Source of the DNA: Escherichia coli
GTDB lineage: Bacteria; Pseudomonadota; Gammaproteobacteria; Enterobacterales; Enterobacteriaceae
Direction: 5' to 3' (one strand)
Length of the DNA: 64,000 nt
NCBI RefSeq assembly: GCF_050920415.1
Contig: NZ_CP169309.1
In this document: positions 1 to 64,000 of the stretch, piece after piece
Numbering within the stretch: position 1 is the stretch's first letter
Layout of the letters: each line of letters begins with the position of its first letter
Position numbers and translations under genes: made by a program
Notes under the pieces: model-generated
Database searches by the model: none
Seen by the model: only the letters and a program-made list of their open reading frames with translations
What the model was told of the DNA's origin: nothing

Positions 1-743
1 GGTTCGTCGAACTGCGGATCGGCATTCAGCGAAAGTTGGAGTACGCCTTCGTTACGCCCACGGAACATCGCCAGCGCGCGGTGAGAAGGCACCGTTGACA
101 GCGGTTCGTGATGATCGAAATAGTCGCGGAATTTCGCCCCTTCCTCTTCTTTACCGTTCACCACCGTAGAAACCAAATGCGCGTTCTTCCACAGATAATC
201 ACGCACTTTCGCCAGCAGCGCGGCATCTTCGGCAAACCGTTCCATCAGGATATAGCGCGCGCCGTCCAGCGCGGCTTTGGTATCTGCTACGCCTTTATCG
301 GCATCAACATATTGTGCAGCGGCGACTTCTGGCGTGTGCGACGGATCGTTCCACAGTAGGTCGGCCAACGGCTCAAGCCCTGCTTCAATGGCGATTTGCC
401 CGCGGGTGCGGCGTTTAGGTTTGTAGGGCAGGTAGAGGTCTTCGAGTTCGGTTTTACTTAAGGTGGCGTTGATAGCATTCGCCAGTTCGTCGGTCAGTTT
501 GCCTTGCTCGGAAATGGACTTGAGGATTGCCTGACGTCTCTCTTCCAGCTCGCGCAGATAGCTCAGACGCGTTTCCAGATTACGCAACTGCGTGTCATCC
601 AGACCGCCGGTGATTTCCTTACGATAACGTGCGATAAACGGCACAGTATTCCCTTCGTCAAGCAGGCGAACGGCAGCGTCAACCTGTTCCGGGCGCGCCT
701 GAATTTCACCCGCAATAATGCGGCAGAACGAATCATTCATCAT
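1..743 (-). CDS. tex: Transcription accessory protein Tex (YhgF), N-terminal part; gene runs off the window start
   Basis: Minus-strand translation from tandem ATG at 743/740 gives [47 protein letters not shown]..., open to position 1. Missing from the ORF track because no stop lies inside the window. Confidence 0.9.
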
Positions 744-839
744 GGTTTGAGTTCATCTTTTCGGATCAAAAATCAGGGGATAGTTATACGGACTGGCTGG
801 CAAAAATGCCAGCCATCGGCAGGAGGTTAAGACTCTTCC

Positions 840-1316
840 TTACGGTTTCACGTACTCGATAGCATTAACATACCAGCTCGCTTCCCCGGCAGGGGTATTG
901 ACCACTGCCAGATCGCCCACTTCTTTTTTCAGCAATGCGCGGGCCATTGGGGAATCGATAGAGATGTAATCTTTACGGCCAAAAATTTCATCGTAGCCGA
1001 CAATGCGAAAACGGTGAGTCACGCCATCGTCGTTTTCAATCTCCACCCATGCGCCAAAAAAGACTTTGCCTTCCTGTTGCGGGGAGTAATCGACGATTTT
1101 GAGATTTTCCATGCATTTAGTGAGATAGCGCACGCGACGGTCGATTTCACGCAGACGCTTTTTATTATACTGATAGTCAGCATTTTCGCTGCGGTCGCCC
1201 AGACTTGCAGCCCAGGTCACTTTTTTTGTGACCTCCGGGCGCTCTTCACGCCAGAGATAATTTAGCTCTTGTTTGAGTTTTTCATACCCTTCCCGGGTAA
1301 CCAGGGGCGTTTTCAT
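840..1316 (-). CDS. greB: Transcription elongation factor GreB
   Basis: Track ORF 840..1352; internal ATG at 1316 gives MKTPLVTREGYEKLKQELNYLW..., the GreB N-terminus (158 aa). The track start at 1352 is an upstream GTG. Confidence 0.93.
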   Translation of the reverse strand: MKTPLVTREGYEKLKQELNYLWREERPEVTKKVTWAASLGDRSENADYQYNKKRLREIDRRVRYLTKCMENLKIVDYSPQQEGKVFFGAWVEIENDDGVTHRFRIVGYDEIFGRKDYISIDSPMARALLKKEVGDLAVVNTPAGEASWYVNAIEYVKP

Positions 1317-1543
1317 CTCGTTGATTCCCTTTGTCTGTTTGATAATGCGCACATTGGGTATAACGTGATCATATCAACAGAATCAATAATGTTTCGCCGA
1401 ATAAATTGTATACTTAAGCTGCTGTTTAATATGCTTTGTAACAATTTAGGCTGAAATTCATACCAGATTTAGCTGGTGACGAACGTAAGCTTTTTTAAGA
1501 ATACACGCTTACAAATTGTTGCGAACCTTTGGGAGTACAAAGA

Positions 1544-3612
<2,069 letters not shown>

Positions 3613-3614
3613 AT

Positions 3615-3649
3615 AAAACGGGAGGAGAAGGAGCCTCCTGTTTTATTTT
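3615..3649. terminator. Intrinsic terminator downstream of envZ (hairpin with flanking A and T runs, likely bidirectional)
   Basis: AAAACGGGAGG (3615-3625) pairs with CCTCCTGTTTT (3634-3644) with one G-U wobble; loop 8 nt; T-run 3641-3649. Confidence 0.75.
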
Positions 3650-3775
3650 GTGCACTCAGTATCTACTGAATGAATACGGTTTCAGACATCGGCACCATAC
3701 GAAGTAAAGTGTACTGTAAGCTGATTGCAGGCTAGCGTATCCTGATTAGTAAAGGCACACTAAAGGAATAGCTTG

Positions 3776-5059
3776 ATGCAACTTACCAACGAAGAACAAG
3801 CACAGATTGCTCGTATAAAAGAAAAAATCCCACGCATTGCCGCACTGGATCCTGAATGTAAGTTATTCGGTTCTGAAGGTTGGAAATATCAATGGCCGAA
3901 GCCTGCCAGCGAGGCGGAAATAGCTTCCTGGGAGAAAAAACATAGCGTCACTTTGCCACGGGAATATCGAATTTTTCTTCGCTATATCGCTAATGGCGGT
4001 CCGGCACATGCCTACGGTCTTGAATCTTTAGGCGGTACAGATATTTATGGCGATATAACAAAAGAAAGCCCTGTACCGCTTTATATGACGCAGCAGGATG
4101 TTGATGTGTTGAATGCTGGCCGTACAGAAGATGATGAAGAATATAGTTTTTTTGACGGCGCATTGACCATTCTCACCCTGGGATGTACTTATGATATTTG
4201 CCTGGTGGTGACGGGGCAGTATCGCGGAAGGTTAATGCTGACTGATGGTGATGAAGATTATCCGTTTGATTTTATATATGATAAAAATTTCCTCAACTGG
4301 TATGAACGCTGGCTGGACGATTTTATTGCTGGCATGAGTATGAAGGGTTTCGATAGAAGTTTGCCAGGAACGCAAATTCAACTGCGTGAGTGGTTTTTAA
4401 CTGAGAAAATCCCGGATTTACGTAGATCCATTTTATTCTCGCTATGCCGTTTTCCACAGATAGAACCCGAAACTTTTGCCCTTTGGGAACATGTTTGCCG
4501 CACAGAGAATGATAAAGAATTGTGTGAAGAGGCATTCACAAGATTACGCCAAAAAAAAGGTTCTTGTGCTGCAGATATTTTTCGACTCTATTTTACAATG
4601 CCAGGTGAATTACGTGATATTGCTATTAAAGATCTCCGTTTTGCCTGTAGAGATAGTGTGGTGAATATTGAGGATTATATTCATTCACTGTTAATAATAA
4701 TGCCTGAACTTGACGATGACACTCTATCCTCAGCTGTCTTTGCTATACGAGAAACAGAGTATAATAAATATGATACTTTTCTGCCGCTTCTCGAACGTAT
4801 CACTGATGACCGTCAGCAAACATTATTGTGGGCGATGAGTAAGGCGCCTGATTTCAATGAAAGCCGAGGATTCGTTGAGTTGGTATTACCGCTTTTTGCA
4901 TCATCAAAGATGGAGAATGTAAGGAAGGCTATTTTGTTGCTCATTGAAGTTAAAGATAATCGTATTCCACCATTGGTTGATGAAGCTGCAACTCGTTTCC
5001 CTGAACTGACCATTTTACGAGAAAACTACTATCTCAGGACGTGGGGACATAAGCCATAA
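3776..5059 (+). CDS. Accessory protein: N-terminal SUKH-1/SMI1-KNR4-like domain plus about 230-residue helical-repeat C-terminal region (putative immunity-type protein)
   Basis: ATG 3776 with AAGGA 8 nt upstream (track start 3773 is TTG). Motif WEKKHSVTLPREYRIFLRYIANGG and later DGALTILTLGCTYDICLVVTG...FDFIYDKNFLNWYERWLDDF resemble the SMI1/KNR4 pattern. AT-rich with rare codons; absent at this position in K-12. Confidence 0.8.
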   Translation: MQLTNEEQAQIARIKEKIPRIAALDPECKLFGSEGWKYQWPKPASEAEIASWEKKHSVTLPREYRIFLRYIANGGPAHAYGLESLGGTDIYGDITKESPVPLYMTQQDVDVLNAGRTEDDEEYSFFDGALTILTLGCTYDICLVVTGQYRGRLMLTDGDEDYPFDFIYDKNFLNWYERWLDDFIAGMSMKGFDRSLPGTQIQLREWFLTEKIPDLRRSILFSLCRFPQIEPETFALWEHVCRTENDKELCEEAFTRLRQKKGSCAADIFRLYFTMPGELRDIAIKDLRFACRDSVVNIEDYIHSLLIIMPELDDDTLSSAVFAIRETEYNKYDTFLPLLERITDDRQQTLLWAMSKAPDFNESRGFVELVLPLFASSKMENVRKAILLLIEVKDNRIPPLVDEAATRFPELTILRENYYLRTWGHKP

Positions 5060-5096
5060 ATTAATGGTTCAGAAATGATCTAACGCGGAGAAAAAT

Positions 5097-5627
5097 ATGA
5101 TCAGGGAACATATTCAGCAAGCGATAAATAATAGGTTAGCATTTGATGGCCCATTCAATGTTGTTCCTGAACCTGCAAGCACTGCGTTTGATGGCCGGAT
5201 CCCGACATTGAAAAACGGTGTCTGGCAGAAGGCCAGCCCTATGTTGCAGGCGCGTTTTGCACATTGTGGACGTTGGTTAAGCGCTACACATGGAAGCTGG
5301 CTAAGTATAAGTGACATGGAAACGCTTTGGCAGGAACACATAGAAGATACGTTTCTTGATGAAATCAAAATGAATGCTGTAGCTTCAAGTGATAATTGGG
5401 ATAACCATGCCTTGGGACTATTTCGTTCTCATCGCCTGTCACTTTTTGCCGGTAGTGATTACAGTTATGAAATGGTTTTTCTCCTTTGGCTAGATAGTAC
5501 CGTTGAGCCAGAGGTCTGGGTTTATGACTGCAATGGGGAATCACGTTATAAAGATCTTAATGATTACCTGAATGCATATATTAATGATGACGTAAGCGCC
5601 TGTGAGCGCTCCTGGCGAGTAGAATGA
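5097..5627 (+). CDS. Accessory hypothetical protein (176 aa) whose C-terminal half resembles a SUKH-type immunity fold
   Basis: ATG 5097 with GGAG 6 nt upstream; C-terminal LFAGSDYSYEMVFLLWLDSTVEPEVWVYDCNGESRYKDLNDYLNAYIND resembles the SMI1/KNR4 C-terminal pattern. Stop overlaps the next start (ATGA). Confidence 0.6.
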   Translation: MIREHIQQAINNRLAFDGPFNVVPEPASTAFDGRIPTLKNGVWQKASPMLQARFAHCGRWLSATHGSWLSISDMETLWQEHIEDTFLDEIKMNAVASSDNWDNHALGLFRSHRLSLFAGSDYSYEMVFLLWLDSTVEPEVWVYDCNGESRYKDLNDYLNAYINDDVSACERSWRVE

Positions 5628-6250
5628 ATAGCCCCCCTTGCCCCTTTGATCCACAAACCGCACATTACCTCGGTACAGTGCAAATCCACTACAGCCCAAC
5701 CACCTTCAACGCTGCCGTTAAGCATTATACCTGTTACATTAAAAAGCGTTTTAAAGGGTTTAAATGGGGAATTGGAACCGCTGGCTTATTGGCTATATTG
5801 CCCATGATCCCACAATGGTTGAAACCTTCTCATGACTTTAAACTCAACGCAATCAGTACGTTAATTCTTCTATTAATGTTGCCACTCCTCTTATCAATGT
5901 TCCTGTTAATCAGCAGAAGAATTAACGATTTTAAGTCAAAAACAAAGCAAGTTACTTTTACGAAACCCGTGCGTTATGCGTTTTATTTCGAGGGGATTGT
6001 TTTTTATGAATCTCATCAGCAGGGCATACTTCGCTGGGAAGATTTGTATAGCATTGACTATGAAGAAGATTATTTGTGGCTTTTTCTGCATTTACCGAAG
6101 AGTTTTCCCAGAGAAGCGACGAAAGCGTTTTGCGATATTTTCATTCCCGCCAGCGCGATAAAAGCGCAGCCTGAACTGGATACGTTTTTTCGTGAAACAC
6201 GCCACTCGCTGGATTATCTGTTTGTCCCGTTTAATTCTGACAGAAAATAA
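5624..6250 (+). CDS. Accessory membrane protein, YcxB-like architecture (two adjacent TM helices then a soluble C-terminal domain)
   Basis: ATG 5624 overlaps the upstream stop. Hydrophobic segments WGIGTAGLLAILPMIPQWL and AISTLILLLMLPLLLSMFLLI, followed by FYFEGIVFYESHQQGILRWEDLYSIDYEEDYLWLFLHLPK. Confidence 0.6.
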   Translation: MNSPPCPFDPQTAHYLGTVQIHYSPTTFNAAVKHYTCYIKKRFKGFKWGIGTAGLLAILPMIPQWLKPSHDFKLNAISTLILLLMLPLLLSMFLLISRRINDFKSKTKQVTFTKPVRYAFYFEGIVFYESHQQGILRWEDLYSIDYEEDYLWLFLHLPKSFPREATKAFCDIFIPASAIKAQPELDTFFRETRHSLDYLFVPFNSDRK

Positions 6251-6283
6251 AAAATCCCCCGTATCTGGTGAAACGGGGGATTT
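6245..6283 (-). terminator. Intrinsic terminator of pckA
   Basis: Perfect stem AAATCCCCCGT (6252-6262) / ACGGGGGATTT (6273-6283); on the pckA strand the hairpin is followed by TTTTTTATTTT. Confidence 0.8.
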
Positions 6284-6302
6284 CGTCGCTTAACTTATCG
6301 GA

Positions 6303-7925
6303 TTACAGTTTTGGACCAGCCGCTACCAGCGCGGCACCCGCAGGGGTGTCGGTGTATTTATCGAAGTTGTCGATAAACAGTTTCGCCAGCGTTTCAGCTT
6401 TTTCCTGCCACTGTTCCGGAGAAGCGTAGGTGTTACGCGGATCGAGGATTTTAGTGTCTACGCCCGGCAGTTCAGTCGGGATCGCCAGGTTAAACATCGG
6501 CAGAGTGAAGGTTTCTGCGTTATCCAGCGAACCGTTGAGGATAGCGTCGATAATGGCGCGGGTATCTTTAATGGAGATACGTTTGCCAGTACCGTTCCAG
6601 CCAGTGTTAACCAGATATGCCTGCGCACCCGCCGCTTGCATACGTTTCACCAGCACTTCTGCGTACTGAGTTGGGTGCAGCGACAGGAACGCCGCGCCGA
6701 AGCAAGCGGAGAAGGTTGGCGTCGGTTCGGTGATGCCACGTTCAGTACCGGCCAGTTTGGCGGTGAAGCCAGAGAGGAAGTGGTACTGAGTTTGATCGGC
6801 AGTCAGGCGAGAAACCGGCGGCAGCACACCAAAGGCGTCTGCGGTCAGGAAGATAACTTTAGTTGCGTGGCCCGCTTTGGAAACCGGTTTAACGATGTTA
6901 TCGATGTGATAGATCGGATAAGAAACGCGGGTGTTCTCGGTTTTTGAACCATCGTCAAAATCGATAGTGCCATCTTCACGTACGGTGACGTTTTCCAGCA
7001 GCGCATCGCGACGGATAGCGTTGTAGATTTCAGGTTCCGCTTCTTTCGACAGCTTGATGGTTTTCGCGTAGCAGCCGCCTTCGAAGTTAAACACGCCGTC
7101 GTCATCCCAGCCATGCTCGTCATCGCCAATCAGGCGACGTTTCGGGTCGGTGGAAAGGGTGGTTTTACCGGTGCCGGAAAGACCAAAGAACACCGCAACA
7201 TCGCCTTTCTCGCCAACGTTGGCGGAGCAGTGCATAGAAGCGATACCTTTCAGCGGCAGCAGGTAGTTCATCATTGAGAACATCCCTTTCTTCATTTCGC
7301 CGCCGTACCAGGTGCCACCAATCAGCTGCATGCGCTCGGTCAGGTTAAACGCCACGAAGTTTTCGGAGTTCAGACCCTGTTCTTTCCACTGCGGGTTAGT
7401 GCACTTCGCACCGTTCATAACGATAAAGTCTGGTTTGAAACCTGCCAGCTCTTCATCGCTCGGGCGAATAAACATGTTTTTGACAAAATGCGCCTGCCAG
7501 GCCACTTCGGTGATGAAACGGACGGAAAGACGAGTATCCGGGTTCGCACCACAGAAAGCGTCGACAACGAACAGACGTTTGCCGGAAAGCTGTTTGGTCA
7601 CCAGGCCTTTAAGATGCTGCCAGGTTTCCGGAGAGAGAGGTTTGTTGTCGTTCTTACCTTTGCCTTTATCAGCCCACCAGAAGGTATCGCGAGTGGTATC
7701 GTCACGGACGATATACTTATCTTTTGGTGAACGACCGGTGAAGATCCCGGTATCGACGGCAACGGCACCCAGATTAGTTAACACCCCGCGCTCATAACCT
7801 GTCAGGCTCGGATCGAGCTCTTCCTGATACAGCAGGTCGTAGCTTGGGTTGTAAACGATATCATGTACGTCACTGATACCATAAGCCTCGAGTTCTTGCG
7901 GGGTCAAACCATTGTTAACGCGCAT
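6303..7925 (-). CDS. pckA: Phosphoenolpyruvate carboxykinase (ATP)
   Basis: ATG 7925 preceded by AGGAG; [36 protein letters not shown]..., P-loop GLSGTGKTT; 540 aa. Confidence 0.96.
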
Positions 7926-8303
7926 TTCACTGCTCCTTAGCCAATATGTATTGCCTGAATAGTAAAGTCTTTTTGGGGGTGTTAACCGCGACAAGGCTCA
8001 TAGATTTACGTATCTGGAGAAATTCATATTTGACAAAAAACTCCGTGATTCCTGTCACGAAACGGTTGCTATTATCGCAGAAATAGCATTTTAGGTGTGG
8101 AAAATGTTCTTAAAAGGTTAAATCTTGGTTTATATGGCGGGAATATTGTGAGTGGAATCGCATTCCTGAATGAAATTGATGCAAATTCAATCAGTAAAGT
8201 ATCGATTCACCACGCTAACTTTTTTTGATTATTTTCTGAAAAAAGCAAAATAGTACTGCCCGGATGCGATAATTAATCCACCTTTTGATTCTGGATAACT
8301 AAC

Positions 8304-10028
8304 ATGGATAACGTTGAACTTTCACCCGCAACACGCTGGGGGATGATTGCTACCGGATTACTTCAGGGTCTAGTTTGCTACCTACTGATCGCCTGGCTTT
8401 CCGGAAAAAATCACAGTTGGATTGTTTATGGCGTGCCTGCGACCGTCGCGTTTTCATCCGTTTTACTCTTCTCCGTGATCTCCTTTAAACAGAAGCGCCT
8501 TTGGGGATGGCTGGCGCTGGTGTTTATTGCCACGCTGGGAATGAGCGGCTGGCTGAAGTGGCAAACTGATGGCATGAACCCCTGGATAGCTGAAAAGGCG
8601 CTTTGGGATTTTGGTTGCTATCTGCTGCTGATGGCAATGTTGTTGCTACCGTGGATACAACAAAGCCTTCGCATCCGCAATGACAGTAGCCGCTATCGCT
8701 ATTTTTACCAGTCAGTATGGCATAACGTACTTATATTACTGGTGATTTTTCTCGCCAATGGCCTGACGTGGCTGGTACTTTTACTGTGGGGCGAGTTGTT
8801 TAAACTTGTTGGCATCACGTTTTTCAAAACGCTCTTTTTTGCAACCGACTGGTTTATTTATCTCACGTTAGGTCTGGTTACCGCACTGGCGGTGATCCTC
8901 GCGCGTACACAGTCACGTTTAATCGACTCTATTCAAAAGTTGTTCACGTTAATCGCCACGGGGTTGCTGCCGTTAGTATCATTGCTAACCCTGATGTTTA
9001 TCATCACCCTGCCGTTTACGGGCCTGAGCGCGATTTCTCGCCACATCTCCGCCGCCGGGTTGCTGTTGACGCTGGCCTTTTTGCAATTGATTTTAATGGC
9101 TATTGTCCGCGATCCGCAAAAAGCGTCACTTCCCTGGACGGGGCCGTTGCGTTGCCTGATTAAAACCGCTCTGCTGGCTGCTCCGCTGTATGTGTTCGTC
9201 GCCGCCTGGGCGTTATGGCTGCGGGTCGCTCAGTACGGCTGGACTGTCGACCGCTTGCAGGGCACGCTGGCGGTGCTGGTGTTACTGGTATGGTCGCTGG
9301 GGTATTTTGTCAGTATCGTCTGGCGTAAAGGGCAAACCCCTCTTGTTCTTCAGGGCAAAGTGAACCTTGCGGTTTCGTTATTGGTGTTGGTAATACTGGT
9401 GCTTCTTAATTCGCCGGTGCTGGATAGTATGCGCATTAGTGTGAACAGTCATATGGCACGTTATCAGAGCGGCAAGAACACGCCAGATCAGGTAAGTCTC
9501 TACATGCTCGAACAGAACGGTCGCTATGGACGTGCGGCGCTTGAGTCGCTGAAAAGCGATGCCGAGTATATGAAAGACCCGAAACGCGCACGGGATCTGC
9601 TGATGACGTTAGATGGAGAGCAACATCTTCAGGAACAGGTATCGGAAAAAGTATTAGCCGAAAATGTGTTAATTGCCCCAGGCTCTGGCAAACCGGATAC
9701 GGCATTCTGGTCGGCCTTAATCCAGGATCGCTATAACGTGATGACCTGTATTGAAAAAGACGCCTGCGTACTGGTCGAGCAAGATCTGAATAGTGATGGT
9801 CAGGCGGAGCGGATCCTGTTTGCTTTTAATGATGACAGAGTCATTGTCTATGGCTTTGACTCAGATAGAAAAGAATGGGACGCGCTTGATATGAGTTTAC
9901 TTCCGAACGAAATAACGAAAGAAAAATTACTCACAGCTGCGAAGGATGGAAAGCTGGGGACGAGGCCGAAAGCGTGGCGCGATCTGACGGTAGATGGTGA
10001 AACGCTAGAAATAAACTTAAGCAAATGA
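8304..10028 (+). CDS. yhgE: Inner membrane protein YhgE (multi-pass, function unknown)
   Basis: 574 aa with many hydrophobic helices; positional and sequence match to the gene next to pckA in E. coli. Confidence 0.88.
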
Positions 10029-10084
10029 CAATGCTTTTATCGGATACGACGCTTTATCTTACCAACAATAACTTGCGAATTATT

Positions 10085-10117
10085 GCGTAGGCCTGGTAAG
10101 CGCAGCGCATCAGGCCA
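10085..10117. repeat. REP (repetitive extragenic palindrome) element
   Basis: GTAGGCCTGGTAAGCGCAGCGCATCAGGCC, a REP-type imperfect palindrome in the yhgE-hslO spacer. Confidence 0.65.
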
Positions 10118-10126
10118 TTACGTCGT

Positions 10127-10154
10127 AAAATCCGGCAGAGCACTCTCTGCCGGA
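10127..10154 (-). terminator. Hairpin downstream of hslO (probable terminator)
   Basis: Perfect 10 bp stem TCCGGCAGAG / CTCTGCCGGA with 4 nt loop; on the minus strand followed by TTTTACG. Confidence 0.55.
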
Positions 10155-10162
10155 CATACTCA

Positions 10163-11041
10163 TTAATGAACTTGCGGATCTGCCGGAGACGCGTTGTTGC
10201 GGATTTCAGCAATATCCATCGCATTGAACAGATAGTGGTTACCGCAGTAATCACAATGCATGTCAATTTCGCCATCTTCCGCCAGGATACTATCGACTTC
10301 TTCATCCGGCAGCGTTTTTAGCGCGTCGGCGCAACGTTCACGCGAACAGGTGCATTTGAACTCCACATCCTGCGGATCGTAAACCGTCACCTCTTCTTCG
10401 TGATACAAACGCCACAACACTTCGTTTGCCGGTAAGGTCAGCAGTTCTTCGGTTTTGATGGTTTCGGTTAGCGTTGCCAGGTGGTCAAAGTCGTCCTGCT
10501 GGGCATTTTGCGCAGGCATTACCTGCAACAACATACCGCCTGCAGCCGGTTTGCCGTCTACGTCGCCGGTGCGAATAAACAGGCGCGTCGGCAGCTGTTC
10601 AGAACGCATAAAGTAATCTTCCAGGCAGGCCGCCAGGGTATCACCTTCCAGACCCACCACGCCCTGATAGCGTTCGCCTTTGCTCGGAGTAATGGTGATC
10701 ACTACGTAACCATTGCCCACTAGCGTTTTCAGGTCGGCATTTTCTGGAATTTCGCCCTGCACGCGCGCCACACCGCGCATCTGCTGGTTGTTGTTACCAT
10801 TAATAACCGCCAGATTCATCGGTCCGTCGCCTTGCAGTTGTACGGTGATATCACCATCAAACTTCAGCGTAGCGGTTAACAGGCTGGTCGCAACCAGCAG
10901 TTCTGCCAGCACGTTTTTAACGGGCTGCGGATAATCGTGATTCTCAAGGATCTGTTGCAGGGTTTCCGAAACGGTTACCAGTTCGCCGCGTACGGCAAAG
11001 TTTTCAAACAGATAGCGATGTAATTGGTCATGTTGCGGCAT
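10163..11041 (-). CDS. hslO: Redox-regulated chaperone Hsp33
   Basis: [22 protein letters not shown]...; C-terminal zinc centre CTCSRERC...CDYCG. Track ORF extends to 11047 (MIM...); start is either 11041 or 11047. Confidence 0.93.
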
Positions 11042-11065
11042 AATCATCTCTCTTGCAGGTGACAG

Positions 11066-11467
11066 TTATTCACTGTCGCCGTGTTTAAATCGTAACAGGT
11101 CGCGGCGCTCTTTTTTGTCCGGGCGTCGGTCCGGGTGCGGCATGGTTAAGGCATTAAGTTTACGTGCCAGCGCCATTTTTTCGCGTTTCTCTACACTTTC
11201 TGCAGTCTCTTCATACAGCAAGACTGCCTCGCTGGCGGGGCGACGCTGTTCAGTAATCGCCTTTACAATCACCGTTCGTTCGTCATTTCCCTGGCGCAGA
11301 GTGAGCGTGGCATTCAGCTCGACGATTTTGCTTGGCTTGCTGCGCTGCCCATTGTAGTGCACCTTACCGCCTTCGATCATTTCGCGGGCCAGCGCGCGGG
11401 TTTTATAAAAACGGGCGGCCCATAGCCATTTATCCAGTCGAACCTCAACAGCAGGTTTTTCTTTCAT
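11066..11467 (-). CDS. hslR: Ribosome-associated heat shock protein Hsp15 (S4-like RNA-binding)
   Basis: 133 aa MKEKPAVEVRLDKWLWAARFYKTRALAREMIEGGKVHYNG... Confidence 0.94.
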   Translation of the reverse strand: MKEKPAVEVRLDKWLWAARFYKTRALAREMIEGGKVHYNGQRSKPSKIVELNATLTLRQGNDERTVIVKAITEQRRPASEAVLLYEETAESVEKREKMALARKLNALTMPHPDRRPDKKERRDLLRFKHGDSE

Positions 11468-11477
11468 GGCGTCTCCT

Positions 11478-12146
11478 TCACATTAGCGAGGGGATCAGGC
11501 GGCGGTAGTCATTCAGTGACGGATGGTGCTGATACTGTTTCTCGGCAATCCCGGAGTCAGGATTAGTCACGCCGAGGCAGTAACGAATACCAAATTGTGC
11601 GGCAGCATCGAGAATCGCTTCGCTGTCATCAATAAACAGCGTTCTTTCAGCTTTCAGACCCGTAGCTTCGGCCACCGCATGCCATAACCGCTGATCCTCT
11701 TTCGGATAACCAAATGTGTGGGTGGAAAGTAATAAATCAAGGTGTGCGTCCAGACCGGTATGCTCAAGTTTTACCGCCAGGTTATGCGGATGAGCATTGG
11801 TGAGCAAAATTCGTTGCTTACCACTGGCTTTCAGTGCCTCAAGAAACGGAATGGTATCTTCACGCAGCACGGCACGCGGTCCCATCTCAGTGGTCATCGC
11901 ACAGATATCCAGACCCAGTTGCTCACTCCAGTAATCAAGACAGTACCAGTTTAGCGTATGCTGCACGTCGTGATATTGCTGGCGCATATAGTCCATCGCT
12001 TCCTGTGGTGTGACCCCGTTTTTCGCCCCCCATGTTTCAGGCACCAGCTTTTGCCAGAAATAGTTATCGAAGGCGAGGTCGAGCAACGTACCGTCCATAT
12101 CCAGCAGAACGGTATCTACGTCCTGCCAGGCAATGTTGATATGCAT
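11478..12146 (-). CDS. yrfG: HAD-family GMP/IMP nucleotidase YrfG
   Basis: ATG 12146 with GGAG upstream; MHINIAWQDVDTVLLDMDGTLLDL with HAD motif DxDGT; 222 aa. The track ORF starts 15 codons upstream. Confidence 0.9.
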   Translation of the reverse strand: MHINIAWQDVDTVLLDMDGTLLDLAFDNYFWQKLVPETWGAKNGVTPQEAMDYMRQQYHDVQHTLNWYCLDYWSEQLGLDICAMTTEMGPRAVLREDTIPFLEALKASGKQRILLTNAHPHNLAVKLEHTGLDAHLDLLLSTHTFGYPKEDQRLWHAVAEATGLKAERTLFIDDSEAILDAAAQFGIRYCLGVTNPDSGIAEKQYQHHPSLNDYRRLIPSLM

Positions 12147-12210
12147 GAGGGAAATCTCCAGAGTGAAGCAATTTGCGCGACAGGGTAGCATAACCTGCCG
12201 CGCAAACGTG

Positions 12211-14346
12211 TTATTCGATAAGGCTTTCTGAAGGGGTGATCAGTTGCGGGTTCAGGCAGCTTTCATAATAGGCCTGAATCTCCATCATGCGAGTGCGATG
12301 ACGCTGGTAACGACGCCATGCCTGTACGCCATTATAGATGGTGCTGCCCAGCATCGTCAGTAGCAAAAGTGTGGTGCTGAGATAGCGCCACAGGCCGGAA
12401 CGATCCGGGATCGGATGAAGGCCTATATGCTGCGTACCATTGGCGTCGGTGAAGATTTTTGTGACGATGCCTTCGGCGTTAAACGGTGTATGCATCAGCA
12501 TTTGCGCCAGTTTCTGGAAAGCGTTCCACTGTTCTTGCGGCGGGTAGTCGTAAAGTGATGTTGAAGGCCAGGGTTGATCAACAAAATCGCTGCCTTCGTC
12601 GCTGACAATCAGGAATCCGCCGGGGGCCGGACTGTTTAGTGATTGTGCCGCTCGCGCCGTTTCATGCGTGATAAACGGCGCGGTGGAGGTCGCCACCAGG
12701 TTATCCAGCGATTCCGCACTCACTGGGCGTAATAACACATTCACGCCATCGAGTTTCCCGGCGTTAGCGCGTTTAACCAGCGCGTCCCAGTCTTTACTGT
12801 TGCCGAGATTGACCAGCGCATTTTTCAGTCGCACACAATCATCTTTGGCAGAACAAAGATCCGCTGTCTTCAGTACGATATCGCCAAAATCATCAAGCAA
12901 TACCATGCCGGATTTTTGAATTGCTGAACGTAATGAGGCGCTGACGCGAGATTCATCTTCCGGCTTTGGATGTAACTGGCGGTTAACTGCTTCGGTCAAT
13001 GCCGTCGCTTTGTTGACCAGTTCAGATTCCGGTAATGGTAATGAACGGGCGTCATTCCAGATGATCTGCGAGCAGTCAAACGGTAAAAAAGGTGAGTTGG
13101 TTTTCGCGCTCCAGGTACCGGAAGTGCGAATATTACACATTCCCGTACCGCTAATACGCAATGTATCGCCAACCCGCACGCCAGCGTCAGCCAGTTGTTT
13201 CACGCTGGTGGCTTCAATGGTCTGCGCGCCTTTCATCCACGAGAGGGTGAATTTCAGCGGCATATCCAGCGGGATCCAGAATAACAGCATAAACAGCACC
13301 AGTAGCGAGCCCGCAGCGATAATCGTACTGCGCAGCCAGTGCTGTAACGGAAAGTTTTTTACTTCATCATGCAGCGAAAGATATCGCCCCTGACGCACTA
13401 CGTGGCGGTCGAGATAGATATCGATATCGGTTTGTTGGCCGAGATCCTGAGCAATGTAGGGCTGCCAGTGTGCGGGATAGACCAGGTCGATAATACCGAG
13501 TGAAATATTGTTGATCTGTTCCTGATCGTTTTCGCCAAACAATCCCCAACGACGGGGTGTACCGCGCAGACAATGAATTTCCCGCAGGGAGGATTTTGCC
13601 GGGGGCGCGAATAGCCCCCACAGTCCTGCGCCCAGCAGCAGTAACGCGCCGCCTGCCAGCCACGGAACAAATACATCCGGGGTAATCAGGCAGAAAAAGA
13701 ACATCAGGAAGGAGGCGACAATCAGCAACGCTTCGCGCAGCCCGCGCGGACGACTTAGCGCATACTCTTCGTGCGTTTCTTTGCGAATATTGAGTAGCTC
13801 GATTTGCTCACTCTCTTCCCCGCGAATAGACGCCTGTGTTGACGGAACAGGTTGCAAGGCATAGCCGCGAGTTTCCTGCATGTACTCCTGCAGCGTATGA
13901 CCGTTTAGTGAAATAACCAGCGGCAGCGAATCGGTATGAATCAGTTCAACGCTATTCTCATCGTTGATGTACTGCTCCCAGAAAGGGGGCAGGTGGACTT
14001 CTACCGAATCGAGGTAGTAACGCCATTTATTCGGATCGTCGGTAGAGATGCCGTAACGCGTGATAGCGTGTGTCAGCATCATGACGTTGTTGCTTTCGGC
14101 ATTCAGCGCCAGAGAGACCGGTGCCGCGCTGGCTCCCGTTGGGCCAGGCACCTGTAATACCTGCGTCAGGCTCTCAAGATAATTTTCAACGGCGCTACGT
14201 TCTTCAGGTGTGAGTTTACGCGTTTGCGCATCCGCGAAGGCGTTGGTCCAAGGCAGCTGACGCCGTCTGGATCGCACTTTTATCAGCCATCCCGCAAGTA
14301 GTGAGCAGGCCAGCAAAGCAGCTAAAAAAATCACAATGGTGCTCAT
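12211..14346 (-). CDS. igaA: Inner-membrane attenuator of the Rcs phosphorelay IgaA (YrfF)
   Basis: 711 aa, N-terminal TM segment MSTIVIFLAALLACSLLAGWLIK and further TM segments. Confidence 0.93.
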   Translation of the reverse strand: MSTIVIFLAALLACSLLAGWLIKVRSRRRQLPWTNAFADAQTRKLTPEERSAVENYLESLTQVLQVPGPTGASAAPVSLALNAESNNVMMLTHAITRYGISTDDPNKWRYYLDSVEVHLPPFWEQYINDENSVELIHTDSLPLVISLNGHTLQEYMQETRGYALQPVPSTQASIRGEESEQIELLNIRKETHEEYALSRPRGLREALLIVASFLMFFFCLITPDVFVPWLAGGALLLLGAGLWGLFAPPAKSSLREIHCLRGTPRRWGLFGENDQEQINNISLGIIDLVYPAHWQPYIAQDLGQQTDIDIYLDRHVVRQGRYLSLHDEVKNFPLQHWLRSTIIAAGSLLVLFMLLFWIPLDMPLKFTLSWMKGAQTIEATSVKQLADAGVRVGDTLRISGTGMCNIRTSGTWSAKTNSPFLPFDCSQIIWNDARSLPLPESELVNKATALTEAVNRQLHPKPEDESRVSASLRSAIQKSGMVLLDDFGDIVLKTADLCSAKDDCVRLKNALVNLGNSKDWDALVKRANAGKLDGVNVLLRPVSAESLDNLVATSTAPFITHETARAAQSLNSPAPGGFLIVSDEGSDFVDQPWPSTSLYDYPPQEQWNAFQKLAQMLMHTPFNAEGIVTKIFTDANGTQHIGLHPIPDRSGLWRYLSTTLLLLTMLGSTIYNGVQAWRRYQRHRTRMMEIQAYYESCLNPQLITPSESLIE

Positions 14347-14665
14347 GCTTTCCCCATCTTACTTAGTCTGTCAGGCGTGGTCAGTCGCACCGGACACAAT
14401 ACATGATTCTGCGGTTGGCTATCGGCAAGCGTGGAGTTTAACTTGAGCATCATTAAGCACATCACAGTAACCGCTGATCATAGCAAACCCTCTGAAGGCG
14501 GAATATCAGCAAATTCCTGGAGTTATTTCAACCTATTGACTTTTAATTTGATTTGAGGATGATTATTTAATAAGTTACATAAATGTAAATAACATGCAAT
14601 TCACATTGCCGAAAGCGTGTCCGATATCGCACAATAACCGCTGATTTCACAGCATAGATCCCACG

Positions 14666-15226
14666 ATGAGCAAATCATTACAAAAACCCACCATTCTGAA
14701 TGTTGAAACTGTAGCCCGTTCACGACTGTTTACCGTCGAAAGCGTGGATCTGGAGTTCAGCAATGGCGTGCGGCGTGTTTATGAACGAATGCGTCCAACC
14801 AACCGGGAAGCGGTGATGATTGTGCCGATTGTGGACGATCACCTGATCCTGATCCGCGAATACGCAGTGGGAACGGAATCCTACGAATTAGGTTTTTCGA
14901 AAGGATTAATTGATCCGGGTGAAAGCGTCTACGAAGCCGCTAACCGCGAGCTAAAAGAAGAGGTTGGATTTGGTGCGAACGATCTGACTTTTTTGAAGAA
15001 GCTCAGCATGGCACCGTCTTACTTTTCCAGCAAAATGAATATCGTGGTAGCGCAAGATCTCTACCCGGAATCGCTGGAAGGCGATGAGCCAGAGCCGCTA
15101 CCACAGGTGCGCTGGCCGCTGGCGCATATGATGGATTTGCTGGAAGATCCTGACTTCAACGAAGCACGTAATGTCAGCGCACTGTTCCTCGTGCGCGAGT
15201 GGTTGAAGGAGCAGGGGCGAGTGTAA
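14666..15226 (+). CDS. nudE: ADP-sugar diphosphatase NudE (Nudix hydrolase)
   Basis: 186 aa; Nudix box region GLIDPGESVYEAANRELKEEVG. Confidence 0.93.
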   Translation: MSKSLQKPTILNVETVARSRLFTVESVDLEFSNGVRRVYERMRPTNREAVMIVPIVDDHLILIREYAVGTESYELGFSKGLIDPGESVYEAANRELKEEVGFGANDLTFLKKLSMAPSYFSSKMNIVVAQDLYPESLEGDEPEPLPQVRWPLAHMMDLLEDPDFNEARNVSALFLVREWLKEQGRV

Positions 15227-15239
15227 ATGCGTGAAGTTT

Positions 15240-15337
15240 GCCTGATGCACAATGCTTATCAGGCCTGCGAGACTCCTGCAATATATTGATTTTTCTCGAT
15301 ATTTTCAGACGGATAACGTGTTCACGCCGTATCCGGT
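15240..15337. repeat. Pair of REP-like palindromes in the nudE-mrcA convergent spacer
   Basis: GCCTGATGCACAATGCTTATCAGGCC and ACGGATAACGTGTTCACGCCGTATCCGG, both REP-type palindromes. Confidence 0.6.
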
Positions 15338-15367
15338 ATAAATAAAGTGACACTTTGTCAGCAAACA

Positions 15368-15392
15368 GAAAAAGGCGCCGAAGCGCCTTTTT
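15368..15392. terminator. Bidirectional intrinsic terminator between nudE and mrcA
   Basis: AAAAAGGCGC-CGAA-GCGCCTTTTT, a perfect GC-rich stem flanked by A and T runs, ending 3 nt before the mrcA stop. Confidence 0.8.
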
Positions 15393-15394
15393 AA

Positions 15395-17947
15395 TCAGAA
15401 CAATTCCTGTGCCTCGCCATTATCGATAATGGTCGTTCCCACCTCGTGCACCGCCTGTTGTGTCGGCTGTGTACCTTCGATGAAATACTCTTCGCGGCTG
15501 TTGCCACCATTAGCTAACTGCCCGGTGCTGCGATCGATATTCACCGTCACAATACCCGGCGGCGGCGTCAGCGGCTGTTCCGGCACGCCTTCAAGAACGG
15601 CTTTCATATAAGCGTCCCATGCAGGCTGGGCACTCTTGGCACCGCCTTCGTAACCTGAGATCTGATCTTTAATCGCTCCGGAAGCCGTTGTATGACCGAG
15701 ATTACGACGGTGATCATCAAAGCCAATCCAGACCGAGGTCACAACGCCCGGACCGTAACCCGAAAACCACGCATCTTTCGAACTGTTAGTGGTACCGGTT
15801 TTCCCGCCGATATCGCGACGCTGCAAATCACGACCTGCACGCCAGCCGGTACCCTGCCAGCCTGGCTCACCAAAGATATTGGTGTTCAAAGCACTCTTAA
15901 TCAGGAATGCCAGCGGAGTGTTGATGACGTGCGGTGCGTACTCCTGCGCGCCAGTCTTCGCGACTAACGCCTGATTCGCCTGCTCCAGCTGCGGCATTGG
16001 TACAGAAACATTCTGCTGCTCGCGGGAGATAGCGACATCTTCAACATCGTTATTTTCCAGCACGTTCGATTTCTGCGTATCACCGTAAATCACCGGAATA
16101 TCGCATTCCGGGCAGGCTACTTTCGGTTTCGCTTCGAAAATCACGCCGCCCTGATCGTTTTCAATTTTGCTGATAAACCACGGGTCCACCAGGAAGCCGC
16201 CGTTCGCCATTACCGCGTAGCCGCGCGCCACCTGCATTGGGGTGAAGGACGCTGAACCCAGCGCCAGCGATTCGGTGTGGACAATGTTTTGCGCCGGGAA
16301 GCCGAAGCGTTGCAGATATTCTGCAGCGTAGTCGACGCCCATCGCCCGCATTGCGCGTACCATCACCACGTTTTTCGACTGGCCCAGTCCCTGACGTAAG
16401 CGAATTGGACCGGCATACTGTGGTGGTGAGTTCTTCGGCTGCCAGTCAGAACCGGCACCTGCATCCCAGCGGGAAATTGGCACATCGTTCAACATACTTG
16501 CCAGCGTCAGACCTTTATCCATCGCCGCGGTGTAGAGGAACGGTTTGATGTTGGAACCTACCTGACGCAGTGCCTGGGTGGCGCGGTTAAACTTGCTCTG
16601 ATTGAAATCAAAGCCACCGACCAGCGCCATAACGGCACCGTTTTGCGGATTGATCGACACCAGCGCCGAGTTCACTTCCGGCACTTGTGCCAGCCACCAT
16701 GCATCGCCAACCTGACGAACCCAGATTTGCTGACCCGTTTGCAGAACATCGGTCACTTTACGCGGCGTCGGTCCCTGCTGAGTATCCGAACGGTAAGGAC
16801 GCGCCCAGCGAACGCCTTCCATACTCAATGCGACGGTCGACCCGTCCGCCAGCATCGCCGTCGCTTCCTGAGGATTGGCGCTGGTGACTGCGGCAGGCAG
16901 CAGCGGACCATAGGTCGGCAGCGCCTTCAGCGTATCGGTAATCTTGTTGTTATCCCACGCCGATTCGCCCACTTTCCACAGCACATTTGCCGGGCCGCGA
17001 TAGCCGTGGCGCATGTCGTAGTCCAGCACGTTATTACGTACCGCCTGCTGTGCGGCCTGCTGCACTTTGCGGGTGATGGTGGTGTAAATGCGATAACCGT
17101 CTTCATAGGCACTTTCGCCATAACGGTTATACATCTCCTGGCGCACCATTTCGCTCAGGTACGGCGCAGAGAAAGCAATCTCCGGCGCGTGATAGTTAGC
17201 GTTAATCGCCTCAGTGCGTGTCTGATCGAACTGTTGTTGGGTGATATACCCTTCATCCAGCATCCGCGACAGTACGACGTTACGCCGCGCGACGGCACGA
17301 TCCATTGAGTAGAGCGGATTAAAGGTGGAAGGCGCTTTCGGCAGCCCGGCTATCACCGCCATTTCGTTCAGCGTCAGTTGGTCGACCGTTTTACCGAAAT
17401 AGACTTGTGCCGCAGCACCGACACCATAGGCGCGGTAACCGAGGTAAATCTTGTTCAGATAAAGCTCGAGGATCTCGTCTTTCGTCAGCAACTGTTCAAT
17501 GCGAATCGCGAGGAAGACTTCCTTAATCTTACGCATCAGCGTGCGTTCTGGACTGAGGAAGAAGTTTCTCGCCAGCTGCTGGGTAATGGTACTCGCCCCT
17601 TGTGACGCGTGGCCGGAGAACAGCGCCACACTTGCCGCACGGAAGATCCCCACCGGGTCAACGCCGTGATGCTCGTAGAAGCGGCTGTCTTCCGTCGCGA
17701 TAAAGGCTTTCACCATCTCCGGCGGGATTTGATCCAACGTAACCGGGATACGACGTTTCTCACCGTATTGAGCAATCAGCTCGCCATCGGCGCTGTAAAT
17801 CTGCATCGGAATTTGCAGGCGAACATCTTTTAATGTCGCCACATCCGGCAGTTGTGGCTCGATGTAGCGGTATAGGCCATAAATCGAGCCTGCTCCCAGC
17901 AGAATGCAACAGACTGCAAGGATCAAAAAATACTTTACGAACTTCAC
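15395..17947 (-). CDS. mrcA: Penicillin-binding protein 1A (bifunctional glycosyltransferase/transpeptidase)
   Basis: Track ORF 858 aa; the 850 aa form starts at GTG 17947 (MKFVKYFLILAVCC...); an in-frame ATG lies at 17971. Transpeptidase serine motif region present. Confidence 0.93.
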   Translation of the reverse strand: MKFVKYFLILAVCCILLGAGSIYGLYRYIEPQLPDVATLKDVRLQIPMQIYSADGELIAQYGEKRRIPVTLDQIPPEMVKAFIATEDSRFYEHHGVDPVGIFRAASVALFSGHASQGASTITQQLARNFFLSPERTLMRKIKEVFLAIRIEQLLTKDEILELYLNKIYLGYRAYGVGAAAQVYFGKTVDQLTLNEMAVIAGLPKAPSTFNPLYSMDRAVARRNVVLSRMLDEGYITQQQFDQTRTEAINANYHAPEIAFSAPYLSEMVRQEMYNRYGESAYEDGYRIYTTITRKVQQAAQQAVRNNVLDYDMRHGYRGPANVLWKVGESAWDNNKITDTLKALPTYGPLLPAAVTSANPQEATAMLADGSTVALSMEGVRWARPYRSDTQQGPTPRKVTDVLQTGQQIWVRQVGDAWWLAQVPEVNSALVSINPQNGAVMALVGGFDFNQSKFNRATQALRQVGSNIKPFLYTAAMDKGLTLASMLNDVPISRWDAGAGSDWQPKNSPPQYAGPIRLRQGLGQSKNVVMVRAMRAMGVDYAAEYLQRFGFPAQNIVHTESLALGSASFTPMQVARGYAVMANGGFLVDPWFISKIENDQGGVIFEAKPKVACPECDIPVIYGDTQKSNVLENNDVEDVAISREQQNVSVPMPQLEQANQALVAKTGAQEYAPHVINTPLAFLIKSALNTNIFGEPGWQGTGWRAGRDLQRRDIGGKTGTTNSSKDAWFSGYGPGVVTSVWIGFDDHRRNLGHTTASGAIKDQISGYEGGAKSAQPAWDAYMKAVLEGVPEQPLTPPPGIVTVNIDRSTGQLANGGNSREEYFIEGTQPTQQAVHEVGTTIIDNGEAQELF

Positions 17948-18066
17948 TGGAAATTTCCCATTTAGTTTCATTTGGGCAGTTTATAAACAAACGCGCGGTA
18001 GTATAAAGGCAAGCCAGACGCATTGATATACCCGTCAGAGTGACGGGTGATAAGGAGATCATCACA

Positions 18067-18846
18067 ATGGCATTTAAGATCTGGCAAATTGGTTTGCATT
18101 TACAACAGCAAGAAGCGGTGGCGGTTGCGATCGTGCGGGGCGCAAAAGAATGCTTTTTGCAACGCTGGTGGCGGTTGCCGCTGGCGAACGACATAATCAA
18201 AGATGGGCGGATTGTCGATGCACAGCGGCTGGCTAAAACGTTGTTACCGTGGAGTCGCGAACTGCCGCAGCGTCATCACATTATGTTGGCGTTTCCCGCC
18301 AGTCGCACATTACAGCGGTCATTTCCGCGCCCGTCGATGTCCCTTGGTGAGCGGGAGCAAACGGCCTGGCTGTCCGGGACGATGGCCCGCGAGCTGGATA
18401 TGGATCCGGACTCCCTGCGCTTCGATTACAGCGAAGACTCACTCAGTCCCGCCTATAACGTGACTGCCGCGCAAAGCAAAGAGCTGGCAACGCTGCTTAC
18501 TTTGGCAGAAAGGTTGCGTGTTCATGTTAGTGCGATCACCCCGGATGCCAGTGCATTACAGCGATTCCTGCCTTTTTTACCTTCTCATCAGCAATGTCTG
18601 GCCTGGCGTGATAACGAACAGTGGCTGTGGGCGACGCGCTATAGCTGGGGGCGCAAACTGGCGGTGGGGATGACTAGCGCGAAGGAGCTGGCGGCAGCGT
18701 TATCCGTTGATCCCGAAAGCGTCGCGCTATGTGGCGAAGGCGGATTTGACCCGTGGGAGGCGGTTTCTGTTCGTCAGCCGCCGCTACCGCCGCCAGGTGG
18801 AGACTTTGCCATCGCGCTGGGGCTGGCGCTAGGGAAGGCGTACTGA
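18067..18846 (+). CDS. hofM: Type IV pilus / DNA-uptake assembly protein HofM (PilM-like)
   Basis: ATG 18067 with AAGGAG 10 nt upstream; MAFKIWQIGLHLQQQEAVAVAIV...; 259 aa. Confidence 0.9.
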   Translation: MAFKIWQIGLHLQQQEAVAVAIVRGAKECFLQRWWRLPLANDIIKDGRIVDAQRLAKTLLPWSRELPQRHHIMLAFPASRTLQRSFPRPSMSLGEREQTAWLSGTMARELDMDPDSLRFDYSEDSLSPAYNVTAAQSKELATLLTLAERLRVHVSAITPDASALQRFLPFLPSHQQCLAWRDNEQWLWATRYSWGRKLAVGMTSAKELAAALSVDPESVALCGEGGFDPWEAVSVRQPPLPPPGGDFAIALGLALGKAY

Positions 18847-19385
18847 TGAACCCGCCAATTAATTTTTTGCCCTGGCGACAGCAACGCCGGACCGCTTTTC
18901 TTCGTTTCTGGTTGCTGATGTTCGTTGCGCCTCTGCTGCTGACCGTCGGGATAACGCTAATATTGCGTCTGACAAGCAACGCCGAAGCTCGCGTAGATGC
19001 CGTTTTGCTTCAGGCGGAACAACAACTCGCCCACAGCTTACAAATAACGAAACCACGTTTGCTGGAGCTCCAACAAATTCGTGAGCAGCGTTTGCAAAGG
19101 CAGCGCCAGCGACAATTTACCCGTGACTGGCAATCTGCGCTGGAAGCACTGGCGGCGCTTTTACCCGAGCACGCCTGGCTGACAACGATAAGCTGGCAGC
19201 AGGGAACGCTGGAGATCAAGGGGCTAACAACAAGCATTACCGCGTTAAACGCGCTGGAAACGTCACTCCGCCAGGATGCTTCTTTTCATCTCAATCAGCG
19301 GGGGGCCACGCAGCAGGATGCGCAGGGACGCTGGCAATTTGAGTATCTGTTAACAAGGAAGGTTAGCGATGGACATGCTCTTTGA
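18846..19385 (+). CDS. hofN: HofN (PilN-like)
   Basis: ATG 18846 overlaps the hofM stop; MNPPINFLPWRQQRRTAFLRFWLLMFVAPLLL, single TM; 179 aa. Confidence 0.88.
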   Translation: MNPPINFLPWRQQRRTAFLRFWLLMFVAPLLLTVGITLILRLTSNAEARVDAVLLQAEQQLAHSLQITKPRLLELQQIREQRLQRQRQRQFTRDWQSALEALAALLPEHAWLTTISWQQGTLEIKGLTTSITALNALETSLRQDASFHLNQRGATQQDAQGRWQFEYLLTRKVSDGHAL

Positions 19386-19809
19386 CTGGTGGTTCGCCAC
19401 ATCACCCCGCCTCCGCCAGCTTTGCTGGGCATTCTGGTTGATGATGTTAGTTACGCTCATTTTTCTGTCATCGACACACCAGGAAGAGAGCGACGCATTA
19501 ATTCGACTACGGGCAAGTCATTACCAGCAGTGGGCCGCACTGTATCGCCTGGTAAACACCACTCCCTTCAGTGAGGAAAAAACGCAGCCCTTTTCGCCAC
19601 TGGATTTTCAGTTATCCGGCGCGCAACTGGTTTACTGGCATCCATCCGCGCAGGGAGGTGAGTTGGCGTTGAAAACGCTGTGGGAAGCAGTGCCGTCGGC
19701 ATTTACACGGCTGGCAGAGCGCAACGTCAGCGTGAGCCGTTTTTCGTTAAGCGTGGAAGGTGATGACCTTTTGTTCACGCTACAACTGGAGACGCCGCAT
19801 GAGGGTTAA
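19369..19809 (+). CDS. hofO: HofO (PilO-like)
   Basis: 146 aa, N-terminal TM WAFWLMMLVTLIFL; overlaps hofN and hofP. Confidence 0.85.
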   Translation: MDMLFDWWFATSPRLRQLCWAFWLMMLVTLIFLSSTHQEESDALIRLRASHYQQWAALYRLVNTTPFSEEKTQPFSPLDFQLSGAQLVYWHPSAQGGELALKTLWEAVPSAFTRLAERNVSVSRFSLSVEGDDLLFTLQLETPHEG

Positions 19810-20203
19810 ACGCTGGTTGTTGGCAGGTATTGCATTGTGCCTTTTAACCGGTATGCGTGACCCTTTTAAACCGCCGGAAGATCTATGCCGGATTAGCGAA
19901 CTTAGCCAGTGGCGCTATCAGGGGATGGTAGGGCGAGGCGAGCGCATCATCGGTGTAATAAAAGATGGGCAAAAAAAATGGCGACGGGTGCAGCAAAACG
20001 ATGTGCTGGAAAACGGCTGGACGATCTTACAGCTAACGCCAGACGCACTAACGCTGGGAACCGGGACAAACTGCGAACCGCCACAATGGTTGTGGCAACG
20101 GCAAGGAGATACAAATGAAGCAATGGATAGCCGCACTACTGTTGATGCTGATACCCGGCGTACAGGCGGCAAAGCCGCAAAAAGTGACGCTGATGGTGGA
20201 TGA
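19799..20203 (+). CDS. hofP: HofP (PilP-like lipoprotein)
   Basis: MRVKRWLLAGIALCLLTGMRDPFKP...; the 3' end overlaps hofQ by about 89 nt. Start is within a longer track ORF (19760). Confidence 0.8.
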   Translation: MRVKRWLLAGIALCLLTGMRDPFKPPEDLCRISELSQWRYQGMVGRGERIIGVIKDGQKKWRRVQQNDVLENGWTILQLTPDALTLGTGTNCEPPQWLWQRQGDTNEAMDSRTTVDADTRRTGGKAAKSDADGG

Positions 20204-21353
20204 CGTTCCGGTAGCTCAGGTGTTGCAGGCGCTGGCTGAACAGGAGAAGTTGAACCTGGTGGTGTCGCCAGACGTCAGCGGTACGGTGTCGTTACATCTA
20301 ACAGATGTTCCCTGGAAGCAAGCACTACAAACTGTAGTGAAAAGCGCCGGACTGATAACGCGTCAGGAGGGCAACATTCTCTCGGTGCATTCCGTTGCCT
20401 GGCAGAATGACAATATCGCCCGTCAGGAGGCGGAGCAGGCGCGGGCGCAGGCAAATCTGCCGCTGGAAAATCGCAGTATAACCCTGCAATACGCCGACGC
20501 GGGAGAACTGGCGAAAGCGGGGGAGAAGCTACTGAGTGCCAAAGGGAGTATGACCGTCGATAAACGCACCAATCGCCTTTTGCTGCGAGATAACAAAGCG
20601 GCGTTAAGCGCGCTTGAACAGTGGGTAGCGCAAATGGATCTGCCGGTCGGGCAGGTTGAGCTGTCGGCGCATATTGTCACCATTAATGAAAAAAGTTTGC
20701 GTGAGTTAGGCGTGAAATGGACGTTGGCTGATGCGCAACAAGCTGGTGGCGTTGGGCAAGTCACCACGCTTGGCAGCGACCTCTCCGTAGCGACGGCGAC
20801 AACGCATGTCGGTTTTAACATTGGACGCATCAACGGACGTTTACTGGATCTTGAGCTTTCCGCGCTCGAACAAAAACAGCAGCTGGATATTATCGCCAGT
20901 CCGCGTCTGCTGGCCTCACATCTTCAGCCTGCCAGCATTAAACAGGGGAGCGAAATTCCATATCAGGTTTCCAGCGGGGAAAGTGGCGCGACGTCGGTGG
21001 AATTTAAAGAGGCCGTCCTGGGGATGGAAGTTACGCCCACGGTGTTACAAAAAGGTCGCATCCGGCTGAAATTACACATCAGCCAGAACGTTCCGGGGCA
21101 GGTGCTACAGCAGGCCGATGGCGAAGTGCTGGCGATTGATAAGCAGGAGATCGAAACGCAGGTCGAGGTCAAAAGCGGAGAAACGTTGGCGCTGGGTGGC
21201 ATTTTTACCCGTAAAAATAAATCGGGTCAGGATAGCGTACCGTTGCTTGGCGACATTCCCTGGTTCGGGCAATTATTTCGTCATGACGGAAAAGAAGATG
21301 AACGACGCGAGTTAGTGGTGTTTATCACGCCACGACTGGTTTCCAGTGAGTAA
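20115..21353 (+). CDS. hofQ: Outer-membrane secretin HofQ (PilQ/ComE-like)
   Basis: 412 aa, signal peptide MKQWIAALLLMLIPGVQAAKP, secretin C-terminal domain. Confidence 0.93.
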   Translation: MKQWIAALLLMLIPGVQAAKPQKVTLMVDDVPVAQVLQALAEQEKLNLVVSPDVSGTVSLHLTDVPWKQALQTVVKSAGLITRQEGNILSVHSVAWQNDNIARQEAEQARAQANLPLENRSITLQYADAGELAKAGEKLLSAKGSMTVDKRTNRLLLRDNKAALSALEQWVAQMDLPVGQVELSAHIVTINEKSLRELGVKWTLADAQQAGGVGQVTTLGSDLSVATATTHVGFNIGRINGRLLDLELSALEQKQQLDIIASPRLLASHLQPASIKQGSEIPYQVSSGESGATSVEFKEAVLGMEVTPTVLQKGRIRLKLHISQNVPGQVLQQADGEVLAIDKQEIETQVEVKSGETLALGGIFTRKNKSGQDSVPLLGDIPWFGQLFRHDGKEDERRELVVFITPRLVSSE

Positions 21354-21753
21354 ACAGCCGTAAAAGCGGTAATGTTTTTACGCTGAACGTGTTTCATCTA
21401 TTTGACGCGCGCAGGTATTTAGCATACAAGGAGTACCGATTTGAGAGTTGGTGCTCTTCGCTGCCTGCGTTCCATGATGATGATTTATCATTCAGGCGGC
21501 ATTTTGCTGTCTTTTTTACGCTAATCTTACCCGGTGATTTATCGCCAGAGCGGTGGTAGCAAGGCAGCGCGCTTGCAGCGACCAGATATGCAGAGGGATG
21601 GGTGATTTATTCAGTTGCCAAACCCGCTGGAGTATTGAGATAATTTTCAGTCTGACTCTCGCAATATCTTATGAGGTTTCAGTTCATGTCCTGCGGCGCT
21701 CTCTGAGCGAAGCGGGTTTATCATTAACGAATAGTCTTAGTAGTACCGAAAAA

Positions 21754-22275
21754 ATGGCAGAGAAACGCAATATCTTTCTGGTTGGGCCTATGGGTGCCGG
21801 AAAAAGCACTATTGGGCGCCAGTTAGCTCAACAACTCAATATGGAATTTTACGATTCCGATCAAGAGATTGAGAAACGAACCGGAGCTGATGTGGGCTGG
21901 GTTTTCGATTTAGAAGGCGAAGAAGGCTTCCGCGATCGCGAAGAAAAGGTCATCAATGAGTTGACCGAGAAACAGGGTATTGTGCTGGCTACTGGCGGCG
22001 GCTCTGTGAAATCCCGCGAAACGCGTAACCGTCTTTCCGCTCGTGGCGTTGTCGTTTATCTTGAAACGACCATCGAAAAGCAACTTGCACGCACGCAGCG
22101 TGATAAAAAACGCCCGTTGCTGCACGTTGAAACACCGCCGCGTGAAGTTCTGGAAGCGTTGGCCAATGAACGCAATCCGCTGTATGAAGAGATTGCCGAC
22201 GTGACCATTCGTACTGATGATCAAAGCGCTAAAGTGGTTGCAAACCAGATTATTCACATGCTGGAAAGCAACTAA
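21754..22275 (+). CDS. aroK: Shikimate kinase I
   Basis: ATG 21754; [26 protein letters not shown] with P-loop; 173 aa. The track ORF starts at an upstream in-frame codon. Confidence 0.95.
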
Positions 22276-22331
22276 TTCTGGCTTTATATACACTCGTCTG
22301 CGGGTACAGTAATTAAGGTGGATGTCGCGTT

Positions 22332-23420
22332 ATGGAGAGGATTGTCGTTACTCTCGGGGAACGTAGTTACCCAATTACCATCGCATCTGGTTTGTTTAAT
22401 GAACCAGCTTCATTCTTACCGCTGAAATCGGGCGAGCAGGTTATGTTGGTCACCAACGAAACCCTGGCTCCTCTGTATCTCGATAAGGTCCGCGGCGTAC
22501 TTGAACAGGCGGGTGTTAACGTCGATAGCGTTATCCTCCCTGACGGCGAGCAGTATAAAAGCCTGGCTGTACTCGATACCGTCTTTACGGCATTGTTACA
22601 AAAGCCTCATGGTCGCGATACTACGCTGGTGGCGCTTGGCGGCGGCGTAGTGGGCGATCTGACCGGCTTCGCGGCGGCGAGTTATCAGCGTGGTGTACGT
22701 TTCATTCAAGTCCCGACGACGTTACTGTCGCAGGTCGATTCCTCCGTTGGCGGCAAAACCGCGGTCAACCATCCCCTCGGTAAAAACATGATTGGCGCGT
22801 TCTACCAGCCTGCTTCAGTGGTGGTGGATCTCGACTGTCTGAAAACGCTTCCCCCGCGTGAGTTAGCGTCGGGGCTGGCAGAAGTCATCAAATACGGCAT
22901 TATTCTTGACGGTGCGTTTTTCAACTGGCTGGAAGAGAATCTGGATGCGTTGTTGCGTCTGGACGGTCCGGCAATGGCGTACTGTATTCGCCGTTGTTGT
23001 GAACTGAAGGCAGAAGTTGTCGCTGCCGACGAGCGCGAAACCGGGTTACGTGCTTTACTGAATCTGGGACACACCTTTGGTCATGCCATTGAAGCTGAAA
23101 TGGGGTATGGCAATTGGTTACATGGTGAAGCGGTTGCTGCGGGTATGGTGATGGCGGCGCGGACGTCGGAACGTCTCGGGCAGTTCAGTTCTGCCGAAAC
23201 GCAGCGTATTATAACCCTGCTCACGCGGGCTGGGTTACCGGTCAATGGGCCGCGCGAAATGTCCGCGCAAGCGTATTTACCGCATATGCTGCGTGACAAG
23301 AAAGTCCTTGCGGGAGAGATGCGCTTAATTCTTCCGTTGGCAATTGGTAAGAGTGAAGTTCGCAGCGGCGTTTCGCACGAGCTTGTTCTTAACGCCATTG
23401 CCGATTGTCAATCAGCGTAA
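22332..23420 (+). CDS. aroB: 3-dehydroquinate synthase
   Basis: 362 aa [22 protein letters not shown]... Confidence 0.95.
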
Positions 23421-23511
23421 CAACAAGAAAGGTCAGGCCGCTTATCAAGCGGTCTATTAGCTTCAGGTTAATTGCAACGTGGTAAGCATTAACCTTTTAG
23501 TGGGGTGTTAA

Positions 23512-24789
23512 ATGGATGAATTCAAACCAGAAGACGAGCTGAAACCCGATCCCAGCGATCGTCGTACTGGTCGTTCTCGTCAATCTTCTGAGCGTACTGA
23601 ACGTGGCGAACCGCAGATCAATTTTGATGATATTGAACTTGATGACACTGACGATCGCCGTCCGACTCGTGCGCAAAAAGAGCGCAATGAGGAACCGGAA
23701 ATCGAAGAAGAAATTGACGAATCCGAAGATGAAACCGTGGATGAAGAGCGCGTAGAACGTCGTCCGCGTAAGCGCAAAAAAGCAGCCAGTAAACCCGCTT
23801 CTCGTCAGTATATGATGATGGGCGTCGGCATTCTGGTTCTCCTGCTGTTGATCATCGGTATCGGTTCTGCGCTAAAAGCCCCCTCGACCTCTTCCAGCGA
23901 TCAAACCGCGTCTGGCGAGAAGAGTATTGATCTTGCTGGCAATGCGACCGATCAGGCGAATGGCGTGCAGCCAGCGCCGGGAACCACGTCTGCGGAAAAT
24001 ACTCAGCAGGATGTTTCTCTGCCGCCGATCTCTTCTACGCCGACTCAAGGGCAAACCCCGGCGGCAACGGATGGTCAACAACGTGTTGAAGTGCAGGGTG
24101 ACCTGAACAATGCGCTGACCCAGCCACAAAATCAGCAACAGTTGAATAATGTGGCGGTCAATTCCACGTTGCCGACTGAACCCGCGACGGTCGCGCCTGT
24201 TCGCAATGGCAATGCATCGCGTGACACGGCGAAAACGCAAACCGCTGAACGTCCGGCCACTACGCGTCCAGCTCGCCAGCAGGCGGTGATTGAACCGAAA
24301 AAACCGCAAGCAACCGTGAAAACGGAACCGAAGCCGGTAGCACAGACGCCGAAGCGTACTGAACCAGCTGCTCCTGTGGCGAGCACGAAGGCACCGGCTG
24401 CGACCTCTACGCCAGCACCAAAAGAGACCGCAACTACGGCTCCAGTACAGACGGCATCCCCGGCGCAAACCACGGCAACACCAGCCGCTGGAGGGAAGAC
24501 CGCAGGTAATGTTGGTTCGTTGAAATCGGCACCGTCCAGCCATTACACTCTGCAGCTGAGCAGTTCCTCTAACTACGACAACCTGAACGGTTGGGCGAAG
24601 AAAGAGAATCTGAAAAACTACGTTGTCTATGAAACGACGCGTAATGGTCAGCCGTGGTATGTCCTGGTTTCTGGCGTGTACGCTTCGAAAGAAGAGGCGA
24701 AAAAAGCGGTATCTACATTGCCAGCAGATGTCCAGGCCAAAAACCCGTGGGCGAAACCGCTGCGTCAGGTACAGGCCGATCTGAAGTAA
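23512..24789 (+). CDS. damX: Cell division protein DamX (low-complexity linker, C-terminal SPOR domain)
   Basis: 425 aa; acidic N-terminus, TM, long Q/P/A/T-rich low-complexity region, C-terminal [23 protein letters not shown]... SPOR-like. Confidence 0.93.
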
Positions 24790-24895
24790 TCAAGGTTATC
24801 TCCCGCAATGGTTTATCATCGCGGGAGTTGCCTGAAGCGCTGGATGCTGTCGGAGCTTTCTCCACAGCCGGAGAAGGTGTAATTAGTTAGTCAGC

Positions 24896-25732
24896 ATGAA
24901 GAAAAATCGCGCTTTTTTGAAGTGGGCAGGGGGCAAGTATCCCCTGCTTGATGATATTAAACGGCATTTGCCCAAGGGCGAATGTCTGGTTGAGCCTTTT
25001 GTAGGTGCCGGGTCGGTGTTTCTCAACACCGACTTTTCTCGTTATATCCTTGCCGATATCAATAGCGACCTGATCAGTCTCTATAACATTGTGAAGATGC
25101 GTACTGATGAGTACGTACAGGCCGCACGCGAGCTGTTTGTTCCCGAAACAAATTGCGCCGAGGTTTACTATCAGTTCCGCGAAGAGTTCAACAAAAGCCA
25201 GGATCCGTTCCGTCGGGCGGTACTGTTTTTATATTTGAACCGCTACGGTTACAACGGCCTGTGTCGTTACAATCTGCGCGGTGAGTTTAACGTGCCGTTT
25301 GGCCGCTACAAAAAACCCTATTTCCCGGAAGCAGAGTTGTATCACTTCGCTGAAAAAGCGCAGAATGCCTTTTTCTATTGTGAGTCTTACGCCGATAGCA
25401 TGGCGCGCGCAGATGATGCATCCGTCGTCTATTGCGATCCGCCTTATGCGCCGCTGTCTGCGACCGCCAACTTTACGGCGTATCACACAAACAGTTTTAC
25501 GCTTGAACAACAAGCGCATCTGGCGGAGATCGCCGAAGGTCTGGTTGAGCGCCATATTCCAGTGCTGATCTCCAATCACGATACGATGTTAACGCGTGAG
25601 TGGTATCAGCGCGCAAAATTGCATGTCGTCAAAGTTCGACGCAGTATAAGCAGCAACGGCGGCACACGTAAAAAGGTGGACGAACTGCTGGCTTTGTACA
25701 AACCAGGAGTCGTTTCACCCGCGAAAAAATAA
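24896..25732 (+). CDS. dam: DNA adenine methyltransferase (GATC)
   Basis: 278 aa [44 protein letters not shown]..., catalytic DPPY. Confidence 0.96.
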
Positions 25733-25749
25733 TTCTCAAGGAGAAGCGG

Positions 25750-26427
25750 ATGAAACAGTATTTGATTGCCCCCTCAATTCTGTCGGCTGATTTTGCCCGC
25801 CTGGGTGAAGATACCGCAAAAGCCCTGGCAGCTGGCGCTGATGTCGTGCATTTTGACGTCATGGATAACCACTATGTTCCCAATCTGACGATTGGGCCGA
25901 TGGTGCTGAAATCTCTGCGTAATTATGGCATTACTGCCCCTATTGATGTGCATCTGATGGTGAAACCGGTCGATCGCATTGTGCCAGATTTCGCTGCCGC
26001 TGGTGCCAGCATCATAACCTTTCATCCAGAAGCCTCCGAGCATGTTGACCGCACGCTGCAACTGATTAAAGAAAATGGCTGTAAAGCGGGGCTGGTATTT
26101 AACCCGGCGACACCGCTGAGCTATCTGGATTACGTGATGGATAAGCTGGATGTGATCCTGCTGATGTCCGTCAACCCTGGTTTCGGCGGTCAGTCTTTCA
26201 TTCCTCAAACACTGGATAAACTGCGCGAAGTACGTCGTCGTATCGACGAGTCTGGCTTCGACATTCGACTGGAAGTGGACGGCGGCGTGAAGGTGAACAA
26301 CATTGGCGAAATCGCTGCGGCAGGTGCCGATATGTTCGTCGCTGGTTCGGCCATTTTCGATCAGCCAGACTACAAAAAGGTCATTGATGAAATGCGCAGT
26401 GAACTGGCAAAGGTAAGTCATGAATAA
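25750..26427 (+). CDS. rpe: Ribulose-phosphate 3-epimerase
   Basis: 225 aa [22 protein letters not shown]... Confidence 0.95.
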
Positions 26428-27178
26428 GTTTGAAGATATTCGCGGCGTCGCTTTTGATCTCGATGGTACGCTGGTGGACAGTGCTCCTGGTCTGGCTGCT
26501 GCGGTAGATATGGCGCTGTATGCGCTGGAGTTGCCCGTCGCAGGTGAAGAACGCGTTATTACCTGGATTGGTAATGGCGCAGATGTTCTGATGGAGCGTG
26601 CATTGACCTGGGCGCGTCAGGAACGTGCGACTCTGCGTAAAACAATGGGTAAACCGCCCGTTGATGACGACATTCCGGCAGAAGAACAGGTACGTATTCT
26701 GCGTAAACTGTTCGATCGCTACTATGGCGAGGTTGCCGAAGAGGGGACGTTTTTGTTCCCGCACGTTGCCGATACGCTTGGCGCATTGCAGGCAAAAGGC
26801 CTGCCGCTAGGTCTGGTCACCAACAAACCGACGCCGTTCGTCGCGCCACTGCTCGAAGCCTTAGATATCGCAAAATACTTTAGCGTGGTCATTGGCGGCG
26901 ATGATGTGCAAAACAAAAAACCGCATCCGGACCCACTGTTACTGGTGGCTGAGCGGATGGGCATTGCCCCACAACAGATGCTGTTTGTTGGCGACTCACG
27001 CAATGATATTCAGGCAGCAAAAGCAGCCGGTTGCCCTTCAGTTGGCTTAACCTACGGATATAACTACGGCGAGGCTATCGATCTTAGCCAGCCTGATGTA
27101 ATTTATCAGTCTATCAATGACCTTCTGCCCGCATTAGGGCTTCCGCATAGCGAAAATCAGGAATCGAAAAATGACTAA
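26420..27178 (+). CDS. gph: Phosphoglycolate phosphatase
   Basis: 252 aa, HAD motif [10 protein letters not shown]; overlaps rpe and trpS by 8 nt each. Confidence 0.94.
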
Positions 27179-28175
27179 GCCCATCGTTTTTAGTGGCGCA
27201 CAGCCCTCAGGTGAATTGACCATTGGTAACTACATGGGTGCGCTGCGTCAGTGGGTAAACATGCAGGATGACTACCATTGCATTTACTGTATCGTTGACC
27301 AACACGCGATCACCGTGCGCCAGGATGCACAGAAGCTGCGTAAAGCAACACTGGATACGCTGGCGTTGTATCTGGCTTGTGGTATCGATCCTGAGAAAAG
27401 CACCATTTTTGTTCAGTCCCACGTGCCGGAACATGCGCAGTTAGGCTGGGCACTGAACTGCTATACCTACTTCGGCGAACTGAGCCGCATGACGCAGTTT
27501 AAAGATAAATCTGCGCGTTATGCCGAGAATATCAACGCGGGTCTGTTTGATTATCCGGTGCTGATGGCGGCGGATATTCTACTGTATCAAACCAATCTGG
27601 TGCCGGTGGGTGAAGACCAGAAACAGCACCTGGAACTGAGCCGCGATATCGCTCAGCGTTTTAACGCGCTGTATGGCGATATTTTTAAAGTACCGGAGCC
27701 GTTTATTCCGAAATCTGGCGCGCGCGTAATGTCGCTGCTGGAGCCGACCAAGAAGATGTCCAAGTCTGACGATAACCGCAATAACGTTATCGGCCTGCTG
27801 GAAGATCCGAAATCGGTAGTGAAGAAAATCAAACGCGCGGTCACTGACTCCGACGAGCCGCCGGTAGTTCGCTACGATGTGCAGAATAAAGCGGGCGTTT
27901 CCAACCTGCTGGATATTCTTTCTGCGGTAACTGGCCAGAGTATCCCGGAACTGGAAAAACAGTTCGAAGGCAAGATGTATGGTCATCTGAAAGGCGAAGT
28001 GGCTGATGCCGTTTCCGGTATGCTGACTGAATTGCAGGAACGTTATCACCGTTTCCGCAACGATGAAGCCTTCCTGCAACAGGTGATGAAAGACGGCGCG
28101 GAAAAAGCCAGTGCACACGCTTCTCGTACGCTAAAAGCGGTGTACGAAGCGATTGGATTTGTGGCGAAGCCGTAA
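27171..28175 (+). CDS. trpS: Tryptophan--tRNA ligase
   Basis: 334 aa, class I motifs ([11 protein letters not shown]..., KMSKS). Confidence 0.96.
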
Positions 28176-28191
28176 TTTAACATTAATGCCA

Positions 28192-28217
28192 AAAACCGGG
28201 GGAACCCGGTTTTTTTA
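28192..28217 (+). terminator. Intrinsic terminator after trpS
   Basis: AAAAACCGGG-GGAA-CCCGGTTTTTTT. Confidence 0.8.
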
Positions 28218-28335
28218 TCCTCTTTTTGCAATAATCCGAAAAAATGTGAAGCGCCTCGCCATTTTCATATCTCACAGTTGCCACTTATCTTCAATTTAAT
28301 GAAGATATAAATATTCACTTTATTGAAAATTTACT

Positions 28336-29241
28336 ATGCGTCGAACGTTTATCAAAAAAGAAGGCGTCGTCATCACGACACTGGCCCGTTATTTGTTGGG
28401 TGAAAAGTGCGGTAATCGACTGAAAACCATAGATGAACTGGCAACTGAATGCCATTCATCGGTTGGTCTGACACAGGCCGCGTTGAAAACGCTGGAATCA
28501 AGCGGAGCGATACGGATAGAACGCCGTGGGCGCAATGGCAGTTATCTGGTGGAAATGGATAACAAAGCGCTGCTGAGTCATGTGGATATCAATAACGTTG
28601 TGTGTGCCATGCCTTTGCCCTATACCCGCTTGTACGAAGGTTTAGCAAGCGGGCTGAAAGCCCAGTTTGATGGCATTCCTTTTTACTATGCGCATATGCG
28701 CGGCGCGGATATTCGCGTGGAGTGTTTGCTTAACGGTGTCTATGACATGGCGGTGGTTTCCCGACTGGCGGCAGAAAGTTATCTCACGCAAAAAGGCTTA
28801 TGCCTCGCGCTGGAGTTGGGGCCGCATACCTACGTTGGTGAGCATCAGTTGATTTGCCGTAAAGGGGAGTCTGCAAAGGTGAAACGCGTGGGGCTGGATA
28901 ACCGTTCGGCGGATCAGAAAATTATGACCGATGTCTTTTTTGGCAGTAGCGATGTAGAACGTGTCGATCTCTCATATCACGAGAGTTTACAACGCATTGT
29001 TAAAGGCGATGTCGATGCGGTGATCTGGAATGTGGTAGCGGAGAGCGAACTGGCCATGCTGGGATTAGAAGCGATGCCACTGACGAACGATCTGCGATTT
29101 TTACAGGCTACTGAAGCCGTGATACTAACGCGTGCCGATGATTACCCAATGCAACAACTGCTGCGTGCAGTGGTTGATAAACAGGCCCTGCTTGCCCATC
29201 AACAACGAGTGGTGAGTGGGGAACAGGAACCCAGTTATTAA
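28336..29241 (+). CDS. yhfZ: Putative regulator YhfZ (first gene of the cryptic yhfZ-yhfS cluster)
   Basis: 301 aa; matches the E. coli gene downstream of trpS. Confidence 0.85.
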   Translation: MRRTFIKKEGVVITTLARYLLGEKCGNRLKTIDELATECHSSVGLTQAALKTLESSGAIRIERRGRNGSYLVEMDNKALLSHVDINNVVCAMPLPYTRLYEGLASGLKAQFDGIPFYYAHMRGADIRVECLLNGVYDMAVVSRLAAESYLTQKGLCLALELGPHTYVGEHQLICRKGESAKVKRVGLDNRSADQKIMTDVFFGSSDVERVDLSYHESLQRIVKGDVDAVIWNVVAESELAMLGLEAMPLTNDLRFLQATEAVILTRADDYPMQQLLRAVVDKQALLAHQQRVVSGEQEPSY

Positions 29242-29257
29242 ATGAAAGGCATCTGAA

Positions 29258-29620
29258 ATGGAAACCAGACTCAACCTGCTTTGCGAGGCAGGCGTTATTG
29301 ATAAGGACATCTGCAAAGGCATGATGCAGGTCGTCAAGGTACTGGAAACCGAATGCCATTTGCCAGTGCGCAGCGAGCAAGGAATGATGGCGATGACACA
29401 TATGGCGAGCGCACTGATGCGCAGTCGCCGTGGTGAAGAAATAGAGCCGCTGGATAACGAATTGCTGGCAGAGCTGGCGCAATCCAGCCACTGGTCAGCC
29501 ATTTTACAATTGCATCAGGTGTTGTTGAAGGAATTCGCACTGGAAGTTAACCCGTGTGAAGAAGGCTATTTGCTGGCCAACCTTTATGGATTATGGATGG
29601 CTGCTAACGAAGAGGTTTGA
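29258..29620 (+). CDS. yhfY: Uncharacterized protein YhfY
   Basis: 120 aa METRLNLLCEAGVIDKDICKGMM... Confidence 0.85.
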   Translation: METRLNLLCEAGVIDKDICKGMMQVVKVLETECHLPVRSEQGMMAMTHMASALMRSRRGEEIEPLDNELLAELAQSSHWSAILQLHQVLLKEFALEVNPCEEGYLLANLYGLWMAANEEV

Positions 29621-29703
29621 GGCTCCCGACAAATCCACGTCGCACAACCTAAATATTCAAAAAAATGAATATTTAATTCAAGGAACAGAAACGAGGCAAC
29701 AAG

Positions 29704-30867
29704 ATGTTTGTAGAAGCATTGAAACGCCAGAACCCGGCACTGATTTCCGCCGCACTAAGATTGTGGCAACAGGGCAAGATCGCCCCGGACAGTTGGGTAA
29801 TCGACGTCGATCAGATACTGGAAAACGGTAAGCGGCTGATTGAGACGGCGCGGCTTTACGGCATTGAACTGTATCTGATGACCAAGCAGTTTGGTCGTAA
29901 TCCGTGGCTGGCAGAAAAACTGCTGGCGCTGGGTTACAGCGGCATTGTGGCGGTGGATTACAAAGAGGCACGAATCATGCGCCGCGCAGGTTTACCGGTG
30001 GCGCATCAGGGGCATCTGGTACAAATCCCTTGTCATCAGGTTGCTGACGCCGTTGAACAGGGCACCGACGTCATCACCGTGTTTACACTCGACAAAGCGC
30101 GGGAAGTTTCTGCGGCAGCGGTGACGGCCGGGCGGGTCCAGCCTGTGCTGCTCAAAGTTTATAGCGACGATGATTTTCTTTATCCGGGGCAGGAGAGCGG
30201 TTTTGCACAGCATTCGCTGCATGAGGTGGTTGCTGAAATCCAGAAACTACCGGGGTTACATTTAGCCGGATTAACCCATTTCCCTTGCCTGCTATGGGAT
30301 GAGGCTGCCGGGAAAGTTTTGCCAACACCGAACCTCCAGACGCTGGTCAATGCTCGTAACCAACTTCTGAAGTCTGGAGTTGTACTTGAGCAATTAAACG
30401 CGCCTTCAGCGACCAGCTGCACTTCGCTGCCATTACTGGCGGAATACGGTGTGACTCATGCCGAACCCGGCCATGCGCTGACGGGGACGATTCCGGCAAA
30501 CCAGCAGGGCGACCAACCTGAACGTATCGCCATGCTTTGGCTGAGCGAAATTTCCCATCACTTCCGTGGCGACAGCTACTGCTACGGCGGCGGTTATTAC
30601 CGTCGTGGTCACGCGCAACATGCGCTGGTGTTTACGCCAGAAAATCAAAGCATTACTGAAACATATCTCAAAGCCGTAGATGACAGCAGTATCGACTACA
30701 CCCTGCCGCTGGCAGGCGAGCATTCGGTAAGCAGTGCTGTGGTGCTCTGCTTTCGCACGCAGATTTTTGTCAGCCGTAGCGATGTGGTGCTGGTATCGGG
30801 TATTCAGCGCGGCGCGGCAGAAATTGTGGGGCGTTATGACAGCCTCGGTAACCCTCTGGAGGCGTAA
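29704..30867 (+). CDS. yhfX: Uncharacterized YhfX (alanine-racemase-fold PLP enzyme family)
   Basis: 387 aa; stop overlaps the yhfW start. Confidence 0.85.
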
Positions 30868-32093
30868 TGGCGCGATTTGTGGTGTTAGTGATTGATAGCT
30901 TTGGCGTAGGCGCAATGAAAGATGTCACGTTGGTGCGCCCACAGGATGCCGGGGCGAATACCTGTGGTCACATCCTGAGCCAGTTGCCGCATTTGCAGCT
31001 ACCAACGCTGGAGAAAATGGGGCTAATCAACGCATTAGGTTATGCGCCAGGCGATATGCAGCCGTCAGACTCCGCAACCTGGGGCGTGGCAGAGTTGCAA
31101 CATGAAGGTGGCGACACCTTTATGGGGCATCAGGAAATTTTAGGCACGCGCCCGTTACCGCCGCTGCGGATGCCCTTTCGCGATGTGATTGACCGTGTTG
31201 AACAGGCATTAGTCACCGCTGGCTGGCGGGTTGAGCGCCGTGGCGAAGAGTTGCAATTTCTGTGGATTAATCAGTCGGTTGCCATTGGCGATAACCTCGA
31301 GGCGGATTTAGGCCAGGTCTATAACATCACCGCCAATCTCTCTGCGATCTCTTTTGACGACGCAATCAAAATTGGTCGTATCGTGCGTGAGCAGGTACCG
31401 GTCGGTCGGGTCATTACATTTGGCGGCCTGTTAACCGACAGCCAGCGCATTCTCGATGCGGCTGAAAGTAAAGAAGGGCGCTTTATTGGCATAAATGCGC
31501 CGCGTTCTGGCGCTTATGACAATGGCTTCCAGGTCGTACATATGGGCTACGGCGTCGATGAAAAAGTGCAGGTGCCGCACCAACTGCATCAAGTGGGCGT
31601 GCCCACGGTGCTGGTGGGTAAGGTGGCAGATATCGTCAGCAATCCTTATGGCGTGAGCTGGCAAAACCTGGTGGATAGCCAGCGGATTATGGATGTCACC
31701 CTTGACGAATTTAACACGCATCAGACGGCGTTTATTTGCACCAATATCCAGGAAACCGACCTCGCTGGTCACGCAGAAGACGTCGCACGTTATGCCGAAC
31801 GTTTGCAGGTCGTTGACCGTAACCTTGTCCGGCTTGTTGAGGCGATGCAGCCAGATGATTGCCTGGTCGTGATGGCGGATCACGGTAACGATCCGACCAT
31901 TGGTCACAGCCACCATACCCGTGAAGTAGTGCCAGTGCTGGTTTATCAGCAAGGGCTGGTCCACACGCAACTCGGTGTGCGCACCACGCTTTCTGATGTG
32001 GGGGCTACCGTGTGTGAATTTTTCCGTGCGCCACCGCCACAAAATGGTCGCTCTTTTCTTTCCTCCCTCCGGTTTGCAGGAGACACCCTATGA
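30867..32093 (+). CDS. yhfW: Uncharacterized YhfW (phosphopentomutase/metalloenzyme-like)
   Basis: 408 aa; ATGA overlap with php. Confidence 0.85.
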
Positions 32094-32968
32094 GTTTTGA
32101 TCCGACGGGCTTCACCCTCGCCCATGAGCATCTGCATATTGATCTCTCCGGCTTTAAAAACAACGTGGACTGCCGCCTTGATCAGTATGCGTTCATTTGC
32201 CAGGAGATGAACGACCTGATGGCACTGGGGGTGCGTAATGTGATTGAGATGACCAACCGTTACATGGGGCGCAATGCACAATTTATGCTCGATGTAATGC
32301 ACGAGACGGGGATCAACGTGGTGGCCTGCACCGGTTATTACCAGGACGCGTTTTTCCCGCAACATGTGGCGACCCGCAGTGTGCAGGAACTGGCGCAGGA
32401 GATGGTCGATGAAATTGAACAGGGTATCGATGGCACGGAGCTGAAAGCCGGGATCATCGCGGAGATCGGCTCCAGCGAAGGAAAGATTACGCCGCTGGAA
32501 GAGAAAGTTTTTATTGCCGCCGCGCTGGCACATAACCAGACCGGACGCTCGATCTCCACGCATACGTCGTTCAGCACGATGGGGCTGGAGCAATTGGCTC
32601 TGTTGCAAGCCCACGGAGTTGATCTTTCGCGCGTCACCGTTGGTCACTGCGATCTGAAAGACAACCTCGACAACATTTTGAAGATGATCGATCTCGGCGC
32701 CTATGTACAGTTCGACACCATTGGCAAGAACAGTTACTACCCGGACGAAAAGCGCATTGTGATGCTTCATGCGCTACGCGACCGTGGGTTGCTGAACCGC
32801 GTCATGCTGTCGATGGATATTACGCGCCGCTCTCATTTAAAAGCCAACGGTGGTTATGGCTATGACTATTTATTAACCACCTTTATTCCGCAATTGCGCC
32901 AGTCAGGATTCAGTCAGGCCGATGTGGATGTGATGTTACGTGAAAATCCCTCTCAATTTTTCCAATAA
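32090..32968 (+). CDS. php: Phosphotriesterase homology protein
   Basis: 292 aa [22 protein letters not shown] (HxH metal-binding motif of the amidohydrolase/PTE family). Confidence 0.9.
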
Positions 32969-32978
32969 GGACAGACTC

Positions 32979-33332
32979 ATGAAAAAGATTGGTGTTGCAG
33001 GCTTACAGCGTGAGCAGATTAAAAAAACCATTGAAGCGACGGCTCCTGGCTGTTTTGAAGTTTTCATTCATAACGACATGGAAGCGGCGATGAAGGTGAA
33101 ATCCGGGCAACTGGATTACTACATCGGCGCGTGTAATACCGGTGCGGGCGCGGCATTGTCGATTGCCATCGCGGTGATTGGCTATAACAAAAGTTGCACC
33201 ATTGCCAAGCCGGGCATTAAAGCGAAAGACGAGCATATCGCCAAAATGATCGCCGAAGGGAAAGTGGCGTTTGGGCTTTCCGTTGAGCACGTCGAACATG
33301 CGATTCCGATGCTGATTAACCATCTGAAATAA
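32979..33332 (+). CDS. yhfU: Uncharacterized protein YhfU
   Basis: MKKIGVAGLQREQIKKTIEA...; 117 aa. The track ORF starts upstream inside php. Confidence 0.82.
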   Translation: MKKIGVAGLQREQIKKTIEATAPGCFEVFIHNDMEAAMKVKSGQLDYYIGACNTGAGAALSIAIAVIGYNKSCTIAKPGIKAKDEHIAKMIAEGKVAFGLSVEHVEHAIPMLINHLK

Positions 33333-33343
33333 AAGGCACGACT

Positions 33344-34648
33344 ATGGATCTGTATATTCAGATTATCGTGGTGGCGTGCCTGACGGGTATGACATCGCTT
33401 CTGGCGCATCGCTCGGCAGCCGTTTTTCATGACGGTATCCGCCCGATCCTGCCGCAACTGATTGAAGGCTATATGAACCGTCGTGAGGCGGGGAGTATCG
33501 CTTTTGGTCTGAGCATTGGTTTTGTGGCCTCGGTGGGGATCTCTTTTACCCTGAAAACCGGGTTGCTCAACGCATGGTTACTCTTTCTTCCTACCGATAT
33601 CCTCGGCGTACTGGCGATAAACAGCCTGATGGCGTTTGGCCTTGGTGCACTCTGGGGCGTACTGATCCTCACCTGCCTGCTGCCGGTAAACCAGCTGCTG
33701 ACCGCGCTACCGGTGGATGTATTAGGTAGTCTGGGGGAATTAAGCTCGCCAGTGGTTTCAGCTTTTGCACTGTTCCCGTTGGTGGCGATTTTCTACCAGT
33801 TTGGCTGGAAGCAAAGTCTGATCGCCGCCGTGGTAGTGTTGATGACCCGTGTGGTGGTAGTGCGCTATTTCCCGCATCTCAATCCGGAATCCATCGAAAT
33901 CTTTATTGGCATGGTGATGCTGCTGGGGATCGCGATAACTCACGACCTGCGTCATCGTGATGAAAATGATATTGATGCCAGCGGGCTTTCGGTGTTTGAA
34001 GAACGCACGTCGCGGATTATCAAAAACTTACCGTATATCGCCATCGTAGGGGCGCTGATTGCCGCAGTTGCCAGCATGAAGATTTTTGCTGGTAGTGAAG
34101 TGTCGATCTTCACCCTGGAGAAAGCATATTCCGCAGGCGTTACACCGGAGCAATCGCAAACGCTGATCAACCAGGCGGCGCTGGCGGAATTTATGCGCGG
34201 GCTGGGCTTTGTGCCGTTGATTGCCACCACCGCGTTAGCAACAGGTGTGTATGCCGTTGCGGGCTTTACCTTTGTTTATGCGGTGGGCTATCTCTCTCCG
34301 AATCCGATGGTTGCGGCGGTATTAGGCGCAGTGGTTATTTCGGCAGAAGTCCTGTTACTTCGTTCGATCGGCAAATGGCTGGGACGCTACCCATCGGTAC
34401 GTAATGCGTCGGATAACATCCGTAACGCCATGAATATGCTGATGGAAGTGGCTCTGCTGGTCGGTTCTATTTTCGCAGCAATTAAGATGGCGGGCTATAC
34501 CGGATTCTCCATCGCGGTTGCCATTTACTTCCTCAACGAATCCCTGGGCCGTCCGGTACAGAAAATGGCGGCACCGGTCGTAGCCGTAATGATCACCGGC
34601 ATCCTGCTGAATGTTCTTTACTGGCTTGGTCTGTTCGTTCCGGCTTAA
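33344..34648 (+). CDS. yhfT: Inner membrane protein YhfT (multi-pass)
   Basis: 434 aa, many hydrophobic helices. Confidence 0.86.
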   Translation: MDLYIQIIVVACLTGMTSLLAHRSAAVFHDGIRPILPQLIEGYMNRREAGSIAFGLSIGFVASVGISFTLKTGLLNAWLLFLPTDILGVLAINSLMAFGLGALWGVLILTCLLPVNQLLTALPVDVLGSLGELSSPVVSAFALFPLVAIFYQFGWKQSLIAAVVVLMTRVVVVRYFPHLNPESIEIFIGMVMLLGIAITHDLRHRDENDIDASGLSVFEERTSRIIKNLPYIAIVGALIAAVASMKIFAGSEVSIFTLEKAYSAGVTPEQSQTLINQAALAEFMRGLGFVPLIATTALATGVYAVAGFTFVYAVGYLSPNPMVAAVLGAVVISAEVLLLRSIGKWLGRYPSVRNASDNIRNAMNMLMEVALLVGSIFAAIKMAGYTGFSIAVAIYFLNESLGRPVQKMAAPVVAVMITGILLNVLYWLGLFVPA

Positions 34649-34659
34649 GGAAGGTACCT

Positions 34660-35745
34660 ATGAAGACGTTTCCTTTGCAAAGCCTGACGCTTATTGAAGC
34701 GCAGCAAAAGCAGTTTGCGTTGGTGGATACGATTTGCCGTCATTTTCCCGGCAGCGAGTTTCTTACACGCGGGGATTTAGGCTTAACGCCAGGGCTGAAT
34801 CAACCGCGTATTACTCAGCGTGTGGAGCAGGTGCTGGCTGATGCGTTTCATGCGCCAGCGGCGGCGCTGGTACAGGGCGCAGGTACTGGAGCGATTCGTG
34901 CGGCGCTGGCAGCTTTGCTCAAACCGGGGCAGCGTCTTCTGGTGCATGACGCGCCGGTTTACCCGACGACTCAGGTCATTATTGCGCAGATGGGGCTGAC
35001 GCTTATCACTGCTGATTTTAATGACCTGTCGGCACTGAAGCAGGTCGTCGACGAGCAACAACCAGATGCCGCGCTGGTGCAGCATACGCGCCAACAGCCG
35101 CAGGACAGCTATGTGCTGGCAGATGTGCTGGCAACATTGCGTTCGGCTGGCGTTCCTGCGTTAACCGATGACAATTATGCGGTGATGAAGGTGGCTCGAA
35201 TTGGCTGCGAATGCGGCGCGAATGTTTCGACATTCTCCTGTTTCAAGCTGTTTGGACCAGAGGGTGTTGGCGCAGTGGTAGGTGATGCCGATGTTATTAA
35301 CCGGATCCGCGCCACGCTCTATTCCGGCGGCAGTCAGATCCAGGGCGCACAGGCGCTGGAAGTATTGCGTGGTCTGGTGTTTGCGCCAGTCATGCACGCG
35401 GTGCAGGCGGGGGTATCTGAACGGTTGCTGGATTTACTTAACGGTGGCGCGGTGGCGGAAGTTAAAAGCGCCGTTATTGCCAATGCGCAGTCGAAGGTGT
35501 TGATTGTGGAGTTTCATCAACCGATTGCCGCCAGAGTGCTTGAAGAGGCGCAAAAGCGCGGCGCGTTGCCTTACCCGGTCGGCGCAGAGTCAAAATATGA
35601 AATCCCGCCGCTCTTTTATCGACTTTCCGGAACGTTTCGTCAGGCGAATCCGCAATTAGAACATTGTGCAATTCGCATTAACCCGAATCGCAGCGGTGAT
35701 GAGACGGTATTGCGGATTTTGCGCGAGAGTATTGCCAGCGTTTAA
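34660..35745 (+). CDS. yhfS: Uncharacterized YhfS (PLP-dependent transferase-like)
   Basis: 361 aa; last gene of the cluster. Confidence 0.85.
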   Translation: MKTFPLQSLTLIEAQQKQFALVDTICRHFPGSEFLTRGDLGLTPGLNQPRITQRVEQVLADAFHAPAAALVQGAGTGAIRAALAALLKPGQRLLVHDAPVYPTTQVIIAQMGLTLITADFNDLSALKQVVDEQQPDAALVQHTRQQPQDSYVLADVLATLRSAGVPALTDDNYAVMKVARIGCECGANVSTFSCFKLFGPEGVGAVVGDADVINRIRATLYSGGSQIQGAQALEVLRGLVFAPVMHAVQAGVSERLLDLLNGGAVAEVKSAVIANAQSKVLIVEFHQPIAARVLEEAQKRGALPYPVGAESKYEIPPLFYRLSGTFRQANPQLEHCAIRINPNRSGDETVLRILRESIASV

Positions 35746-35775
35746 TTCTGGGAACGATGTTTTCGCAGAGGATGG

Positions 35776-35809
35776 AGAAAAATACGCCCTCGGAAAATTC
35801 AGAGGGCGT
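35776..35809 (-). terminator. Intrinsic terminator downstream of yhfL
   Basis: Stem ACGCCCTC (35784-35791) / GAGGGCGT (35802-35809); on the minus strand followed by ATTTTTCTCC. Confidence 0.6.
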
Positions 35810-35849
35810 TAGCTCATTAAATCGGTGTTAGCCGATTTCTGTCAGAGAC

Positions 35850-36017
35850 TTACTGTGCAGTAGGACCGCAACCGCCAATGATTTTAGAAATAGAAATTGC
35901 CGGGTGCAGCAGGTAGTCGTAAGAGCAGTTCTTATCACGGTTTTCAATATGACCAGTACATGCAGTTAACGTAGCCAGTACTGCACCTACCAGTGCAACT
36001 TTAATAAATTTGTTCAT
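35850..36017 (-). CDS. yhfL: Small lipoprotein YhfL
   Basis: Not in the ORF track (55 aa). Minus-strand ATG 36017 gives MNKFIK...TACTGHIENRDKNCSYDYLLHPAISISKIIGGCGPTAQ, with a lipobox (LTAC). Confidence 0.85.
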   Translation of the reverse strand: MNKFIKVALVGAVLATLTACTGHIENRDKNCSYDYLLHPAISISKIIGGCGPTAQ

Positions 36018-36219
36018 TTACATTCCCTATGTATTATATATTAATTAATATTCATTGATTATATGAATATAAGCGGACTGCTCATAAAGAACGATACAGG
36101 AATATTTAATTGGCGTCAGTGAGTGAATGACTTAATTTTGTAAGTCGCTGTAACGGTGAATATAATCCATTAGCAAATGATATTTATTAAGAGGGTATGC
36201 TTTATTTGCTGAATATATA

Positions 36220-36258
36220 AAAAGAGTGATAAAGAGGGCCAGAATTATCTGGCCCGGG
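36220..36258 (-). terminator. Probable terminator after cysG
   Basis: GGGCCAGA-ATTA-TCTGGCCC hairpin; T-rich tract on the minus strand. Confidence 0.55.
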
Positions 36259-36263
36259 TAAAA

Positions 36264-37637
36264 TTAATGGTTAGAGAACCAGTTCAATTTATCGCGCAGG
36301 CCAACGACCCGACCAATAATAATTAATGAGGGACTGTTCATTTGCTGCGCCAGCTCGCCCAGTTGCGTGAGCGTACCGTCAATCACGCGTTGCGTTACCG
36401 CCGTACCGTTTTCGACAATCGCCACCGGCATTTCGCAAGGCATTCCGTGTTCAATCAGTTTTTGCTGAATGGTCGCGGCCTGATTAAGCCCCATATAGAA
36501 CACCAGCGTCTGTTTTTCGGCTGCCAGGTTTTCCCAGTCCAGCTCGCCACCGGTTTTTAAGTGTCCGGTAATTAAGCGTACGCTCTGAGCATAATCGCGA
36601 TGCGTGAGCGGAATGCCCGAATAGGCAGAGCAACCAGACGCTGCGGTAATACCTGGAACCACCGAGAACGGAATGCCTGCATTGCACAGTGTTTCCAGCT
36701 CTTCGCCACCACGGCCAAAAATAAACGGATCGCCGCCTTTCAGCCGCACCACGCGTTTGCCTTTTTGCGCTTCCCGCAGCAGGATCTGGTTAATCTCTTC
36801 CTGCGGTACGCAGTGGTATCCCGCGCGTTTGCCGACGAAAACGCGATCAGCATCGCGGCGTACCAGATTCATAATATCGTCAGAAACCAGACGGTCGTAG
36901 ACCACCACATCTGCCTGCTGAATTTGTTGCAGTCCTTTTAGTGTCAGCAGACCGGCATCGCCCGGACCTGCGCCAACCAGCACCACTTCACCGCGATGAT
37001 CGAGCGGTTCATTGATTAACTGTTCGGTCGTTTCGGTAATGGCTTTCTGATCGTTGTTCGCCAGCGACTGCGCCAGGCGATCATTAACGAACAGTTTTTC
37101 CCAGAAACGGCGACGTTCACCCATCGTGGCGAACTGTCGTTTGACCCGACCGCGTAACTGCCCCGCATATTTTGCTACCTGGCCGAGATGCAGCGGCAGC
37201 AGTGATTCAAGTTTTTCGCGCAACAGTCGCGCCAGAACCGGAGAGGTGCCGCCAGAGGAGACCGCTACCATGAGCGGGGAGCGGTCAATAATCGACGGCA
37301 TAATAAAGCTGGCGGCTTTCGGCGCATCGACCACGTTACAGAAGATACGACGAGATTCGGCGGCTTCGCTGACACGCTGGTTAAGCGCGTCATCATCCGT
37401 CGCCGCAATTGCCAGCCAGCAGGTGTCGAGAAGGCTTTCATCAAATGGCCCTTCGACGAGGGTTAACATGCCTGCATCTGCCCATGCGGTGAACTGTGGA
37501 ATAAACGCTAATGCATTCACCGTTAAGCGAGCACCTGCGTCTAACAGCAACCTTGCTTTGCGTTCCGCGACATCACCACCGCCGACAATCAAACAGTCGC
37601 GGTCGCGTAATTGGCAAAATATAGGCAAATGATCCAC
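36264..37637 (-). CDS. cysG: Siroheme synthase (multifunctional CysG)
   Basis: 457 aa [40 protein letters not shown]... Confidence 0.96.
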
Positions 37638-37655
37638 GTAAAAACCCCTTAATAA

Positions 37656-38462
37656 TTAACCGGCAGCCGTTTCAGTTTGATTAAATTTGTCCGCAACCGG
37701 ACGATTAGCTTTCGGCGTAGCATACCAATAACCCAATCCCATGAATACGGCACCCGATAAAGTATTACCCAGCGTCACCCACAGCAGGTTATGACCAATA
37801 CCCGCCAGCGTGTAGGCTTCGCTGTGGTTGCCGAACCATGAGAGCGCGAACAGCGTCATGTTAGCGATGGAGTGCTCGTAACCGGACGCAATAAACGCCA
37901 GCAGACACCACCAGATTGCGATAAATTTCGCCGCGCCTTCAGTACGCAGTGCCATCCAGATTGCCAGACAAACCAGCCAGTTACACAATGCGCCTTTGAA
38001 GAACAGTACCATTGCCGGTGCGGTGGTTTTAGCCAGCGCGACGGAGTGAACAATACTGGTATCTACTGGCAAAAGGCTACCACCGCCCCAGCTATAAAGC
38101 ATGGCAACAAAGACGGAACCGACCAGGTTACCCAGCCAGGTTTGCGGCAGGATTGCCCACATTTGCCCGTGGCTAATGGTGCCCGCTTTCACCCCAAAGG
38201 TGAGGAACATGGTGTGTCCGGTGAACAGTTCAGAACCGGCGATAATGACCAGCGTTAAGGCGATACCAAAGGTCGCGCCCATCACCAGAGGACGTACGGA
38301 CGGATCGAGCAAATTACCGAGCGTGAAAATCAGGATGATCCCCAGCCCCACATACGCGCCCGCCATCGCGGAGCTTACCCAGAAGCCGAGCGGGTTATTT
38401 GCCGACAGGCGTGCAATGCGCGCAGCGTTAGCCGCACACTTATTAATAGTGTCTGTAAACAT
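37656..38462 (-). CDS. nirC: Nitrite transporter NirC (FNT family)
   Basis: 268 aa, multi-TM, MFTDTINKCAANAARIARLSANNPLGFWVSSAMAGAYVGLG... Confidence 0.95.
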   Translation of the reverse strand: MFTDTINKCAANAARIARLSANNPLGFWVSSAMAGAYVGLGIILIFTLGNLLDPSVRPLVMGATFGIALTLVIIAGSELFTGHTMFLTFGVKAGTISHGQMWAILPQTWLGNLVGSVFVAMLYSWGGGSLLPVDTSIVHSVALAKTTAPAMVLFFKGALCNWLVCLAIWMALRTEGAAKFIAIWWCLLAFIASGYEHSIANMTLFALSWFGNHSEAYTLAGIGHNLLWVTLGNTLSGAVFMGLGYWYATPKANRPVADKFNQTETAAG

Positions 38463-38588
38463 TTGATTATCCTTTAAAAAATAAAAACAAAAAATAAAAC
38501 AAAAAGTTTAAAAAATGTCCTGCAATATACTTAAGGTCATTACAGGACAATGCAAAAAGGGGAGGCATTGCGCCTCCCGTTAAAACAA

Positions 38589-38915
38589 TTAACCGCGTAG
38601 CTGTACCACGCCGTCTTTCACTCGTGCCTCGTAATGCTTGACGGAAAACTGTTCATCTTCCATGCATAAACCGTCGCTTAAGCGAAAACGCTGTTTTTTC
38701 AGCGGACTGGCGACCCACAGCTCGCCCTGGTGTTCCGCAATCAGCCCGCGTGACAGCACGCTGGATTCGAAGAACGGATCGATGTTGCTGATCGCAAACA
38801 CCTGGTCGCTGTGATACGGGCGGAAAATCGCTACCTGCTCGTCACCTAACAGCGCGCAGACGCCGGTTTCAGGCAGGATGTCATCAATTTTGCAGATGTC
38901 TTTCCACTGGCTCAT
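38589..38915 (-). CDS. nirD: Nitrite reductase (NADH) small subunit
   Basis: 108 aa MSQWKDICKIDDILPETGVCALLGDEQVAIF... Confidence 0.95.
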   Translation of the reverse strand: MSQWKDICKIDDILPETGVCALLGDEQVAIFRPYHSDQVFAISNIDPFFESSVLSRGLIAEHQGELWVASPLKKQRFRLSDGLCMEDEQFSVKHYEARVKDGVVQLRG

Positions 38916-41455
38916 GCGTTGTCCTCCACCAGAGTTACCGGGATACGTTCATACGGCGTTGCCGGACGGTGCTGTTCGCGCTCTGGCACCATCTGCACGT
39001 TCGGGTCACGCTTGTCGCTGTTGATGAAGTGTTTGAAGCGAATCTGCGCGGACGGTGTATTGACCGTTTCAGTCCACTCACACACTACCGCTTCACGCAG
39101 GCGCGCCATCTCTTCTTCCAGATGTGCGTTCAGCCCCAGCTTGTCGTCAATGATCACCGCTTTCAGGTAATCGATGCCGCCTTCGAGGTTTTCTAACCAC
39201 GGTGCGGTACGCGTCAGTTTGTCGGCAGTACGGATGTAGAACATCATGAAGCGGTCAAGATATTTGATCAGCGTTTCGCGATCGATATCCGCTGCCAGCA
39301 GATCCGCATGACGCGGTTTCATGCCGCCGTTACCGCACACATACAGGTTCCAGCCTTTTTCGGTGGCGATAATACCTACGTCTTTACCCTGAGCTTCTGA
39401 ACATTCACGGGTACAGCCGGAGACACCGAACTTCATTTTGTGCGGCGTACGGATGCCTTTGTAGCGGTTTTCCAGTTCCACGCCGAGGCCGACGCTGTCG
39501 CCAACGCCATAGCGGCACCAGGTGCTACCCACGCAGGTTTTCGCCATACGCAGTGCTTTCGCATAGGCATGACCGGTTTCGAAACCTGCTTCAATCAGCT
39601 GACGCCAGATCTCCGGCAGATCGTCTTTCTGTGCGCCAAACATCGCCAGACGCTGGGAGCCGGTGATTTTGGTGTAGAGATTAAATTCACGCGCGATACG
39701 ACCCACTGCCATCAGCCCTTCTGGGGTGATTTCACCACCCGGAGAACGCGGGATCACCGAGTAGGTGCCGTCTTTCTGGATGTTAGCGAGGAAGTTGTCG
39801 TTAGAATCCTGCAGCGGAGTATGTTCCGGCTTCAGAATGTATTCGTTCCAGCAGGAGGCCAGCAGCGAACCGACGGTCGGTTTACAAACCTCACAACCGT
39901 AGCCTTTACCGTGTTTCGCCAGCAGTTCTTCGAAGGTTTTAATGCCTTCAACGCGGATCAAATGGAACAGTTCCTGACGCGAATAAGCAAAGTGTTCGCA
40001 CAGGTTATTGTTAACTTCGATACCCTGTTTTGCCAGTTCCGCGTTCAGTACCTGAGTGACCAGCGGGATACAGCCACCGCAGCCAGTACCCGCTTTGGTT
40101 TCGGCTTTCAGCGCCGCAACGGTGTGGCAGCCTTTGTTGATGGCAGCAATCAGATCGCCTTTGGTGACGTCGAAGCAGGAGCAGATTTGCGCGCTGTCCG
40201 GCAGTTTATCAACACCAATAGACGGCTTGCCGCTACCTGAGTGCGCCGGCAGGATCAGGGAATCCGGGTTTTCCGGCAGTTCGATTGCGTTCAGCACCAG
40301 TTGCAGCAGGTTACCGTAGTCGCTGGTATCACCCACCAGTACTGCACCGAGCAGGGTTTTGTTGTCTTCGCTGACAATCAGGCGTTTGTAGATCTCTTTA
40401 CTTTCGTCGAGGTAAACGTAGCTACGTGCGCCAGGCGTGCGACCGTGAGCATCGCCAATACCGCCTACGTCTACGCCAAGCAGTTTCAGCTTGGCGCTAA
40501 GGTCAGCACCTTCAAAGGCGTTTTCGCTACCGAGAATATGGTCAACGGCGACCTGCGCCATTTTGTAGCCAGGTGCTACCAGACCAAATACACGGTTGTT
40601 CCAGCTTGCGCATTCACCGATGGCGTAGATATCTGGATCGGAAGTCTGGCAGGAATCATTAATGACGATACCCCCACGAGGAGCAACGTCCAGACCACAC
40701 TGGGTTGCCAGCTTATCGCGCGGACGGATACCGGTAGAGAAGACGATAAAGTCGACTTCCAGTTCGCTGCCGTCGGCAAAACGCATGGTTTTACGCGCTT
40801 CGACACCTTCCTGCACAATCTCAAGAGTGTTTTTGCTGGTGTGAACGCGTACACCCATGCTTTCGATTTTGCGACGCAATTGCTCGCCGCCCATCTGATC
40901 AAGCTGTTCCGCCATCAGCATAGGGGCAAATTCGATAACGTGGGTTTCAATGCCTAAGTTTTTCAGCGCGCCAGCGGCTTCCAGACCTAACAGGCCGCCG
41001 CCAACAACGGCACCGCGCTTACTGCGACGGGCGCAGGATTCAATGGCGTTGAGGTCTTCAATGGTGCGATAGACAAAGCAGTCCTGAGTATCAGAACCTT
41101 TGATTGGCGGGATCCACGGATAGGAACCGGTCGCCATGATCAGCTTGTCATAAAAAACGGTACGTCCGGCGCTGGAGTGAATCACCTTCTCCTGACGGTT
41201 GATGGTGATAGCGCGTTCGCCGACCAGAACTTTAATACCGTGTTTTTCGTAAAAGCCTTCGCGCACCAGCGACAGCTCTTCGGCGGTGTGGTGAGAGAAG
41301 TAAGACGAGAGGTGTACGCGGTCATAAGCGATGCGCGGTTCTTCACAGAAAACGGTAATATCAAAGTTGGCCGCATCAGATTTATCAAGAAGATCTTCGA
41401 TAAAGCGATGGCCGACCATACCGTTACCGATAATTGCGAGTCTGACTTTGCTCAT
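38912..41455 (-). CDS. nirB: Nitrite reductase (NADH) large subunit
   Basis: 847 aa; N-terminal FAD/NAD fold MSKVRLAIIGNGMVGHRF; ATG 41455. Confidence 0.96.
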   Translation of the reverse strand: MSKVRLAIIGNGMVGHRFIEDLLDKSDAANFDITVFCEEPRIAYDRVHLSSYFSHHTAEELSLVREGFYEKHGIKVLVGERAITINRQEKVIHSSAGRTVFYDKLIMATGSYPWIPPIKGSDTQDCFVYRTIEDLNAIESCARRSKRGAVVGGGLLGLEAAGALKNLGIETHVIEFAPMLMAEQLDQMGGEQLRRKIESMGVRVHTSKNTLEIVQEGVEARKTMRFADGSELEVDFIVFSTGIRPRDKLATQCGLDVAPRGGIVINDSCQTSDPDIYAIGECASWNNRVFGLVAPGYKMAQVAVDHILGSENAFEGADLSAKLKLLGVDVGGIGDAHGRTPGARSYVYLDESKEIYKRLIVSEDNKTLLGAVLVGDTSDYGNLLQLVLNAIELPENPDSLILPAHSGSGKPSIGVDKLPDSAQICSCFDVTKGDLIAAINKGCHTVAALKAETKAGTGCGGCIPLVTQVLNAELAKQGIEVNNNLCEHFAYSRQELFHLIRVEGIKTFEELLAKHGKGYGCEVCKPTVGSLLASCWNEYILKPEHTPLQDSNDNFLANIQKDGTYSVIPRSPGGEITPEGLMAVGRIAREFNLYTKITGSQRLAMFGAQKDDLPEIWRQLIEAGFETGHAYAKALRMAKTCVGSTWCRYGVGDSVGLGVELENRYKGIRTPHKMKFGVSGCTRECSEAQGKDVGIIATEKGWNLYVCGNGGMKPRHADLLAADIDRETLIKYLDRFMMFYIRTADKLTRTAPWLENLEGGIDYLKAVIIDDKLGLNAHLEEEMARLREAVVCEWTETVNTPSAQIRFKHFINSDKRDPNVQMVPEREQHRPATPYERIPVTLVEDNA

Positions 41456-41512
41456 TTTTGCCTCGATTTCTTTTCTATTACCGCCTACCTTAACGATTCA
41501 GCAACCCCGCTT

Positions 41513-41526
41513 ATTGATGTAAATCA
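41513..41526 (-). promoter_or_regulatory. FNR binding site of the nirB promoter
   Basis: Perfect TTGAT-GTAA-ATCAA palindrome; a TAAGGT -10-like hexamer lies at 41486-41491 on the nirB strand, about 31 bp downstream of the site centre, consistent with a class II FNR promoter. Confidence 0.85.
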
Positions 41527-41539
41527 AATTCACCTTTAT

Positions 41540-41555
41540 ATACTCCTTAAGAGGT
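41540..41555 (-). promoter_or_regulatory. Candidate NarL/NarP 7-2-7 site upstream of the FNR site
   Basis: TACTCCT-TA-AGAGGTA inverted heptamers, centred 28 bp upstream of the FNR site centre. Confidence 0.6.
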
Positions 41556-41716
41556 ATATTGCTGATTTGTATAAATTTTCTTAAGTCACGGAATTGTCTG
41601 ACATTTCATTCGTGTGCAAAAAATAGACAAAATGAAAGGGTTTATAGAAATAGACGTACGTAGCGGGGTAAGTGAGGAAAAGGCCGGACGACGATAGCGC
41701 CGCCCGGCATGAGCAA

Positions 41717-42898
41717 TTAATGAGAGGTCAGGGTGTTATGCTGACGGTGACGGCTGACGAAACCTAACAGGAAGCACATCACAAAGACGACAGCGTACAG
41801 ACCGTTTGCCGTCAGCAGCGCCGCCTTTGGACCGCTATGTTCAACAATCGGGCCGGTAACGACAAAGGTCAGCATGGTACCGATGGTCCCGCAGGTCAGG
41901 ACAAAGTTAACCAGTTTTGGTGACGGTACTTTGGTTTGCTGTGAACCCAGGGTGATGATGGTGGTATAGATCGCGCTGGAGAAGAAGCCCAGGGCGAGAA
42001 TTGACCACGCCATATGTGCCGGTGTTCCGGTGTTAAAGACGTACATTAGAATCGCAGCCAGACCGGCCAGTACGGTCAGAATACGTTGCAAATCAAAGAA
42101 GCGAAGAATAAAGCTGAACGCCCACATGCCGACCATATAGGACATCCAGAAGTTACTCACCAGCGTACCTGCGTCGTTCAGGCTCATGCCCAGGCCTTTG
42201 GCATACTCTGGTACCCAGGAGATAAAACCTAACTGACCGAGGATGTAGCACAGCGCCGCAACAGAGAGAAACAGCACGCCGATCCCCCATTTTTCTTTCG
42301 CTACCGGAGCATCCGTTTTTGGTGCATGTTTGCCCAGTGCCGGAAACTCACAGCCGAAGGTCAGAATAAAAATAGCGACGTAAACCAGCCCGATGCAGGC
42401 ATAAACCCAGTACCACTCAATGCTGCGCGCCAGCAGAAACGCGGCGATCATTGGGAAAATCATCCCTGCCATACTGAAGAAGGAGTCGGTAAATAACAGG
42501 CGAGAACCGCGCTGACGCCCTTCATACATTTGTGTTATCAGGAATGTACCAATCGACATAGTGATACCGCTGACCACCCCGAGAATGAACATCGCTGCCG
42601 AGAAAAGCGCCAGGCTGTGGCTAAACATCAAACCAGCAACCGCTAGCACCATCAGGAGAAAGCCAAAACGTAACTGCGTTTTTAACGGGACGATTTCCAT
42701 CAGCCAGGCATTGAGGAAGATAGAGATTAAAATGCCAGCATTGAGGAAGGTGAAGGTGTTACTCATACTGGAAACAGGCAGATTGAAATAATCGGCGATA
42801 TTTCCCATCACCATCCCGGTGACAATAACCAACGCACCCGTCAGTGCGTAGGAGAGAAAGCTAATCCATGTGAGCTTGATGCGATTGCTGTTAGTCAT
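41717..42898 (-). CDS. tsgA: MFS-type transporter TsgA
   Basis: 393 aa, 12-TM-like hydrophobicity, [24 protein letters not shown]... Confidence 0.92.
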
Positions 42899-43158
42899 GA
42901 TTGGCCTGCGTTCAAAAATAAAATGGCATAGCGGGATATGCCGCGAGCGGGCGATTTTAGGTGATTTTGTGATCTGTTTAAATGTTTTATTGCAATCGGT
43001 TGCTAAATTGCATTTTAAGGGTGATTTTGATCACGGAATAAAAAGTAATCGTCAGGTTACATATATTTCAGATACGTAAAATTAGGTAAAGGGATGGCCT
43101 TGTTCTTGAAGGCTATTTAGAATCTCTTCACTTGCTTTTTTTCTGCTCTGTTTGTTAA

Positions 43159-43740
<582 letters not shown>

Positions 43741-43748
43741 TGATTTCT

Positions 43749-43780
43749 CGCGCGGGCAATCTTGCCCGCGCTTCTGCTCT
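43749..43780 (+). terminator. Terminator-like hairpin after ppiA
   Basis: CGCGGGCA-ATCT-TGCCCGCG stem-loop followed by a T-rich tract. Confidence 0.5.
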
Positions 43781-43844
43781 CCCGGCGTAACCCGGATTTG
43801 CCGCTTATACTTGTGGCAAATGGACACGTTCAGGGAGGCATCAA

Positions 43845-44012
43845 GTGAAGAAACTCACCGATAAGCAAAAGTCCCGTCTCTGGGAGCTTCAGCGTAATCG
43901 TAATTTCCAGGCCAGTCGCCGTCTTGAAGGCGTCGAGATGCCTTTAGTTACTCTTACTGCCGCAGAGGCTTTAGCGCGCCTTGAAGAGCTGAGGAGGCAC
44001 TATGAGCGATAA
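43845..44012 (+). CDS. yhfG: Small protein YhfG (antitoxin-like partner of Fic)
   Basis: Not in the ORF track. GTG 43845 gives [55 protein letters not shown] (55 aa); 3' end overlaps the fic start by 11 nt. Confidence 0.8.
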
Positions 44013-44604
44013 ATTCGGCGAAGGGCGCGATCCGTATCTTTATCCTGGCCTTGATATCATGCGGAACCGGCTGAACATCCGCCAGCAACAGCGGCTGGAA
44101 CAGGCCGCTTACGAAATGACGGCGCTGCGTGCTGCGACCATTGAGCTTGGTCCGCTGGTGCGCGGTTTACCGCATTTGCGCACTATCCATCGCCAGCTGT
44201 ATCAGGATATTTTCGACTGGGCGGGGCAACTGCGTGAAGTTGATATTTATCAGGGCGATACGCCGTTCTGCCACTTTGCTTATATCGAAAAAGAGGGCAA
44301 TGCCCTGATGCAGGATCTGGAGGAAGAAGGGTATCTGGTTGCCCTGGAGAAAACGAAGTTCGTCGAGCGGCTGGCACACTACTATTGTGAAATCAACGTC
44401 CTGCATCCCTTCCGGGCGGGAAGTGGTCTGGCACAGCGGATCTTCTTCGAGCAACTGGCGATTCATGCTGGTTATCAACTGAGCTGGCAGGGTATTGAAA
44501 AAGAGGCCTGGAATCAGGCAAATCAGAGTGGGGCAATGGGGGATCTCACTGCGCTGCAGACGATATTTAGCAAAGTGGTAAGCGAAGCCGGGGAATCTGA
44601 GTAA
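44002..44604 (+). CDS. fic: Fic-domain protein (AMPylase family)
   Basis: 200 aa; Fic motif region [12 protein letters not shown]. Confidence 0.93.
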
Positions 44605-44635
44605 AATAGCGCGGTTCTTTCGTACCGGAGCCGCC

Positions 44636-45199
44636 ATGATCCTGCTTATTGATAACTACGATTCTTTCACCTGGAACCTCTACCAGTACTTTTGTGAACT
44701 GGGGGCCGACGTGTTGGTTAAGCGCAACGATGCGTTAACGTTGGCGGATATCGACGCCCTGAAACCGCAAAAAATTGTTATCTCACCTGGACCCTGTACG
44801 CCGGACGACGCAGGGATCTCCCTTGACGTTATTCGCCACTACGCCGGGAGTTTGCCGATTCTTGGCGTCTGCCTCGGTCATCAGGCAATGGCGCAGGCAT
44901 TTGGTGGCAAAGTTGTGCGCGCAGCAAAGGTGATGCACGGCAAAACCTCGCCGATCACACATAACGGTGAGGGCGTATTTAAGGGGCTGGCAAATCCACT
45001 CACCGTGACACGCTACCATTCGCTGGTGGTGGAGCCTGACTCATTACCGGAGTGCTTTGAAGTGACGGCCTGGAGCGAAACCCGCGAGATTATGGGGATT
45101 CGCCATCGCCAGTGGGATCTGGAAGGCGTGCAGTTCCATCCAGAAAGTATTCTCAGCGAACAAGGACATCAACTGCTGGCTAATTTCCTGGAACGCTGA
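44636..45199 (+). CDS. pabA: Aminodeoxychorismate synthase component II (glutamine amidotransferase)
   Basis: 187 aa [19 protein letters not shown]..., catalytic GVCLGHQ. Confidence 0.95.
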
Positions 45200-45269
45200 T
45201 TTCTGATTGCCATTTAGTGATTTTTTATGCATATTTTGTGATTATAATTTCACGTTGAGTTATGCGTAA

Positions 45270-46508
<1,239 letters not shown>

Positions 46509-46566
46509 GACGCATCAGGCAAAAGATGTCGGATGCGGCGTGAACGCTGTATCCGAAGGTAGCCTG
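46509..46566. repeat. REP-like element between argD and yhfK
   Basis: GACGCATCAGGC...GTCGGATGCGGCGTGAACGCTGTATCCGAAGGTAGCC, similar to the REP consensus. Confidence 0.6.
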
Positions 46567-46568
46567 TA

Positions 46569-48671
46569 TTACGCCTTCGAATCCCGCAACTTGCGACTCA
46601 GCCAAATCCCATGATGTGGTCGCTGACGCCATGCCATCGACGAAATGGTGTGCATGGTGTTCAGATGACCAATAACCCGCTGTAAATGCTGCTCCAGTGT
46701 GCCTGCTGCACCTTCGTGCGGCTGCATCTCCGGCGCATCCATGATATTGGCATCGCCAGAACTACCTGGTTCGTCATACTCCAGTCGCTGCTGACAACGC
46801 TGAATGGCGATTTCACAAGACTGTAAATACTCTTGTGCCAGTTCAGGTGGCAATGCCCGGTGTTCCCGCGCCAGCGTGGTCATGGCATTAATATGCTCAA
46901 CAATAAACTGGCTGTGCGTCACCCACAGTTTCATATCTGCCAGATAATGGCTGTTGAATGCCGGTTCCTGCATCGCCTGATTCAATGAGTTATACAGAGT
47001 GTTATGCGCCTGATTCACCCGCATTCGCTGCCAGGCCAGTGGCGTTGGTTGCGGATCTTCACTCAGAATCAAACGAATCGCTTCCTGATAGGCTTCTAAA
47101 GCATCATGGGCGTTTTTACGCAATAACCCGCTCTGCCACTGCGGCCACAGCCAGACAGTTCCGCCGAAAGCAATCAAACAACCAATAATGGTGTCAATAA
47201 GACGCGGAAGAATGTACTGCTCACCGTTCAGCCACAACAGTTGCAGGGTATACACTGCGGTAATAGTAAAACCGACCGTCGCCCAGCCGTAGTTTTTGCG
47301 CAATATCAGGTAGCTGGCGAGGGTGGTAATCAGCATCAACGTCAGGGTGTAACCTTCGGGAATTTTAAAGTGCAGGGCAACGCCCGCAATGATTAACCCG
47401 ACCACGGTTCCCACAGAACGATTCACAATCCTCAGACGGGTTGCGCCATAGCCATTTTGCGTCACCAGCAATACCGTCATCAGGATCCAGTACGACTTCG
47501 GCAGATGCAGCGCGGTACCCATCAGGCTGGCAACACTTAACATCACACTCAGTCGTCCAGCATTGCGTAGCGCCGGAGATTTCAGTGACAGATAACTTTT
47601 CAGTGCCGGCAGTAACGGCATTCGCCGCTGTTTATCGGCCAGTAAGTCACGGGCATAGAGCGGTTTTTGGGTGCGCAGCACGCGGGCGATGCGGCTGAAG
47701 TGCCAATAGCAGAATTGCCCAACCGGATTATCCGGATGCTGGCGGGCGATTTTTTCCAGTGCGCCAATTTGTTTTTCCATCGTAAAGCGCGTCGGCAGGC
47801 GATGGTAAAGAATGTCATCAGCCAGCACGCGCAGGCGAGTGGCGACAGTTTGCGCATTCCAGCGGATAACTTCTTCTGCATGGCTACGCTCGACCAGCTT
47901 TTGCACCTCTTCCGGCTGATGCAAGCTGACCGAAATATGTTCCTGTAAATCCAGCGCCTCCTGGAAAATACGCAGCATCCGCTTGTAGTCAGTATTATTT
48001 TGCGCGGAAAGCATATGCATTTGCTGATAGCACTGAGTAATTAAATCGACCGCTTTTTGCTGGCGCACCAGCAGTGGTGGCAATGCTTTTTCAGGATCGG
48101 TGTGCTGGGTAAGCAGGCTGTATTTGGCTTCACAATAATCTGCCAGTTCACGGTACAGCAGACTTAGTGACTCGCGTAGCGGTTGTTCGCGCCAGAGCCA
48201 GAACCAAAACCAGTTAAACAGTCCGTACCACAACGTGCCCAGCGCATAGATCAGCAACGGTTCCCAGACTGGCATGTATCCCGCCAGACTGAGGGTAAAA
48301 ATGGCGGCGAGCAGCGATGCGGGAAGCAATTTTGCGTGCAATGGCCCCAGCTCAGCAGTGACACCAAGCACCAGCGTTAACCCGGTCAGCAAAAAGGGCA
48401 GGGGAACATCTTTTGCCAGTAGTAGCTGTGTCAGCAAGCTACAGGAGGCAAACAGTGACGCACCAATGATTAAGCGTTTGAAAAAACGTTTATGAGGCGT
48501 ATCAAGGCCCGCAATATTGCAACAGGCTGGAACGAGGGAGAAGAGCAGACCGAATCGTAATTCGCCAAGCATTAACCCAACGGCCACGGGCAAACATAGC
48601 ACTAGCGTTTGTCGTAGTGCATAGTTGATATCGGGGTGATAAATCAGTCTGCGCCACATCGGGGGAAACAA
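46569..48671 (-). CDS. yhfK: Inner membrane protein YhfK (putative efflux/aromatic-acid exporter-like)
   Basis: 700 aa, two clusters of TM helices. Confidence 0.9.
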   Translation of the reverse strand: MFPPMWRRLIYHPDINYALRQTLVLCLPVAVGLMLGELRFGLLFSLVPACCNIAGLDTPHKRFFKRLIIGASLFASCSLLTQLLLAKDVPLPFLLTGLTLVLGVTAELGPLHAKLLPASLLAAIFTLSLAGYMPVWEPLLIYALGTLWYGLFNWFWFWLWREQPLRESLSLLYRELADYCEAKYSLLTQHTDPEKALPPLLVRQQKAVDLITQCYQQMHMLSAQNNTDYKRMLRIFQEALDLQEHISVSLHQPEEVQKLVERSHAEEVIRWNAQTVATRLRVLADDILYHRLPTRFTMEKQIGALEKIARQHPDNPVGQFCYWHFSRIARVLRTQKPLYARDLLADKQRRMPLLPALKSYLSLKSPALRNAGRLSVMLSVASLMGTALHLPKSYWILMTVLLVTQNGYGATRLRIVNRSVGTVVGLIIAGVALHFKIPEGYTLTLMLITTLASYLILRKNYGWATVGFTITAVYTLQLLWLNGEQYILPRLIDTIIGCLIAFGGTVWLWPQWQSGLLRKNAHDALEAYQEAIRLILSEDPQPTPLAWQRMRVNQAHNTLYNSLNQAMQEPAFNSHYLADMKLWVTHSQFIVEHINAMTTLAREHRALPPELAQEYLQSCEIAIQRCQQRLEYDEPGSSGDANIMDAPEMQPHEGAAGTLEQHLQRVIGHLNTMHTISSMAWRQRPHHGIWLSRKLRDSKA

Positions 48672-48709
48672 AATGGCGCGCTACTCAGTAACGCGCCACT
48701 CCGACGGGA

Positions 48710-49342
48710 TTAACGAGTGCCGTAAACGACGATGGTTTTACCGTGTGCGGAGATCAGGTTCTGATCTTCCAGCATCTTCAGAATGCGTCCCACGGTTTCA
48801 CGAGAACAGCCGACAATCTGACCAATTTCCTGACGGGTAATTTTGATTTGCATACCGTCCGGGTGAGTCATAGCATCCGGTTGTTTTGCCAGGTTCAGCA
48901 GAGTCTGTGCAATGCGGCCCGTCACGTCGAGGAACGCCAGGTTGCCCACTTTCTCTGAAGTGACTTGCAGACGACGCGCCATCTGTGCAGACAGACGCAT
49001 CAGAATGTCCGGGTTTACCTGAATCAATTGGCGAAATTTTTTGTACGAAATTTCAGCCACTTCACAGGCGGTTTTCGCACGTACCCATGCGCTACGTTCC
49101 TGGCCTTCTTCAAACAGGCCCAGTTCGCCAATAAAATCACCCTGATTCAGATAGGAGAGGATCATTTCTTTACCCTCTTCATCTTTGATCAGCACTGCCA
49201 CAGAGCCTTTAACGATGTAGTACAGCGTTTCCGCTTTTTCACCCTGGTGAATAAGCGTGCTCTTGGATGGGTACTTATGAATGTGGCAATGAGACAAGAA
49301 CCATTCGAGAGTCGGGTCTGTTTGCGGTTTGCCAAGCACCAT
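48710..49342 (-). CDS. crp: cAMP receptor protein (global regulator)
   Basis: 210 aa [50 protein letters not shown]..., [15 protein letters not shown]. Confidence 0.97.
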
Positions 49343-49460
49343 GCGCGGTTATCCTCTGTTATAAGCTTTCTCCAGAGCCAGAAAACGCCGCTGTCTCTGG
49401 ATTGCCGAAATTGTGCTTCCCGCTACCTGGGAAGGGGCTATCAACTGTACTGCACGGTAA

Positions 49461-49476
49461 TGTGACGTCCTTTGCA
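49461..49476 (-). promoter_or_regulatory. CRP-type binding site in the crp upstream region (TGTGA-N6-TGCA-like)
   Basis: TGTGACGTCCTTTGCA, i.e. TGCAAAGGACGTCACA on the crp strand, about 120 bp upstream of the crp ATG. Confidence 0.5.
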
Positions 49477-49644
49477 TACATGCAGTACATCAATGTATTA
49501 CTGTAGCATCCTGATTGTTTTAGCATAGCTTTCGCTTTGTGTCTCCTGGTGTCTCGCTTCAGCATGACCCAGGTCGCCTTCCGTTGCGCGATTTGGTTAG
49601 TACGCGTACTCTGTCAGGAAAATTGACGCAGTGGAGTAGCAAAA

Positions 49645-50049
49645 ATGCAAGCGCGAGTGAAGTGGGTCGAAGGGTTAACTTTTCTGGGCGAATCCGCCTC
49701 TGGTCACCAGATTTTAATGGATGGCAACTCAGGCGATAAAGCACCAAGTCCGATGGAAATGGTGTTGATGGCGGCGGGTGGTTGCAGTGCCATCGATGTG
49801 GTTTCTATCCTGCAAAAGGGGCGTCAGGATGTGGTCGATTGTGAAGTTAAATTGACCTCTGAACGCCGCGAAGAGGCACCACGCCTGTTTACGCACATTA
49901 ATCTGCATTTTATCGTCACCGGTCGCGACCTGAAAGACGCAGCAGTTGCGCGTGCGGTTGATCTCTCTGCCGAGAAATATTGCTCAGTAGCGTTAATGCT
50001 GGAAAAAGCGGTAAATATTACTCACTCGTATGAAGTGGTGGCCGTGTGA
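49645..50049 (+). CDS. yhfA: OsmC-family protein YhfA
   Basis: 134 aa MQARVKWVEGLTFLGESASGHQILMDGNSG... Confidence 0.92.
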   Translation: MQARVKWVEGLTFLGESASGHQILMDGNSGDKAPSPMEMVLMAAGGCSAIDVVSILQKGRQDVVDCEVKLTSERREEAPRLFTHINLHFIVTGRDLKDAAVARAVDLSAEKYCSVALMLEKAVNITHSYEVVAV

Positions 50050-50067
50050 TTTAATGTCAGGAGTACG

Positions 50068-50093
50068 ATGCCGGATAATTGTTTATCCGGCAT
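50068..50093. repeat. Perfect 11 bp inverted repeat hairpin between yhfA and prkB (terminator or REP-like)
   Basis: ATGCCGGATAA-TTGT-TTATCCGGCAT; no adjacent T-run on either strand. Confidence 0.5.
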
Positions 50094-50103
50094 ATTAGCA
50101 GAG

Positions 50104-50973
50104 TTACTCGATTTTCTTTCCTTCCATCAATCGTTGCACCAGTGGCAGCATAATTAACTCCATTGCCAGACCCATTTTGCCGCCCGGTACCACTAATGTA
50201 TTGATGTGGGAAATGAATGAGCCCTGTAACATCGCCAGCAGCCAGGGGAAATCGATCCCTTCCAGATTACGAAAATGGATCACCACAAAGCTTTCATCCA
50301 GTGATGGAATGCCCTTTGCCGCGAACGGGTTTGAGGTGTCGACAGTGGGAACGCGCTGGAAGTTAAGATGGGTGCGGGAAAACTGCGGCGTGATGTAGTT
50401 GATATAGTCTTCCATTGAACGCACTACTGAGTCCATCACCGCTTCTCGTGAGTGCCCGCGCTCGCTGGTGTCGCGGATCAGTTTTTGAATCCACTCAAGG
50501 TTAACGATAGGCACTACGCCGACCAGTAAATCCACATGCTGCGCAACGTTATGATGTGGCGTGACGACGCCACCGTGTAGCCCTTCATAAAACAGTACAT
50601 CAGTGGGTTCCGGTAAAGGTTGCCATGGGGTGAATGTTCCCGGCACCTGATTCCACGGTACGGCTTCGTCGTACGTATGCAGATATTTGCGTGATTTTCC
50701 TTTGCCGCTCTGACCGTATTCAATGAAGGTTTGTTCCAGCAGGCCGAAGTCGTTCGCTTCGGGGCCAAAGTAGCTGATATGCCGCCCGGCATCACGCGCC
50801 TTGCGGATCGCCATGTCCATTTCCGGGCGCGTGTAACGGTGAAAACTGTCGCCTTCCACCTCAGCTGCATGCAGATTTAACTGCGCGAATATTTTACGAA
50901 ACGCGAGACTGGTGGTGGTGGTCCCCGCGCCGCTGGATCCTGTTACCGCAATGACCGGATGTTTGGCAGACAT
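50104..50973 (-). CDS. prkB: Phosphoribulokinase homolog
   Basis: 289 aa, P-loop AVTGSSGAGTTT. Confidence 0.93.
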   Translation of the reverse strand: MSAKHPVIAVTGSSGAGTTTTSLAFRKIFAQLNLHAAEVEGDSFHRYTRPEMDMAIRKARDAGRHISYFGPEANDFGLLEQTFIEYGQSGKGKSRKYLHTYDEAVPWNQVPGTFTPWQPLPEPTDVLFYEGLHGGVVTPHHNVAQHVDLLVGVVPIVNLEWIQKLIRDTSERGHSREAVMDSVVRSMEDYINYITPQFSRTHLNFQRVPTVDTSNPFAAKGIPSLDESFVVIHFRNLEGIDFPWLLAMLQGSFISHINTLVVPGGKMGLAMELIMLPLVQRLMEGKKIE

Positions 50974-51026
50974 AGTAACTCCATGACTTAGCTATCATTA
51001 TTATCTCGTCCGCCGACGGCTGCAGG

Positions 51027-51245
51027 TTATTCACGAAACTGACTGCGCGGCATGATATTGACCGTTTCGTGCAGCTCCGACCATACCAGCACCGCTTCTC
51101 CGCACTGTAGCTGGCGTTTGACGTCGGCGACTTTCTGTTCAAGTGTACGCTCATGTTCACCATAATCGGTGCCTTCGCGTAACACAAAACTTTCAATTAA
51201 ATTTTCCAGCGTTTCGGGGGAGAGTTCTTGCCACGGAATCAACAT
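51027..51245 (-). CDS. yheU: UPF0270 protein YheU
   Basis: 72 aa [32 protein letters not shown]... Confidence 0.9.
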
Positions 51246-52261
51246 GATTTCGCCTCCAGATACGTTGTTAACCAGTCAGGAATGCGTGACTCCAGCCACA
51301 TTTGCGGATGAAATAATGTACCGCCAAGAAAGCCAACATGACCACCATGTTCAGTCAGTTGATACTCCACCTGCGGGGGGAGATTTTCCGGTTTCGGGAT
51401 CACCTGATGATCCATAAACGGATCGTCTTTGGCGTGAATAATCAGTGTCGGTTTGGCGATCTGGTTCAGCATCGGCATGGCGCTACACTGACGATAATAG
51501 TCGATAGCGTCAGCGTAGCCGTGAATTCTGGCGGTGATCAGATCGTCAAATTCACGGATGCGACGTACCGATTTTAACTGTGCGAGATTAATCGGCAGCG
51601 TACCGGGATAGGCTGCCAGTTTGCGCGCAGCATTGGCTTTTAACAGGTTCAGCAAGTAACGCTGATAAACGCGGGAAAAGCCCTTTTCCATATGATAACT
51701 ACAGGCTTCCAGCATAAATGGCGCGGAGACAATTACCGCTGCATCAATCGGGAGGTTATTACCTTCTTTTGCCAGCAAACAGGCGAGCATATTACCGCCG
51801 AGCGAATAGCCGACGGCAGCCGTTGGCGCATGTCCAAATTCGCGCTGCAGCCAGCGTAAAAACCAGCTGGCGTCTTCGGTTTCGCCCGAATGGTAAATGC
51901 GGTGCATACGGTTTGGTTCACCGCTGCATCCGCGAAAATGCATCACCACGCCCAGCCAGCCGCGTTTTTGCGCCGCCTCGACCAGACCGTGGGCGTAAGG
52001 GCTATTGAGGCTGCCCTCCAGCCCGTGAAACACCACTAAACGCGGTTTCTGTTTCGCCTGGGCAGGGTCTTCACTCCATGCGAGATCGACAAAATCGCCG
52101 TCGGGCAACTCCAGTCGCTGCCAGTGCGGGGTGAATTTCACCTTGCGACGAAACAGACGCGGCAGCATGGTTTGCAGATGACAATTGCTAAAGCCGCGCA
52201 TAGGGGTGAATTCAGCACTGCTGCTGAATTCATTGGCATCGGTCGTCGTTATCTGCGCCAT
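51239..52261 (-). CDS. yheT: Alpha/beta hydrolase YheT
   Basis: 340 aa, nucleophile-elbow motif GYSLGGN. Confidence 0.92.
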
Positions 52262-54174
52262 CAGTTGCTTTGGCCTTCCAGCAGCATCTGCTCAAGCTGC
52301 TCCTGGGCTTCCAGCCACGCCATTTCGCACTCTTCCAGGCCGGATTTGGCGCTGGCTTGCTGTTGCAGGCAGGCGGTCAACTCCGCTTTACGGCTTTGAT
52401 CGTACAGTTCGCTGTCGCCGAGTTTCTCTTCCGCCTGCGCCAGTTGCGCGTTCAGCTTCTCCATCTCTTTTTCCAGACGGGCGATTTCTTTACGCAGTGG
52501 CTGGGTTTGCGCACGCAGCTCCGCTTCCCGACGCTTCTGGTCTTTACGTGCCTGGGCGCTGTTCGCGTTCTCTTTTGGCGCGTCGTCGGTCTGGTTTTCC
52601 TGCTTTTGAACGTCGCTCAACCACTGTTGATAATCTTCCAGATCGCCGTCGAACGGTTCGACTTTACGATCGTGAACCAGATAGAGATCGTCAGTGGTGG
52701 AACGCAACAAATGGCGGTCGTGCGAAACGACAACCAATGCGCCTTCAAACTCGATCAACGCTTCAGTCAGTGCCTGGCGCATGTCGAGGTCAAGGTGGTT
52801 AGTCGGTTCGTCGAGCAGCAGTAGATTCGGACGCTGCCAGACGATTAATGCCAGCACCAGACGGGCTTTTTCCCCACCGGAGAAACGGCGCGTTTCTTCC
52901 GTCACTTTATCGCCCTGGAAACCAAAGCCACCGAGGTAATCACGTAGTTTTTGTTCTAGTTCCTGCGGTGCTAAACGTGCCAGATGTTGAATAGGCGATT
53001 CGTCGGCGCGCAGGTATTCAAGTTGATGCTGGGCGAAGTAACCGAGTTTGATCCCTTTCGCCAGGCCAATTTCACCGCTGACAGGCGCAAGTTCTCCGGC
53101 TAACAGTTTGATTAATGTCGATTTACCCGCGCCATTGCGGCCTAACAGACCAATGCGCGAACCTGGCACCAGATTCAGTTTAATCGAGTCGAGAATAATG
53201 CGATCGCCATAACCTGCGCTGACCTTTTCCATTTTCAACAACGGATTAGGCAGGCTTTCCGGCGCGCGGAAGCTAAAACGGAACGGGTTGTCGACGTGCG
53301 CTGGGGCAATCAGCTCCATACGCTCGAGCATCTTAATACGACTCTGGGCCTGCTTCGCTTTGGTGGCTTTGGCACGGAAACGGTCGATATAACTTTGCAG
53401 ATGTGCCACGCGCTCTTGCTGGCTTTCATACATCGCCTGTTGCTGCGCCAGACGGGTGGCGCGCTGTACTTCAAACGAGCTGTAGTTGCCGGTGTACTCG
53501 AACATGTTTTGTTGTTCGATATGAATAATTTTATCAACAATCGGATCGAGGAAGTCGCGGTCGTGGGAGATCAGGATCAGCGTGCCCTGATAGCTCTTCA
53601 GCCATTTTTCCAGCCAGATAACAGCATCGAGATCGAGGTGGTTAGTTGGTTCGTCGAGCAGCAGCAAGTCTGAACGGCAAATCAGCGCCTGGGCGAGGTT
53701 GAGACGCATACGCCAGCCACCGGAGAAATCACTTACCGGGCGCTCCAGTTGTTCATTGCTGAAACCGAGGCCGTGCAGTAGGCTGGCGGCGCGGGAGCGA
53801 ATACTCCATGCGTCAATAGCATCCAGCTTGCCATGAATGGTCGCAATGGCGTGCCCGTCGTTACGTTCGTTGGCGTCGTGTAGCTGCGCTTCCAGTTGAC
53901 GATATTCACGGTCGCCGTCAATGACATATTCCAGCGCCGCTTGCGGTAGCGCTGGTGTTTCCTGATTCACCCACGCCAGTTGCCAGCTTCCTGGAAAGGT
54001 GTAGCTGCCGCCGTCGGCGCTGATTTCATTTTTCAGCAATGCCAGCAGGGTAGATTTACCACAGCCGTTTTTACCCACCAGGCCAACTTTCTGCCCGGGG
54101 TTGATGGTGGCGGTGGCATTATCCAGCAGGACGCGCACGCCGCGACGAATTTGTAACGAGGAGAAAACAATCAT
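52261..54174 (-). CDS. yheS: ABC-F family ATPase YheS
   Basis: 637 aa, two ABC cassettes (GKNGCGKST and GRNGAGKST, two LSGG signatures), C-terminal coiled coil. Confidence 0.95.
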   Translation of the reverse strand: MIVFSSLQIRRGVRVLLDNATATINPGQKVGLVGKNGCGKSTLLALLKNEISADGGSYTFPGSWQLAWVNQETPALPQAALEYVIDGDREYRQLEAQLHDANERNDGHAIATIHGKLDAIDAWSIRSRAASLLHGLGFSNEQLERPVSDFSGGWRMRLNLAQALICRSDLLLLDEPTNHLDLDAVIWLEKWLKSYQGTLILISHDRDFLDPIVDKIIHIEQQNMFEYTGNYSSFEVQRATRLAQQQAMYESQQERVAHLQSYIDRFRAKATKAKQAQSRIKMLERMELIAPAHVDNPFRFSFRAPESLPNPLLKMEKVSAGYGDRIILDSIKLNLVPGSRIGLLGRNGAGKSTLIKLLAGELAPVSGEIGLAKGIKLGYFAQHQLEYLRADESPIQHLARLAPQELEQKLRDYLGGFGFQGDKVTEETRRFSGGEKARLVLALIVWQRPNLLLLDEPTNHLDLDMRQALTEALIEFEGALVVVSHDRHLLRSTTDDLYLVHDRKVEPFDGDLEDYQQWLSDVQKQENQTDDAPKENANSAQARKDQKRREAELRAQTQPLRKEIARLEKEMEKLNAQLAQAEEKLGDSELYDQSRKAELTACLQQQASAKSGLEECEMAWLEAQEQLEQMLLEGQSN

Positions 54175-54301
54175 AAGGCGCCGTATGTTCAGACTATGTT
54201 AACTTATCATTATGATAATGTAATGTATGGGCGAGCTGCCGCACCGGGCGCAATGGTAGCCCAAAACAGCGACTATACACAAAAACCATACCGGGAGGGG
54301 G

Positions 54302-54856
54302 ATGATGTCTCAGCCAGCGAAAGTTTTGCTGCTGTATGCCCATCCGGAATCTCAGGACTCGGTGGCAAACCGGGTACTGCTTAAACCGGCCACGCAGCTC
54401 AGCAATGTTACCGTGCACGACCTTTATGCACACTATCCCGATTTTTTTATTGATATCCCCCGTGAGCAGGCATTACTGCGCGAGCACGAGGTGATTGTCT
54501 TTCAGCACCCTCTTTATACCTATAGCTGCCCGGCGCTACTGAAAGAGTGGCTGGATCGGGTATTAAGCCGTGGTTTTGCCAGCGGGCCGGGAGGAAACCA
54601 ACTGGCGGGAAAGTACTGGCGTAGCGTGATTACCACCGGCGAGCCGGAAAGTGCTTACCGTTATGACGCATTGAATCGCTACCCGATGAGCGATGTTCTG
54701 CGCCCCTTTGAGCTGGCGGCGGGCATGTGCCGGATGCATTGGTTAAGTCCCATCATTATTTACTGGGCGAGACGGCAAAGCGCACAGGAGCTGGCGAGTC
54801 ACGCCAGAGCCTACGGTGACTGGCTGGCAAATCCGCTGTCTCCAGGAGGCTGCTGA
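54302..54856 (+). CDS. kefG: Glutathione-regulated K+ efflux ancillary protein KefG
   Basis: 184 aa [28 protein letters not shown]...; stop overlaps the kefB ATG by 1 nt. Confidence 0.94.
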
Positions 54857-56661
54857 TGGAAGGTTCCGATTTTTTACTCGCAGGAGTGCTGTTTCTCTTC
54901 GCGGCGGTGGCTGCGGTGCCGTTGGCATCGCGGCTGGGTATTGGCGCTGTGTTGGGATATTTGCTGGCAGGGATTGCAATTGGCCCGTGGGGGCTAGGGT
55001 TTATTAGCGACGTCGATGAGATCCTCCACTTTTCGGAACTCGGCGTGGTGTTCCTGATGTTTATCATCGGCCTTGAGTTGAATCCCTCCAAGCTTTGGCA
55101 ACTGCGGCGTTCGATTTTTGGCGTAGGCGCGGCACAGGTGCTGTTAAGCGCGGCGTTGCTGGCGGGATTATTGATGCTGACGGATTTCGCCTGGCAGGCG
55201 GCGGTGGTCGGTGGCATTGGCCTTGCGATGTCTTCCACTGCAATGGCGTTGCAATTGATGCGTGAGAAAGGGATGAATCGCAGCGAATCTGGACAGCTAG
55301 GTTTTTCGGTTTTGCTGTTTCAGGATCTGGCGGTGATCCCGGCGCTAGCGTTAGTACCGCTGCTGGCGGGATCGGCAGATGAACATTTTGACTGGATGAA
55401 GATCGGCATGAAGGTGCTGGCGTTTGTTGGCATGCTGATTGGTGGGCGCTATTTACTGCGTCCGGTATTCCGTTTTATTGCAGCTTCTGGTGTGCGGGAA
55501 GTGTTCACCGCCGCGACACTGCTGCTGGTGTTGGGTTCCGCATTGTTTATGGATGCGCTGGGGTTGTCGATGGCGCTCGGTACGTTTATTGCGGGCGTGC
55601 TGCTGGCGGAAAGTGAATATCGCCATGAGCTGGAAACGGCTATCGATCCGTTCAAAGGCTTGCTGCTCGGACTGTTTTTTATCTCTGTCGGCATGTCGCT
55701 CAACCTTGGAGTGCTTTATACCCATCTGTTGTGGGTAGTGATAAGCGTGGTTGTGCTGGTGGCGGTGAAAATTCTCGTGCTGTATTTGCTGGCGCGGCTG
55801 TATGGCGTGCGTAGCTCAGAGCGGATGCAGTTTGCTGGCGTGTTGAGTCAGGGCGGCGAGTTTGCCTTTGTCCTCTTTTCTACCGCTTCTTCACAACGCT
55901 TATTCCAGGGCGACCAGATGGCGCTATTGCTGGTGACGGTGACGCTTTCCATGATGACCACGCCGCTGCTGATGAAGCTGGTGGATAAATGGCTATCCCG
56001 CCAGTTTAACGGACCGGAAGAAGAAGACGAAAAACCGTGGGTCAACGATGATAAACCCCAGGTCATAGTCGTGGGCTTCGGACGTTTTGGTCAGGTGATT
56101 GGTCGTTTGCTGATGGCAAATAAAATGCGCATTACTGTGCTGGAGCGGGATATCAGTGCTGTTAACCTGATGCGCAAATATGGCTACAAAGTTTATTACG
56201 GCGACGCCACGCAGGTAGCTCTTTTACGTTCTGCGGGTGCAGAGGCCGCAGAGTCAATCGTCATTACCTGTAACGAACCGGAAGACACCATGAAGCTGGT
56301 GGAGATTTGCCAGCAACACTTCCCGCATTTGCATATTCTTGCGCGAGCGCGCGGACGTGTGGAAGCGCATGAGTTATTACAGGCAGGGGTGACGCAGTTT
56401 TCTCGTGAGACATTCTCCAGTGCGTTAGAGCTGGGGCGCAAAACGCTGGTCACGCTTGGCATGCATCCGCATCAGGCACAGCGGGCACAACTGCATTTTC
56501 GTCGCCTGGATATGCGAATGTTGCGGGAGCTCATACCGATGCATGCCGATACCGTACAAATTTCTCGCGCCAGGGAAGCCCGACGCGAACTGGAAGAGAT
56601 TTTCCAGCGTGAAATGCAACAAGAACGACGCCAGCTGGATGGCTGGGATGAATTTGAGTAG
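54856..56661 (+). CDS. kefB: Glutathione-regulated K+/H+ antiporter KefB
   Basis: 601 aa, multi-TM domain plus C-terminal Rossmann-type nucleotide-binding domain ([17 protein letters not shown]). Confidence 0.96.
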
Positions 56662-56670
56662 AGGATAACG

Positions 56671-56871
56671 ATGGCAATCCGAAAACGTTTTATTGCGGGA
56701 GCAAAATGCCCGGCCTGTCAGGCGCAGGATTCAATGGCGATGTGGCGCGAAAATAATATTGATATTGTTGAATGCGTTAAGTGCGGACACCAGATGCGAG
56801 AAGTCGACAAAGAAGCCCGCGATCATGTTCGCAAAGATGAGCAAGTGATCGGGATTTTTCATCCGGACTAG
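56671..56871 (+). CDS. yheV: Zinc-ribbon protein YheV
   Basis: 66 aa with CxxC...CxxC (CPACQ...CVKCGH). Confidence 0.88.
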   Translation: MAIRKRFIAGAKCPACQAQDSMAMWRENNIDIVECVKCGHQMREVDKEARDHVRKDEQVIGIFHPD

Positions 56872-56965
56872 CGATATGCGCCGAGATTTTTTAAGCTAGT
56901 GAGTACACGGCTGCAGAATTCCGCTACAATCTGCGCCACTATTCTTCCCATGCTCAGGAGATATC

Positions 56966-57556
56966 ATGAAAGTAGCAAAAGACCTGGTGGTCAGCCTGGC
57001 CTATCAGGTACGTACAGAAGACGGTGTGTTGGTTGATGAGTCTCCGGTGAGTGCGCCGCTGGACTACCTGCATGGTCACGGTTCCCTGATCTCTGGCCTG
57101 GAAACGGCGCTGGAAGGTCATGAAGTTGGCGACAAATTTGATGTCGCTGTTGGCGCGAACGACGCTTACGGTCAGTACGACGAAAACCTGGTGCAACGCG
57201 TTCCTAAAGACGTATTTATGGGCGTTGATGAACTGCAGGTTGGTATGCGTTTCCTGGCTGAAACCGACCAGGGTCCGGTACCGGTTGAAATCACTGCGGT
57301 TGAAGACGATCACGTCGTGGTTGATGGTAACCACATGCTGGCCGGTCAGAACCTGAAATTCAACGTTGAAGTTGTGGCGATTCGCGAAGCGACTGAAGAA
57401 GAGCTGGCTCATGGCCACGTTCACGGTGCGCACGATCATCACCACGATCACGACCACGACGGTTGCTGCGGTGGTCATGGCCACGATCACGGTCATGAAC
57501 ACGGTGGCGAAGGCTGCTGCGGCGGTAAAGGTAACGGCGGTTGCGGTTGCCACTAA
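56966..57556 (+). CDS. slyD: FKBP-type peptidyl-prolyl isomerase SlyD with His/Cys-rich metal-binding tail
   Basis: 196 aa MKVAKDLVVSLAYQVRTEDGVLVDESP...; C-terminus HGHVHGAHDHHHDHDHDGCCGGHGHDHGHEHGGEGCCGG. Confidence 0.96.
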   Translation: MKVAKDLVVSLAYQVRTEDGVLVDESPVSAPLDYLHGHGSLISGLETALEGHEVGDKFDVAVGANDAYGQYDENLVQRVPKDVFMGVDELQVGMRFLAETDQGPVPVEITAVEDDHVVVDGNHMLAGQNLKFNVEVVAIREATEEELAHGHVHGAHDHHHDHDHDGCCGGHGHDHGHEHGGEGCCGGKGNGGCGCH

Positions 57557-57571
57557 TACCGAAAAAGTGAC

Positions 57572-57600
57572 AAAAAAGCGGGGAATCCCCGCTTTTTTTA
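57572..57600. terminator. Bidirectional intrinsic terminator between slyD and slyX
   Basis: AAAAAAGCGGGG-AAT-CCCCGCTTTTTTT. Confidence 0.8.
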
Positions 57601-57604
57601 CGCC

Positions 57605-57823
57605 TCAATAATGTGGCGGTGGCGTTTCTTCAGCCTGCGACGCGATGTTCGACGGCTGGCTGGCTTTTAGCTTCTCGGTCAGCAGACGCAGATGATCGCG
57701 CAGTTTCGCCATCTCCATTTCATGAGCGGTCACCGTGACGTTCAGTTCTTCAATGGTGATTTCCTGAAAAGCCAGTCGGCTCTCCAGCTCTGCCAGGCGT
57801 GCTTCCAATGATAAATCCTGCAT
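57605..57823 (-). CDS. slyX: Protein SlyX
   Basis: 72 aa [28 protein letters not shown]... Confidence 0.92.
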
Positions 57824-58043
57824 GATTCACCTCTTTTGTCGAATGGTCGCCGCGGATTCTACTTAACTTTGCTGCCCGAGACAGCACTCATTTCGCGGTC
57901 ATCGAAACTAATTTAAACAAAAAGAGTCTGAAAATAGATGATAATAGGGCGTGTCTGTATGTAGATTTGTTCGACAACGCTTTATAGTACCCTTCTGATA
58001 ATAGTTAACCCTGGGGTGAGATGCCCCGATCCTGGAGATATGG

Positions 58044-58856
58044 ATGAAATCACTGTTTAAAGTAACGCTGCTGGCGACCACAATGGCCGTTGCCCTGCAT
58101 GCACCGATCACTTTTGCTGCTGAAGCTGCAAAACCTGCTACAACTGCTGACAGCAAAGCAGCGTTCAAAAATGACGATCAGAAATCAGCTTATGCACTGG
58201 GTGCTTCGCTGGGTCGTTACATGGAAAACTCTCTTAAAGAACAAGAAAAACTGGGCATCAAACTGGATAAAGATCAGCTGATCGCGGGTGTTCAGGATGC
58301 ATTTGCTGATAAGAGCAAACTCTCCGACCAAGAGATCGAACAGACACTGCAAGCATTCGAAGCTCGCGTGAAGTCTTCTGCTCAGGCGAAGATGGAAAAA
58401 GACGCGGCAGATAACGAAGCGAAAGGTAAAGAGTACCGCGAGAAATTTGCCAAAGAGAAAGGTGTGAAAACCTCTTCAACTGGTCTGGTTTATCAGGTAG
58501 TAGAAGCCGGTAAAGGCGAAGCACCGAAAGACAGCGATACTGTTGTCGTGAACTACAAGGGTACGCTGATCGACGGTAAAGAGTTCGACAACTCTTACAC
58601 CCGTGGTGAACCGCTCTCTTTCCGTCTGGACGGTGTTATTCCGGGTTGGACAGAAGGTCTGAAGAACATCAAGAAAGGCGGTAAGATCAAACTGGTTATT
58701 CCACCAGAATTGGCTTACGGCAAAGCGGGTGTTCCGGGGATCCCACCGAATTCTACCCTGGTGTTTGACGTAGAGCTGCTGGATGTGAAACCAGCGCCGA
58801 AGGCTGATGCAAAGCCGGAAGCTGATGCGAAAGCCGCAGATTCTGCTAAAAAATAA
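58044..58856 (+). CDS. fkpA: Periplasmic FKBP-type peptidyl-prolyl isomerase / chaperone FkpA
   Basis: 270 aa with signal peptide, FKBP C-terminal domain. Confidence 0.96.
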   Translation: MKSLFKVTLLATTMAVALHAPITFAAEAAKPATTADSKAAFKNDDQKSAYALGASLGRYMENSLKEQEKLGIKLDKDQLIAGVQDAFADKSKLSDQEIEQTLQAFEARVKSSAQAKMEKDAADNEAKGKEYREKFAKEKGVKTSSTGLVYQVVEAGKGEAPKDSDTVVVNYKGTLIDGKEFDNSYTRGEPLSFRLDGVIPGWTEGLKNIKKGGKIKLVIPPELAYGKAGVPGIPPNSTLVFDVELLDVKPAPKADAKPEADAKAADSAKK

Positions 58857-58864
58857 GCATTAAG

Positions 58865-58896
58865 AACCGCCGCCTGACCAGGCGGCGGTTTTTTTA
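58865..58896 (+). terminator. Intrinsic terminator after fkpA
   Basis: AACCGCCGCC-TGACCA-GGCGGCGGTT followed by TTTTTTTATT. Confidence 0.85.
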
Positions 58897-59022
58897 TTAC
58901 AGGCCGGATATAATTAGTGCTGGAAAGCGGAACCTCCGCTGTATTAATTTAGTTACCCGCATCATTAATGAGCCTGCCCTGAAAAGTTAACGACAGGCTC
59001 CTGAAAAGGAGTGTTTTTTTTC

Positions 59023-60130
<1,108 letters not shown>

Positions 60131-60131
<1 letters not shown>

Positions 60132-60490
60132 TGAAACGAATTGCGTTTGTTTTTTCTACTGCGCCTCATGGTACCGCTGCAGGCCGGGAAGGTTTAGATG
60201 CTTTACTGGCAACTTCCGCATTAACTGACGATCTGGCTGTCTTCTTTATTGCTGATGGCGTTTTTCAGCTGTTGCCAGGACAAAAGCCCGATGCAGTGCT
60301 GGCGCGTGATTACATTGCCACTTTTAAATTGTTGGGTCTGTACGACATTGAACAGTGCTGGGTTTGTGCGGCTTCACTGCGCGAACGCGGGTTAGATCCG
60401 CAGACCCCCTTTGTTGTCGAAGCCACGCCGCTCGAAGCAGATGTCTTACGCCGCGAACTCGCCAACTACGATGTTATTTTGAGGTTTTGA
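60131..60490 (+). CDS. tusC: Sulfur relay protein TusC
   Basis: 119 aa [27 protein letters not shown]... Confidence 0.94.
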
Positions 60491-60497
60491 GGCGTTT

Positions 60498-60785
60498 ATG
60501 CTGCACACATTACATCGTTCACCCTGGCTGACGGATTTTGCTGCGCTGTTGCGTCTACTCAGTGAAGGCGACGAACTGCTATTATTGCAAGATGGTGTAA
60601 CTGCCGCAGTTGACGGTAACCGCTACCTTGAAAGTCTGCGTAATGCCCCCATTAAGGTCTATGCCCTGAACGAAGACCTTATTGCCCGCGGTTTGACTGG
60701 TCAAATTTCGAACGACATCATTCCCATTGACTATACTGATTTCGTCAGACTTACGGTTAAGCACTCCAGCCAGATGGCCTGGTGA
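60498..60785 (+). CDS. tusB: Sulfur relay protein TusB
   Basis: 95 aa [21 protein letters not shown]... Confidence 0.93.
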
Positions 60786-60807
60786 TGGCGGGATCGTTGT
60801 ATATTTC

Positions 60808-61285
<478 letters not shown>

Positions 61286-61366
61286 TGGTTCTCCGTTAAG
61301 TAAGGCCAAACGTTTTAACTTAAATGTCAAACTAAACTCGTAGAGTTTTGGACAATCCTGAATTAA

Positions 61367-61852
<486 letters not shown>

Positions 61853-61936
61853 TCCCTTCGGAGTTTTAGTCACCAGGCGGGCGCTTCCAGTAAGCAGCCC
61901 GCTTTGGGCTACTTAAATTGAACGCCTAAAAGATAA

Positions 61937-64000
<2,064 letters not shown>

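Follow-up and report, generated by a model that had tools for sequence, protein, structure and literature searches.

The pnir promoter of Escherichia coli is among the best-characterised activator-dependent promoters of this species, has been studied by the Busby, Cole and Browning laboratories, and already serves in vaccine strains as an expression promoter that anaerobiosis induces. The products of its operon, nirBDC-cysG, are a cytoplasmic NADH-dependent nitrite reductase, a nitrite transporter and sirohaem synthase. According to PMC3688515, the FNR site of nirBDC-cysG is located at -41.5; in PMC4216584, TAAGGT is given as the essential -10 element of K-12 nirB, with the original mutational work cited, and the transcription start is placed 23 or 24 nt upstream of the ATG. 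For the region further upstream, PMC10853779 describes NarL at -69.5 as clashing with IHF at -88, in a cooperative anti-repression mechanism, and NarL is credited mainly with displacing IHF, relieving the Fis/IHF repression of FNR-dependent activation, rather than with recruiting RNA polymerase in the classical way (PMC10853779 and PMC3688515). Control of nirBDC-cysG by FNR and NarL/NarP had already been predicted in Yersinia and Vibrio by comparative genomics (PMC1805755).

Here, the promoter upstream of nirB was analysed in a stretch of 64,000 nucleotides of E. coli DNA (64 kb), referred to as the window, with promoter positions counted from the transcription start. The feature is almost certainly pnir itself, the single FNR- and NarL/NarP-controlled promoter of E. 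coli nirBDC-cysG, with the anti-repression mechanism as published. Nothing that was observed speaks against this identification. The pnir of the window is already known as a textbook promoter controlled by oxygen and by nitrite/nitrate, and finding it carries little weight as a discovery.

By sequence comparison, the locus of the promoter is the tsgA-nirB intergenic region of E. coli, which is framed by the following features:

38912..41455, minus strand: nirB coding sequence (847 aa), first gene of nirB-nirD-nirC-cysG, from the ORF list and the RefSeq annotation of strain MFDS1022581 and K-12.
41455, minus strand: nirB ATG, from sequence reading and the ORF list.
41683..41708, minus strand: intrinsic-terminator-like hairpin and T-run right after the tsgA stop, from a terminator scan (11-pair stem, 9 GC pairs).
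41717..42898: tsgA, an ORF of 393 aa, from the ORF list.

Downstream of the promoter, nirB, nirD, nirC and cysG correspond to window ORFs of 847, 108, 268 and 457 aa, and the genomic context ppiA / tsgA / nirB-nirD-nirC-cysG follows from the ORF list together with the RefSeq annotation of identical or near-identical records. Position 41455, named as the nirB ATG in an earlier note drawn up from the sequence of the window, is the right coordinate and opens the 847-aa ORF. The 421-bp stretch 41380-41800 was matched in 5425 of 5426 complete E. coli genomes, with tsgA upstream and nirB downstream in the RefSeq annotation. It is 100% identical in strain MFDS1022581, where the neighbourhood reads pabA-fic-yhfG-ppiA / tsgA-nirB-nirD-nirC.

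The terminator-like hairpin is predicted to isolate pnir from tsgA read-through, and nirB would therefore need a promoter of its own. Two stem positions of the hairpin carry G where K-12 has A, so that G-U replaces an A-U pair at one of them and G-C replaces a loop-closing A/C mismatch at the other. Across the 421-bp tsgA-nirB junction, an identity of at least 99% to the window is reached by no more than 20 of 5427 E. coli records, and the window would therefore come from a minority lineage; the promoter 68-mer carrying the allele of the window also occurs in a strain named ST648. Two plus-strand ORFs that overlap the promoter region (41177..41584 and 41331..41522) were rejected as spurious, being antisense to nirB and unannotated in the RefSeq records. 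An Rfam scan of both strands of 41300-41900 returned nothing credible and thus no structured RNA, a match to IsrM being at chance level (16.5 bits, where the gathering score is 376). Elsewhere, the 86-kb E. coli plasmid NZ_AP027533.1 carries, at 19755-19855, the first ~100 nt of nirB only, 100% identical and without the promoter region; a mobile element has probably captured this fragment.

Within the intergenic region, the elements of the promoter and of the nirB leader are arranged as follows:

41541..41556, minus strand: NarL/NarP 7-2-7 site TACCTCTTAAGGAGTA, TACCTCT-TA-AGGAGTA, from a consensus match; centre 41548.5, equal to -69.5.
41514..41527, minus strand: FNR site TTGATTTACATCAA, TTGAT-TTAC-ATCAA, from a pattern match; centre 41520.5, equal to -41.5.
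41487..41492, minus strand: -10 hexamer TAAGGT, -13 to -8, from sequence reading; centre 41489.5.
41478..41479, minus strand: putative transcription start, from the geometry and the published K-12 start, the sequence being identical to K-12 here.
41461..41464, minus strand: Shine-Dalgarno-like GAGG, 5 nt before the nirB ATG, from sequence reading.

The earlier note had described the FNR palindrome, a TAAGGT -10-like hexamer on the nirB strand and a 7-2-7 pair of inverted heptamers, and all three exist, each placed 1 nt too low (41513-41526, 41486-41491 and 41540-41555 for 41514-41527, 41487-41492 and 41541-41556, respectively). The regulatory architecture was thus recognisable from raw sequence, with a systematic slip of one base in the coordinates. 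The FNR palindrome, called perfect, is perfect in its 5+5 half-sites TTGAT-N4-ATCAA only, with an asymmetric central TTAC; the heptamers, TACCTCT and TACTCCT when read against each other, are mutually symmetric at 5 of 7 positions and both fit TACYYMT. The spacings that had been proposed are exact when taken from centre to centre, with 31 bp between FNR site and -10 hexamer, corresponding to a gap of 21 bp between the FNR 14-mer and TAAGGT, and 28 bp between 7-2-7 and FNR site.

When the FNR centre is set to -41.5, +1 falls on A 41479, the -10 hexamer on -13 to -8 and the 7-2-7 centre exactly on -69.5. The leader would then measure 24 nt, 41478 with 23 nt being the other published option; a leader of about 23 nt and a start near 41478, as had been suggested, are therefore among the published possibilities, whereas FNR at -41.5 favours 41479. 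The published distances for FNR, NarL, -10 and start are all reproduced in the window, and the comparison with the published pnir architecture that the earlier note had called for accordingly yields FNR at -41.5, NarL/NarP at -69.5 and a start 23-24 nt before the ATG. The sequence of the window contains an FNR recognition sequence, centred near -41.5 and overlapping the -35 region, where the -35 hexamer is poor or absent, as in a class II FNR promoter; spacing, K-12 identity and published positions agree on this class and on the upstream NarL/NarP site, both of which had been proposed from the letters. The role of NarL is refined by the literature to relief of IHF/Fis repression, in place of simple co-activation.

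The FNR consensus TTGATNNNNATCAA has a single match in the 64-kb window, at 41514-41527, with 0.14 expected by chance and at least one match in 12 of 100 shuffled sequences; taken in one window alone, the significance of this match is modest. The double heptamer consensus TACYYMTNNAKRRGTA (TACYYMT-NN-AKRRGTA) likewise has a single match in the window, at 41541-41556 and without mismatch, where 0.01 matches are expected and 1 of 100 shuffles gives one. A sigma-70 consensus scan (-35 plus -10) of 41300-41900 gave no promoter-like site, which is expected because the promoter is activator-dependent and has no usable -35 element, and which does not count against it.

For the comparison across species, loci were anchored on a degenerate NirB coding motif (residues I8-E20), with one genome per species. 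This avoids circularity, since an anchor in the coding sequence makes the comparative test independent of the promoter. At least 120 loci from other species were obtained, mostly from Enterobacterales, with some from Vibrionaceae, Psychromonas and Gilliamella. Among the matches listed, an FNR site with at most 1 mismatch was found 70-105 bp upstream of the anchor in 113 of 120 species; at 85-86 bp from the anchor, as in E. coli, it stands in 100 of 114 sequences (the 113 listed species and the window). These 100 sequences were stacked ungapped on the FNR site for an information profile, so that all percentages below refer to them, among the matches listed.

In this profile, the TTGAT and ATCAA half-sites reach 1.8-2.0 bits and are 97-100% conserved, compared with 0.8-1.6 bits in the central 4 bp, where 23 different tetramers occur among the matches listed. 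The -10 element follows the same pattern. TAnnnT was found exactly 21 bp after the FNR 14-mer in 107 of 113 listed species, mostly as TAAGGT (78), followed among the matches listed by TATTGT (8), TATGTT (7) and TATCGT (5); T-13, A-12 and T-8 are invariant in the 100 sequences. In the leader, G+18 and A+21 of the Shine-Dalgarno-like GAGG are 99-100% conserved.

For the NarL/NarP site, the best 7-2-7 match was sought throughout the 400 bp upstream, and in 97 of 114 sequences (the window and 96 of the 113 listed species) it stands at a distance of exactly 28 bp from the FNR centre. A 7-2-7 with at most 2 mismatches at this position is present in 90 of 111 species among the matches listed, against a background of 2.2e-4 per position. 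The heptamer ends TAC and GTA are 95-98% conserved and the inner Y/Y/M positions vary; TAC...GTA is kept in 91 of the 111 listed species over 65 distinct 16-mers.

By their conservation across species at fixed spacing, the promoter elements are far beyond chance, and precisely the FNR, NarL/NarP and -10 bases are under strong purifying selection in about 100 listed species of Enterobacterales. The published FNR, NarL/NarP, -10 and IHF-region elements emerge again, independently, from the phylogenetic footprint over about 100 listed species.

Some loci depart from this arrangement at the heptamers. In two Morganellaceae loci, those of Moellerella and Morganella, 71 bp, in place of 28 bp, separate the FNR centre from the best 7-2-7 site upstream of it. 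Four Vibrio loci have the pattern TACYY-N5-RRGTA, in which the ends of the heptamers stand one bp nearer to each other than they do in the enterobacterial 7-2-7. The nirB promoter of Escherichia albertii NBRC 107761 has the distal heptamer CACCACT, whose first position is not the T that is 95% conserved elsewhere, and is E. coli-like in its remainder.

The window equals K-12 MG1655 base for base from -71 to beyond the ATG (to +37). In a three-way alignment with K-12 MG1655 and O157:H7, mean column identity is 98% over 291 columns, and all three sequences are identical from -71, the last base of the distal heptamer, through the start codon. Differences within promoter elements are confined to heptamer positions 5-6 (-73/-72; window 41550-41552), where the distal heptamer reads TACCTCT in the window, TACCCAT in K-12 and TACCCCT in O157:H7. 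Alleles were counted as exact copies of the 68-mer spanning -102 to -35 in 5425 complete E. coli genomes:

TACCCCT: 3802 of 5425 genomes.
TACCCAT, the K-12 allele: 1203 of 5425 genomes, about 22%.
TACCACT: 126 of 5425 genomes.
TACCTCT, the allele of the window: 50 of 5425 genomes, about 1%, and thus rare.
Other changes in the 68-mer: 244 of 5425 genomes.

The K-12 allele, studied for 30 years, is therefore a minority in the species and not the commonest distal heptamer. At least four distal-heptamer alleles exist in E. coli, three of four of which, including that of the window, fit TACYYMT.

The alternative that survives best accepts a K-12-like promoter and holds that TACCTCT alters affinity, or the balance between NarL, NarP and IHF, such that the lineage responds to nitrate/nitrite in a quantitatively different way. 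That the only promoter-element differences from K-12 fall at -73/-72 in the distal heptamer, that this heptamer exists in at least four natural alleles and that it abuts the IHF-like core described below all speak for such an effect. However, the variation falls on the degenerate Y/Y/M positions of the consensus, which three of the four alleles still fit, and between species the inner positions vary freely while TAC and GTA are held, which suggests near-neutrality; moreover, the 16-mer of the window is the second most common among the species listed and is identical in several Citrobacter species. We therefore consider an altered response in this lineage unlikely. The broader proposal, equally doubtful, is that the distal heptamer of pnir is a natural polymorphic hotspot whose alleles could tune the competition of NarL/NarP with IHF, and with it a lineage-specific induction of the cytoplasmic nitrite reductase by nitrite/nitrate. 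Because the variable bases are degenerate consensus positions that are also free to vary between species, the polymorphism is most likely neutral.

Upstream of the 7-2-7 site and across the -10 hexamer, three further candidate sites were located, none of them named in the earlier note:

41576..41586, minus strand: conserved A-rich block ACTTAAGAAAA, -107 to -97, from the conservation profile.
41555..41567, minus strand: IHF-like core AATCAGCAATATA, -88 to -76, with 12 of 13 positions matching WATCARNNNNTTR.
41490..41502, minus strand: Cra/FruR-like half-site GCTGAATCGTTAA, -23 to -11, overlapping the -10 hexamer, from a pattern match.

A scan with the IHF consensus and one mismatch gave 95 matches in the window, with 82 expected, and is uninformative alone; the IHF-like match was therefore used only alongside conservation and the published -88 position. 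The core and the distal NarL heptamer have 2 bp in common, in agreement with the published IHF/NarL clash. In the 100 sequences, among the matches listed, AAATCA (41563-41568, minus strand; -89 to -84) is 94-98% conserved, and for this block and ACTTAAGAAAA conservation is as strong as for the ends of the NarL heptamers. The two blocks probably belong to the IHF I core and a Fis/IHF site of the repressive nucleoprotein complex. Fis II was reportedly mapped at -97 of pnir by Browning et al. between 2000 and 2008, and the conserved block at -107 to -97 presumably coincides with this region. The Cra/FruR half-site pattern has 3 matches in the window, with 1.2 expected, which is weak alone, and the site at the -10 was kept as a lead; its positions -23 to -14 are 73-94% conserved in the 100 sequences, among the matches listed. 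Binding of Cra near -16.5 of pnir is said to have been observed by Tyson et al. in 1997. The regulators listed for nirB in PMC3686733 are Fnr (+), NarL (+), FruR (-) and Fis (-).

For the way in which the promoter would work, the published mechanism is the best supported. Having no usable -35 element, pnir would depend on an activator. Under anaerobiosis, dimeric [4Fe-4S]-FNR would bind TTGAT-N4-ATCAA at -41.5 (41514-41527) and, as a class II activator, recruit and activate sigma-70 RNA polymerase at TAAGGT (41487-41492), with transcription starting about 24 nt upstream of the nirB ATG. IHF around -88, together with Fis, would dampen this FNR-dependent activation from upstream. In the presence of nitrate or nitrite, phosphorylated NarL or NarP would bind the 7-2-7 at -69.5 (41541-41556), and as this site overlaps the IHF core, IHF would be displaced and the repression relieved. 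The Cra-like half-site across the -10 would probably add catabolite control. Anaerobic, fnr-dependent transcription of the window promoter is carried over here from the identical K-12 sequence per the literature, and NarL/NarP binding at the window site is predicted, NarL binding at -69.5 having been reported for the K-12 allele. In the same way, protein binding, start point and anti-repression as a whole, which come from the literature or from the geometry, are established in K-12 and would extend to the window by sequence identity.

Instead of acting by anti-repression, NarL/NarP at -69.5 might co-activate in a class I-type manner, by contacting RNA polymerase (alpha-CTD). At other promoters, such as yeaR and ogt, NarL makes direct contact with RNA polymerase (PMC10853779), and the strict spacing of 28 bp from FNR, about 2.7 helical turns, would suit a protein-protein or face-of-helix requirement. 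Against this, the literature credits NarL at pnir with IHF displacement and relief from Fis/IHF repression (PMC10853779 and PMC3688515), and the IHF-like core, conserved as much as the heptamer ends, reaches into the distal heptamer. Such direct contact at pnir seems to us improbable, slightly more so than an effect of the allele, and anti-repression is the mechanism we retain.

That the motifs are chance consensus matches in AT-rich intergenic DNA, without a regulatory role, is hardly conceivable: taken alone, the single FNR match in 64 kb departs only mildly from expectation (0.14, with at least one in 12 of 100 shuffles) and the generic sigma-70 scan finds no promoter here, but the sequence is identical to an experimentally characterised K-12 promoter, the 7-2-7 consensus is expected 0.01 times in the window, and the joint arrangement is kept at fixed spacing in about 100 listed species in which neighbouring bases drift, so that chance is effectively refuted by the conservation data.

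Among known systems, the closest is pnir of K-12 itself, with which the promoter of the window shares the locus, FNR at -41.5, the 7-2-7 at -69.5, the -10 hexamer TAAGGT and the candidate IHF-like core at -88; it differs by the two substitutions in the distal heptamer and by about ten more upstream of -118 and in the tsgA terminator. The pnrf promoter of E. coli belongs to a different operon, that of the periplasmic nitrite reductase, and has a different sequence. Its NarL/NarP site lies at -74.5, compared with -69.5 in pnir, and nitrate represses it at high concentration. It resembles pnir as a class II FNR promoter with FNR at -41.5 (PMC3688515) and by an upstream NarL/NarP 7-2-7, with suppression by nucleoid-associated proteins that is countered by NarL/NarP (PMC5434802). 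The yeaR and ogt promoters share the same 7-2-7 NarL recognition element; according to PMC10853779, however, the position of NarL is -43.5 in yeaR, and -44.5 and -77.5 in ogt, and there RNA polymerase is a direct target of NarL activation, without FNR, whereas at pnir NarL acts from -69.5, through FNR, by anti-repression. The nirB promoters of other Enterobacterales (among them Salmonella, Citrobacter, Klebsiella, Enterobacter and Yersinia) have FNR site, TAnnnT and 7-2-7 at the same relative positions as the window, and differ from it in the central FNR bases, the inner heptamer bases and the -10 variants TATTGT, TATGTT and TATCGT.

Follow-up and report, generated by a model that had tools for sequence, protein, structure and literature searches.

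The overlapping yhfG-fic gene pair of Escherichia coli and its relation to FicTA modules

The Fic family is named after the E. coli gene fic, and the fic-1 phenotype was described more than 40 years ago. In the stretch of E. coli DNA that we analysed (64,000 nt, here called the window), fic overlaps the end of a small ORF and lies directly upstream of pabA. A first-pass annotation had taken the two genes for a Fic AMPylase with a small partner protein, forming a toxin-antitoxin-like module embedded in an operon with pabA, and the question that this locus raises is how far these names fit the pair. A 2009 study predicted that Fic/Doc-YhfG is a toxin-antitoxin system (PMC2701414); in 2016, Stanger, Harms, Dehio and Schirmer gave the genes their new names, ecficA and ecficT (PMC5033356).

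The overlapping genes and their expression

The pair lies on the + strand between ppiA (43168-43740, +) and pabA (44636-45199, +), the latter starting 31 nt 3' of fic and being followed by argD, also on the + strand. The small ORF, yhfG (EcFicA), extends from 43845 to 44012 (+) and comprises 55 codons, from a GTG start to a TAA stop at 44010-44012, while fic (EcFicT) occupies 44002-44604 (+) with 200 codons and an ATG start at 44002. The earlier description of a 55-codon GTG-initiated ORF that ends 11 nt inside fic was thus exact, and the overlap (44002-44012, +), with the sequence ATGAGCGATAA, is dual-coding, giving M-S-D-K in fic and ..Y-E-R-stop in yhfG. Read directly from the sequence, both genes have a strong Shine-Dalgarno element on the + strand: GGAGG at 43834-43838, 6 nt before the GTG of yhfG, and GAGGAGG at 43991-43997, 4 nt before the ATG of fic and within the 3' end of yhfG. 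Antisense ORFs over fic, such as the one at 44167-44637 on the − strand (156 codons), were rejected as shadow ORFs, since they lie opposite a conserved coding gene and nothing favours them.

By itself, a length of 55 codons is within chance for an ORF in 64 kb. YhfG matched Pfam PF10832 with an E-value of 1.6e-24 (85.9 bits versus a cut-off of 22.6) and the NCBIfam equivalog NF007573 (128.4 bits versus a cut-off of 77), and it was 98% identical to PDB 5JFF_B, named 'Uncharacterized protein YhfG'. In the 100%-identical genome NZ_CP169399, RefSeq annotates yhfG with the same GTG and the same 11-nt overlap; the remark that the gene was absent from the ORF track therefore held for the first-stage track, but not for public annotation. 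A 1-kb query located the pair in 5425 of the 5426 complete E. coli genomes, where the genes carry the annotations 'yhfG: YhfG family protein' and 'fic'. The same query gave 5428 matching places, one of them on a plasmid-typed record, and one genome had no match. For comparison across species, one genome per species was scanned with the Fic protein, resulting in 80 loci from Enterobacteriaceae (81 sequences with the window added), in genera that include Escherichia, Salmonella, Citrobacter, Klebsiella, Enterobacter, Kosakonia, Raoultella and Leclercia and reach out to Shimwellia, Edaphovirga and Tenebrionibacter. Diversity of yhfG at the three codon positions in this survey was 0.19, 0.18 and 0.49, a coding pattern, and the start codon, at a homologous position, was GTG in 35 of the 81 sequences and ATG in the other 46, an exchange at a single codon that provides good comparative evidence for the true start. 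Taken together, the family matches, the identity to the crystallized protein, the RefSeq annotation and the coding variation indicate that yhfG is a real gene; the small ORF is YhfG and the pair is EcFicA/EcFicT.

Upstream of the pair, the ppiA-yhfG spacer contains a terminator-like hairpin at 43750-43771 (+), GCGCGGGC-AATCTT-GCCCGCGC, with a predicted RNA fold of -20 kcal/mol (z -3.7) and a stem conserved over 79 aligned intergenic regions; this GC-rich hairpin probably acts as the ppiA terminator, setting ppiA apart from the yhfG-fic unit. The most conserved part of the spacer in the intergenic alignment was the block TTGCtGCTTATACTTgt..GGCAa, with TATACT (43806-43811, +), the −10 hexamer of the sigma-S-dependent fic promoter. 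This promoter needs no −35 element and is RpoS-dependent (PMC5650638, citing Utsumi 1993 and Tanaka 1995), and yhfG-fic was RpoS-dependent in strain EDL933 as well (PMC2907692). Scanning for the sigma-70 consensus found no promoter 5' of yhfG, as expected from a published promoter that lacks a −35 element. The classical 'fic promoter', whose hexamer is located upstream of yhfG, thus drives yhfG first.

On the pabA side, the + strand showed no terminator-like site in the gap after fic, and the 31-nt spacing was conserved in most of the species surveyed, making read-through into pabA plausible. The pair lies directly 5' of pabA with no such site in between, in agreement with the operon assigned by the first-pass annotation, and yhfG, fic and pabA may be co-transcribed. 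Co-transcription of fic and pabA was reportedly described by Tran and Nichols in 1991. At the yhfG/fic junction, the RNA fold of the window was no better than that of shuffled sequences (z -0.19), and the consensus fold of 23 species contained 2 pairs at about 0 kcal/mol. We therefore rejected a hairpin that keeps the ribosome-binding site of fic masked ahead of yhfG translation, as no junction structure was observed in the window or in the consensus; if translation is coupled, the source would be ribosomes that terminate at 44012, beside the fic start, and not an unmasking hairpin. A scan of the entire 64-kb window against Rfam, on both strands and at gathering thresholds, returned no family.

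The inhibitory motif of YhfG and the signature loop of Fic

The first-pass annotation had proposed to look for the inhibitory motif (S/T)xxxE(G/N) in YhfG or Fic. Direct reading of the sequence located it in YhfG, where residues 24-29, S24-R-R-L-E28-G29 (43914-43931, +), fit [S/T]xxxE[G/N]. The locus therefore combines a FIC domain fold with a separate, upstream small protein carrying an inhibitory motif, which is the arrangement of a class I Fic protein or FicTA pair. In K-12, EcFicA and EcFicT form a stable 1:1 complex with a Tm of 63 °C, and two mutant complexes have been solved (PMC5033356; PDB 5JFF and 5JFZ). EcFicA S24 and E28 bind EcFicT R146 in this complex, the contact between E28 and R146 being a salt bridge in the crystal structure (PMC5033356), and both residues of the bridge, YhfG E28 and Fic R146, are present in the window as they are in the K-12 pair.

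Fic itself matched the NCBIfam equivalog NF007672 (426 bits), whose label is 'putative adenosine monophosphate-protein transferase', and contained the Fic domain PF02661 (E 7.7e-14). It was 97.5% identical to the crystallized EcFicT (PDB 5JFZ_A), with further matches to VbhT, Fic-1 and NmFic. According to the alignment to 5JFZ_A, the codon at 44164-44166 (+) encodes G55, the position of the classical fic-1 mutation, G55R (PMC5033356), and is wild type here. We compared the signature loop (H135-R146; 44404-44439, +) with the adenylylation-competent consensus HxFx(D/E)GNGRxxR. The catalytic His135 and the second arginine, Arg146 (R2), are kept, and the loop is degenerate at three positions, which bind ATP and Mg2+ in AMP-transferases and are neutral here, with A139 in place of the acidic residue, S141 in place of Asn and L143 in place of the first arginine (R1), so that it departs from the motif of a competent AMP-transferase. 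The same kind of degeneracy has been described for K-12 Fic, which carries V139 (PMC5033356). Position 139 (codon 44416-44418) is Ala in the window, Val in K-12 and Ile or Leu in most genera, and among the species representatives Ala139 occurred elsewhere only in Escherichia whittamii; the residue belongs to the signature loop and forms part of the lining of the hydrophobic groove that was reported for K-12. Just 19 of the 5425 E. coli genomes were at least 99% identical to the window over the 1-kb locus. With L143, A139, A36, Y67 and F71, the window protein has the traits of the EcFicT-like subgroup 3 of Stanger et al. (2016).

The name of AMPylase that the first-pass annotation had given to Fic is supported neither by this loop nor by published assays. 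EcFicT showed neither auto- nor target-adenylylation, even when the inhibition motif of its partner was mutated (YhfG E28G), which Stanger et al. ascribed to L143 together with the hydrophobic residue at 139 (PMC5033356), and in a second laboratory EcFic (b3361) purified from E. coli without its partner did not AMPylate E. coli GyrB or ParE (PMC7479194). These data bear on the reading of the pair as a canonical FicTA module, in which free Fic would AMPylate GyrB and ParE and arrest growth, with YhfG as a labile antitoxin. Such a reading is consistent with the class I architecture with its intact inhibitory motif, with the homology of the window protein to the gyrase AMPylases VbhT (116 bits) and Fic-1 (166 bits), with the NCBIfam name and with a 2024 review stating that ectopic EcFicT strongly inhibits the growth of E. 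coli, citing Harms 2015 (PMC10886550). If the review is correct, some toxic activity of Fic exists; published statements on toxicity disagree, as the primary papers report no activity and the protein was purified alone in one of them. Against a canonical module stand the loss of R1, the acidic residue and Asn from the motif, the missing adenylylation with YhfG E28G and the unmodified GyrB and ParE, and we regard a canonical module as very improbable. The first-pass annotation had named a Fic that is inactive or non-toxic regardless of YhfG as grounds for giving up its view, and for AMPylation the literature comes close to just that. E. coli Fic has been called 'toxin-like', and fic knock-outs are viable (PMC5033356).

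Conservation of the pair and its natural variants

The gene order ppiA-yhfG-fic-pabA was retained in nearly all of the 80 species. An intact yhfG ORF was present in 79 of them (80/81 with the window), and the 11-nt overlap, whose conservation in other enterobacteria the first-pass annotation had suggested checking, was likewise kept in 79 (80/81 with the window), the exception being Shimwellia, where a TGA stop lies 1 nt before the ATG. The 11 bases of the overlap were nearly invariant, with a per-site diversity of 0.16 or less; the sequence AGGGAGG before the yhfG start was conserved in nearly all 80 species, and a purine-rich counterpart of the fic Shine-Dalgarno element was conserved across the related loci. 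Diversity of fic by codon position was 0.18, 0.14 and 0.52, and the excess of variation at the third position in both genes shows that YhfG and Fic are both under purifying selection as proteins. A patchy, mobile distribution is a trait of type II toxin-antitoxin systems, while the pair occupies a fixed position in about 80 species and in all but one of the 5426 E. coli genomes. This syntenic locus, with no sign of mobility, also speaks against a canonical FicTA module, and EcFicT-like proteins have been described as derived from canonical AMP-transferases, syntenic and vertically inherited in Enterobacteriaceae (PMC5033356). The term 'toxin-antitoxin-like module' is hence justified as regards FicTA ancestry (PMC5033356), but not as regards mobile behaviour, given a syntenic, vertically inherited locus and a viable fic knock-out.

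Synteny breaks or neighbouring insertions were noted among the related loci. In Enterobacter sp. kpr-6 (L026:3143-3929), an inserted module of two genes, read from the opposite strand, separates fic from pabA; it encodes a toxin of the RelE family (PF06296, E 1e-36) together with an HTH_3 protein. Here, a mobile toxin-antitoxin pair has landed beside the domesticated one, and the extra 840 nt of a further locus (L033) probably have a similar origin. In Dryocola boscaweniae (L063:3608-4777), fic is followed by a gene for a RafY-like glycoporin (PF16966) and pabA is not there, one of the few synteny breaks in the survey.

Within the Fic motif, His, Phe, both Gly residues and R2 were invariant in all 81 sequences. 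At R1, 72 sequences have Leu, Ile, Met or Val and nine have Arg, and position 5 (residue 139) was acidic in 1/81 only, that of Edaphovirga. In a neighbour-joining tree of Fic rooted with Pseudomonas Fic-1, the 72 sequences whose R1 is hydrophobic formed one clade, which includes the window; in this clade Fic has a residue other than Glu at position 36 together with Tyr67, and YhfG has Arg25 in 71/72, whereas the nine basal sequences have Fic Glu36 and Phe67 and a YhfG residue other than Arg at position 25. The partner thus changed along with the pocket. We did not accept the covariation of YhfG position 25 with the Fic pocket (9/9 versus 1/72) as statistical support, since its single origin in the rooted tree makes it one evolutionary event with no independent replication. 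In its evolutionary results, the survey agrees with what has been published and brings no finding of another kind.

The motif [S/T]xxxE[G/N] of YhfG was kept in 76 of the 80 related loci, as it is in the window, and the four exceptions were two Trabulsiella species, Edaphovirga and the type-strain assembly of Escherichia albertii. Trabulsiella YhfG (L038 and L046) reads SRRLER, with Arg instead of Gly or Asn at the last motif position. In Edaphovirga cremea (L079) YhfG reads STALDG, where Asp replaces the inhibitory Glu, and the Fic motif of this species, HPFRDGNGRAQR, is the sole fully canonical one among the 81 sequences. In E. albertii NBRC 107761 = DSM 17582 (L004:2344-2511), codon 13 of yhfG is changed from TGG to TGA (..KSRL*ELQ..), and the overlapping fic is intact, with its full 200 codons and whole motif; if this is no sequencing error, the allele is a natural Fic without a full-length partner. 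The best identity to this yhfG allele among the E. coli genomes was 95.9%. Together with the SRRLER motif of Trabulsiella, the E. albertii allele suggests that gating by YhfG may not be indispensable, and a truncated yhfG beside a whole fic is a further argument against a labile antitoxin restraining a canonical toxin. In E. coli MS 21-1 (NZ_CP146670; L081:4303-7321), the IS21-family element ISEc10 (istA, istB) is inserted inside fic; yhfG is whole, and the element separates pabA from the upstream promoter. This insertion indicates that fic is dispensable in a human colon isolate, and both natural variants, MS 21-1 and E. albertii, hint at tolerance.

Dispensability could also be taken to mean that the locus is a decaying relic, a dead Fic with a leftover YhfG that is kept for the pabA promoter or upstream transcript, as the degenerate signature motif, the lack of detected activity (PMC5033356, PMC7479194), the viable fic knock-out (PMC5033356) and the ISEc10 insertion in MS 21-1 would allow. 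We consider this extremely unlikely. Full-length copies of both ORFs occur in 79 of 80 species and, as far as large rearrangements can tell, in about 5422 of 5426 E. coli genomes; variation shows a strong third-position excess; the catalytic His and R2, as well as YhfG Glu28, hardly vary if at all; and many subgroup-specific surface positions are conserved (PMC5033356).

The most convincing explanation, which we hold to be very likely, is that the chromosomal yhfG-fic pair consists of a Fic protein of class I with its small partner, derived from a FicTA module and domesticated into a core gene pair that is inherited vertically. The two genes would be transcribed in stationary phase by sigma-S from the TATACT promoter that lies 5' of yhfG, with transcription possibly running on into pabA, and the overlap would couple their translation, so that every Fic would be made together with its partner. 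The two proteins would bind 1:1, with YhfG Glu28 occupying Fic R146 at a remodelled active site into which ATP would no longer fit and where the catalytic His is kept. Fic may then be an enzyme whose pocket has been remodelled for a donor substrate other than ATP, acting on some target and gated by YhfG at the remodelled site. The idea of an enzyme with a new substrate draws on sequence conservation, and Stanger et al. stated that EcFicT-like proteins probably bind some substrate (PMC5033356).

Relation to known systems

The nearest known system is the K-12 pair EcFicT/EcFicA (5JFF, 5JFZ; PMC5033356), which represents the same genes at the same locus, with 97.5% identity for Fic and 98% for YhfG. 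The two pairs share the 11-nt overlap, SRRLEG, the degenerate loop with L143 and S141, and G55, and the differences are allelic only: H27R, G114A, A117T, V139A and M187T relative to K-12 Fic, and S51R relative to YhfG. The pair, its overlap, inhibitory motif, degenerate site, vertical inheritance and sigma-S promoter are already known and had been published by 2016. The window adds nothing to the question of the biochemical function of Fic, and its practical value is a correction of names: for this orthologue, the labels 'AMP-protein transferase' and 'toxin-antitoxin' are not to be accepted as they stand.

VbhT/VbhA of Bartonella schoenbuchensis, YeFicTA and PaFicTA have the same fold as the window pair (PMC5033356). 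These modules carry the canonical motif HPFx(D/E)GNGRxxR, AMPylate GyrB and ParE, are toxic and reside on mobile elements, whereas the window pair has a degenerate motif, no detectable AMPylation according to the K-12 data and a fixed chromosomal position.

Among solved relatives outside Escherichia, the closest is Fic-1/AntF of Pseudomonas bijieensis 2P24 (PDB 8WT0; 166 bits). Fic-1 aligned to the window protein without gaps over residues 1-196, so that H135, R146, S24 and E28 are numbered identically; it carries HPFREGNGRAQR and AMPylates GyrB, and together with AntF it removes the AMP again (PMC13327609). According to this 2026 paper, the complex of Fic-1 with AntF acts as a deAMPylase that requires AntF Glu28 (PMC13327609). 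By analogy, YhfG-Fic might be an obligate two-subunit eraser, that is, the heterodimer might be a working enzyme and not a silenced toxin, such as an eraser or hydrolase of a nucleotide-type protein modification, in which YhfG Glu28 would be catalytic. The ungapped alignment with its common numbering, the conservation of His135, Arg146, Ser24 and Glu28 though the ATP-binding residues have been lost, and the invariant overlap and very stable complex (Tm 63 °C, PMC5033356), as would suit an obligate two-subunit protein, are in favour of this analogy. If it were true, the loss of the ATP-binding residues would mark an enterobacterial lineage that kept the second activity only. Unlike Fic-1, however, the window protein lacks E29, E36, E139, N141 and R143, and three of the four acidic cleft residues of Fic-1-AntF (E29, E36 and E139) are Q29, A36 and A139 here. 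In addition, no AMPylated E. coli substrate is known to need erasing, since the E. coli Fic itself writes no AMP mark, and the yhfG of the E. albertii assembly contains a nonsense codon. We therefore judge a two-subunit eraser to be unlikely.

A further related system is Phd-Doc, in which a toxin of the Fic/Doc fold has its small partner encoded upstream and carries a signature motif off the AMP-transferase consensus, an arrangement shared with the window pair. Doc is a kinase, i.e. its chemistry has changed (as cited in PMC5033356). Unlike the window pair, Phd-Doc belongs to another subfamily, with a different partner fold and motif, and is phage- or plasmid-borne and clearly toxic.

What the first reader, a model, noticed from the sequence alone, without database searches (positions are those of the whole stretch)
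57413..57556. SlyD histidine/cysteine-rich C-terminal tail
The last 45 or so residues are almost entirely His, Asp, Gly and Cys (HGHVHGAHDHHHDHDHDGCCGGHGHDHGHEHGGEGCCGGKGNGGCGCH), a metal-binding tail known to bind Ni and Zn. Its length and composition vary between strains through repeat slippage, so it is a natural strain marker and a determinant of metal-handling phenotype. The antisense frame (56954-57553) forms a 199-codon open frame solely because of the repetitive GC-rich codons.
Basis: partly seen in the sequence, partly recalled or inferred. Interest (0 to 1): 0.2.

Follow-up and report, generated by a model that had tools for sequence, protein, structure and literature searches.

The report
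Known nickel-binding tail of SlyD
This is the well-studied histidine- and cysteine-rich nickel-binding tail of the E. coli chaperone SlyD; it is ordinary, and more than 99% of complete E. coli genomes carry it at the same length.

Summary
Window 56966-57556 (+) is E. coli slyD (196 aa), identical to PDB 2KFW. Its last 48 residues are 87.5% His/Gly/Asp/Cys. The quoted peptide starts at 57410, not 57413. The tail is the known disordered metal-binding domain, which binds up to 7 Ni(II) and is needed for [NiFe]-hydrogenase maturation.

The strain-marker claim is only weakly true. slyD is single-copy in 5425 of 5426 complete E. coli genomes. The repeat-prone stretch is full length in about 99.3% of them. 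All 20 variable sites among five full-length alleles are synonymous.

Rare in-frame length alleles do exist: 183, 192, 194, 201 and 209 aa. Each one checked at DNA level lies in 57431-57491 and is bounded by 3-11 nt direct repeats, as slippage predicts. They occur in roughly 0.4-0.7% of genomes. Between genera the tail varies a lot (25-69 aa).

The antisense explanation is wrong. That ORF spans the whole gene in codon register and is open because slyD uses no TTA, CTA or TCA codons. Of its 199 codons, 151 lie outside the tail. It is a by-product of codon bias, not a gene. The feature is already known and of low interest.

The parts
56966..57556 (+). slyD coding sequence (196 aa plus TAA stop). 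A Shine-Dalgarno AGGAG lies at 56956-60.
   Evidence: ORF list. Identical to PDB 2KFW over residues 1-196. NCBIfam equivalog NF008008, 426.8 bits against a cut-off of 174. Pfam FKBP_C. Annotated slyD in 5425 genomes.
56966..57409 (+). Folded body, residues 1-148: the FKBP prolyl isomerase domain with the inserted IF chaperone domain.
   Evidence: Matches solved SlyD chains 2K8I (1-166) and 8G01 (1-154). Pfam FKBP_C covers residues 4-78. The body is identical in every E. coli length allele examined.
57410..57553 (+). His/Cys/Asp/Gly-rich disordered metal-binding tail, residues 149-196.
   Evidence: Composition. Described in the literature as an unstructured tail that binds up to 7 Ni(II) (PMC7055735).
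57410..57424 (+). Conserved HGHVH motif (His149, His151, His153), the single high-affinity Ni/Zn site shared with tail-less SlyDs.
   Evidence: HGHVHG is conserved at the start of nearly all the Enterobacterales tails examined; exceptions are garbled or frameshifted database entries. The review describes the HGHxH site and the SlyD155 truncation.
57431..57491 (+). Indel hotspot in the His-Asp run. Every natural E. coli length allele examined at DNA level maps here.
   Evidence: Placement of the -39, +15, -12 (two forms) and -6 (two forms) nt alleles, each with 3-11 nt flanking homology.
57442..57452 (+). Left copy of the 11-nt direct repeat CCACGATCACG.
   Evidence: It matches 57481-57491 exactly at an offset of 39 nt. 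The 183-aa allele deletes exactly one 39-nt repeat interval. The 209-aa allele (P0149) duplicates the same 13 residues; this was compared at protein level only.
57481..57491 (+). Right copy of the 11-nt direct repeat CCACGATCACG.
57431..57459 (+). Weak tandem array with a 12-nt period (CACGATCACCAC), 2.4 copies, 88% matches.
   Evidence: TRF score 44. The two -12 nt alleles each remove one unit.
57572..57598 (.). Perfect 13-bp hairpin flanked by A and T runs, probably a bidirectional intrinsic terminator shared by slyD (+) and slyX (-).
   Evidence: Inverted repeat I1 is 100% complementary. The terminator scan hit it on the minus strand, and the symmetric A6/T6 arms serve both strands. Some strains have an extra G at 57579.
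56954..57553 (-). Antisense 'shadow' ORF of 199 codons, in codon register with slyD. It is a by-product, not a gene.
   Evidence: Register 0 with no TTA/CTA/TCA sense codons. No Pfam or NCBIfam match. A synonymous CTA breaks it in strain EC21Z-137. Between genera, the sense protein stays 91-99% identical while the antisense translation is only 64-80% identical.

Best explanation
This is the canonical C-terminal metal-binding domain of E. coli SlyD. SlyD is a cytoplasmic FKBP-type prolyl isomerase and chaperone.

How the tail works, according to published experiments on the identical protein:
- Residues 149-196 are intrinsically disordered and carry 15 His, 6 Cys and 7 acidic residues.
- They chelate several Ni(II) ions (up to 7 per protein, sub-micromolar affinity) and also other divalent metals.
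- The tail acts as a nickel reservoir and stimulates nickel release from HypB, feeding the HypB-HypA route that inserts Ni into [NiFe]-hydrogenase large subunits.
- Metal binding reversibly inhibits the isomerase.

What the DNA shows:
- The His-Asp codons (CAC/CAT, GAC/GAT) form short imperfect direct repeats.
- Replication slippage or unequal exchange between these repeats occasionally yields in-frame deletions or duplications of 6 to 39 nt.
- These alleles stay below about 1% in E. coli.
- Among the full-length alleles compared, the tail shows synonymous changes only, which indicates purifying selection.

The antisense ORF is a passive consequence of slyD's codon usage, which is typical of highly expressed genes.

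Shown here: identity, composition, allele spectrum and frequency, flanking repeats, and the substitution pattern. Taken from the literature: metal binding and the role in hydrogenase maturation. Inferred: slippage as the mutational mechanism.
For: Identity:
- 196 of 196 residues match PDB 2KFW.
- NCBIfam equivalog NF008008 scores 426.8 bits, and Pfam FKBP_C matches.
- The neighbourhood kefB-yheV-slyD-slyX-fkpA is the same as in K-12.

Function:
- The PMC7055735 review describes an unstructured tail that binds up to 7 Ni(II) and inhibits the PPIase.
- It reports that the tail is essential for hydrogenase maturation, stimulates Ni release from HypB, and that truncated SlyD155 binds one Ni but fails in vivo.
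- PMC11198818 describes the C-terminal domain as nickel-chelating and supplying hydrogenases.
- PMC13397214 names SlyD as an IMAC contaminant that is removed by truncating the tail.

Selection:
- All 20 variable sites among five full-length alleles are at codon position 3.
- The chance of 8 out of 8 tail changes being synonymous is 2e-6.
- The motifs HGHVHG and GGCGCH are conserved across nearly all clean Enterobacterales tails.

Slippage:
- Seven alleles were checked at DNA level, all in frame, all within 57431-57491 and all flanked by 3-11 nt repeats.
- A 13-aa deletion (183 aa) and a duplication of the same 13 residues (209 aa) both exist, as expected for reciprocal products of one repeat pair.

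Frequency.
Against: Nothing contradicts the identification.

Limits of the evidence:
- Metal binding was not and cannot be tested with these tools.
- Slippage is inferred from junction homology and was not observed directly.
- The count of variant alleles (about 22 to 39 of 5426) is bracketed from BLAST coverage and identity bands, not enumerated genome by genome.
- Five of the -12 nt records derive from a single isolate.
Confidence: 0.97

Rival explanations
1. The tail is a hypervariable, slippage-driven tract, like a VNTR or contingency locus. On this reading its length differs commonly between strains, so it marks strains and tunes metal handling.
For: At least 12 distinct length forms occur in E. 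coli and Shigella sequences (183, 192 x5, 194 x3, 196, 201 and 209 aa). Some are seen on hundreds of contigs in the 15-billion-protein collection: the two 192-aa forms on 693 and 454, one 194-aa form on 330, the 183-aa form on 174 and the 201-aa form on 103. The 183- and 192-aa alleles each occur on different SNP backgrounds, which suggests recurrence. The 13-aa deletion and matching duplication both exist.
Against: Between 5387 and 5395 of 5426 complete genomes (about 99.3%) keep the standard hotspot length. All 39 evenly spread gene hits are exactly 591 nt. The tandem array is weak, with 2.4 imperfect copies. The amino-acid sequence is invariant across divergent full-length alleles. No phenotype data exist for the natural alleles. 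Recurrence on different backgrounds would itself make them poor lineage markers.
Confidence: 0.05
2. The antisense ORF at 56954-57553 (-) is a real overlapping protein-coding gene.
For: It is 199 codons long and begins with GTG. The in-register antisense frame is also fully open in the Salmonella, Citrobacter, Klebsiella and Serratia slyD genes.
Against: Openness is expected. slyD has only 19 Leu and Ser codons at risk, and its codon usage resembles that of highly expressed genes. The probability of an open frame is 0.56-0.70 using fusA/rpsL/rpsG codon usage, against 0.056 using the window average. Fourteen other in-register antisense ORFs of at least 150 aa lie in this window, and fusA carries one of 528 aa. 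A change that is synonymous in the sense strand (CTA, codon 97) truncates the antisense ORF in strain EC21Z-137. Between genera, 31 of 33 to 53 of 67 differences fall on sense codon position 3. Sense identity is 91-99% while antisense identity is 64-80%. There is no Pfam or NCBIfam match.
Confidence: 0.01
3. The tail sequence in this window is distorted by an assembly error in the repeat.
For: Frameshifted SlyD tails occur in public assemblies (P0010, P0012, P0046, P0072 and P0106), so errors or frameshift mutations do happen at this tract.
Against: The window's tail translates to the canonical sequence solved as 2KFW. Its DNA is at least 99% identical in 584 other complete genomes over the 80-nt core. 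The gene is 100% identical in MFDS1022581.
Confidence: 0.01

Closest known systems
E. coli K-12 SlyD (UniProt SLYD_ECOLI, PDB 2KFW, RefSeq WP_000861334.1)
   Same: The protein is identical over all 196 residues, including the tail, and the gene neighbourhood is the same.
   Different: The DNA differs only at synonymous sites. The window and K-12 differ at 9 of 591 nt, five of them in the tail.
SlyD orthologues of other Enterobacterales (Salmonella, Citrobacter, Klebsiella, Serratia, Yersinia, Dickeya and others)
   Same: The FKBP/IF body is 81-99% identical. The tail starts with LxHGHVHG and ends with GGCGCH or a close variant, with His-Asp/His-Gly runs and CC pairs in between.
   Different: Tail length ranges from 25 to 69 residues (median 47), with 8-19 His and 3-9 Cys. 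Some species pairs differ by single HD, GH or DH dipeptide units, for example Serratia liquefaciens at 200 vs 202 aa and Yersinia ruckeri at 193 vs 195 aa.
Tail-less SlyD (Thermus thermophilus, PDB 3CGM) and the engineered E. coli SlyD155
   Same: They share the FKBP and IF domains and the HGHxH single metal site.
   Different: They lack the extended His/Cys tail. SlyD155 binds one Ni but cannot support hydrogenase maturation in vivo.
Other His-rich nickel storage or delivery tracts (H. pylori SlyD, Hpn and Hpn-like proteins, the UreE C-terminus, the HypB His-rich N-terminus)
   Same: They are disordered tracts rich in His, with or without Cys, that bind several Ni(II) ions and serve nickel-enzyme maturation.
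   Different: They are unrelated in sequence and sit on different carrier domains. The UreE tail is dispensable for urease maturation, whereas the SlyD tail is required for hydrogenase maturation.

Membership tests
SlyD (FKBP-type PPIase/chaperone/metallochaperone, NCBIfam NF008008) | Full-length match to the SlyD equivalog model above its curated cut-off | tested here: met
   426.8 bits against a cut-off of 174, covering residues 1-196 of a 196-position profile.
SlyD (FKBP-type PPIase/chaperone/metallochaperone, NCBIfam NF008008) | FKBP prolyl isomerase domain interrupted by an insert-in-flap (IF) chaperone domain | tested here: met
   Pfam FKBP_C matches residues 4-78, a partial match as expected for a split domain. 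The sequence is identical to the solved SlyD chains 2KFW, 2K8I and 8G01, which show both domains.
SlyD (FKBP-type PPIase/chaperone/metallochaperone, NCBIfam NF008008) | C-terminal His/Cys-rich tail beginning at the HGHxH motif | tested here: met
   Residues 149-196 are 87.5% H/G/D/C and carry HGHVH at 149-153.
SlyD (FKBP-type PPIase/chaperone/metallochaperone, NCBIfam NF008008) | Conserved chromosomal context yheV-slyD-slyX-fkpA | tested here: met
   The order is the same in the window and in every E. coli locus fetched. yheV-slyD-slyX is also seen in Salmonella, Citrobacter, Klebsiella and Serratia.
SlyD (FKBP-type PPIase/chaperone/metallochaperone, NCBIfam NF008008) | Binds several Ni(II) ions and supports [NiFe]-hydrogenase maturation | not testable with these tools
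   This was established experimentally for the identical protein, according to the PMC7055735 review.
Hypervariable tandem-repeat (VNTR or contingency) locus | Several near-perfect tandem repeat units | tested here: not met
   TRF finds only 2.4 copies of a 12-nt unit at 88% matches, score 44. The remaining repeats are dispersed and 63-79% identical.
Hypervariable tandem-repeat (VNTR or contingency) locus | Length polymorphism common among strains of one species | tested here: not met
   About 99.3% of 5426 complete E. coli genomes keep the standard length. Indel alleles make up about 0.4-0.7%.
Overlapping antisense protein-coding gene | Purifying selection on the antisense reading frame, with the frame kept intact across strains | tested here: not met
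   Substitutions fall on sense codon position 3. Antisense identity is 64-80% against 91-99% for the sense frame. One E. coli strain has a stop in the antisense frame.

The most novel reading that the evidence does not exclude
The rare, recurrent in-frame length alleles of the tail might not be neutral slippage debris. These include 183, 192, 194, 201 and 209 aa forms, with a deletion and a duplication of the same 13-residue HDHDGCCGGHGHD unit. They could be locally selected variants that change the number of Ni(II) sites, and so tune nickel storage or hydrogenase maturation in particular lineages, for example the 192-aa form in Shigella dysenteriae and S. boydii.
Probability: 0.08. Interest if true: 0.35.

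Novelty: already known. Interest (0 to 1): 0.08.

Why it matters
It matters little for discovery. The tail is a textbook example of a disordered nickel reservoir attached to a chaperone, and it is a familiar nuisance in His-tag purification.

Three points from this check may be useful:
- In E. coli the tail's protein sequence is almost invariant, so it is under strong selection. It should not be used as a strain marker.
- A small, well-defined indel hotspot (57431-57491) bounded by short direct repeats produces rare in-frame alleles. It also appears as frameshifted tails in some public assemblies, which annotators should expect.
- Long antisense ORFs over highly expressed genes, such as slyD here and fusA in the same window, follow from codon bias and should not be called as genes.

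Tried and rejected
- Lab-evolution mutations. I checked whether slyD mutations reported in evolved E. coli (PMC3446313) were tail slippage events. They were not: one nsSNP, one 1-bp deletion and two deletions of about 7 kb.
- Prior description of natural alleles. A literature search for natural slyD tail polymorphism found nothing specific.
- Primary papers. I tried to read the papers on E. coli SlyD metal selectivity and the Ni reservoir (PMC3253374 and PMC3253375). Neither is held. Zn(II) binding by the E. coli tail therefore rests on my own knowledge of Kaluarachchi et al. 2011, which is cited in the reference list seen. The review's statements cover H. pylori and Thermus SlyD. PMC4192464 added nothing.
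- Exact allele counts. The search tool lists at most 60 records, so I could not enumerate all variant genomes. I bracketed the count from coverage and identity bands using four differently designed queries.
- Antisense ORF as a gene. Considered and rejected.
- Assembly error. Considered and rejected.
- Structure prediction. Not run, because an identical solved structure exists.

Full report
**What is there.** The window carries a 591-nt ORF at 56966-57556 on the plus strand, preceded by AGGAG at 56956-60. Its 196-aa product is identical over its full length to PDB 2KFW, full-length E. coli SlyD. It also matches the truncated SlyD structures 2K8I and 8G01. It scores 426.8 bits against the NCBIfam SlyD equivalog NF008008, whose cut-off is 174, and it hits Pfam FKBP_C. 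The neighbours are kefB, yheV, slyX (convergent) and fkpA, exactly as annotated in K-12 and other strains. The whole 64-kb window differs by only 6 SNPs from E. coli MFDS1022581.

**Checking the observation.**
- The quoted 48-residue peptide is present. It starts at His149 (57410), one codon before the stated 57413, and ends at His196 (57553), with TAA at 57554-57556.
- Of its 48 residues, 42 are His, Gly, Cys or Asp. The first 148 residues have 21.6% of these, giving a binomial P of 3e-22.
- Tail GC is 61.8%, against 53.4% for the rest of the gene.
- At DNA level the tract is only weakly repetitive. TRF reports a 12-nt period with 2.4 copies at 57431-57459 (score 44). The repeat finder reports dispersed 19-24-nt direct repeats of 63-79% identity.
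- A perfect 13-bp hairpin with A and T runs at 57572-57598 looks like a bidirectional terminator shared with slyX.

**What the tail does (from the literature, not tested here).**
- The review PMC7055735 describes the E. coli tail as unstructured and rich in His, Cys, Asp and Glu. It binds up to 7 Ni(II) with sub-micromolar affinity and reversibly inhibits the PPIase activity.
- The same review says the tail contributes to nickel storage and stimulates Ni release from HypB. [quoted passage not shown] The truncated SlyD155 keeps one Ni site (His149, 151, 153) but fails in vivo.
- The review also states that the tail is variable among SlyDs.
- PMC11198818 notes that the nickel domain is typical of gamma- and epsilon-proteobacteria and absent in many other lineages. 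It also notes that slyD was discovered as a host gene needed for phiX174 E-mediated lysis.
- PMC13397214 records SlyD as a standard IMAC contaminant that is removed by truncating this tail.
- Zn(II) binding by the E. coli tail rests on my own knowledge of Kaluarachchi et al. 2011. The paper is cited in the reference list seen but is not held.

**Testing the strain-variation claim within E. coli.**
- slyD is single-copy in 5425 of 5426 complete genomes. Every hit is at least 95% identical and covers at least 80% of the gene. All 39 evenly spread hits are exactly 591 nt.
- Strains whose tail-region DNA differs from the window by up to 5% still carry the same protein accession, WP_000861334.1.
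- Among five full-length alleles, all 20 variable sites (12 in the body, 8 in the tail) are at codon position 3 and synonymous. For the tail alone, 8 synonymous changes out of 8 has P = 2e-6 if changes were random.
- So among the full-length alleles compared the tail's amino-acid sequence does not vary, and it is under purifying selection. In the wider collection, rare single-residue variants exist (Gly to Ser on 293 contigs, His to Gln on 3).

**Rare length alleles do exist.** By querying with the weakest hits and with variant alleles I recovered the following:
- a 183-aa allele (-39 nt) in 2 complete genomes;
- a 201-aa allele (+15 nt tandem duplication) in 1 complete genome;
- two different 192-aa alleles (-12 nt) in 15 records, 5 of which derive from one isolate;
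- two different 194-aa alleles (-6 nt) in 3 records.

The larger protein collection adds a 209-aa allele and further 192- and 194-aa forms, including the 192-aa form in Shigella dysenteriae and S. boydii. The 209-aa allele duplicates the same 13 residues that the 183-aa allele deletes. Contig counts are 693 and 454 (the two 192-aa forms), 330 and 26 (the two 194-aa forms), 174 (183 aa) and 103 (201 aa). The canonical form saturates the 1000-contig counter.

**Mechanism of the length changes.**
- Every allele examined at DNA level is in frame and lies within 57431-57491. Each deletion has 3-11 nt of flanking direct-repeat homology, and the +15 nt duplication has 5 nt beyond the duplicated unit.
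- The 39-nt event lies exactly between two copies of CCACGATCACG at 57442 and 57481.
- Junction homology, together with a deletion and a matching duplication of one unit, is the expected signature of replication slippage or unequal exchange.
- The 183- and 192-aa alleles occur on different SNP backgrounds, which suggests recurrence.

**Frequency.**
- An 80-nt query confined to the hotspot matched at least 80% of its length in 5395 of 5426 genomes, and only 8 matches were below 95% identity.
- A query built from the 192-aa allele found 22 records that fit it better than the standard allele does.
- The variant fraction in complete genomes is therefore about 0.4-0.7%.
- With one allele above 99%, the tract is a poor strain marker. 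No data link the natural alleles to a phenotype.

**Variation between genera.** Among 93 clean tails from the 120 best Enterobacterales homologues, length runs from 25 to 69 residues (median 47). His counts are 8-19 and Cys counts 3-9. The ends are conserved (LxHGHVHG at the start, GGCGCH at the end). Some species pairs differ by single HD, GH or DH units. This agrees with what the review already states.

**The antisense ORF.**
- The ORF at 56954-57553 (-) is in exact codon register with slyD and spans the whole gene plus 12 nt upstream. Only 48 of its 199 codons lie in the tail.
- In that register, antisense stops arise only from the sense codons TTA, CTA and TCA, and slyD has none. Thirteen of its 14 Leu codons are CTG, and Leu plus Ser make up 9.7% of residues against 17% for the window's genes.
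- With window-average synonymous usage the frame would be open with P = 0.056. With the usage of rpsL, rpsG and fusA, P is 0.56-0.70.
- The window holds 14 other in-register antisense ORFs of at least 150 aa, and fusA carries one of 528 aa.
- The frame is also open in the Salmonella, Citrobacter, Klebsiella and Serratia genes. However, strain EC21Z-137 breaks it with a synonymous CTA.
- Between genera the differences fall on sense codon position 3: 31 of 33 (Salmonella), 31 of 32 (Citrobacter), 44 of 48 (Klebsiella) and 53 of 67 (Serratia). Sense identity is 91-99% and antisense identity 64-80%.
- The antisense product matches no Pfam or NCBIfam family.
- The ORF is a by-product of codon bias. 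The explanation 'solely because of the repetitive GC-rich codons' is wrong.

**Assembly error.** The tail translates to the solved sequence, and its DNA recurs in hundreds of independent complete genomes. Frameshifted tails do occur in some public assemblies, reading into the +1 frame ORF at 57366-57611. Read-level support for this window could not be checked.

**Verdict.** This is an already known feature of a well-characterised protein, and its interest is low.

Noticed in passing
window 3650-6300: A three-gene islet sits between envZ and pckA. It encodes a 427-aa SMI1/KNR4 (SUKH-1) family protein (3776-5059) and two hypothetical proteins (5097-5627 and 5624-6250) with no Pfam match. Only 19 of 5426 complete E. 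coli genomes carry it. From my own knowledge, SUKH proteins often act as immunity proteins in polymorphic toxin systems. This is rarer than anything in the slyD finding.
   Followed up: partly
window 61913-63499 (-), inside fusA (61949 to the window end): A 528-codon antisense ORF lies in exact codon register with fusA, which has no TTA or CTA and only 2 TCA among 683 codons. It is the same codon-bias artefact as over slyD, only larger.
   Followed up: yes
window 57366-57611 (+1 frame relative to slyD): Several public SlyD entries from E. coli and relatives (P0010, P0012, P0014, P0046, P0072, P0106) are frameshifted within the His-Asp run. They read into this alternative frame (...TITVMNTVAKAA...[12 protein letters not shown]) and run through the terminator. 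They may be real frameshift mutants or sequencing errors; this was not resolved.
   Followed up: partly
window 57579 (terminator stem 57572-57598): Some E. coli strains (CE2050, 19AR1724) carry an extra G in the slyD/slyX terminator hairpin. This explains the 222-nt rather than 221-nt matches.
   Followed up: yes
L001 and L002 (183-aa alleles); L010/L013 and L011/L014 (192-aa alleles): Identical deletion alleles sit on different synonymous-SNP backgrounds. This suggests independent recurrence of the same slippage event, or recombination.
   Followed up: partly
window 61382-61852: rpsG encodes a 156-aa S7 protein here. From my own knowledge, K-12 has a 179-aa form caused by a stop-codon change, so this is consistent with a non-K-12 strain.
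   Followed up: no
E. coli genome collection: One of the 5425 slyD matches lies on a record labelled as a plasmid, and one complete genome has no slyD match at all. Neither was examined.
   Followed up: no

Follow-up and report, generated by a model that had tools for sequence, protein, structure and literature searches.

Ribosomal protein S7 of Escherichia coli occurs in two lengths, and the locus considered here raises the question of which of them is original and what the sequence that distinguishes them represents. In a stretch of 64,000 nucleotides from an E. coli strain (contig NZ_CP169309.1; the whole stretch is hereafter called the window), the S7 gene rpsG closes with a TAA codon, after which the same frame runs on to a second stop. 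An earlier note on this DNA took the run for the C-terminal tail of the 179-residue K-12 protein, "still readable" behind the stop of a short allele, and saw in the difference both a clean lineage marker and a natural case of a stop-codon change that extends a ribosomal protein. That two S7 forms exist and that one base is the cause is already known; the forms of strains K and B have been familiar since protein sequencing in the late 1970s. In those terms, the K-12 *157L allele gives the 179-residue 'S7K' and the window allele the 156-residue 'S7B', as in strain B. The reading that we hold, with great confidence, is that the rpsG allele of the window is the ancestral one and typical of the species, that the codons downstream of its stop are spacer, and that the K-12 tail is the product of an A-to-T stop loss.

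The rpsG allele of the window

The gene order is tusB-rpsL-rpsG-fusA-tuf, with rpsG between rpsL and fusA in the str operon. The features on which the argument depends are the following.

60808-60836, upstream of rpsL: sigma-70-like promoter (promoter/terminator scan)
60911-61285, + strand: rpsL (S12), first gene of the str operon (annotation)
61382-61852, + strand: rpsG, 30S ribosomal protein uS7, 156 residues, stop included in the coordinates (ORF list, translation, RefSeq annotation)
61850-61852, + strand: TAA stop of rpsG; the polymorphic base is 61851, A here and T in the MG1655/W3110/EMG2 branch
61853-61918, + strand: 22 in-frame sense codons, untranslated spacer here, residues 158-179 of S7 in MG1655-type K-12
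61919-61921, + strand: next in-frame stop, TGA, overlapping the GAACG box (see below); the S7 stop in MG1655-type K-12
61939-61943, + strand: Shine-Dalgarno sequence GAGGA of fusA (sequence; GAGG conserved in the alignment)
61949-64000, + strand: fusA (elongation factor G), with its ATG at 61949 and its end beyond that of the window (annotation of an identical record)

As expected of an ancestral 156-residue uS7 gene, rpsG has 156 codons that end in ...AFAHYRW and are followed by a stop, and it lies in the rpsL-rpsG-fusA position. The earlier note's placement of TAA at 61850-61852 directly after this motif is exact according to the sequence, the ORF list and the translation, and its in-frame run to a stop at 61919-61921 consists, on translation, of 22 sense codons and then TGA. 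RefSeq annotation of a 100%-identical record, NZ_CP169399.1, assigns the rpsG product to WP_001138043.1 with coordinates unchanged; fusA lies at 449083-451197 in that record, which corresponds to window positions 61949-64063.

A single base separates the window from K-12

We aligned 171 nt around the stop from the window, BW25113 (K-12), CV601 (K-12-type rpsG), ATCC 11303 (strain B) and EC1515. This alignment had a single variable column, 61851, at which the window, ATCC 11303 and EC1515 have A and BW25113 and CV601 have T. With T at this position, as in the MG1655/W3110/EMG2 branch of K-12, codon 157 becomes TTA and reads as leucine; the window has TAA there, so that the TTA of the *157L allele is absent from it, and the downstream codons and TGA of that allele are present. 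The 22 downstream codons and the TGA are base-for-base identical between the window and BW25113, whose rpsG translates to 179 amino acids with a 23-residue tail (156 + 23 = 179). The K-12 tail does not differ from the translation of the window, an identity that follows from the near-identity of the DNA between the strains. The alignment and the BW25113 translation bear out the claim that the run matches the extra tail of the 179-residue K-12 S7, and equally the claims that one base at the stop (61851, TAA to TTA) separates the 156- and 179-residue forms and that this strain, with TAA at codon 157, has the short one.

In the window strain, S7 translation stops at codon 157, where the UAA has a U behind it, and the 96-nt spacer of the str operon stays untranslated. 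In one branch of K-12, the A-to-T change at the second base of the stop codon produces UUA (Leu), upon which ribosomes continue, pass through a hairpin in the spacer (described below), add 23 residues and arrive at a UGA 27 nt before fusA. The untranslated rpsG-fusA stretch in MG1655-type K-12 is only these 27 nt, 61922-61948. The rpsG mutation, the C-terminal extension, the poor termination at UGA by K-12 RF2 and the SsrA tagging of S7 have all been described (PMC9997739). As cited there, SsrA (tmRNA) tagging of K-12 S7 at the weak UGA was reported by Collier et al. 2002 and Schaub & Hayes 2011, and the same source attributes an aggravation of the tagging to the Thr246 allele of K-12 RF2 and to rluD deletion. 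The UGA concerned is that at 61919-61921, whereas the window strain ends S7 at a UAA 66 nt upstream, and the tagging has no bearing on it.

Distribution of the two alleles in E. coli

The E. coli set comprised 5,426 complete genomes, and a 599-nt query containing rpsG and its 3' flank matched 5,425 of them at at least 99% identity. Alleles were scored with allele-specific 31-mers centred on the stop, in which a central mismatch leaves no 28-base word for megablast. Among the 5,425 genomes having the region, the TAA 31-mer was found in 5,070, the TTA 31-mer in exactly 348 and neither in 7; 57-mer probes were consistent with these counts, with 5,063 (TAA) and 348 (TTA) perfect matches. The short allele is thus carried by ~93% of complete E. 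coli genomes, and also by ATCC 11303 (B) and NCM3722. Probes for CAA, TGA and TAG alleles at codon 157 had no matches in the complete E. coli genomes.

TTA carriers were inspected by name (60 evenly sampled and 60 top-ranked of the 348), and all were of the K-12 line, with chromosomes of 4.46-4.79 Mb in every case. The sampled carriers included MG1655, BW25113, W3110-type strains, DH1, DH5alpha, DH10B-type NEB strains, C600 and J53, together with HB101, MC4100, TG1, AB1157, HMS174, O16:H48 'mouse gut' isolates and transconjugants.

A few records fell outside this pattern. The 7 genomes that match neither 31-mer carry a sequence change no more than about 15 nt from the stop, the rpsG 3' region also appears on one record labelled as a plasmid, and 1 of the 5,426 genomes is without an rpsG match. 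Oddities of assembly or labelling, together with SNPs in the flanking sequence, probably account for these cases.

Direction of the change and its place in the K-12 pedigree

Polarity was assessed with a species scan that took one genome per species and searched for the codons that close S7 (TTCGCNCACTACCGTTGGT), with no constraint on the codon behind them except a first T. Among the matches listed, which come from many phyla, the codon after HYRW was TAA, TAG or TGA in 120 of 120, in a scan that requires T after TGG and from which sense codons beginning with A, C or G escape. With a stop in all of these loci, at least 120 in number, the stop is ancestral and the TTA of K-12 is a derived stop loss.

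The pedigree of K-12 places the event more closely. Between EMG2 and the early K-12 stock WG1, the SNV table of Browning et al. 2023 records 'A->T STOP_LOST tAa/tTa *157L rpsG' (PMC9997739). NCM3722, a K-12 strain that is grouped with WG1 (PMC9997739), has a 471-nt rpsG ending in TAA, with the product WP_001138043.1, the same protein as in the window. As two K-12 strains, WG1 and NCM3722, have TAA, the stop was lost within the K-12 pedigree; the long allele marks the EMG2/MG1655/W3110 branch and is younger than K-12 itself. The rpsG stop loss is common to EMG2, MG1655 and W3110, where it is listed with prfB T246, rph-1, the ilvG frameshift and rpoS variants, and it is not known when the mutations of this group arose (PMC9997739). 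The other genes in that list are unrelated to rpsG, to which they are linked by pedigree alone.

The site is consequently a lineage marker in one direction: TTA does mark the EMG2/MG1655/W3110 branch, and TAA, found in 5,070 genomes and also in WG1 and NCM3722, is uninformative. The short allele is the norm for the species and says merely "not that K-12 branch". To call the difference a natural case of a stop-codon change is doubtful, given that the mutation does not extend beyond a pedigree of laboratory strains.

One may postulate the opposite history, in which the 179-residue form is ancestral and a nonsense mutation truncated S7 in this strain, leaving a tail that is decaying and can still be read. 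The phrase "still readable" implies as much, and a frame that stays open for 22 codons would fit. Such a history is contradicted, however, by the stop in all 120 listed species representatives, by the excess of TAA over TTA (5,070 vs 348, the latter of the K-12 line wherever inspected), by the TAA of WG1 and NCM3722, both of them K-12, and by a downstream frame that varies from 0 to 42 codons among relatives, with tandem stops in 4 species. We give this alternative virtually no chance of being correct and reject it on the outgroups and the pedigree data. The polarity is the reverse of what the phrase suggests, and the stop of the window is the older state.

Is the downstream frame read?

An old stop could still be followed by a frame of some use, and we compared the corresponding position across 33 Enterobacterales spacers (the window and 32 species). 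Between 0 and 42 sense codons precede the next in-frame stop, and 12 of the 32 other Enterobacterales have at least 22 open codons at the matching place. A run of this length is not unusual, its chance being (61/64)^22, or ~0.35. In four species (Enterobacter sp. BIGb0383, Enterobacter sp. Ag1, Klebsiella sp. BIGb0407 and Cedecea neteri), rpsG ends in a tandem TAATAA. The tandem stop in these species is created by a 3-nt insertion-like difference directly after the stop codon. On these comparisons of sequence, the 22 in-frame codons of the window are spacer RNA, and not a vestigial or conserved coding region.

It is conceivable that the tail is nonetheless a cryptic functional extension, reached by programmed read-through that the hairpin stimulates, with both S7 forms being made in wild strains. 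A stable, conserved hairpin does begin 14 nt downstream of the stop, and in the 12 relatives mentioned above the frame is open. The stop itself speaks against this scenario: the U after UAA is nearly invariant across Enterobacterales (alignment column T10), and UAA followed by U is regarded as the most efficient terminator context in E. coli, the tightest and not a leaky one. Nor is the frame kept among relatives, since besides the 4 species with TAATAA there are others that close it after 3-13 codons yet keep the hairpin, which indicates that conservation of the hairpin does not depend on a frame that can be read; the tail, moreover, cannot be shown to be conserved as protein. Because of the UAAU context and the non-conserved frame, read-through is not expected in this strain, and on the same two grounds we reject programmed read-through, which we judge to be very improbable.

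A conserved hairpin and a GAACG box in the rpsG-fusA spacer

Three features of the spacer are relevant here.

61853-61948, + strand: rpsG-fusA intercistronic spacer, 96 nt (sequence, annotation)
61867-61911, + strand: conserved RNA hairpin of 18 pairs with the core GGCGGGC/GCCCGC, without a U-tract (folding, alignment)
61920-61924, + strand: GAACG box; G61920, A61922 and C61923 are invariant in 33 of 33 Enterobacterales spacers

The spacer is 78-97 nt long among the 33 Enterobacterales. In the window it folds into a hairpin with a minimum free energy of -23.7 kcal/mol and a z score of -3.8, and none of 200 dinucleotide shuffles was as stable. A hairpin occupies the matching place in 32 of the 33 Enterobacterales, the exception being Hartigia, a reduced endosymbiont; in the 32 species that have it, it starts 13-39 nt after the stop and ends 0-17 nt before the GAACG box. 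There are three stem sequences in all: GGCGGGC/GCCCGC in the representatives of Enterobacteriaceae, Hafniaceae, Pectobacteriaceae, Budviciaceae and Erwiniaceae, CUGGGYGGC/GCYRCCCAG (CUGGGUGGC/GCCACCCAG) in Photorhabdus, and GGGUAGC/GCURCCC in Xenorhabdus, Moellerella, Providencia and Morganella. The z scores are -4 to -7 in Photorhabdus, Xenorhabdus, Moellerella, Morganella and Providencia. Automated extraction of the hairpin caught the apical mini-helix alone in Pectobacterium (2), Brenneria, Pantoea and Rosenbergiella, where internal loops are large, and the 8-pair core alone in Superficieibacter; the outer stems of all six partial species are visible in the alignment and folds.

MAFFT alignment of the 33 spacers misaligned the Morganellaceae hairpins, and for this reason pair counts were limited to 22 well-aligned spacers and the rest were folded individually. 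RNAalifold on the 22 spacers recovers the stem, with 4 pairs that show double changes. When these spacers are read in the full register of E. coli, 85.9% of cells are paired, compared with 32-50% when the partners are slid against each other, and in 3 pairs both partners change. The covariation score of 0.121 vs 0.099 lies above all 500 shuffles, although the signal is modest and the tested structure was itself taken from the window sequence. Covariation within the E. coli-type group is likewise modest, given that the core GCGGGC/GCCCGC never varies there.

Downstream of the hairpin, the GAACG box is conserved at 61921 and 61924 in at least 90% of spacers in addition to its three invariant positions; in terms of alignment columns, G77, A79 and C80 are invariant and A78 and G81 nearly so. 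The UGA that serves as the replacement stop in K-12 overlaps this box.

Several known classes of element were considered for the hairpin. A search of 60400-62400 against Rfam 15 gave no cis-regulatory match at E <= 1, its sole match being a chance miRNA hit inside fusA, and a promoter/terminator scan found nothing in the rpsG-fusA spacer. The 3' flank of the hairpin is CUUAAAUUGAACG, and a U-tract is missing here and in the other families; an intrinsic terminator, which the GC-rich hairpin might have suggested, was rejected because there is no U-tract 3' of the stem. A repeat element such as REP was rejected because the region is single-copy per genome. No description of this Enterobacterales spacer hairpin was found in the literature that we searched, and the hairpin is the sole item in this analysis that is possibly new.

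Comparable arrangements have been proposed elsewhere. For streptococci and Pelagibacter ubique, structured elements have been put forward in the rpsG-fusA interval (PMC2704228), and these likewise place conserved secondary structure between the same two genes, although sequences and phyla differ and the element of streptococci is an attenuator of the terminator type, whereas the hairpin of Enterobacterales lacks a U-tract. In E. coli regulation, as recounted in PMC10931766, S7 represses its own coupled translation through the rpsL-rpsG region (Saito, Mattheakis & Nomura 1994), and the same source reports that fusA translation is coupled to rpsG. The known S7 operator shares the operon with the hairpin, but it lies upstream of rpsG (about 61286-61381 in the window) and not in the rpsG-fusA spacer.

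The hairpin may be functional, acting in transcript stability or processing, or in the spacing and coupling of fusA translation. A more specific proposal, which we regard as tentative and unlikely, is that the hairpin and GAACG together make up a cis-acting RNA element, so far undescribed, in the str operon of Enterobacterales. If they do, the element could set the ratio of EF-G to S7 synthesis, affect processing or stability, or be a second S7-responsive site. The stop loss in K-12 would then put the element under translating ribosomes, and str-operon regulation in MG1655-type strains would be subtly altered along with the lengthening of S7.

One may also suppose that neither the hairpin nor the GAACG box has a function and that the spacer has been kept through close kinship and low mutational input, a possibility that we consider only somewhat unlikely. 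The invariance of the stem core in the Enterobacteriaceae-type group, which deprives it of any covariation signal, is what one would expect in that case, and so are the modest covariation of the structure as a whole, the lack of a hairpin in Hartigia and the tolerance of K-12 for translation through the hairpin. Kinship accounts less readily, however, for a stable hairpin at the matching position in Photorhabdus and in Xenorhabdus, Moellerella, Morganella and Providencia, where the spacer sequences are entirely different, or for a GAACG motif that stays unchanged while the flanking spacer has diverged with indels. The loss of pairing from 86% to 32-50% on sliding the partners points in the same direction.

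Strain context and other loci in the window

Window positions 39001-64000, 25 kb of core genes, match E. coli MFDS1022581 (NZ_CP169399.1), which comes from food of animal origin in Korea, at 100% identity. A single further complete genome, N96 (from a Tibetan pig), exceeds 99% over the 25 kb, and most stand at ~98.6%. The strain belongs to a divergent lineage of E. coli that has been sparsely sampled. In other respects the genes from yhgF to fusA are the standard set. EF-G is WP_000124703.1 here, as opposed to WP_000124700.1 in K-12, B, EC1515 and NCM3722, and the differing accessions imply that this highly conserved protein differs by one or more amino acids.

Far from the str operon, a three-gene insert lies between envZ and pckA (window 3650-6280); it is present in 19 of the 5,426 complete E. 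coli genomes.

3776-5059, + strand: SMI1/KNR4 family protein
5097-5627, + strand: hypothetical protein
5624-6250, + strand: hypothetical protein

NCBIfam models gave no match for any of the three proteins. Proteins of the SMI1/KNR4 family typically serve polymorphic-toxin systems as immunity proteins, and the insert may be an orphan immunity islet.

Implications

As a discovery the stop-codon difference carries little weight, since the two S7 forms are textbook-level for researchers of the E. coli ribosome. Its bearing is on what K-12 is taken to represent. In the PDB, 351 entries have an S7 chain of 178/179 residues, and about 50 have an E. coli-type chain of 156 residues. The long S7 is a quirk of one K-12 laboratory branch, and some caution is therefore due when K-12 ribosomes stand for the E. 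coli ribosome. Genome annotation is affected in its own way: PGAP annotates the MG1655-type rpsG (BW25113/CV601-type records) as a pseudogene, 'incomplete; partial in the middle of a contig; missing C-terminus', a call that falls on an essential and functional K-12 gene because the stop expected by the family model is absent. What K-12 translates as a tail is, in wild strains, a conserved structured spacer, and K-12 may consequently link the expression of rpsG and fusA differently from them.
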